A DNA stretch of 36,618 nucleotides from IMG/VR virus record IMGVR_UViG_2602041909_000007; one strand, given 5' to 3'. Both the position numbers and the translations under genes were made by a program. Below the pieces are notes generated by a model. The model worked only from the letters and a program-made list of their open reading frames with translations, ran no database searches and was not told the origin of the DNA. This DNA comes from a virus. Lineage: Duplodnaviria; Heunggongvirae; Uroviricota; Caudoviricetes. Positions 1 through 36,618 of this stretch are shown one piece after another (positions within the stretch are counted from its first letter, which is position 1; every line of letters starts with the position of its first letter).

Positions 1-1293
<1,293 letters not shown>

Positions 1294-1313
1294 TATCCAA
1301 CTTTTCTTACTCT

Positions 1314-1337
1314 AAAAAGCGCCTGCGGGCGCTTTAA
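1314..1337. terminator. Stem-loop terminator downstream of serS (stronger T-tract on minus strand)
   Basis: AAAGCGCC-tgcg-GGCGCTTT hairpin; plus strand followed by TTT only, minus strand followed by TTTTT. Confidence 0.5.
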
Positions 1338-1410
1338 GAAGAGGTTTAGCTATTTGAAAATAAATGGATTTTATTTTTAAGTGTCCATATAACGTCCATC
1401 TTTGAATGCA

Positions 1411-1445
1411 AAAAGCCCACAGATTCTATGTTGTGGGCTTTGTTC
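1411..1445. terminator. Bidirectional rho-independent terminator-like hairpin
   Basis: AGCCCACA-gattctatgt-TGTGGGCT stem-loop flanked by A-run upstream and TTTGTTCTT downstream. Confidence 0.5.
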
Positions 1446-1477
1446 TTGGTGTCCTCATGAGTGAGGGAACCAAAAAG

Positions 1478-1506
1478 AAAACCCGCAGTTTTTACGCTGC
1501 GGGTTT
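1478..1506. terminator. Bidirectional rho-independent terminator-like hairpin (likely 3' end of the hok-like transcript on the minus strand)
   Basis: AAACCCGCAG-tttttacg-CTGCGGGTTT stem-loop; minus strand has a long T-run (TTTCTTTTTG) after the stem. Confidence 0.55.
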
Positions 1507-1592
1507 CTGCTTTGGGATGTGTATAGGGTGCCTTATCGACCTTACCCTGGCAACCGATTGACGGGGAAGTTGCCTTCCCCGTCGCGGTTTTC

Positions 1593-1736
1593 TTACTGTC
1601 TACACTGTAAGAACGCCGCAAACTCCGCTCCCCAGAAGCTCATCCGTATCTCGCAGAGCGAACCCCGCAACATCCAGATGATGAGGATTGCCGTCACGCA
1701 CAGTGTGGTGATGGCGATTAGCGATTTTTGCGACAT
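1593..1736 (-). CDS. Hok/Gef-family type I toxin-like small membrane peptide (47 aa)
   Basis: Not in ORF track (<60 aa). My translation: MSQKSLIAITTLCVTAILIIWMLRGSLCEIRMSFWGAEFAAFLQCRQ. One N-terminal TM helix followed by SLCEIR and EFAAF motifs, as in Hok of R1 (…RKSLCEIR…EVAAF…). AGGAG Shine-Dalgarno 9 nt upstream of ATG. Confidence 0.6.
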   Translation of the reverse strand: MSQKSLIAITTLCVTAILIIWMLRGSLCEIRMSFWGAEFAAFLQCRQ

Positions 1737-1839
1737 AGCACTTGCTCCTTTTTCGGAGAGGCGCTAACCTACGACTTGCGAAGGTTGTATGGCTAGGGCC
1801 TCGGGTTAACGTTAAAGTTGACTCGGGGCCTTTCCACAT
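1600..1839 (-). CDS. Mok-like overlapping reading frame (modulator of killing) of the hok-like locus
   Basis: 79-aa ORF in a different frame starting ~100 nt upstream of the hok-like ATG and ending 7 nt past its stop, the characteristic mok/hok overlap geometry; no independent sequence conservation assessed. Confidence 0.35.
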   Translation of the reverse strand: MWKGPESTLTLTRGPSHTTFASRRLAPLRKRSKCYVAKIANRHHHTVRDGNPHHLDVAGFALRDTDELLGSGVCGVLTV

Positions 1840-2403
1840 CCGGCCTTCAGGTATTCCCTCCAGCCATCAGCCGAAAGGCACCCGCGCGAATTCTAGCCTG
1901 GTTTTTTCCCTTGTTTCAATCCGTTGAGGCCTGTCAGTCTTCTGATATAAAATTCCCGACCGCAGACATTATTCAGTCACGCATTTGATACATGCTTCCG
2001 CCGGCGTTCGCGCCGGTTTTTCGTCCTGTTGCTGCATAGATCGTCATGTGCGATCGAGGCGCGGCATTGATCCTTTTTTCAGTTTAATTTCGACTCTCAA
2101 TTTTACGCAGGCCGCGCCGCGTCTGGCTTCGTTGTTTGACGATTTTTCTATGCGATCCTTTCGCGATCGTGTCTTACCCCACGTAAAGCATGAAAACTCT
2201 TTTAATATCATGCGGTTTCGTTGACCCCGCCATTTATGGGATCGTAAAAAACCTCTCTGAAAACTGCAAAAAATTTCAAAACGTGAAATTTCAGATCTTC
2301 GCTTTTCCCTCAGTTGCTGCGCGGGCTGGCGGTCATTTTTGCACGGCAGAAAACTGAAAAAGTGTTTCGACACAAAACCCGCGGGTTGGAGGGGGTAGCG
2401 CGG

Positions 2404-2447
2404 TTTACGTCACCTCACGCTTTACGTCACACCGTTTACGTGGTGTG
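2404..2447. repeat. Three direct repeats TTTACGT(CAC) with a CACACC/GGTGTG inverted repeat; candidate integrase arm-type sites or regulatory repeats at the prophage left junction
   Basis: tttacgtcac at 2404-2413 and 2421-2430, tttacgtggtgtg at 2435-2447, spacing 17 and 14 bp. Confidence 0.3.
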
Positions 2448-2500
2448 CGCATACAGCGCCGGAATGGCACGCAGAACGCATTAATCAGGTGGCGGATATG

Positions 2501-2525
2501 AAAACGCACGACCGGAGCCGTGCGT
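2501..2525 (-). terminator. Rho-independent terminator of the minus-strand late tail operon
   Basis: On minus strand: CGTGCG stem, 8-nt loop, CGCACG stem followed by TTTT; ~40 bp downstream of the last tail gene stop (2565). Confidence 0.5.
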
Positions 2526-2564
2526 TGCGTGATGGGGCGTTTATGGGGGTTTTATGCCCGGTGA

Positions 2565-4262
2565 TCAGGCGATAAGGTCACAGTATTTTTCGCGCAGGCT
2601 CGTAGCCTGTTGGGCGTCTGCAGCAAGTTCGCTGCTGTTTGTTGGTGCGCCGGTGTTGCTGTGGGTGTGGTTTGCAGTGTGTGTGGCCAGCAACTGAACC
2701 AGATCCAGAATATCAATCAACAACGTCAGCAGATTAAGTCCGGATTTTTCCCGTGAGTCACCGCGACCAATAAATACTGTCGGGGCTGTAAACTCCAGAC
2801 CACCGTCCGCTCGGCATGTTCTGCGACCTCCCACGTTTTCAGTAAGGTCGTGTTCAATCGTGGATGTCGCCCCTTTGAGTTTAGTCAGCAAATCCTGCGC
2901 TACCATCTGGATATGCTCACTGGCTGCGATCGCGTAATGACCGGTAGTAAGGTGCTCTATTTGTCCTGCCATTAGCTTGCTGGTTCCCAGAACGCTGGTT
3001 ATATCGTTTGCCTGTACTGTGGTTGTTCTGGTTGTTGTTGTGCGTTCCTCCTGATCGCTGTTAATGGTTCGCCGGGCTGAATGTTCTCTGATTTGCTGGT
3101 CGGTTTCTCTGTGCCAGCTTCCGTCAGCCGTGACGCGCTGAAACACTTCTGCGCGCTGTTGCTGCAGCTGTTCGCCGGGCTTTACATCAGGCAGGTTATG
3201 GCCAGCGGGTAAGATTTGCCTGATAACGGGTTTGTCCGGACGTCCTTCAATGTTGGATATTTCCACGATGGTGCCTGCCGGTGGGTAGGCAAAACATCCC
3301 GCCTCACTGCCAGCCATGGGGACGGGGAGCGGTACTGCCGGGTAAACGGGCGTGTCGCTTTTATCGTTGCCGTTCTCATCAAGCAACTGCACATCGACGG
3401 CGTAGCGTGGGCGGAAACTGTCGGCCACATCGCCCAGGGTAGTTGGCTCCGTTGGCGCAATGACGCGCGCCAGCCGGGTATGTAGCGTACCGCTGGCCAG
3501 TTCCGGGAACTGTGTTTCCATTTGTCTGCGTAATGGTGATTTGGAAACAGGGTTACCCGTGGCGGTAAGGCGCTCCCATGTCAGGGTCATTTTCTCGTTG
3601 TTGAGGGCTACACGGGTAATGCGCCCGGCCGGTAGGTTCACGCCCGGTCGCACAGTTTCCATAAACATGATGTCGATGCTGTTTCCGCCGCTTTGCCCGA
3701 GTGTGTACTGTTGCGGAATATCCGGCATTGTAATACTGGCAAATCGTGAATCAGCTGCGCTTCCCACAAATACAGAACCGTCCGGCATAGGGTGCCAGAC
3801 GTAATCGCTGATACTGAATGCTCGCCCCAGTTGGCTGAGCAGTTGTGCTCCGCTGCCGCTGTGGGTGATGTAGGGAGTTGGTATACTGGCATAATCCGCA
3901 TCCGGAGTGATAAAAACGATACCGCTTTGTCGCCCCAGATTATCGAGTACCCCCCGCAACGTCGGGTGTTGCATGGAGCAAGGGAAATCAAAATCCAGCA
4001 CAGCAGCCGCTTCACGAATAAAAAGGCGACGTGAGCCATTTTCAGCAGGTTGATCGCGCTCAATGTAGCCGGAGAAATAGCGCCATGCTTCACCGTCACG
4101 GCCGAGATCAATTTGTACCATTGCGCCGGCAAGGCTGTGTTCGGGTGACAGATTGTTAACAGAAATGAAGCCACGACCGGCAGCATTCAGGGTAAGAACA
4201 AGGTTTATATCGGCAATTTCCACCCGTTCGCCATTAATAATACAGCGTTGTATTAATTTCAT
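2565..4262 (-). CDS. Putative baseplate central spike/hub protein (gpV/gpD class, extended, 565 aa)
   Basis: Last gene of tail operon; N-terminus (IINGERVEIADINLVLTLNAAGRGF) resembles OB-fold start of P2 gpV/gpD-type proteins as I recall them; C-terminal HTANHTHS (HxH) resembles metal-binding spike tip. Assignment from memory only. Confidence 0.4.
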   Translation of the reverse strand: MKLIQRCIINGERVEIADINLVLTLNAAGRGFISVNNLSPEHSLAGAMVQIDLGRDGEAWRYFSGYIERDQPAENGSRRLFIREAAAVLDFDFPCSMQHPTLRGVLDNLGRQSGIVFITPDADYASIPTPYITHSGSGAQLLSQLGRAFSISDYVWHPMPDGSVFVGSAADSRFASITMPDIPQQYTLGQSGGNSIDIMFMETVRPGVNLPAGRITRVALNNEKMTLTWERLTATGNPVSKSPLRRQMETQFPELASGTLHTRLARVIAPTEPTTLGDVADSFRPRYAVDVQLLDENGNDKSDTPVYPAVPLPVPMAGSEAGCFAYPPAGTIVEISNIEGRPDKPVIRQILPAGHNLPDVKPGEQLQQQRAEVFQRVTADGSWHRETDQQIREHSARRTINSDQEERTTTTRTTTVQANDITSVLGTSKLMAGQIEHLTTGHYAIAASEHIQMVAQDLLTKLKGATSTIEHDLTENVGGRRTCRADGGLEFTAPTVFIGRGDSREKSGLNLLTLLIDILDLVQLLATHTANHTHSNTGAPTNSSELAADAQQATSLREKYCDLIA

Positions 4263-4834
4263 GTTTTCCCTTCCTTTTTCACGCTCCCGATGCCAATCCA
4301 GTCCAGCCCGGAGCCAATACCATCATTGATATTTTTCCAGAAAGTTTCCTGGGTATTCATTCCTTTATCCGGCGTCAGCTCACTGCCGTTCTGTGTCTGC
4401 TGCTTTGCGATTGTTTTCTGTGAGCCACTGCGTGCCGATGCTTTTTCCGGCACGCTTAATTTTTCCCTGAGAGTAAAGGTGACCTGCCAGTGCATTTTCC
4501 CCTGTTGTTCCGTGGCATCAATGCCACCAGAAAATACCCCCTGTCGCATATTGATTGCCTTCGCGGTAGCGTTGGCAATGCGATACGTTTTTTTAGCTCC
4601 GTTACTTTCTGTTGCCTCCGCAAGCTGAAAAATACGGGTCAGAATAGCTTCATCGTTAAAGTCAATAACCCCCGACACGCGCAGCTCTTTAGCCTTGTTT
4701 CCCTGCTGAGCGCTCGTGGTGCTGGTTGACTGTCCGGACATATCTTTATCCGGTAGTTGCATGGTGGCGCTGACGGTGATGTTGCGCAGCAGAATGGCTT
4801 CCCCGTCAAGCGCAAGGACAATCATCTGGGTCAT
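4259..4834 (-). CDS. Hypothetical tail-associated protein (191 aa)
   Basis: ORF translationally coupled (ATGA-type overlap) to downstream spike/hub gene; position analogous to P2 gpU but no recognisable motif. Confidence 0.35.
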   Translation of the reverse strand: MTQMIVLALDGEAILLRNITVSATMQLPDKDMSGQSTSTTSAQQGNKAKELRVSGVIDFNDEAILTRIFQLAEATESNGAKKTYRIANATAKAINMRQGVFSGGIDATEQQGKMHWQVTFTLREKLSVPEKASARSGSQKTIAKQQTQNGSELTPDKGMNTQETFWKNINDGIGSGLDWIGIGSVKKEGKT

Positions 4835-5555
4835 GTAGTGCTTCCCTTAGTGATGAGAGATCATCGCCGACGAACAGCATCACAGCTGTAAAAACCCACT
4901 CGGGGTGTGGGATGTTTTTTTGTATCAGCGCTGCGGCCTGGCTAAGGACTCCCTTGTAGCAAAAGCGCCACACCGGGCAAAATTTTTGCCGGAGTGCGGC
5001 CTGCTGATCAGCGATTTCCTGTAGAGCTTTATCTCTCGCATTCGCGAACTGACGCAGCTCTGATGACAATGTTTCCGGTGATGTGGCAGCAGGAGTAGCT
5101 GCCTGTGCAATGGTTGCAGCCAGCGACATGCTGCGAGTGGTCTGTGTCGACAGCATTATCGGTTCCGGAAGTGATGTTACCGGTCTGGCGGGGATTTGCA
5201 TTCTGCTGATGGTCAGCGAAAGTTGGCTGGAGATCATACGGGACATTCTCCCTATTTCTGGCAACGGAAATGCACCTGAAAATTGTCTGGCAAGCGATAA
5301 AAACTCAGCAACAGACGGGGCGCAGAATAACATCGCCACGACGTCTTTTTGTGTATTTTCTGTCAGATACGGTAAAAGTGCAGACACTGCATTATCCGGA
5401 CTGAGGTAGCGTCCCGATGGTGTGGTATTCCCTGTATTTACTGACCATGGGTGGAAACAAATCATTGAACTGGTGATGTTTATGGGGTGCGGGTGCAGAA
5501 TTGAGACCGCCCAGTCAGGGCGGTTATTTTTATTGTCTTTCAAATGAATATTCAT
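4806..5555 (-). CDS. Hypothetical protein (249 aa), possibly fiber-associated/chaperone
   Basis: ORF in tail operon between second fiber set and tail hub genes; no motif recognised. Confidence 0.35.
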   Translation of the reverse strand: MNIHLKDNKNNRPDWAVSILHPHPINITSSMICFHPWSVNTGNTTPSGRYLSPDNAVSALLPYLTENTQKDVVAMLFCAPSVAEFLSLARQFSGAFPLPEIGRMSRMISSQLSLTISRMQIPARPVTSLPEPIMLSTQTTRSMSLAATIAQAATPAATSPETLSSELRQFANARDKALQEIADQQAALRQKFCPVWRFCYKGVLSQAAALIQKNIPHPEWVFTAVMLFVGDDLSSLREALHDPDDCPCA

Positions 5556-5587
5556 AGGTGTGTGAGATATTGCTGGTACTTGCGCGG

Positions 5588-6646
5588 TTACTGTCGGGAG
5601 GTTGTGGGTTGGTTATATAACTCCGTTGCAAAAATTATCTCTCCTTCAGTAAATGGGATATCTCCGTCAGGCTGTGTCGTAAAACTCTGTGAGACAGTCG
5701 TCCAGCTGTTTGTGTCAGCCTGCACGTCATTCTCTGTAACTGTTTCTCCTTCATGGCTTCCGCTTTTTACACTCCAGGCCAGGCAGTTATTGGGGGCGTC
5801 CGCACTGCGATAAGTGACAGCCGCCATAACTGCGACCAGATCGCCATTGCTGTTATCTACCGCACCAAACGTAACCTGTGCCGCCTCCGGGGACGGTGAG
5901 AGCATCAGGTATCCGGCATCACTGTCAGAGGTGTTCAGTCCCGTGACGATATCTTTATCCAGCGAGTTTTTCGCACTCCCCCCGGTAAATGCGGTTACCG
6001 GGCTGTATCTGACCTCAATAGCCCCAAGCAGGGCGGGTTCCGCGCTGTTATTTTTTCCGTATGCCACTGTTCCACAGTACATATCACCCAGCATTAACGT
6101 GCCGGATGCACCCGATGAAAAAATATTGTCACCACTACCAATACTCACCTGAATTTTGTCAGTCCGGTCATCTGATACATAAAACGATGTATTTCCAGCT
6201 AATGAGCGGTTGCAGTACAGACTGGCTGAGACATAGCCGTTTTCGTTTCGCGTTGCGAAAATTTCATAGTAATAACTGGCTGCTTCATCAGGATACGGGG
6301 TTGTAAATGAATAGCCATTAATCCTGATGTGGGATGGCGAAGATGAATATTTCTTTCCCGCACTTAATGTCAGACGAAATCCCAGCTGTACAGCTGAGGT
6401 CTTTAAGTCCGGGAGTGTGCTGTACAGTGTGACATATGAGGGTGTCGTAAAAATCAGCCCCGTTCTTTCTACAGTATTTACGGCCTGAGTGCCACGACAG
6501 ACGGATGTTACAGAACCGGACATATCATTGATAAGCGTGACACCGTTTTCGTTCAGTGCTGAAATAATATTTGTTGAATAATAGTTCTCGCACAATCCCT
6601 CATTCGCCGGAATTTGTCGGAACCCTTCCAGATTAATAATATTCAA
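5588..6646 (-). CDS. Hypothetical Ser/Thr/Gly-rich protein (352 aa), possible distal receptor-binding part of second fiber
   Basis: ORF immediately downstream of the second fiber-like gene; S/T/G/N-rich composition typical of beta-rich adhesin-like domains; lower GC than flanking tail genes by eye. Confidence 0.35.
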   Translation of the reverse strand: MNIINLEGFRQIPANEGLCENYYSTNIISALNENGVTLINDMSGSVTSVCRGTQAVNTVERTGLIFTTPSYVTLYSTLPDLKTSAVQLGFRLTLSAGKKYSSSPSHIRINGYSFTTPYPDEAASYYYEIFATRNENGYVSASLYCNRSLAGNTSFYVSDDRTDKIQVSIGSGDNIFSSGASGTLMLGDMYCGTVAYGKNNSAEPALLGAIEVRYSPVTAFTGGSAKNSLDKDIVTGLNTSDSDAGYLMLSPSPEAAQVTFGAVDNSNGDLVAVMAAVTYRSADAPNNCLAWSVKSGSHEGETVTENDVQADTNSWTTVSQSFTTQPDGDIPFTEGEIIFATELYNQPTTSRQ

Positions 6647-6670
6647 AATATTCCCCTTATTTAGTTTCTA

Positions 6671-7528
6671 TTAAGCAGCAGATAAAACCGCAAACTGCAG
6701 TACTGCCCGAGCTACTGTCAGTGGCTCATTGGTTTGATATGCTGGTACAAATAAGCCCCTGTTAACTGTTACCGGCTCGCTCATCAGACGTCCGGTTTGT
6801 AATTGTATGTTGTTAATGGTTATCGGTTCGTGGATGGTGCGCCCTGACTGAACAAATTTTCTATTAATTGTTAAAGGCCCCCTTGTCTGTTCCCCGGACT
6901 GAAGCAGTACTCTGCTGATTTGCAAAGCGGGCTTTGGTGTTTCCGGTGGGAGGGCAGGTTTTTCCTGAGGAGCCATTGCCTCAGCTATCAACATTCGTAC
7001 AAATCTGGCATTAACAATCTCAAGACCCGCTGCATCATTTGGTGGTGTTGGAGTGGTTGGCGCTCCGGAAAACGACGGGCTTTCCAGAGGAGCCTTGTTA
7101 TTTAATTCAGAAAAAAAATCTACCTGCCAGCTTTGTGGCGGAGTAGTAATATGAGCGATTTGTGGCAGTCCGCTAAAAATGATGGCGAAATTCCGGATGA
7201 TAGTTTCTCCTGTGTGTTTATGTCGAACAGGACCACTTATAACTCCGCACAATGTGTTACTGGCTTGATGAACCAGGCAAATCCAGTCGTAGTTGAAATT
7301 TTCGTTATCAGCAACAATGGCACTACACACAATGCTGTTTTGATCCAGTTTTCCATAATGTAGGTTATTTACCCTGTGCGTGATTTTTTCAGGAGGAATA
7401 ATCGTATCATCTCTGGAAGGCTCTCTCTCCATCAGTGCAAAAACAATAGCGTCAGGGCGTGCCGGTAAATTACTGGCGGTGCATTCAGCAACCCATTTCT
7501 CAAATGCTTTCGTCAACAGTGCGCTCAT
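6671..7528 (-). CDS. Second tail-fiber-like protein: paralog of fiber N-terminal (baseplate attachment) domain plus C-terminal tandem repeats (285 aa)
   Basis: N-terminal ~150 aa align with N-terminus of the 566-aa fiber (shared E.W.A, PARPD..VF, F.Y.WI.L, IRNF, WQVDF); C-terminus has ~14-aa tandem repeats (LQSGEQTRGPLTIN / VQSGRTIHEPITIN / LQTGRLMSEPVTVN). Confidence 0.55.
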   Translation of the reverse strand: MSALLTKAFEKWVAECTASNLPARPDAIVFALMEREPSRDDTIIPPEKITHRVNNLHYGKLDQNSIVCSAIVADNENFNYDWICLVHQASNTLCGVISGPVRHKHTGETIIRNFAIIFSGLPQIAHITTPPQSWQVDFFSELNNKAPLESPSFSGAPTTPTPPNDAAGLEIVNARFVRMLIAEAMAPQEKPALPPETPKPALQISRVLLQSGEQTRGPLTINRKFVQSGRTIHEPITINNIQLQTGRLMSEPVTVNRGLFVPAYQTNEPLTVARAVLQFAVLSAA

Positions 7529-7534
7529 TACTTC

Positions 7535-8086
7535 TTAATTCTCGCTAATGTTCTGCGGTAATTCTGGCCATACAATCGCGGCATACGATGCTTTATCTGT
7601 AACCTGGCTGAATGTCATCTCCCGTAACGTTTTTGTATAAATACGGCAGGCTTTCAGTTTTTCCCTGTCTTCGTCGCTGATTAATCCCAGCAGCAGGTCT
7701 TTTTCCCATTCGCTGGTCATGATGCTGACCTGTTTTAACAGTGCATCACGCTCATCTTCCGCTTTAAGTTTGTAGTCGAAGATAAAATTGCCATCGCGGT
7801 AAAACCAGTAACCAGGCACGGTAATACGGCGATTAGCGGTAATATCCGGAACTTCAATAACACTGGCATTACGGGGTTCAATGCCTGTCACATCCTTACC
7901 GACCCACACCACGCGCCCGTCCCCGGTGTAAACCATTTTTATTGTGTCGCTGGCAAAGTTCTTCTGTTCTTCATGCCAGTTTTTGTCGTCTTCCGAAAAA
8001 AGCCAGGTGACACCATATTGTTTTGTCATCTGATATTGTTCTGCGGTTTTCGGATTGCCCGCAGTAATATTTTTTAAATGCAACAT
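7535..8086 (-). CDS. G: Tail fiber assembly protein (P2 gpG/Tfa family)
   Basis: Starts MLHLKNITAGNPKTAEQYQMTK..., strongly reminiscent of P2 gpG ([22 protein letters not shown]...); located directly downstream of fiber gene. Confidence 0.85.
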   Translation of the reverse strand: MLHLKNITAGNPKTAEQYQMTKQYGVTWLFSEDDKNWHEEQKNFASDTIKMVYTGDGRVVWVGKDVTGIEPRNASVIEVPDITANRRITVPGYWFYRDGNFIFDYKLKAEDERDALLKQVSIMTSEWEKDLLLGLISDEDREKLKACRIYTKTLREMTFSQVTDKASYAAIVWPELPQNISEN

Positions 8087-8088
8087 TG

Positions 8089-9789
8089 TTAAACACTCGT
8101 CACGTTATACCAGGTGCCGTTAATCAGTTTCTGAAGCGGTCGGTAATACACGCCGCCGATGTTATCTGCCGAATTACTTCCGGTTTCCTGCACATTAATA
8201 CCAGATAATCCATGGCCTGAAGGTGAGCGAAATGTCCAGGATATCTGGTTACCTCCCGGGTTGTAATACATTTCGGAACCATAACGCACATCCTGCACGC
8301 CGCCTGTTTTGGTCTGGTAACGGGCATCAAAGTTTCCGTAGTCTGACGGTGTTACCCGCCCGGTAACGTTTACAGGTTTATTGCTCTGAATGCTGCCACT
8401 CTGAAAACGCAACACATGCACGCTATTGGCATAAACATCCAGCAGGCCATCACCATTCTGTTTCAGGCCGGTATCGTTATCCCCGAAAGCAATTGAGTTT
8501 CCGCCCAGCGCGTTCTGAACGCCGATACCCAGCGCACCATTCACCTGAGAGCCGCCACCAACAGACACTTTATGCGACATGGATATTTCACCCGTCCGCA
8601 GATTAATAGTGAACGGACGCAGGGGACCAATATCGCCATTTTCGCCCTGATTTTCCCGGGTGGGAATAAGATGCAGGCACTCTTCAGAGCGACGAAAAAT
8701 CAGGCCAAAAGCTTCGTTGAAAATCCTCAGTGCATTAACACCACGGACTTTCAGCTCCCCGGTCATGGTGTCGCCGTCGCGCTCAACAGCGTCTTTTGCT
8801 TTATCCATTGCAGCTTTTACTGCCTTTGATGTGGCGGCGCGGTCTTCTGCGTCGCTGTCGGTGGAGTTGCTGTACTGCGCAAAGCCTTTCTCCTTCAGTG
8901 TTGCATCCGGATGATGGCGGGATTTTTCGTGCTCTGCCAGTGCATTGCTCTGTTCCTCGTCGGGTGTCTCCGGGCGCAGGTCCTGTGGGCCGTCTCCTGT
9001 CATTTTTGCAAGTGGCGCGACAAAGTGTCGGAAGCCGTTACCGTCTGTATAAGACGCATGTTCCTGGCGGGCGCAGAACGTAAAAACGGTATTCCATTCG
9101 CCGGTAACAAATCCCTGCCAGCTTGCATCAATCCAGAGGGTATCCCCGACCGCAGCCGGCAGGCTGTAAGGTTTGCGCAGACTGACGCGCAGACCTCCCA
9201 CATAACCCACGCCGGCGGCAACAGTAGCGGTACCATCCTGATAGCTGACCTGAAAACCATCCCCCAGAAAAGCGGCTTCACCGTAGTGATCAAACGCCAG
9301 CAGCCGGCGGGCCTCATCCATTCCTGCAAGGCGCGCAGTGAAATCAATCTGCCAGACATCGGCGCTGACATCGATATGCATTGCTGCGGCCGCGCCGTCA
9401 AACTCCATGGAAAATGTGCGGATCAGGTTGTTTCCCTGCACGCCGTTCGCTGTTTTAATTTTTTGCTGACGAGGTGTGTGTGCAATCATGCAGAGCACGC
9501 CGCTTTCTTCGTTCAGCAGACCGATCCAGTTGTATTCGAAGTCGCCGACTGTCGTGTCCAGAATGATGGAAAACGCGGTCGCGTTCGGCGACAGGAGGCC
9601 GTACTGGGTGACCGGCGCACGATACTGAATCATGGATTCATCAGGGAGTATCTCATCGCGGGGGATCTCTGCGGATTCATCCTGTCCCGGAATATATCCA
9701 AAAACAAATGTATCCGGGCGCGCAGGTTTTCCACTGATGAGCTGATTCGCACACCAGTGTTCGTACTGTTCAGTAATAATTGTGCTCAT
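8089..9789 (-). CDS. Tail fiber protein (566 aa) with P2 gpH/T4 gp37-like C-terminal receptor-binding region
   Basis: Position between gpI-like and Tfa; contains phage tail fibre repeat-like segment (KAAMDKAKDAVERDGDTMTGEL) and Gly-rich C-terminal region; N-terminal domain shared with 6671..7528 product. Confidence 0.85.
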   Translation of the reverse strand: MSTIITEQYEHWCANQLISGKPARPDTFVFGYIPGQDESAEIPRDEILPDESMIQYRAPVTQYGLLSPNATAFSIILDTTVGDFEYNWIGLLNEESGVLCMIAHTPRQQKIKTANGVQGNNLIRTFSMEFDGAAAAMHIDVSADVWQIDFTARLAGMDEARRLLAFDHYGEAAFLGDGFQVSYQDGTATVAAGVGYVGGLRVSLRKPYSLPAAVGDTLWIDASWQGFVTGEWNTVFTFCARQEHASYTDGNGFRHFVAPLAKMTGDGPQDLRPETPDEEQSNALAEHEKSRHHPDATLKEKGFAQYSNSTDSDAEDRAATSKAVKAAMDKAKDAVERDGDTMTGELKVRGVNALRIFNEAFGLIFRRSEECLHLIPTRENQGENGDIGPLRPFTINLRTGEISMSHKVSVGGGSQVNGALGIGVQNALGGNSIAFGDNDTGLKQNGDGLLDVYANSVHVLRFQSGSIQSNKPVNVTGRVTPSDYGNFDARYQTKTGGVQDVRYGSEMYYNPGGNQISWTFRSPSGHGLSGINVQETGSNSADNIGGVYYRPLQKLINGTWYNVTSV

Positions 9790-19461: not shown

Positions 19462-20475
19462 TCAGGCGATGGTGACCGCAGACTCATCTACGGCAGCATA
19501 TAAATCCGGATCGCCCAGGGCGTACCCCTCGTAACGCCAGTATGAGTTTTCGAACTGTTTGCGATCGCCCACATCTTCTGCCTTGCGGCGGCGGGAGCCT
19601 TTCAGCGTCAGGATCTGCAGGTTTGGCAGCATGGTCACCACCATACGTTTGCCCGGCATAAACGGCGGAATGATGGCCTTGCGGCCTGCAATGTTCTTCG
19701 TCAGCAACTGTGCGGCCACTTTTTCGGTAGGCTTATCCTCTTTGTTGTAGAGGCGTAGTTCTTCAGCAGCCACAAGGTCTGCGCCGACCAGTACGGTAAG
19801 TCGTGGGTCGTTGTGATACTGTGCCGGGATGTAAGTGCGGATCAGGTCTGAGGCCATGGCATCAAGACCGACATAATCGCCGCCTTCGCCCAGGGTAACG
19901 GCGTCTGTCAGAATACGGGAGGTATTGCCGGGCTGTTCTCCCCACTTTTTGGCGATTTCATGCCAGCCGATGTTGACGTCTTCGCCGTTCGGGTGACTTT
20001 CCGGGTCAGAGTTTTCCGCTGCTGTTTTACCGTTAAAGCCAATGCGCAGCATATCCAGCGCAAAGTTGGTAACGGCGGCGGAGTTCATCAGGTTGAAAAA
20101 TTCCTGCGGGCTGCCGGCATTCGCCCAGATGGCGAGTTGTTCCCAGGTGATCACGCAGCAGGAATCAGTTTCAACGAGTTTAAATTCGTTGCCTTTGATG
20201 CCCGAACCTTTAGCGAAACGACCGCTTTTCACGCGACCGGTGCGCAGTGTGGATTCGCCCACGGTGACGACCTGCCCCTGCGGGTGCGGAACGTCCATGC
20301 AGGTGATGAAACTCAGAAACTCCGTGCTTTCCAGCAGGGCTTTACGCAGAGCAATACTGCGTGGCTCGGTCAGCGAAAAGAAACGATCGCTTGATTTCCC
20401 GCAGTCACTGAATGTTTTTTGCAGTTCGCTGATGTACTGATTAACCAGCTTTTGTGCTTCTGGTGTCATGTTCAT
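19462..20475 (-). CDS. N: Major capsid protein (P2 gpN-like, 337 aa)
   Basis: Position after scaffold gene; size close to P2 gpN. Confidence 0.85.
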   Translation of the reverse strand: MNMTPEAQKLVNQYISELQKTFSDCGKSSDRFFSLTEPRSIALRKALLESTEFLSFITCMDVPHPQGQVVTVGESTLRTGRVKSGRFAKGSGIKGNEFKLVETDSCCVITWEQLAIWANAGSPQEFFNLMNSAAVTNFALDMLRIGFNGKTAAENSDPESHPNGEDVNIGWHEIAKKWGEQPGNTSRILTDAVTLGEGGDYVGLDAMASDLIRTYIPAQYHNDPRLTVLVGADLVAAEELRLYNKEDKPTEKVAAQLLTKNIAGRKAIIPPFMPGKRMVVTMLPNLQILTLKGSRRRKAEDVGDRKQFENSYWRYEGYALGDPDLYAAVDESAVTIA

Positions 20476-20489
20476 TGCGTTCTCTCCGG

Positions 20490-21380
20490 TTACACCAGGT
20501 TAAAAGTTTCGCCACCGGCCGGATTGTTGCCCGGCAGCTTCGTGGCGTCCTTGCTGAGTTCAGCAAATGCGGTTTCCATACTGGTAACCTTCTCCGCGAT
20601 GGCGTTCACTGTGGAGAACAGCTTTTCGCCCTGCTCGGTGGTCAGCGTGAAGGTTTTGTCGTCCTTGTTGTTCTGTTCTGCGTTGTCCTGCCCCTGATCG
20701 CCGGTGCTGCCTTCCGGCTTGTTATCACTGGTATCTTTCGGGGCATCCTTCGCGCTGAACTGCGCGACGTTTTCTTCCAGTTTGTCCAGGCGTTCGCCGG
20801 TTTTGTTGATAGCGTCCATCAACTGGCCGAACTGTTTTTCGTTCATATCGTTTTCCTGTTTGTTGCGTCCCACGGAGAAAAGGCCGGAAAAGAAACTGCG
20901 TTTGGCCTGCTCGTCGTCAGACTGCAGCGTGAAATTCAGTTCTTCTGCATTCCCCATGTGAATGGAATCTCCCTGCGAAAATTGCAGGCGGGTGGTGTTG
21001 ATGCTGGCCGGTGTGTCAGTCACAGCGATACCGGATACAAAGAATTTGCCTGTTCCCAGGTAGTTTTCCTTTACCTCTATGGAGGTGAAAAGTTTTTGTC
21101 CAGCCTCGTTGGCTTCGGTCAGAAAGCGGTTGGGTATCAGGCGGGCTTTCAGCTGCACTTTATCACCGACTTTTTCCGCCTTCAGTGCATCAACAAGACC
21201 ATAGTTATTGGTGAAAGCACGCCAGCCGGCGCTGGCATGAAACGGCCAGAGCATGGCGGTGTGTTCGTCCGGGTTATAAACCTCGGCGGCATCCGTCAGC
21301 CACTTTGGATCAATTTCCCGACCGTCGATGGTGGGGCCTGAAGTGGCTACGACCACCCAGTCTGTTTTCAGTTTCGACAT
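20490..21380 (-). CDS. O: Capsid scaffolding protein (P2 gpO-like, 296 aa)
   Basis: First gene of minus-strand late operon divergent from terminase; acidic, coiled-coil-rich C-terminal half; conserved GIAVTDTPAS-type segment as in gpO. Confidence 0.8.
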   Translation of the reverse strand: MSKLKTDWVVVATSGPTIDGREIDPKWLTDAAEVYNPDEHTAMLWPFHASAGWRAFTNNYGLVDALKAEKVGDKVQLKARLIPNRFLTEANEAGQKLFTSIEVKENYLGTGKFFVSGIAVTDTPASINTTRLQFSQGDSIHMGNAEELNFTLQSDDEQAKRSFFSGLFSVGRNKQENDMNEKQFGQLMDAINKTGERLDKLEENVAQFSAKDAPKDTSDNKPEGSTGDQGQDNAEQNNKDDKTFTLTTEQGEKLFSTVNAIAEKVTSMETAFAELSKDATKLPGNNPAGGETFNLV

Positions 21381-21574
21381 CTGAATTAACCCGCTGATAA
21401 AAATTAAACTGGCGTTATTTAACGGAGAAATAAAAATGTCGTCATCTGATTAATTTCCGGTACTTTCGGATATGCGTATATATCCGAAAAATACCGAAAA
21501 GCGATATTCGTTTTTAAAAAAGCCTTTGCTGAAAATGCATAAATTAAAATTGCATCAGCAGGTGAGGTTTATTT
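21381..21574. promoter_or_regulatory. Divergent late promoter region between scaffold (O) and terminase (P) with a large inverted repeat
   Basis: AT-rich 194-bp intergenic region; near-perfect palindrome TTTCGGATAT-gcgtat-ATATCCGAAA at ~21454-21479 (extended ~21449-21485). Confidence 0.5.
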
Positions 21575-23362
21575 ATGGCGTATTCTGATGAGGTGATTGC
21601 TGCTGCAAAATCGCTCTATCTGAAAAGGCACACACCAAAAGAAATACAAAAGAAACTCGGACTGAACAGCCCGCGAATTGTTTATTACTGGGCGACAAAG
21701 TTTGAGTGGTACACGCAGCTCAATACGGAAGGTGTGGAGGATGTTATCGCCCGGCGTCTCGCTGTACTGGCGGAGCGTGACCATAAAACGCCGGAAGAAC
21801 ACGATGAACTCGACCGCCTGATTGGTCATCACGTCAAACTAATGTCGGTCAGAAACAAGCACACGGAACGAATGGCTGAGATTGCGCGAATGGGAGTGGA
21901 CATCCCCCAGCCGGGCCGTTATGGAAAAGAAGAACGCGGAGAAAAAGGTGCAGGTAAGAAAGAGCGTCCCCGCAAAACTAATGACGTTTCCGGACTGACT
22001 GCTGAAAGTTTTGAGCCGTTTACGAAGAAGTTGTTTGCTTATCAGTTGCGCCTGCGTGAAAACAAATTCCGCCGTGTACGCAACCTGCTTAAATCCCGTC
22101 AGATTGGGGCGACGTATTACTTCGCGTTTGAGGCGTTTGAAGATGCGGTATTAACCGGCGACACACAGATATTTTTATCGGCATCAAAACGTCAGGCCGA
22201 AGTGTTCCGTACTTATATTGTAAAAATTGCACAAACAGAGTTTGGCATTCCCATTAAAGGCAATCCGGTTAAGTTAAGTAATTTGGCTGAACTGTATTTT
22301 CTGGCGACCAACAGCAACACGGCACAGTCAAACAGCGGCCACCTGTACATTGACGAATACCTGTGGATCCCCGGTTTTCGCCGTCTCAATGAAGTGGCGT
22401 CAGGGATGGCCACCCATAAACACTGGCGCATTACCTATTTCTCCACGCCGTCATCCAAAACACACCAGGGTTATCCGTTCTGGTCTGGCGATGAATGGCG
22501 CAAAGGTGATCCGAAACGAAAAGGGGTTGAGTTTCCGTCCTTTGATGAACTGCGTGATGGCGGGCGCGAATGCCCGGACGGTCAGTGGCGCTATGTGGTT
22601 ACGCTGGAAGATGCCATTGCCGGCGGCTTTAACCTTGCTGACATCAACGAGCTGCGCGAGCGATACAACGAAACAGCGTTCAATATGCTGTTTATGTGTG
22701 TGTTTGTGGATGACAAAGAGAGCGTCTTTAAATTCGATGACCTCGTGCGCTGTGGCGTTGATGTCAGTACGTGGGAGGATTTTCACCCGGAAGAACCCAT
22801 GCCATTTGGTAACCGTGAGGTGTGGGGTGGCTTTGACCCTGCGCGCTCCGGCGATAACGCCACGTTTGTGGTGCTGGCACCGCCGCTGGTTTCGGCAGAA
22901 CGATTCCGCGTGCTGGAAAAACACCACTGGCGCAGTATGTCATTCCAGTTTATGGCAGAGCGTATCCGCAGCATTAAGGCGCGCTATAACATGACATTTA
23001 TCGGCATTGACGTCACCGGTCTTGGCTACGGTGTCTTTGAGCTGGTTCAGGGATTTGCCCGCCGTGAAACAGTGGCCATTCATTACAGCGTTGAATCCAA
23101 AAACCGCCTGGTGATGAAGATGCTGGATCTGATTTACGCCAACCGTATTGAGTGGGATGAAGAAGCCACAGATATTCCGGCATCGTTCCTGGCCATTCGT
23201 CAGGAGTCCACTAACAGTGGCAATAAAGTCACTTTCACCGCCGAACGTAGCGAAAAAACCGGGCACGCAGACATCTTCTTTGCCATAGCTCATGCCGCAA
23301 GTAATGAACCCCTGAACTATAAGCACAAGCGCAAATCAACATGGATCCTGTCAGATGAGTAA
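21575..23362 (+). CDS. P: Terminase large (ATPase) subunit (P2 gpP-like, 595 aa)
   Basis: Size matches P2 gpP (590 aa); divergent from O; followed by portal with overlapping stop/start. Confidence 0.9.
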   Translation: MAYSDEVIAAAKSLYLKRHTPKEIQKKLGLNSPRIVYYWATKFEWYTQLNTEGVEDVIARRLAVLAERDHKTPEEHDELDRLIGHHVKLMSVRNKHTERMAEIARMGVDIPQPGRYGKEERGEKGAGKKERPRKTNDVSGLTAESFEPFTKKLFAYQLRLRENKFRRVRNLLKSRQIGATYYFAFEAFEDAVLTGDTQIFLSASKRQAEVFRTYIVKIAQTEFGIPIKGNPVKLSNLAELYFLATNSNTAQSNSGHLYIDEYLWIPGFRRLNEVASGMATHKHWRITYFSTPSSKTHQGYPFWSGDEWRKGDPKRKGVEFPSFDELRDGGRECPDGQWRYVVTLEDAIAGGFNLADINELRERYNETAFNMLFMCVFVDDKESVFKFDDLVRCGVDVSTWEDFHPEEPMPFGNREVWGGFDPARSGDNATFVVLAPPLVSAERFRVLEKHHWRSMSFQFMAERIRSIKARYNMTFIGIDVTGLGYGVFELVQGFARRETVAIHYSVESKNRLVMKMLDLIYANRIEWDEEATDIPASFLAIRQESTNSGNKVTFTAERSEKTGHADIFFAIAHAASNEPLNYKHKRKSTWILSDE

Positions 23363-24389
23363 AAAGAAAAAATCCCCCGTGCTACACGATGGCGTGGCAA
23401 AAAAAACAGCCAGCAAAATGACGTTTATTGAATTTGGTGACCCGGAACCAGTCGCTGCATGGGGCTGTTATTACGGCTCGCTCTGGGATGGCTATAACGG
23501 CTGGTACACGCCGCCCATTGAGCGCATGGATCTCGCTATGTTGGCCAATATCGCACCGTATCACGGCGCGGTATTGCGTGCGCGCGTCAATATGATCATG
23601 CAGGGTTTTCGGGGGGGCGGTGGTATGACACACGCCGCCATGGCGGCAGCGGTGACCAATCTGCTGATATTCGGGGATATGGGTCTGCTTAAAGTGCGCA
23701 ATGGCTTCGGTCTGGTAGTGCGCCTGCACACACTGCCGTCGCTGTACCTGCGGCGTAACAACGAGGGTGGCACGGTGATTGTGCAGGCGGCACTGGAAGA
23801 TCTCGTTTACCCGCCAGGCGAAGTGGTGTTCGTGGCCATTTATGACCCGCAACAGCAGGTTTACGGTGTACCGGATTATATTCACGGGATGGAATCCGCC
23901 ATGCTGAATGTGGATGCCACCCGCTTTCGCCGCAAGTATTACAAGAACGGCGCACATCTTGGTTATATCCTGTATTCCACTGACCCGGACATGGATCCCG
24001 AGCTCGAGGCGGAATTCCGTAAAAAGATAGAGGCGTCAAAAGGGGCGGGCAATTTTAAATCCATGTTTATCAATATACCGGGCGGAGACAAAGAAGGCGT
24101 TAAGGTGATCCCTATCGGGGATTCAGGTACAAAAGATGAGTTCCTGAATATAAAAACCATCAGTGCCCAGGATCAGCTCGTCGCGCACCGTTTCCCACCC
24201 GGACTTGCCGGCATCATTCCCGCAAATACGGCCGGGCTTGGTGACCCACTGAAATCCCGCGAGGCATATTACAGGGATGAGGTTATCCCGATGCGCCGCC
24301 TGATTATGGAGGGGATCAACAGCGACCCGGATATCAGACGACTGGGGGAGGTGAAATTTATTCTTGATTTTGATGAACCCATGGAGTGA
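23355..24389 (+). CDS. Q: Portal vertex protein (P2 gpQ-like, 344 aa)
   Basis: Exactly the length of P2 gpQ (344 aa); P-then-Q transcription order as in P2. Confidence 0.9.
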   Translation: MSKKKKSPVLHDGVAKKTASKMTFIEFGDPEPVAAWGCYYGSLWDGYNGWYTPPIERMDLAMLANIAPYHGAVLRARVNMIMQGFRGGGGMTHAAMAAAVTNLLIFGDMGLLKVRNGFGLVVRLHTLPSLYLRRNNEGGTVIVQAALEDLVYPPGEVVFVAIYDPQQQVYGVPDYIHGMESAMLNVDATRFRRKYYKNGAHLGYILYSTDPDMDPELEAEFRKKIEASKGAGNFKSMFINIPGGDKEGVKVIPIGDSGTKDEFLNIKTISAQDQLVAHRFPPGLAGIIPANTAGLGDPLKSREAYYRDEVIPMRRLIMEGINSDPDIRRLGEVKFILDFDEPME

Positions 24390-24454
24390 TGTGCGGTATG
24401 GGGAAAGAGCGGGTAAAATCGGTGGCAGTAAAACGCTGTTCCGGGAGGTGGAAA

Positions 24455-24712
24455 ATGCGCAGACAGAAAGCGCGATGTCATTGCTGCGGTGCACATGCAG
24501 TGATTGAGAAAACAGCCTGGAAAACCGATCAGTTTGCTGATGTGTATTACCGTTGCACCCGTCTCGAGTGCGGACATACCTGGGTGATGAATCTGACCTA
24601 CTCGCACACACTGGTGCCCAGCGGGCTGGAGAATGGTGTGTTAAAGCTGTTGATTGAGCGGATGCGTCCGGAAGAAAAACAAATGGCTCTGGAGTTGTTG
24701 CAGGCCGGATAG
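24455..24712 (+). CDS. ogr: Ogr/Delta-family zinc-finger late-gene transcription activator (85 aa)
   Basis: Start at ATG 24455 with GGAGG SD; CHCCGAH…(22 aa)…CTRLECGH matches C-x2-C…C-x4-C zinc finger of P2 Ogr (CPLCQHAAH…CQNVNCSATF). Confidence 0.7.
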   Translation: MRRQKARCHCCGAHAVIEKTAWKTDQFADVYYRCTRLECGHTWVMNLTYSHTLVPSGLENGVLKLLIERMRPEEKQMALELLQAG

Positions 24713-24732
24713 CTGACGCGCTTCGCTTGTCC

Positions 24733-24785
24733 AACCCGGAACGGGCGCACAAAGAATTTGCGCACCCGTTCCGGGTTTTCTTATT
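24733..24785 (+). terminator. Strong rho-independent terminator after ogr
   Basis: Long imperfect palindrome CCCGGAACGGGCGC-acaaagaatt-TGCGCACCCGTTCCGGG followed by TTTTCTTATT. Confidence 0.7.
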
Positions 24786-25140
24786 CAATGGCAGACAACT
24801 GATAATTTGTGTCTTCCTGCAGGCTGGTTAAAGAAATATTATCCAGTGCAGCCAGAATAACGTGCTGTGTATATAATCCGGAACATTTCATTGCCCGGAC
24901 AATATCACCAACACTGTAATTTTCTTTTGTCGGGATATATCCACCACCCGGGCCGCGTGTGGCTTTTACCAGGCTACTTTCCCGTAAATATCTGAATATT
25001 TGCTCCAGATATGACAGTGAAACGGTTTCTTTGCTTAATTGCCGGAGTGAGATTGGCTTTCCGGTGTACTGTTTCACAAATTTAATCATTACCATAACTG
25101 CAACTGATGCACGCTGGCTTCCGGAATTATCTTTCATCAT
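24781..25140 (-). CDS. Rrf2-family transcriptional regulator (120 aa)
   Basis: [29 protein letters not shown] closely matches Rrf2/IscR wHTH signature ([29 protein letters not shown]); start set at ATGATG 25140 with SD; no Cys cluster. Confidence 0.8.
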   Translation of the reverse strand: [119 protein letters not shown]

Positions 25141-25151
25141 GATTACTTCCA

Positions 25152-25439
25152 TTAATGGCATAAATTGATGGGGCGGGTCAGTGAATAAAGAGGCAATACA
25201 TTCCATCCCTTAGAGCGCCAGCTGTCTGCAACATCTTTACTTCTTGTTATCGCCGGTATTCCAATAGGATTATTTGCGTGCATCCATGCCACTGGCTCTG
25301 CTTCCAGTGATGCAAGTGCGATTTCCAGTGCGATTAACATATTGTGATCGTCTTCATCAAGACCGAACGGGATGTCTTCGCGCCACGATTTAAACTCTGT
25401 GATTTTACGTTGTAACCATTCTTTGGTAATGGTGGACAT
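25152..25439 (-). CDS. Hypothetical protein (95 aa)
   Basis: ORF with AGGAG SD before ATG at 25439; Trp-rich C-terminal region; no confident family. Confidence 0.45.
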   Translation of the reverse strand: MSTITKEWLQRKITEFKSWREDIPFGLDEDDHNMLIALEIALASLEAEPVAWMHANNPIGIPAITRSKDVADSWRSKGWNVLPLYSLTRPINLCH

Positions 25440-25453
25440 AGTTACTCCTGTTT

Positions 25454-25768
25454 TCACTTCGGGAAAAACGCCTGAATATTCTTTTTCACCTGCTGCATAT
25501 GGGGGGCGCTGTCTGCTGCTGGTTGCGCCGGTTTTTCAGGCTGTACTGGTAGCGGTGGCATCCGTATTTCGTCTTCTGACCATTCTGCCAGCGAATACGC
25601 CAACGCGGGGGTGCGTTTTATAAGAGCCAGTCCAGCCAGAAAAGCCGCGCGTTGTGCGCGGCTGCGTTCGGAGGCTGGCAGGCTGTCGAGGTAACTGCAC
25701 GCCTCCCGTTCGCTCTTGACGACGGCGGGCTTCAGATAGAAACTTATCCGTCTGGTTGGTGTCGTCAT
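25454..25768 (-). CDS. parR: ParR-like centromere-binding adaptor (104 aa)
   Basis: Immediately downstream of parM homolog; LDSLPASERSRAQRAAFLAGLAL resembles R1 ParR (LDSIPQGERSRLNRAALTAGLAL); start at ATG 25768 with AGGAG SD. Confidence 0.7.
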   Translation of the reverse strand: MTTPTRRISFYLKPAVVKSEREACSYLDSLPASERSRAQRAAFLAGLALIKRTPALAYSLAEWSEDEIRMPPLPVQPEKPAQPAADSAPHMQQVKKNIQAFFPK

Positions 25769-25772
25769 TGAT

Positions 25773-26732
25773 TTACTCCTTGTCCATTGCGTACAGCCCA
25801 TTAACCAGAGCAAACTGTGGCACCCCGTCCGCGATGAAAGTCGCATTAACTCCGCAGGCTTCGCGGATAGCGGGTGCCACAATCTCCGCTCCTCCACCTA
25901 CAACCATCACCCGCCCGTAACCCGAAAAAACCGCCAGCGCGCGGATCACGCGTTGTTTCAGTGTTTCCTCCTTTTCACGAATAACTGCCATCAGGCTGGC
26001 GTAATGCGCGTCATTGTGGATGTGCTGGCGCAGCCAGGCTTCATCGTGGCGATGTTCGATAATGGTATTGGCGATGTGGTGACTGGTGCGCATACCGTTG
26101 GTGGCCATCACCGACAGCACGGCATCGGCCATCAGAGAAACGCCTACGTGTGGATCGCAAAACACCTGGCTGATACCTGCCAGTTGCCCCTGAACCTTTG
26201 CCACATCCAGCGTGGTTCCGCCCAAATCCACAATCAGCAGGGATTCAAACGGACTCATGTCAGCCAGTGCCTTAAAACCAGCCGGAATGGATTCAGGCAT
26301 AACCCGCACGTTACGGATAGTGAATGCCTCGCCGTTCTGGTACTCCACCGGGCGCATAACGTTCGCTTTTTTGCGGTTGATGTTGGCCATGTCCGGCTGT
26401 GCGTTTGTGTCGAAATACTCGCTCAGTGGCAGGGTAACAACCACATCCACTTCCTGTGGTGTGATGCCTGATTTGACCAGCGCGTGGTGAATGGCGATTA
26501 CATTCACATCGCTGTACTGGTATTGCGTGTCGGTCGTCTGGACAAAGCGATCGCTGACCGGATCAAAACCATAGCGCACGCCATCAAGCATGTAGTTCGC
26601 GGGCTGCGTGCCACCGAACGGCGCAGACCATTCCGACTTGAAGCTGTTCGGGCTGATGGCGTTGCGGCGTTCGCCGTTCTCAGTCCATGCCAGCTTGATG
26701 TTGGTGGAGCCGTCGTCGATACAAATTTTCAT
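25773..26732 (-). CDS. parM: ParM/StbA-family actin-like segregation ATPase (319 aa)
   Basis: Near-colinear similarity to plasmid R1 ParM as recalled: IDDGSTNIKL, ISPNSFK, YSDVNV.A.HHAL, VMPESIPAG, DLGGTTLD, GGGAE, LVNG.Y. Confidence 0.9.
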   Translation of the reverse strand: MKICIDDGSTNIKLAWTENGERRNAISPNSFKSEWSAPFGGTQPANYMLDGVRYGFDPVSDRFVQTTDTQYQYSDVNVIAIHHALVKSGITPQEVDVVVTLPLSEYFDTNAQPDMANINRKKANVMRPVEYQNGEAFTIRNVRVMPESIPAGFKALADMSPFESLLIVDLGGTTLDVAKVQGQLAGISQVFCDPHVGVSLMADAVLSVMATNGMRTSHHIANTIIEHRHDEAWLRQHIHNDAHYASLMAVIREKEETLKQRVIRALAVFSGYGRVMVVGGGAEIVAPAIREACGVNATFIADGVPQFALVNGLYAMDKE

Positions 26733-26763
26733 GTCGCTTTTCCTTATGTTGATTAATTAATCG

Positions 26764-26876
26764 TTTACGGGATTTTTAAATCCCGTTTTCGCCTGTTTTG
26801 TGCGCGCTTCATATATCGCGGCGCGTTTTTTGCTCATTTACGGGATTTGTGAATCCCGTTTCTGTCTGTTTTTTGT
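26764..26876. repeat. Two ~38-bp direct repeats each containing palindrome ACGGGATTT(n)AAATCCCGT; candidate parC-like centromere / ParR binding sites
   Basis: tttacgggatttttaaatcccgtttt (26764-26789) and tttacgggatttgtgaatcccgtttc (26838-26863); first copy is intergenic upstream of parM, second lies in the last ~20 codons of the gpA-like ORF. Confidence 0.4.
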
Positions 26877-29631
26877 TTCTACTGGTCAGGCCACCCCGCA
26901 GCAGGTCTGCTTTGCGGCGGGCGCGTTCAGTTGTTTCACTGATTCTCTGTGCGTGCTCTGCGTCACGGATGGCGCGCAGCATGTCAGAAAGCACGGTAAC
27001 GGGGGTTTTCATGGTGTTCTGGTCCTGCTGAAGTGTGGATGCCAGACGTGCGGCGGCTTCGGGGTCTGATGCCCCCAGCTGTGCCAGATAGCTGGCGACC
27101 GGGTTATGGCGGATCTCCGTGCTGCTTACGCCGTGATTACGGCTCAGGTGCTGCCAGAGCTGCGTGATTCGGCTGTCCGGGCGGGTATCCGGTTTGCGTA
27201 CAATTTCAAATCCCTGTGGTGCAATGATGCTGCCGTCAACGTACAGGCTGCCGCCCCGTAACAGGTGCTGCATCTGCTGTTCACCGATATGCAGGCCGAG
27301 AGATTCGGCAGATTCCCGCCATTCTTTAGCGAGTAATTCGTGGTTATCAGGCAAAGGCCGTGGCTGTTTGCGGCTCTGTGTCCAGTTCTGCATTTCATCA
27401 CTGCTGTTTTTTGCCTGCTTGTCACGCAGCGAACGCATCAGAGCCCGGCGTTCGTGCCGTTTCAGTGAGCGCATCCATTCGTTCACTTCAACGCCGTCAG
27501 GGAGCTGCGGCCACGGTGCTGGCCGTTCTTTCGGCTGTTCTGTCCCGTTGTTGTCCGTTTCCTGTACACGGGGACAGTTATTGCCACGAGTCCAAGGGGC
27601 GGCAGGGCCGCCCTGAAGGTCAAAACCATTTTCGCGGGCGCTGTCTTCCGCTTCCGGTTTACGTCTTACCAGCTTCCAGTTATCCGGATGTGTGCACACA
27701 CGGGAAGACTCCCCGATGAGTGGTGACCAGATCCCGTAAATCTGTACGCTCTGTTCGCCGTAATCGTTCAGCTCATCTGCGAGGTCGTAGGCGGTGCGAA
27801 TCAGGTAGTCTTTGCGTGGAACAAGTACGCCGCCCTGTTTTTCAATGTAGGAGGCAAAACACCCGGCATCAGCGGCAGCGAGCACTGCATCCATTGCGTC
27901 ATCCTTCAGCCGTTGCGGGCCTTCCGGGTTGCGTGCCATCTGGCTGGCAAGGCGGCGCAGTTCACGCCACACCTGACGGGAGGGGATGCCAAAGAACTGG
28001 AACTGGCGGACCCGGTGAAGGCGCGCCCAGCCGATGGCGCGCTCCACGCTCTCGGCCATTGATTTTCCGGTTTCGTGGTCAACGCGTGGCTTGCCCGTTT
28101 TCGGGTCGATACCATCCACGGCGCGGCTGTCCAGGTTCTTTCCGATGTAGGTGGCGATGTAGCTGGTTGGCGTGCCTTTTGAGCCGTCGACGTACTCCGC
28201 TTTAAAACGCGGAGTTATGTCATCGCCCAGCTCGTGGCGGTCTTCCTGAATGGCAATATCGCAGACGTGGGACACGATGGTTTCAATCTCGTCCGGATGT
28301 GCAAAGACCATCATATGCCAGTGCACAGTGCCGTCATGGTGAGGCTCCACCGTGCGGATGCCATACCAGCGAAGACCGTCGCGGTTCAGTTTTTTGCGGA
28401 CCGCCGCAAAAAACGTGTTAACCAGGTAATCGCTGGAGTCGCGCATGGTGGCCCCGTTCCATTTGGGATTCGGATGACCGTTCTCCGTTGTTGCGTGGTA
28501 TTTTGACGGGCAGGTGACAGTCAGAAACACCGCTCTGTCGCCACGGGCTTCGGCCAGAAGTTCCAGCCCCTTCATGGTGGCCATCATTTCTGCCTTACGG
28601 TGAACCGGGTTACTTACTCCCGCGTAATACACCGTCTCGAGATCAATCGTGAACCCGTCTTCATTTTCCAGCATGAAACTTTTCAGGAAATCGCGTGTTT
28701 TCTCGCGCTGTGCGCGAAACTCGCTTAATGCGTCCTGGCTCAGATAGGGCGATGTTTTTCTGGAAACCAGACAGGCGGCGCGGAGTTGTTCTTCTCTCCA
28801 CTCGCAACGTAACAGCCACAGTTTGCGTTTCCACCATTCCGCACAGGTCAGGCGAAGGACTGCGCCCGGCAGCAGCTCCGTGTCCGGTTCGTTCCTCCGG
28901 TCTTTATCTGTTGTCAGTGCGTCATAATGTGGAGGCATGATGTGCAGGTGTAACGCCATGCGGGCCAGCATCTGATACGTCTTCAGCGTTACATCCATGG
29001 TCAGTTCGCCATCGGTCGCGCCAAAGCCATCGCAGAGTTTTTCGAAGGTGCTGCTGAACATCGCCGCCGTCATGGTGGCCAGCGTCTGTATCTGGTGTTT
29101 GTTGAGCTGCGGCAGGTAAAGCAAATCGTCCAGGCGTTCGCGTCCGGCAAGGGAGCGATAACCCGGTGTCAGCCAGCGTCCGTCAGTGCGATCCAGACGT
29201 TCGAATATTTTGCGCAGGGTTCCGCGTGCATAGCGTTCCGCCTGCCAGCTCTTTTTGCCTTTCCGGCGATCGGCTTCCTGTTTTTTGCGCAGGAAGGAGA
29301 GGTGGCGAATAAGCGGATCGCGCAGATAGGACGGCAGCAGGCGCAGCGAGGCCATGGCTTCATCCACCGCGCCGCGTGCCTGTTTTCTGGCGTCTCCTGC
29401 CAGTGTGATGGTTTTGTCCTGTTTTTCCTGTGCATCCAGGCTTTTATTAATCAGGTTGCCCAGCGGCGTGGCGGAGAACGCCGCATCAGCCTTTTCCTGT
29501 CGGCGCTCGTTCTCTGCCCGGTAGGCATCCAGCCAGGAGGAAAGCGCGGATTCAGGTGCGGGGATCCCCGTTCCTTCACGCCCCACTGCGTGGCGCGGTT
29601 GTTGCCAGTCCCTGATGTACTCTGTCGTCAT
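26809..29631 (-). CDS. A: Replication initiation endonuclease (P2 gpA-like HUH rolling-circle initiator, 940 aa)
   Basis: HUH-type motif TVHWHMMVF and catalytic-Tyr region TSYIATYIGKNLD; position in early operon upstream of head genes as in P2; ~180 aa longer than P2 gpA. Confidence 0.8.
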   Translation of the reverse strand: MTTEYIRDWQQPRHAVGREGTGIPAPESALSSWLDAYRAENERRQEKADAAFSATPLGNLINKSLDAQEKQDKTITLAGDARKQARGAVDEAMASLRLLPSYLRDPLIRHLSFLRKKQEADRRKGKKSWQAERYARGTLRKIFERLDRTDGRWLTPGYRSLAGRERLDDLLYLPQLNKHQIQTLATMTAAMFSSTFEKLCDGFGATDGELTMDVTLKTYQMLARMALHLHIMPPHYDALTTDKDRRNEPDTELLPGAVLRLTCAEWWKRKLWLLRCEWREEQLRAACLVSRKTSPYLSQDALSEFRAQREKTRDFLKSFMLENEDGFTIDLETVYYAGVSNPVHRKAEMMATMKGLELLAEARGDRAVFLTVTCPSKYHATTENGHPNPKWNGATMRDSSDYLVNTFFAAVRKKLNRDGLRWYGIRTVEPHHDGTVHWHMMVFAHPDEIETIVSHVCDIAIQEDRHELGDDITPRFKAEYVDGSKGTPTSYIATYIGKNLDSRAVDGIDPKTGKPRVDHETGKSMAESVERAIGWARLHRVRQFQFFGIPSRQVWRELRRLASQMARNPEGPQRLKDDAMDAVLAAADAGCFASYIEKQGGVLVPRKDYLIRTAYDLADELNDYGEQSVQIYGIWSPLIGESSRVCTHPDNWKLVRRKPEAEDSARENGFDLQGGPAAPWTRGNNCPRVQETDNNGTEQPKERPAPWPQLPDGVEVNEWMRSLKRHERRALMRSLRDKQAKNSSDEMQNWTQSRKQPRPLPDNHELLAKEWRESAESLGLHIGEQQMQHLLRGGSLYVDGSIIAPQGFEIVRKPDTRPDSRITQLWQHLSRNHGVSSTEIRHNPVASYLAQLGASDPEAAARLASTLQQDQNTMKTPVTVLSDMLRAIRDAEHAQRISETTERARRKADLLRGGLTSRNKKQTETGFTNPVNEQKTRRDI

Positions 29632-29637
29632 ACTGAT

Positions 29638-30003
29638 TTACTGCGTCATACCGTTCAGGGTGTCACGGCAAACGGCAGCCAGCCGCTGAATTTCCAGCAC
29701 GGTGTCTTCTGTGTCGGCATGGCGATGTGTGATGCGGATGCTGTCGGCAATCACATCGACGATTGCAGAGGATGGGCGCTGGTAAATGCCAATAACGGAC
29801 GGAGTGCCACCTTCAATGCGGTAAAGCCTGTAATTTCCCTCGTGGCTGTCAATCATGTAGCGACCATCAATAACAATCTTTCCGTCAGCGAGCTGCGGTA
29901 CAGGCAGGGATTTCAAGTACATGTCATAACGTTCACGCACGCGAACGGCAAGATCACGCTCTGTGTTGAGCAGGTATTCAAGAAAGTCGTTGGCGAGAAT
30001 CAT
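29638..30003 (-). CDS. Hypothetical early protein (121 aa)
   Basis: ORF immediately upstream of gpA-like gene in same operon. Confidence 0.45.
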   Translation of the reverse strand: MILANDFLEYLLNTERDLAVRVRERYDMYLKSLPVPQLADGKIVIDGRYMIDSHEGNYRLYRIEGGTPSVIGIYQRPSSAIVDVIADSIRITHRHADTEDTVLEIQRLAAVCRDTLNGMTQ

Positions 30004-30075
30004 TGCGGCAATCCTCTTGTTACAGATGTGCGAAGGCCTCCCGCCGCAAGGTGCAGGAAAGGCCCGGAACAGGAA

Positions 30076-30306
30076 TTAATGGAGTTTGTTTTGCTGCTGG
30101 ATGAGCTGCTGAAGCTCGCGCAGATCATCCGCCAGATAACTGAAAACAGCGGATGAGTAGAGGTTTGAAAGTTCGCAGCTACGCTCATGCAGCATATTGA
30201 TGTGCATGATTTTAGCGACGCGGAATGCGCGGGAAAGTCTGCGGTTGATTTCAGTCTGGATGTGACGACGCTCCGCGATAGCGCGGTGCTGTTTGCGGTT
30301 TGCCAT
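30076..30306 (-). CDS. Hypothetical small basic protein (76 aa)
   Basis: Compact ORF preferred over overlapping low-complexity 205-aa ORF; lies downstream of candidate promoter/operator repeats. Confidence 0.4.
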   Translation of the reverse strand: MANRKQHRAIAERRHIQTEINRRLSRAFRVAKIMHINMLHERSCELSNLYSSAVFSYLADDLRELQQLIQQQNKLH

Positions 30307-30309
30307 GGT

Positions 30310-30540
30310 GTGGTCTCTGTAGTTGCAAGTTTTGAAAACTCACCATCCAGAGGTTGCAATTCTGGGTGGCGAGGCGTATGGGGTTGCAACCACCGGCAAC
30401 TACAGAAACCGGCCCGACCGAAGTCGGCCCCATGCGCCCCACCATAATTCGTGTGCGAAAAAGACGTGGCGATACGGTACGCACAAAAAAACCGCTGGCG
30501 CGGTTGTGCGCTGTAGTTGTCAGCGGGGGTTGCAATCCCG
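30310..30540. promoter_or_regulatory. Non-coding region with four GGTTGCAA palindromic motifs and an internal minus-strand terminator
   Basis: GTTGCAA at ~30322, 30353, 30383 (spacing ~31 and ~30 bp) and ~30529; hairpin CCGC-tggc-GCGG with 8-T run on minus strand at ~30483-30505. Confidence 0.45.
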
Positions 30541-30628
30541 GCACCCGTTTTATGGGGTGCAGCGGAAATGTAACCTGATTGATTGCGGCAGGGCAAGCGG
30601 TTTTTTTGTGTGTGCATGTTCTGGTTTC

Positions 30629-30928
30629 TTAGTGGTTCAGAAAAAAATCAAAAACCTTGTCAATGCGTTGCAGCAGCTCTTGCTGTATTGCTTCCGGCGT
30701 TTCCGGTTCGCCTGGCGCCTCCAACGTCGCGCAGAAATCCTCGATTTCATGACGGAGCGTCAGGCGAATGGCGAGAGGTGTGGTTCTGGCGTGCTCCAGC
30801 TCATCCAGCAGCGCCAGCACAGCAGACGGCGAGAGCATTGCGCGAAACGCCAGTAATTTTTGAGGCGTTGCCATTCGTTGCAGGTCAGTCGCCAGTTCGC
30901 GTAATTCCTTGTGGTTGATGGCGCTCAT
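30629..30928 (-). CDS. Hypothetical early protein (99 aa)
   Basis: ORF with ATGA-type coupling to upstream gene. Confidence 0.5.
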   Translation of the reverse strand: MSAINHKELRELATDLQRMATPQKLLAFRAMLSPSAVLALLDELEHARTTPLAIRLTLRHEIEDFCATLEAPGEPETPEAIQQELLQRIDKVFDFFLNH

Positions 30929-31170
30929 GCTCTGGCTTCCTTCAGTAGCTGGTTAAACATGTTGGTAAGTGGATTGCCGCACCCGAACGGCATCGGGTTT
31001 ATCTGGTAAGAAAAGCGACCGCCTGTTTTGCGCTCTTTTCTTATGACTGAACCGCTGCGCCAGAGTCGGCGTAACTCCGCATTAATGGCTGTGGTTGGGG
31101 TATTCAGTGCTGCGGCGATTTCTCCACCGCTACACCCCGGATTGGCAGCGATATAATCCAGAACGGTCAT
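30925..31170 (-). CDS. Putative winged-helix DNA-binding protein (81 aa)
   Basis: MTVLDYIAANPGCSGGEIAAALNTPTTAINAELRRLWRSGSV pattern typical of wHTH regulators; coupled to neighbours. Confidence 0.45.
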   Translation of the reverse strand: MTVLDYIAANPGCSGGEIAAALNTPTTAINAELRRLWRSGSVIRKERKTGGRFSYQINPMPFGCGNPLTNMFNQLLKEARA

Positions 31171-31370
31171 CTGCGTGACTCCTGTACCTGTCGGATAAGG
31201 TTCACCCGCACCACATTCGTGGCGCAGAAGTAAGTGCCGTCAGTGAGATAGATGTGATGTGCATCCTTTTCTGAACGGTGTTTGTCGATTGTGGTAATCA
31301 GGCGTTCATCGACTTCGTATTCGCTCCCTCTGGAGGTGAAGCGAACGACGGTAAATTGCTTAATTGCCAT
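31167..31370 (-). CDS. Hypothetical early protein (67 aa)
   Basis: ORF coupled to neighbours in early operon. Confidence 0.4.
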   Translation of the reverse strand: MAIKQFTVVRFTSRGSEYEVDERLITTIDKHRSEKDAHHIYLTDGTYFCATNVVRVNLIRQVQESRR

Positions 31371-31699
31371 TACATTTCCTTAACCTGGAAGGCCTGCACC
31401 ATTTGGTGCAGGCGGTACATGGTGCGAAAACGCGGGCGGGTGCGACTGGTGTCAGTTTCGCGTCCGTTAACGCGGTTCAGCCAGCCGTAGCCGTACCAGC
31501 GATTGGCAATCCATACTTCAACGACGTTGTCGTTGTGATGAAAAATCGCGTTGTGCTCATTCGTTGCGACGAGAACGCCTTCATTCAGTAGCTGCTGTAG
31601 CTCTGCATCCCATGAAGGGTTGAATTGGTAGACATAAAAGCCACTTGCGCTTTTCAGAATGTGACTCATCAGAGTCATGCGGTATTTCAGTTTCCCCAT
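31370..31699 (-). CDS. Hypothetical early protein (~110 aa)
   Basis: Start set at internal ATG 31699 (MGKLKY...) to avoid overlap with upstream gene. Confidence 0.4.
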   Translation of the reverse strand: MGKLKYRMTLMSHILKSASGFYVYQFNPSWDAELQQLLNEGVLVATNEHNAIFHHNDNVVEVWIANRWYGYGWLNRVNGRETDTSRTRPRFRTMYRLHQMVQAFQVKEM

Positions 31700-31706
31700 A
31701 GCTGAC

Positions 31707-32120
31707 TTATGCGTTAAATGTGGAAGAGGCTGCGGGGTCGGTGAACACAACTCTGTCACGCGCAACAATGCGCACATCCTCCAGAGGTTTGTTTTCGTCT
31801 GTGGGGGATGGGGTGATCAGGTATCCGTTTGCCATTTCTGACAGAATGATGAATTCCTGTGACGGGTTACCGACGATAACGACCCGTTGTCCTGCGACGG
31901 GTAAAGTCGTGCCGGCACCGGCTAACTGAGCTTTGAGGGCGCTGATTTCTTTGTGTTGTTCTTCGATGAACTCGGCGGCATTTTCTATGACGCCGGCTAC
32001 CATCAGTGCATGAACGCTGAGAATGTGAGCGCCTACCTTTGTTGCTCGCTCGTGCATTTCACGCTCCATCGCGGATAACATTTTCAGAGAGGTAAGGGTG
32101 TCTTCGGTTTTTGTGTTCAT
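31707..32120 (-). CDS. Hypothetical early protein (137 aa)
   Basis: ORF in early operon. Confidence 0.5.
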   Translation of the reverse strand: MNTKTEDTLTSLKMLSAMEREMHERATKVGAHILSVHALMVAGVIENAAEFIEEQHKEISALKAQLAGAGTTLPVAGQRVVIVGNPSQEFIILSEMANGYLITPSPTDENKPLEDVRIVARDRVVFTDPAASSTFNA

Positions 32121-32212
32121 TTTCTTTCTCCGTTGTTTGGATGTACGAATACCTCCGCGAATGCGGATTGTTTTCAGGTTTTCTTATTTAATGTGGTGTT
32201 TTATTTGTGCTG

Positions 32213-32326
32213 TTATTCGTCAGAGAAAAAACGCTCAATCTTTTTCACTGAATGAATAATTCGCATAATGCCAATGGTGCAGACCACCGAAATAATCAGA
32301 ATAAGCCATGATATAAATATACTCAT
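32213..32326 (-). CDS. Small hydrophobic membrane peptide (37 aa)
   Basis: Not in ORF track. My translation MSIFISWLILIISVVCTIGIMRIIHSVKKIERFFSDE; ATG overlaps stop of upstream 80-aa ORF (ATGA), single TM helix then basic tail. Confidence 0.45.
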   Translation of the reverse strand: MSIFISWLILIISVVCTIGIMRIIHSVKKIERFFSDE

Positions 32327-32565
32327 GCGATATTCCCCAGTTTATATGGTTCAATGCGAACCCCGTATTCTGTGTCCCGGACAAGTTCGGAAAGCTCGTT
32401 AATCGCATCCAAATCGTCAGCGTAAAAGGCCACGTCATAAAGGCTTCTGATTGCCCTTGCTAATGAATCATAGGCCGCGTGTTCTGCCTGGACTCCTGAT
32501 GTGTTTAAGCGAAAATGAAAACGCTCAAGTGCTTTATTGACGAGAGTCTTGTATTCCTGGTCCAT
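32323..32565 (-). CDS. Hypothetical early protein (80 aa)
   Basis: ORF in early operon, coupled to small peptide gene downstream. Confidence 0.5.
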   Translation of the reverse strand: MDQEYKTLVNKALERFHFRLNTSGVQAEHAAYDSLARAIRSLYDVAFYADDLDAINELSELVRDTEYGVRIEPYKLGNIA

Positions 32566-32576
32566 TGCAACGCCCT

Positions 32577-32855
32577 TTAATCTGCCTTATGGGTTTCAGC
32601 TTCTGAATCCATACAAATAATTTCGATATAGGGTTCATCGCCATTAACCTGACGTGCCTTTTCAGCTTCGCTAATGATTTCTCGTACGGTCTGATACGGA
32701 AGCTCCACAGTCAGGCGCGTACCGTTCAGATAAACGTAAGTAGCTGCGTTTTTTTCGGATGGAACAACTCCGTCAATGGCTGATGCGCGTAATAACAGTT
32801 CACCGCGAAAATCAATAAAACGGATAAATACACTTTGTGCATGGTCTTTGGTCAT
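32577..32855 (-). CDS. Hypothetical early protein (92 aa)
   Basis: ORF in early operon. Confidence 0.5.
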   Translation of the reverse strand: MTKDHAQSVFIRFIDFRGELLLRASAIDGVVPSEKNAATYVYLNGTRLTVELPYQTVREIISEAEKARQVNGDEPYIEIICMDSEAETHKAD

Positions 32856-32865
32856 AAATCACCTG

Positions 32866-33264
32866 TTATAAATCAGCCTGTTTAATGAAATTCTGTCCGC
32901 GCAGCAGACGATCAACCGTGCGCAGAGCTTCGTACAACGTGAAATCCTGTCCAAACTGATTGTCGCCGTTGCTCAGAGCAAAAATGCGGTTTCCGGTAAA
33001 TGGGTTGCGTTGGCATCTGTGAACCACGATTCCTGCTTTCTCAATTAGCCAGGTGTGTTCACCAATTTGTTTTACGGGATGGCCATCAGGTGTGGCGTGT
33101 GTTTCGCTCAGGCTGTAGCGAGAGCTGCTGCGTGATGCGCTGGTGGCGAAACGGTTAGCGTGGCGTTCCGCCCCGTTGCGGAAGCGTTGCTGTGAAGAAT
33201 TTCGTTGTTGCTTCATACAAAAATATCCTGCTGCTGTTGCGAATTTGTGCCGGGTTTTAGCCAT
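32866..33264 (-). CDS. Hypothetical early protein (132 aa; alternative start at 33216)
   Basis: ORF in early operon; basic N-terminus; start uncertain. Confidence 0.4.
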   Translation of the reverse strand: MAKTRHKFATAAGYFCMKQQRNSSQQRFRNGAERHANRFATSASRSSSRYSLSETHATPDGHPVKQIGEHTWLIEKAGIVVHRCQRNPFTGNRIFALSNGDNQFGQDFTLYEALRTVDRLLRGQNFIKQADL

Positions 33265-33357
33265 GCCCGGCGCATGGTTTTGTGGTATTTTTCCACCGCC
33301 CGCAGTCTTGAAGGGGCTGTAAAGGGCGCGTGTTTAACCAACCACAAAGGAGTTGTT

Positions 33358-33825
33358 ATGGAATTAGATGCTTTTGTGTGTCTGCGAATTTTTGAAAAAC
33401 ACTGCGAGCGAGTTGCTGAATCCTATCGTGATGTGCTGGATAAAGAAACAGCCAACTCAGCATTTGTTGCTACTCGAGCATTAATTCTCCTTAAATTGGA
33501 TTTGCTACTTGTCGAGTATCGAAGAAATATTGATTCCAAGTGTGTAGTCCTCTTCGGAAAAAATGTGCTTTATCATTATCTTTTCACCCAAAAGGGTGTT
33601 TCATTGTCTGATGCCAAAAATATGTGTCTCCATGACATACTTATTGTTCTCTGGAATGATATTAATGCATATGTAATACCAGAGCATGTATCCGAGCGTA
33701 TCCAGATTCTTTATAAGCACGAGCTCTCATCTCCAATGCCTGATTTAAGTTATGAAGATGAAAGTCTGTTGCACTTTAAGGATTCTGCTTGGGATTTTTA
33801 TCCTGCCGATACACGACTGAATTAA
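33358..33825 (+). CDS. Hypothetical AT-rich accessory protein (155 aa), antisense-oriented relative to early operon
   Basis: Strong AAGGAG SD 7 nt upstream of ATG 33358; markedly AT-rich; convergent with and overlapping 3' end of 33776..34384. Confidence 0.55.
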   Translation: MELDAFVCLRIFEKHCERVAESYRDVLDKETANSAFVATRALILLKLDLLLVEYRRNIDSKCVVLFGKNVLYHYLFTQKGVSLSDAKNMCLHDILIVLWNDINAYVIPEHVSERIQILYKHELSSPMPDLSYEDESLLHFKDSAWDFYPADTRLN

Positions 33826-34384
33826 TAAACTCATTGTTTCTATCTATTTCAGCCTGGTAGGCCTCTAACTCATGCCGTAATTGTTGTTGTCTTAGTGGTA
33901 ACCTGTTGCGGCATTTCAATTCTGCTACAACGGTTTCCAAAAAATTTATCAGTTCTTCATCAGTGTATGAGCCAGCATAAATGTACGGTTTAGTGTTAGC
34001 GCATGTACAGTCTGCTGTTTCTTTAATGAGCATTGATTCGTCATCCATAATCTGTCGATAAAGTTCAAATGCTTCTTCGGCAGGAAACCTGAGCATGACG
34101 CCGCATACTGGTTCTAAAACCAATCCGAACGTTCCCTTTGCGTTATCCCGACAAAAATGGCCGTATTCATCGTCGGGATGCAGGGTGGCATCTTTCAAAT
34201 CTTCGCCATTCTGAAGCTTTGATTTAAATGCCATCAGGTCAGCGAACGTTCTGTGTAATTCGTGGTAGTCAATGCTGATTTCAACCTGTGGTTTGCCCGG
34301 AAAAACCAGCAAAAGCTTCTGGTGCGGCTTTTCGTTTTTCAGGGTTTCCAGTCGTTCCAGTAGCGCTTTATTTTTGTGATTCAT
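33776..34384 (-). CDS. Hypothetical accessory protein (202 aa)
   Basis: ORF downstream of cox-like gene; AT-rich (~43% GC by eye); 3' end overlaps the plus-strand 155-aa gene by ~50 bp. Confidence 0.5.
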   Translation of the reverse strand: MNHKNKALLERLETLKNEKPHQKLLLVFPGKPQVEISIDYHELHRTFADLMAFKSKLQNGEDLKDATLHPDDEYGHFCRDNAKGTFGLVLEPVCGVMLRFPAEEAFELYRQIMDDESMLIKETADCTCANTKPYIYAGSYTDEELINFLETVVAELKCRNRLPLRQQQLRHELEAYQAEIDRNNEFINSVVYRQDKNPKQNP

Positions 34385-34582
34385 TCTACTGTTACCTCTT
34401 TTAACTCATTCAGGCAGGGTGATATAACCCACTAACTGCCCGTGTTTGAAATAACGGCGACGAAAGTGATTTGTTATTTGTGTTAAAAATAATTTAGTCA
34501 TTTCAAAGTCCCAGCCACAGCAACCATGCGTCTCGCTATTCTTTCTGGCGAGCAAAGAATACTTCGACGCTCTTGATGTTGT

Positions 34583-35110
34583 TTATGATAAATCGCTCTC
34601 GTGATCTCTGCGTTTTTCCAGTTTTGAACTTCTACCCATATAAACCCGTTTTCCGTTAACGGTCTGGCAATCTTCTTTGTCGACTGGTGCGAACTTTCTT
34701 TTCTGGCGGTCATACGTCCAGTAACTTTTCCAGTTGTGCCATTCCGGGGGTTCGCACTCTGGTAGCTCATCAGCCAACTTGTCCCACTCTTTGGCGTTAA
34801 ACCACCATACGCCGTCTGAGTTTTCATCTTCCGGGTTTGTGCGCGTCTTGTGTCCCGGCATTTGACCGCGATGAATGGCTACGCGCAGTGCAGATTTTGT
34901 TAGCCCAATATATGCCGCGCCTTTTTCCAGAGAGCAAAGCCCGGCGATCGGACCATCCAGCCGCAAAGTCGCTCCTTTTTTGTAGGAACGCTTTTTCTTG
35001 TTTTCTTCGTGCTCGTCGTCGTTGGCGGCATCAATGGATCCGCTGAGTGCGTCACTTTCCTGAAGTGGTTGGTGGTCAGATAACTCTTTATCGGCAATGA
35101 AGTCCCGCAT
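34583..35110 (-). CDS. Cox/Apl-like excisionase-regulator with acidic N-terminal extension (175 aa)
   Basis: Divergent from repressor gene; HTH segment LEKGAAYIGLTKSALRVAIHRGQMP and GVWWFNAKEWDKL resemble P2 Cox (…KSTGAVRRMIDKGKLP…EYWVYLPAWNNGL); start codon uncertain. Confidence 0.45.
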   Translation of the reverse strand: MRDFIADKELSDHQPLQESDALSGSIDAANDDEHEENKKKRSYKKGATLRLDGPIAGLCSLEKGAAYIGLTKSALRVAIHRGQMPGHKTRTNPEDENSDGVWWFNAKEWDKLADELPECEPPEWHNWKSYWTYDRQKRKFAPVDKEDCQTVNGKRVYMGRSSKLEKRRDHESDLS

Positions 35111-35169
35111 TTGTTATCCTCTTGCGTTGGTGCGCTTGTCGCGCCTTGTGATGGTTTGTTTTGGCTTGT

Positions 35170-35226
35170 AAAGATAACCAAAAGGTTATCTTTGTGCGAG
35201 AGGTTAATACTCAAATGGTTATCTTG
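35170..35226. promoter_or_regulatory. Candidate repressor operator: perfect 10-bp inverted repeat plus third direct half-site at repressor start codon
   Basis: AAAGATAACC-aaaa-GGTTATCTTT at 35170-35193; GGTTATCTTG at 35217-35226 overlapping ATG of C-like gene; located in divergent cox/C intergenic region. Confidence 0.5.
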
Positions 35227-35556
35227 TCAATAGACTACGCAAAAAAGTTACGTCAGATACGTAAGGCGGAAGGGTTAACACAAAAGCAGTTTGCGGATAT
35301 TACTGGGTTGTCTTTGGCAACCATAAGGAATTACGAATCGGGGCAAAAGAACGCTAGAGCAAAAATCGTTGAGGCGGTTCTGCAAGTCGATCGCTTTGAA
35401 AAATACATGCTGTGGCTAATAAAAGATAAGACGCTACCTGTCGCCGGGCAGATTGCTCCGGCTCTCTCTCTTGATGGATCTATTCAGTCGGAGGGCGATC
35501 AGGTTTCAATCGGTATTACCCAAAAATCACCCCGATCAGGCCGCAATGTTGGCTGA
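35215..35556 (+). CDS. C: Immunity repressor, P2 C-type HTH (XRE-like) (113 aa)
   Basis: HTH LTQKQFADITGLSLATIRNYESGQ; C-terminal KYMLWLIKDKTLPVAGQIAPALS resembles P2 C (KYTLWFMTNQIAPESGQIAPALA) as recalled; start set at ATG 35215. Confidence 0.75.
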   Translation: MVILSIDYAKKLRQIRKAEGLTQKQFADITGLSLATIRNYESGQKNARAKIVEAVLQVDRFEKYMLWLIKDKTLPVAGQIAPALSLDGSIQSEGDQVSIGITQKSPRSGRNVG

Positions 35557-35625
35557 CTCTACACATTGAGCGAATTACATATCGCAAGGAGTGTTTAGTT
35601 AATTTATCCGTTGGAGGGGCTAATC

Positions 35626-36618
35626 ATGTCGATTAAGCAACTCAAAGACGGACGTTATCAGGTCGATGTCAGACCGCAGGGGGCGGAAGGAAAGCGGATT
35701 CGAAAAATCTTTGCCCTGAAATCAAAGGCTCAGGAGTTTGAGAAGTATGTGTTACAGAACTTTCATGACAAGCCATGGCAGGCTAAGCCAGCTGATCAGC
35801 GGCGATTATCAGAGCTGCTTGATGCGTGGTGGATGCTTGATGGGCGTAATCAGGCTTACGGGGATAGCTACAGGGTTAGGCTAGGGAAGGTTGTTCGTGA
35901 AATGGGAGATCCTCGCGCCAGTCAGATGACGCGAAAATTTATGCTTGAATATCGGTCAGAGAAATTACAGGCCGGATTAATGCCGTCCAGTATTAATCGT
36001 GACTTATGCGTACTGTCTACCATGTTCACGGTGCTGATTGAAGCTGAGGTCTTTCACAACGCGAACCCTGTACGCGGTATACGAAAACTGAAAGTTCAGA
36101 ACACAGAGATGGCCTTTCTTTCTGATGATGAGATTGAACGGCTTCTTGAGCGACTGGAGGGTGATGCGCGTCGTGTTGCCATTCTGTGTCTTTCTACTGG
36201 TGCCCGATGGAGTGAAGCATCGGAACTACGTGGAGAGCATATCGTTGGCAACCGGGTGACGTTCTTTAACACCAAAAACGGAAAATCCCGTTCGGTTCCT
36301 GTGGCGGATTCGGTCGTGCCTCTGATTAAAACCCGTCGAACGGGGTTATTGTATCAGGTTGATTATCTGAAGTTCCGGGAGATTCTTCAGGAGGTGAAAC
36401 CGGATTTGCCGAAGGGGCAGGCTACGCATGTCATGCGTCATACATTTGCCACACACTTTATGATGAATGGCGGAAATATTGTTACGTTGCAACGAATCCT
36501 GGGGCACGCAACGATTCAGCAAACAATGACGTACGCTCATTTTTCGCCGGACTTTTTACTGGACGCGATCAACTTTAATCCGCTGGCTGAAAGTGTCCAT
36601 AAACTGTCCATCGATTAG
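35626..36618 (+). CDS. int: Tyrosine integrase, P2 Int family (330 aa)
   Basis: MSIKQLKDGRYQVDVRP… and catalytic region ATHVMRHTFATHFMMNGGNIVTLQRILGHATIQQTMTYAHF closely resemble P2 Int (MAIKKLDDGRYEVDIRP…LRHSFATHFMINGGSIITLQRILGHTRIEQTMVYAHF); ATG 35626 preceded by GGAGGGG SD. Confidence 0.9.
   Translation: MSIKQLKDGRYQVDVRPQGAEGKRIRKIFALKSKAQEFEKYVLQNFHDKPWQAKPADQRRLSELLDAWWMLDGRNQAYGDSYRVRLGKVVREMGDPRASQMTRKFMLEYRSEKLQAGLMPSSINRDLCVLSTMFTVLIEAEVFHNANPVRGIRKLKVQNTEMAFLSDDEIERLLERLEGDARRVAILCLSTGARWSEASELRGEHIVGNRVTFFNTKNGKSRSVPVADSVVPLIKTRRTGLLYQVDYLKFREILQEVKPDLPKGQATHVMRHTFATHFMMNGGNIVTLQRILGHATIQQTMTYAHFSPDFLLDAINFNPLAESVHKLSID

Follow-up and report, generated by a model that had tools for sequence, protein, structure and literature searches.

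The 36,618-nucleotide window analyzed here, that is, the whole stretch of viral DNA under study, is a P2-like prophage (Peduoviridae) that has inserted into the serS–dmsA interval. The same DNA is present in E. coli E300010, in which the locus carries a RefSeq annotation. One gene of the prophage, which we call long cox, encodes a 175-aa protein that is identical to RefSeq WP_001204234.1, a "Cox family DNA-binding protein," and 100% identical to the protein cluster P0001. In the RefSeq annotation, long cox is placed between an HTH repressor of 113 aa, together with a phage integrase, and the genes of the early operon. [quoted passage not shown] This geometry equals that of the annotated P2 record. 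Long cox is a real and already catalogued long form of P2 Cox; its RefSeq Cox-family name is correct, and a PHROG family spans the full length of the product. Its architecture, in which an acidic N-terminal tail, a basic patch, and a C-terminal tail are added to an acidic Cox core, is a variant that has not been characterized previously. The features of the locus are collected in Table 1.

Table 1 Features of the long cox locus and of its product, with positions in the window
Feature	Position (nt)	Strand	Description
Long cox gene	34583..35110	minus	From the ORF list; 175 aa + stop, ATG start
Stretch within the long product, MRDFIADKELSDHQPLQESDALSGSIDAANDDEHEENK		minus	
Residues 1–36	35003..35110	minus	Near-invariant motif MRDFIADKELSD, then variable acidic stretch, predicted disordered
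Residues 37–50, Lys/Arg-rich patch NKKKRSYKKGATLR	34961..35002	minus	Net charge +7; directly precedes the first winged-helix strand
Residues 51–135, Cox winged-helix core and Trp-rich PPEWHNWKSYWTYDR	34706..34960	minus	Placed by Pfam, AlphaFold2, Foldseek, and P2 alignment
Residues 136–175 + stop, basic C-terminal extension	34583..34705	minus	Conserved; absent from P2 Cox
Internal AAGGAG (34977-34972), then TTG codon 49 (34966-34964)	34964..34977	minus	Spacing 5 nt
Shine-Dalgarno GAGGA	35117..35121	minus	6 nt upstream of the ATG at 35110
Four ACAAR direct repeats	35135..35169	minus	Spacing exactly 10 bp; at -59, -49, -39, and -29 from the ATG
Perfect palindrome AAAGATAACC-N4-GGTTATCTTT	35170..35193		Inverted repeat
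Third half-site of the probable C operator, AAGATAACC	35217-35225	minus	Abuts the Pe -35 hexamer
Pe -35 hexamer TTGACA	35225-35230	minus	Start 120 nt from the cox ATG and 8 nt past the C start codon
C-type immunity repressor gene	35215..35556	plus	113 aa, HTH_3; Pfam, PHROG 147, RefSeq; divergent from cox
P2-type tyrosine integrase	35626..36618	plus	330 aa; Pfam Int_N + Phage_integrase, RefSeq; partner recombinase
20-bp att core AAAGCGCCTGCGGGCGCTTT	1316-1335		Repeated beyond the window end, at 6002-6021 of locus L001

The next gene after cox, in the place taken by orf78 and B in P2, encodes a 202-aa protein (33776–34384, minus strand) that had no match in Pfam, PHROG, or NCBIfam. This gene overlaps convergently, by ~50 nt, an opposite-strand gene for an "ECs1072 family phage-associated protein" (33358–33825, plus strand), and together the two genes look like a cargo (moron) module that has been inserted into the early operon. 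Elsewhere in the prophage, the RefSeq annotation lists a ParM plasmid-segregation gene with a partitioning/stability partner (about 25454–26732, minus strand), as well as a Hok/Gef toxin gene near the serS-side end (1593–1736, minus strand). Such plasmid-style maintenance functions are unusual for an integrating phage.

P2 Cox is the regulator that switches the dormant phage to growth and aids its excision from the chromosome. The Pfam family PF10743 (Phage_Cox) matched residues 58–129 of the long protein over profile positions 11–86 of 87 with 32.1 bits, above the gathering score of 27.5 that serves as the cut-off, and all close homologues carry PF10743 as a precomputed assignment. The family PHROG 23196 ("transcriptional regulator") aligned with residues 1–170 over positions 1–170 of 174 (E 3.8e-111), a full-length match that takes in the N-terminal motif and the C-terminal extension, while PHROG 1831, a family of ~121 aa, matched residues 28–134. 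At 175 aa, the protein is larger than is typical of characterized Cox members (~80–95 aa), a size range that does not formally define the family.

In an AlphaFold2 model that drew on 47 family members, a winged helix occupies about residues 50–119 (pLDDT 73–86), with the elements E58-60, H61-68, H72-80, E86-90, E100-105, and H106-115. The predicted fold is that of a P2 Cox-like winged helix-turn-helix protein (beta1-alpha1-T-alpha2-beta2-L-beta3 with C-terminal helices). P2 Cox itself (4LHF) was the top PDB match of this model in Foldseek (probability 1.00, E 2e-3, TM 0.57 normalized to the target), and other excisionases ranked further down the list. Family residues 65–111 and P2 Cox residues 18–64 were aligned in register by hhalign, in a weak match with a probability of 9% against the single sequence. 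The identity to P2 Cox is 21%, and W109, W124, and W127 are invariant in the alignment, P2 Cox included. A phmmer search of PDB sequences returned a chance match alone (E 1.8), P2 Cox being too distant for phmmer to retrieve. In the BFVD fold search, the core matched generic excisionase and MerR-like HTH proteins, and the tails matched nothing.

These results can be set against an earlier, sequence-only reading of the same DNA, which had located a Cox-like HTH and a Trp-rich segment in the middle of the 175-aa ORF. Both are where it had put them, with the Phage_Cox match at residues 58–129 and the Trp-rich segment PPEWHNWKSYWTY at residues 121–133. The same reading had named a lack of similarity to Cox or Apl on formal alignment as the ground for giving up the Cox assignment. 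Since similarity to Cox was found by Pfam, where the score exceeds the cut-off, by fold, where 4LHF ranks first, and by alignment, where three Trp residues are shared, the assignment is retained.

The N-terminal part of the protein is divided by charge. Residues 1–36 contain 12 Asp/Glu and 2 Lys/Arg, giving a net charge of −10, and the AlphaFold2 pLDDT stays below 50 across residues 1–47, which are predicted to be disordered. In the Lys/Arg-rich patch that follows, the motif KxKR[ST]YKKG is conserved in most orthologues, and K45 is invariant. The earlier description of the first ~60 residues as acidic thus holds for residues 1–36 but has to be corrected for residues 37–50, which are basic, whereas its remark that they contain no internal Met agrees with the translation, in which the next Met after M1 is M84. 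The core (residues 51–129) is acidic, with a net charge of −4, and the core together with the Trp-rich segment (residues 51–135) shows a dN/dS of 0.08. Residues 121–135 (PPEWHNWKSYWTYDR) align with the end of P2 Cox and, on this alignment, correspond to its C-terminal oligomerization region.

The C-terminal extension (~40 aa), on which the sequence-only reading laid no stress, is conserved better than the N-terminal extension. F140, K145, and R160 are invariant in it, and K139, E146, D147, C148, G153, R155, Y157, L164, and E165 are near-invariant. Short beta strands are predicted for this extension at low confidence (pLDDT 53–70), and residues 130–175, which comprise the Trp-rich end of the core and the C-terminal extension, carry a net charge of +4. 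The pI of the whole protein is 6.1, compared with 9.3 for P2 Cox, and a pI of 6.1 is unusual for a DNA-wrapping protein. No clear pattern of charge compensation between the N-terminal tail and the basic parts was found across the orthologues, and a literature search on acidic N-terminal extensions or tails of excisionases returned nothing relevant.

The long-Cox family consists of proteins of 166–196 aa in E. coli, Shigella, Yersinia, Salmonella, and Serratia. Relatives were taken from IMG/VR and from exact-protein look-ups; the GTDB species-representative genomes yielded no confirmed relatives, and the family is apparently absent there. The long-Cox subfamily is narrow, as a profile search of 1.84 billion representatives returned only 21 proteins at E <= 1e-3. 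Rather distant Cox-like proteins of 112–180 aa have acidic then basic N-terminal leaders that are graded in length, and the extension is therefore recurrent in the non-P2 branch of the Cox family. A chance ORF is excluded by the occurrence of the 166–196-aa family across genera and by the PHROG 23196 match, and a pseudogene or gene fusion is excluded by the conservation of the family at full length. Likewise, a leader peptide followed by a separate cox gene is excluded because neither a stop nor a separate start is conserved.

Within the family, a Salmonella subgroup (L008, L012, L051, and L052) has a hydrophobic segment, MLNLLLDLL, instead of the lysine-rich patch and some of the acidic stretch, and it keeps the N-terminal motif, as MQSxIAEEVLSD, together with the Shine-Dalgarno (SD) sequence and the core. 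For one member of this subgroup (P0050, 136 aa), the NCBI annotation begins at the internal Met, probably through a miscalled start.

The nucleotide comparison covered 35 distinct orthologous sequences, taken from IMG/VR contigs and from genomes of E. coli, Shigella, Yersinia, Salmonella, and Serratia, and every one of them opens at the same ATG. Across 24 aligned distinct loci, which cover several genera and operator types, GAGGAT is invariant, whereas the flanking leader varies; the AAC that follows GAGGAT changes, to AGC, only in the L039–L041 lineage. At the N-terminus, a 12-residue motif, M-[QR]-[DE]-x-I-A-[DE]-[KE]-x-L-S-D, is near-invariant, with M1, A6, L10, and S11 invariant and I5 and D12 nearly so. 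The N-terminal region before the DGP motif is variable in sequence and in length (47–74 residues), and the extension has only in-frame indels, which range in size from 1 to 14 codons. Summed over the 35 distinct sequences, the extension contains no stop in frame 0, compared with 22 and 140 stops in the other frames. Moreover, pN/pS is 0.48 for residues 13–47 (bootstrap 95% CI 0.37–0.60), 0.17 for the core, and 0.33 for the C-terminal tail, which indicates that the acidic extension is under relaxed but real purifying selection.

The position of the promoter bears on the start of the gene as well. In P2 as annotated, the Pe −35 hexamer overlaps the beginning of gene C, and the distance from its start to the cox ATG is 121 nt. 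In our locus, Pe was placed by the perfect TTGACA hexamer and the P2 geometry, and TTGAC is conserved in most loci. A consensus promoter scan found neither a canonical sigma-70 site nor a canonical −10 element for Pe, the best −10 candidate being TATTAA with a spacer of 15 nt. Because the distance from the −35 hexamer to the ATG is 120 nt here, the ATG of the long ORF corresponds in position to the start of P2 cox, and the extension is therefore extra coding sequence past the start rather than an upstream over-extension. Translation of the N-terminal acidic extension is thus supported at the sequence level. The sequence-only reading had left a choice between an extended Cox variant and an internal non-ATG start, and the extended variant is favored by the conserved ATG and GAGGA, the near-invariant N-terminal motif, the in-frame indels, the lack of stops, and the pN/pS of 0.48. 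The gene is a useful annotation case in that the long ORF is the conserved product and not an over-extended gene call.

The 5' end of the gene also contains an inverted repeat on the minus strand, formed by GGATAAC (35113–35119, −9 to −3, over the SD spacer) and GTTATCT (35079–35085, +26 to +32, codons L10–S11). In the minimum-free-energy fold, GGAUAAC and GUUAUCU form a stem that encloses the AUG. The sole change in this stem is an A to G in L039 and L040, by which a G-U pair is retained. All 35 sequences have the same codons ATT5, TTA10, and TCT11, and pS is 0.15 in codons 1–12, against 0.63–0.69 elsewhere. Conservation of the N-terminal motif may therefore lie partly at the nucleic-acid level rather than at the protein level, and the inverted repeat may serve as a hairpin in translational control or as a DNA site. 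An Rfam search of positions 33000–36618 found nothing.

It would be a larger claim that the conserved 5' end is mainly a nucleic-acid element, either an SD-sequestering RNA hairpin or a DNA site, with coding as a secondary matter. The three invariant codons, the low pS, and the pairing that survives the A-to-G change speak for such an element. However, the local fold is not more stable than that of shuffled sequence (z −0.70), and no compensatory covariation was found in the stem. An element of this kind would moreover account for only ~12 codons and not for the acidic stretch of 35–60 codons under protein-level selection, and it is compatible with translation of the extension rather than an alternative to it. 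We consider this reading unlikely, and the extension is treated below as part of the protein.

Upstream of the gene, the four ACAAR repeats are the candidate Cox-binding boxes of the long-Cox subfamily, as judged by their pattern and recurrence. A search for the ACAAR pattern gave two overlapping three-box matches, compared with 0.05 expected in the whole window. Most loci have boxes at these positions, heteroimmune relatives with different repressor operators among them, and the distant Arsenophonus homologue has two ACAAR boxes upstream. The boxes are flanked by the repressor operators on one side and the cox ribosome site on the other, in a region where Pc should lie by analogy with P2; the consensus promoter scan gave no confident placement of Pc. 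Alternatively, the boxes could be Pc promoter elements or 5'-UTR elements. The adjoining palindrome is a probable C-repressor operator, and different palindromes occupy the equivalent position in other loci.

In this immunity type, the probable C operator half-site AAGATAACC occurs three times, and its core, GATAAC, is also found in two family-invariant copies, one at the cox SD (35113–35118) and one at codons 8–11 (35078–35084), so that five GATAAC copies fall within 150 bp. The sharing may be a coincidence, as other immunity types have unrelated operators, or the additional copies may be extra repressor sites.

[quoted passage not shown] One such pair lies inside the 3' end of int, with TGTCCAT at 36594–36600 and 36605–36611. 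In reverse complement, TGTCCAT matches the P2-type Int arm consensus tgTGGaCa (PMC3448106). Just outside the window, at L001 5921–5950, ACAAATTAAC-ACAAATTA follows the TGTCCAT pair and precedes the att core. This stretch includes two to three phased ACAAA copies that are conserved in other loci. Direct repeats spaced by one helix turn are characteristic of the sites bound by recombination directionality factors, namely Cox, Apl, and Xis (PMC7498355, PMC3936717). In their 3' half, the att-arm repeats (ACAAATTA) are unlike the Pc-side boxes (ACAAGSS), and they could bind a different protein.

Comparing long Cox with known proteins, P2 Cox (4LHF), whose length of 91 aa agrees with the ~91 aa quoted in the sequence-only reading, shares PF10743, the winged-helix core, and a Trp-containing C-terminal segment. 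It is likewise encoded by the first gene of a Pe operon that faces C and int, with a Pe −35-to-ATG distance of 121 nt versus 120 nt here. However, long Cox has a 50-residue N-terminal leader, made of the acidic tail and the basic patch, and a 40-residue basic C-terminal extension. P2 Cox oligomerizes via its C-terminal region and binds phased cox boxes of the form TTAAA(G/C)NC(A/C), whereas the candidates here are ACAAR (PMC3936717).

The Cox-like proteins of 100–129 aa from Peduoviridae and relatives are closer, with 28–35% identity; these include the 118-aa protein of NC_070906, pro147/pro483, and the Cox of Arsenophonus pArsFIN13 (PHROG 1831). They have the PPEWHxWK motif in common with long Cox, and those of 112–129 aa already carry an acidic then basic N-terminal leader of 20–40 residues. 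However, their leader is shorter, and they have neither MxxxIADKELSD nor the C-terminal KEDC...GKRVY...SKLE. In Nilsson et al. 2011 (PMC3448106), P2-type Cox proteins are split in two groups, of which "group 2" is larger than the P2/WPhi group, is predicted to have a winged HTH, and has only six conserved residues in common with the P2/WPhi group; the extra length is given no function there. Long Cox resembles "group 2," as far as this text description goes, in being P2-type, in its predicted winged HTH, and in its larger size.

Phage 186 Apl and lambda Xis are also small winged-helix or HTH proteins that use direct repeats one helix turn apart (PMC7498355, PMC3936717). While Apl acts at att and at the switch promoters, Xis makes partner contacts through an unstructured tail (PMC7498355, PMC3936717). 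They belong to families other than that of long Cox, and their tails are C-terminal rather than acidic and N-terminal. No sequence match between long Cox and either 186 Apl or lambda Xis was detectable.

Taken with its position as the first gene of the Pe operon, the product is very probably a full-length, 175-aa Cox of a long subfamily, which is translated from the ATG at 35110 and has a role like that of P2 Cox. P2-Cox-like action is most likely because of the homology and the gene position. The winged-helix core would bind phased direct repeats, for which the four ACAAR boxes are candidates, and the Trp-rich segment would drive oligomerization along the DNA. The Cox oligomer would then shut off the lysogenic promoter Pc, and, together with integrase, long Cox would act as the excision directionality factor at the int-side att arm. 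By analogy, a dual role in Pc repression and excision directionality is thus the most likely one.

The extra parts of the protein, all of which would be translated, would place the conserved N-terminal motif on a variable, disordered acidic linker, followed by the lysine-rich patch, and would add the basic C-terminal tail. The basic patch and the C-terminal tail may add contacts with the DNA backbone or with a partner to the acidic core. The acidic tail may fold back electrostatically on the basic parts and damp non-specific DNA binding or filament growth, or, alternatively, it may present the N-terminal motif to a partner. A more far-reaching and rather improbable proposal is that the acidic tail and its 12-residue tip form an electrostatic brake or partner hook that sets the threshold of the Cox filament, that the SD hairpin adds translational control, and that the switch is thereby retuned.

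It is decidedly unlikely that long Cox is only a Cro-like early repressor, one that controls Pc and Pe, has no excision role, and uses its extensions for another job such as anti-repressor or partner binding. Although its pI and extensions are unlike those of every characterized Cox, Apl, or Xis, and the att-arm repeats resemble the Pc-side boxes only in part, the annotation shows no further excisionase-like gene close to int, and the stretch from the Int arm sites to the core contains phased ACAAA copies. Moreover, P2 and WPhi Cox and 186 Apl, which are encoded in the same position, are dual-function proteins (PMC7498355, PMC3448106).

The choice of start codon enters here too, as two products could in principle divide these functions. 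Codons 44–49 of this allele read AAA AAA GGA GCG ACT TTG, and the predicted anti-SD duplex energy is −7.9 kcal/mol at the internal AAGGAG, compared with −5.8 kcal/mol at the site before ATG1. In this allele alone, the AAGGAG-TTG49 pair may act as a minor internal start. Codon 49 is TTA in many relatives, some of them near-identical (91–94% identity), and CTG, CTT, or CTA in others. As codon 49 varies and the SD-like run follows from the conserved Lys-Lys-Gly, internal initiation is not a conserved property of the gene. The internal non-ATG start of the sequence-only reading therefore has a counterpart in this allele, but not one that is conserved.

We give little credence to a long and a short isoform, from ATG1 and TTG49, between which the Cox functions would be split, for instance into regulated and constitutive DNA binding. 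Both starts look usable in this allele, and L009, L011, L047, and L049 have an ATG at codon 51, 9 nt after GGGGAG; however, no internal start codon is conserved family-wide, and L015–L028, L034, and L044 have no usable start codon near the SD-like run. Hardly credible is a short Cox of ~127 aa from TTG49 as the functional product, with the upstream 48 codons as an untranslated or incidentally translated leader, since, although it would open exactly at the start of the Cox homology behind an AAGGAG predicted to pair with the anti-SD better than the annotated start does, and although gene callers used such starts on truncated or variant copies (P0063 and P0050), codon 49 varies as described, the SD-like run is a by-product of Lys-Lys-Gly codons, the upstream ATG, SD, and N-terminal motif are conserved, and the 47–74 codon leader, with its pN/pS of 0.48, never gains a stop or frameshift.

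The full-length product from the conserved ATG is accordingly the form of long Cox to be considered in the biology of these phages. As the gene is annotated and its PHROG family covers the full length, the value of the locus as a discovery is small. The variant could nonetheless show how tails modulate filament-forming winged-helix directionality factors. If the brake or hook and the hairpin were true, this P2-like group would have a differently tuned lysis-lysogeny and excision switch.

Follow-up and report, generated by a model that had tools for sequence, protein, structure and literature searches.

Putative palindromic operators of the C repressor in the P2-type C/Cox switch of an Escherichia coli prophage

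Three copies of one 10-bp word in the spacer between the opposed cox and C genes of a P2-like prophage very probably represent putative operators of the C immunity repressor. The window (the whole stretch of DNA analyzed, 36,618 nucleotides; IMG/VR record IMGVR_UViG_2602041909_000007) carries two of these words as a perfect inverted repeat and the third over the start of the C gene. Comparison with related prophages makes it likely, taking the explanation as a whole, that the three words would be operators of a P2-type C protein that acts on a predicted Pe promoter. The window is well supported as a heteroimmune member of the P2-type C/Cox face-to-face switch, in which the putative operators follow the O1/O2 arrangement of WPhi in a palindromic form.

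The flanking genes, which the initial annotation had called cox-like and C-like, are borne out by the matches to Phage_Cox (minus strand) and HTH_3, and an integrase gene lies beyond C:

34583–35110, minus strand: Cox-family protein, 175 aa, first gene of the early operon (Pfam PF10743 Phage_Cox; RefSeq "Cox family DNA-binding protein")
35215–35556, plus strand: C-type immunity repressor, 113 aa, HTH_3 (phrog_147; matches to WPhi C, P2 C and 2XCJ/2L49)
35626–36618, plus strand: tyrosine integrase of the lysogenic operon, encoded downstream of C (Int_N, Phage_integrase)

P2 has the same int-C/cox gene order, and in the window a spacer of 104 bp (35111–35214) lies between C and the opposed Cox-family gene. 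The repressor is 50.6% identical to WPhi C (residues 10–96) and 35.5% identical to P2 C, and it matches the solved P2 C structure (PDB 2XCJ/2L49) with E=1e-14. Its Shine-Dalgarno sequence, GAGAGG, is at 35198–35203. The window is an E. coli P2-like prophage and a heteroimmune sibling of PhiECO5 in strain UTI89. Its regulatory region is present in 324 of 5426 complete E. coli genomes and the operator segment in 283 of the 5426, at an identity of at least 99% in 255 of these 283. The prophage class is frequent in human isolates.

A repeat search placed the words exactly where the initial annotation had put the palindrome and the third half-site. The left arm AAAGATAACC, the spacer aaaa (35180–35183) and the right arm GGTTATCTTT form a perfect 10+10 inverted repeat, and the first G of the third word is shared with the ATG of C (35215–35217). 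The same search revealed a direct repeat of 19 nt, ATAACCAAAAGGTTATCTT and ATACTCAAATGGTTATCTT, at 33-bp spacing and with 84% identity over the 19 nt; therefore, a weak left half is also present at the second site. The putative operator elements are as follows:

35170–35193, unstranded: distal operator (site 1), the 24-bp perfect dyad AAAGATAACC-aaaa-GGTTATCTTT, at approximately +3 to +26 of the predicted Pe transcript
35170–35179, unstranded: extra inverted arm AAAGATAACC, which co-varies with the C type and not with the Cox type
35184–35193, minus strand: right arm GGTTATCTTT, reading AAAGATAACC on the Pe strand; candidate O2-equivalent downstream of the Pe −10 (from the repeats and the analogy to WPhi/P2 O2, PMC1904268)
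35217–35226, minus strand: third half-site GGTTATCTTG, reading CAAGATAACC on the Pe strand; candidate O1-equivalent in the Pe spacer, abutting the −35 and covering C codons 1–4
35203–35212, unstranded: degenerate left half of the proximal operator, GTTAATACTC, with inner ATACTC versus ATAACC, 4/6 (from the direct repeat)

The GTTAATACTC left half is constrained by its overlap with the Pe −10 and by the spacing to the C ribosome-binding site. In the related locus L014, the ATACTC word is the full palindrome arm.

Across the 36.6 kb of the window, there are three exact matches to the 9-mer GGTTATCTT, all of them inside 35171–35225; the two direct copies are at 35184 and 35217, 33 bp apart and on either side of the predicted Pe −10. 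When one mismatch is allowed, the window holds 11 matches versus 5.8 expected, and only the exact GGTTATCTT cluster is therefore meaningful. The motif-family (best 8-mer) score of the 142-bp region was reached by none of 40 shuffles. This score is significant for immunity types A and B (described below) but discriminates poorly in many other classes, and therefore a dedicated inverted-repeat score with control windows was used together with word tables. Perfect inverted repeats as such, whose arms measure 10 bp or more around a spacer of 8 bp or less, number eight in the window versus 0.33 expected from Markov simulations; hence, the signal that departs from chance is the palindrome together with the third copy and their position. 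A fourth near-copy, GTTATCCT (35113–35120), was dismissed as an operator, because all immunity types carry it unchanged and because it overlaps the ribosome-binding site of cox. A terminator role of the dyad was also rejected, its stem being AT-rich and devoid of a T-run whichever strand is read.

The assignment of the words to C is based on sibling immunity types, identified among 60 distinct C-upstream regions from divergent E. coli prophages and IMG/VR loci. Three of the types share a spacer architecture that is identical base for base, with words of different sequence at the same positions and the direct copies 32–34 bp apart:

Type A (window, L002, L014–16): dyad AAAGATAACC-n4-GGTTATCTTT; word over the ATG, ATGGTTATCTTG
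Type B (UTI89 PhiECO5, L001, L004, L005, L020–26): dyad TCTTCACC-n4-GGTGAAGA; word over the ATG, ATGGTGAACATG
Type C (L003, L029): dyad aATGTCG-n6-CGACACT; word over the ATG, ATGAATTCGACACTG

The segment aligned to the P2 C recognition helix (LSLATIRNYE in A, VSVGTIGNYE in B and IPVNTQRYYE in C) switches together with the half-site word. Residues 2–4 at the N-terminus of C vary (VIL, VNM, NSTL) because they are encoded by the operator. The Cox type follows a different course: the window, with words of type A, has a Cox protein that shares 91% identity with a type B Cox, and L002 (type A) and L003 (type C) carry nearly identical Cox proteins. With a recombination boundary at about 35168, the segment 35111–35168 tracks the Cox type, and the sequence from the left arm of the palindrome rightwards tracks C. 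This C/Cox modularity is strong evidence, at the level of sequence, that all three words, the inverted arm included, belong to the C repressor. The proposal in the initial annotation that these are repressor operators gains from the same comparison, since the three-site layout is kept in heteroimmune relatives and the words track the recognition helix and not the Cox type. Conservation in homologous immunity regions, which the annotation had named as a check, takes the form of a layout kept in at least three sibling immunity types with differing words (GGTTATCTT, GGTGAAGA and CGACACT).

PhiECO5 is a sibling prophage that has been described before. Its C protein (WP_000247830.1, type B) is 73% identical to that of the window, its long Cox is 91% identical (determined via L001, which has the same Cox accession as UTI89), and the three-site layout is common to both. 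Its half-site word, GGTGAAGA, is unlike that of the window, and the two phages are presumably heteroimmune. Immunity classes I–VII were reportedly defined by Karlsson et al. in 2006. PhiECO5 is placed in the tentative immunity class IX by Nilsson et al. 2011 (PMC3448106). In the accessible literature, no operator description was found for the class of the window or for the sibling class IX.

A sigma-70 promoter scan of 34900–35700 returned no site. A position weight matrix (PWM) scan was checked against the annotated Pe promoters of P2 and WPhi; it recovers the P2 Pe elements (TTGACA-17-TAGTAT) and, within the annotated promoter feature, the WPhi Pe (TTGACA-17-TATATT). The best minus-strand match in the window is TTGACA-18-TAACCT, a predicted Pe directed away from C:

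35225–35230, minus strand: predicted Pe −35, TTGACA, in C codons 4–6 (top PWM match)
35201–35206, minus strand: predicted Pe −10, TAACCT, with an 18-bp spacer (PWM)
35204–35209, minus strand: alternative predicted Pe −10, TATTAA, with a 15-bp spacer (PWM)

Either predicted −10 overlaps or abuts the C Shine-Dalgarno sequence. At the equivalent place, the scan finds TTGACA-18-TAACCT in type A, with TATCCT in type B and TAAAAT in type C at the −10, and there are also matches in Chuche and P884B11. The TTGACA −35 is invariant in six aligned variants despite its location in codons 4–6; the sibling type L025 has TTGACG. As to the positions of Pe and Pc relative to the sites, which the initial annotation had suggested mapping, the PWM scan gives a predicted Pe that overlaps them but only two candidates for Pc, both weak: TCGGCA-18-TATCCT (35091/35115), which mirrors the layout of Pe, and TTGTGA-18-AAAGAT (35146/35170).

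These data suggest a mechanism along the following lines. Pe would be read from the minus strand, with the −35 at 35230–35225, the −10 at 35206–35201 and a start near 35195. The third half-site would correspond to O1, positioned beside the −35 within the Pe spacer. The palindrome's right arm, covering about +3 to +12, would correspond to O2, and the left arm would be an additional inverted copy. The proximal operator (35203–35226), composed of the perfect right half GGTTATCTTG and the degenerate left half, would fill the Pe spacer such that bound C excludes RNA polymerase. The distal dyad (35170–35193), just downstream of the Pe start, would block promoter escape or elongation and would probably nucleate C binding. 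With their centers 33 bp apart, i.e., about three helical turns, the two dyads would lie on the same face of the DNA, which may allow cooperative binding and DNA bending; cooperative binding with DNA bending has been proposed for WPhi and P2. C codons 2–4 would double as operator bases. At high repressor levels, occupied sites might in addition hinder read-through from Pc into C, a negative autoregulation of the kind known for P2.

With respect to stoichiometry, the structure paper on P2 C points out that a symmetric dimer resembling palindrome binders must read direct repeats, and its model places one dimer at each half-site, with one specific and one non-specific monomer (PMC2995052). The layout in the window fits this model naturally, with a distal site that is fully symmetric and a proximal site that is half-symmetric. 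The preferred reading of the sequences is one C dimer per dyad: both monomers would bind specifically at the distal site and one of them at the proximal site. Alternatively, each 10-bp word could bind its own C dimer, three in all, in which case the palindrome would consist of two adjacent dimer sites 14 bp apart. The P2 model, with its one dimer per half-site (PMC2995052), speaks for this alternative, as does C.Esp1396I, a small HTH dimer with a structure like that of P2 C that, as cited in PMC2995052, is autoregulating and binds cooperatively to neighboring dyads as two dimers 15 bp apart, center to center. C.Esp1396I belongs to a restriction-modification system. The type A variants retain an invariant G-nn-TATCTTT, and their outer cores, TATCTT and AAGATA, are 16 bp apart center to center. 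This distance, also in favor of separate dimers, is long for a compact P2 C-like dimer with recognition helices 26 Å apart (PMC2995052). On the other hand, the invariant core of type B, CTTCACC-n4-GGTGAAG, has its arms 11 bp apart center to center, and the arm distances across classes are mostly 9–12 bp, which is typical of a single HTH dimer in adjacent major grooves. Moreover, dimers 14 bp apart would likely clash unless the DNA is strongly distorted. We regard three separate dimers as an unlikely arrangement and prefer one dimer per dyad.

The dyad might also have its main role in RNA. The inverted arm would then chiefly form a stem-loop at the 5′ end of the Pe transcript or in the Pc leader, for example stabilizing the mRNA or causing pausing between convergent promoters, and C would bind the two direct copies alone, which is the situation in WPhi. 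The RNA of the dyad does fold stably on either strand (−12.2 and −16 kcal/mol, z about −4.6), and the predicted Pe −10 is 7–9 nt from the dyad in types A, B and C, which would start the stem at about +1 to +3. In the WPhi clade, an immunity-independent dyad, xAAAAGGT-N12-ACCTTTTx, encloses O2 at about +1 of Pe, and the outer pairs of this stem co-vary (score 0.112 versus 0.049 in shuffles, reached by none of 500 shuffles). L014 and L021 have compensatory changes in both arms that keep the complementarity and lose the match to the third half-site, which is what a hairpin constraint would also produce; however, templated mutation in quasi-palindromes can give paired changes without selection on RNA. 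Against a primary role in RNA, the arm in every case has the reverse-complement sequence of the operator word of its own class, a relation that follows directly from a protein site. Furthermore, the palindromes of Chuche, L049 and P884B11 precede the Pe start, being located in the Pe spacer, and are therefore absent from Pe RNA. An Rfam search gave one match only (E=0.39), far below the gathering score and outside the operator region. A mainly RNA-level function is accordingly quite improbable in our judgment.

Roles as a DNA operator and as an RNA stem are mutually compatible. It is conceivable, if rather unlikely, that the distal dyad has a dual use, in DNA as a high-affinity symmetric C site and in RNA as a stem-loop at the 5′ end of the early transcript. 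Were this true, a dyad at +1 of Pe would be a conserved design feature of P2-type switches, with an immunity-independent stem around O2 in the WPhi clade and a stem built from the operator word in the clade of the window. The "direct-repeat" operators of P2 and WPhi would then be degenerate dyads, and the class of the window would offer a natural substrate for studying how a symmetric C dimer reads DNA.

The initial annotation saw in the third half-site a means of autoregulation through a site that covers the initiation region of the repressor itself. This is not the best reading, since the site fills the Pe spacer beside the conserved TTGACA. The third site does cover the ATG and codons 2–4, Pc transcripts must read through both sites, and P2 C is reported to down-regulate itself at high concentration (PMC3448106). 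Nevertheless, the same position is that of the Pe spacer, and in P2 and WPhi, repression of Pe requires the corresponding O1, which is situated between the −35 and the −10 of this promoter (PMC1904263). In addition, C belongs to the DNA-binding HTH proteins, and there is no hint that it binds mRNA. The overlap with the ATG arises because Pe sits on the C start in compact face-to-face switches of the P2 type. From the sequence, the third site appears to be primarily a Pe operator and not an initiation-region autoregulatory device, a primary function that we consider very unlikely; by analogy, some negative autoregulation through a roadblock to Pc transcripts is plausible.

Next to the palindrome is an array that may belong to Cox:

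35136–35169, plus strand: four TTGT repeats with an exact 10-bp period, putative Cox boxes in the Pc region, abutting the palindrome

The phased array is unique in the window (0 of 100 shuffles), and its segment co-varies with the Cox type. Cox and Apl sites are helically phased direct repeats (PMC7498355), and by analogy the TTGT repeats can be taken as putative Cox boxes. Cox was rejected as the binder of the palindrome, its type being uncoupled from the half-site word. Despite the adjoining TTGT repeats, we give almost no credence to a palindrome bound by the Cox-family protein or a host factor, or to a chance repeat: the words track the C type independently of the Cox type, and chance is excluded by three exact copies and by a layout conserved across several heteroimmune classes.

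How the window compares with known switches depends on which feature is considered. The operators of P2, P2 Hy dis and WPhi have been described as two direct repeats (PMC1904268, PMC2995052), with half-sites of 8, 8 and 10 bp that are 22, 26 and 34 bp apart center to center, respectively (PMC1904268); one repeat lies on each side of the Pe −10 in P2 and WPhi (PMC1904268). The annotation in the P2 record places the Pe −35 (TTGACA) over the start codon of C, with O1 in the spacer and O2 downstream, and in WPhi, TTGACA abuts the C ATG and O1 (TATTGGTGAC) is in the Pe spacer (PMC1904263). The window resembles WPhi in having a homologous repressor, 10-bp half-sites about three turns apart (33 bp versus 34 bp) that flank the Pe −10, O1 in the Pe spacer, TTGACA at the C start, face-to-face promoters and a C-int operon opposite cox. 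It differs in the half-site word (GGTTATCTT versus GTCACCAATA in WPhi), in the perfect 24-bp dyad at the distal site, in the O1-equivalent inside C codons 1–4, in a C-terminal extension of C by about 15 aa, and in the length of Cox (175 aa versus 91 aa). WPhi itself has a partial dyad at O1, AGTCACC-aata-GGTTACT (a 6/7 quasi-palindrome), and its O2 is in the loop of an immunity-independent stem. With P2, the window shares the protein family and the design of the switch, including TTGACA overlapping the C start and half-sites that flank the Pe −10. However, two turns separate the P2 sites, for which a non-palindromic sequence is described (PMC2995052), as opposed to one perfect palindrome and three turns in the window; the perfect 10+10 inverted repeat at 35170–35193 does not agree with a description as "non-palindromic direct repeats". 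This mismatch bears on the description of the operator and not on the homology of the switch.

The claim in the initial annotation that the layout differs from the direct-repeat-only operators of P2 is therefore correct in part. The literature does describe direct repeats, but the direct pair reproduces the O1/O2 geometry of WPhi. Only the additional inverted arm differs from WPhi, of which O1 is itself a quasi-palindrome, and this arm is without counterpart in the published "direct repeat" description of P2 and WPhi.

As in the arrangement proposed for the window, the lambdoid, 434 and P22 c2 repressors and 186 CI are HTH dimers on inverted repeats. The 186 CI repressor is an unrelated two-domain protein of about 190 aa that recognizes inverted repeats and is found together with cII and pE. 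A switch of this type was rejected for the window, where the repressor is a single-domain P2 C homologue of 113 aa and the early genes begin with one of the Cox type; only the inverted repeat resembles 186. P2 C superimposes on P22 c2 (PMC2995052). Unlike the lambdoid switches, the window has predicted promoters that are face to face and not back to back, C and Cox share no operators, the words follow C only, and tandem sites in the style of OR1–3 are lacking. Its C protein also has no RecA-cleavable or oligomerizing C-terminal domain, in contrast to lambdoid-type repressors.

Inverted arms also occur elsewhere in the C family:

Chuche: TTTCTCAtaTGAGAAA over the ATG and TTTCTAAgtTGAGAAA, 24 bp apart
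L049: ATCTCC-n4-GGAGAT, twice, 29 bp apart
P884B11: TGCC-n6-GGCA, twice, 31–32 bp apart
L025, L037 and Salmonella L093: one dyad and one arm-like copy (copies in L037 and L093 identified by eye), about 29–35 bp apart

The arms of the listed dyads are 8–16 bp apart center to center, mostly 9–12 bp. A scan of genome contigs with a single protein gave one relevant locus, Salmonella L093, which has a similar layout. Short-spacer inverted repeats scoring at least 8 are present in 37.5% of 32 representative C-upstream sequences, several of which are variants of one class, versus 3.3% of control windows. Judged by these sequences, the inverted arm is not unusual within the wider C family. Since short-spacer dyads are found in many C classes and WPhi O1 is a quasi-palindrome, a "direct-repeat-only" description does not capture these operators in full.

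P2 C is known from textbooks as an odd case, being a symmetric HTH dimer that is said to read non-palindromic direct repeats. Here, a common class of E. coli prophages has a repressor homologous to P2 C and an operator with a perfect dyad and one half-site. The evidence for this variant is good, and it is a rather ordinary form of a genetic switch that is already known, not a new kind of system; its relevance is moderate for those who work on P2 and low otherwise. In practical terms, its value is modest: the words predict the immunity specificity of widespread P2-like prophages and supply orthogonal repressor/operator parts. For the biology of the family, the sibling classes constitute naturally co-varying repressor/operator pairs with which the questions of one dimer per dyad, the C–DNA complex and the specificity of the recognition helix may be addressed.

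The immunity region of this prophage is a mosaic. In the comparison of prophages (loci L001-L005), the Cox gene and the left spacer assort independently of the C gene and its operator words. The breakpoint lies between 35111-35168 and 35169-35226, directly left of the palindrome, i.e., the 24-bp dyad that constitutes the putative distal C operator. The relevant features in the window are:

34583-35110, minus strand, Cox-family protein of 175 aa
35136-35169, plus strand, four TTGT repeats with an exact 10-bp period, GCTTGTCGCG CCTTGTGATG GTTTGTTTTG GCTTGT
35506-35556, C-terminal extension of the C repressor, approximately 15 aa (ending in SIGITQKSPRSGRNVG)

The Cox protein is 175 aa long compared with 91 aa in P2, and the Pfam Cox domain spans only residues 58-129. 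The remainder includes an acidic N-terminal extension of approximately 55 residues and a basic C-terminal tail, both of which differ among prophages. The TTGT repeats adjoin the palindrome and are located within the spacer segment that tracks the Cox type. The 10-bp-phased pattern occurs once in the window and in none of 100 shuffles. These repeats are probably Cox boxes, positioned over or near Pc, the promoter for C and int.

On the other side of the breakpoint, positions 35215-35232 are dual-coded: an operator half-site is embedded in C codons 1-4, while codons 4-6 carry the -35 element (TTGACA) of the predicted early promoter Pe. Across three immunity types, the operator-bearing codons 1-4 translate as MVIL, MVNM, or MNSTL. 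Hence, the N-terminal residues of C vary with immunity specificity because its first codons also carry an operator half-site. At the other end of the protein, the C-terminal extension has no counterpart in P2 C or WPhi C. The sibling immunity types A-C keep it, and repressors of the Chuche and P884B11 classes have a shorter form. The C-terminus of P2 C is disordered and dispensable (PMC2995052).

Seven more perfect inverted repeats, with short loops between arms of 10-13 bp, lie elsewhere in the prophage; several are GC-rich and terminator-like in appearance:

1479-1506
1560-1583
14539-14570
19383-19404
21464-21489
28389-28414
31392-31413

Symmetric elements are also present upstream of C in other classes:

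L006 (WPhi) 1821-1791, conserved dyad xAAAAGGT-N12-ACCTTTTx
L006 (WPhi) 1781-1764, O1 quasi-palindrome AGTCACC-aata-GGTTACT, 6/7 matching
L007 (P2), roughly 67 to 42 bp upstream of the C ATG, inverted repeat TTTAGTGCC-n8-AGCACTAAA

The first of these surrounds the O2 half-site, begins at approximately Pe +1, and recurs roughly 65 to 35 bp upstream of the C ATG in other loci (L035, L040, L041, L042, L045, L046, L047, L054, L084, L086, and L090). The core sequence does not change between heteroimmune classes, and the outer pairs show covariation (C-G to G-C), with a score of 0.112 vs 0.049 for shuffled sequences, a value reached in none of 500 shuffles. This dyad is not repressor-specific; in the early mRNA it may form a stem-loop at the 5′ end.

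GTCACCAATA, published as the "direct repeat" at WPhi O1, makes up the left portion of the quasi-palindrome, and L042 has a distal site that reads GGTTACC-aatt-GATAACC. These two sites suggest that the WPhi class, too, has 18-bp dyad operators. The P2 inverted repeat is on the Pe transcript downstream of O2, and its arms include the CTAAA(C) core of ATCTAAAC, the word found at O1/O2. In L040, the region roughly 64 to 6 bp upstream of the C ATG seems to hold two bipartite sites, GGTTAC-n5-AGTGAC, that are mutually inverted. A direct-repeat pair is apparently not shared by the whole C family.
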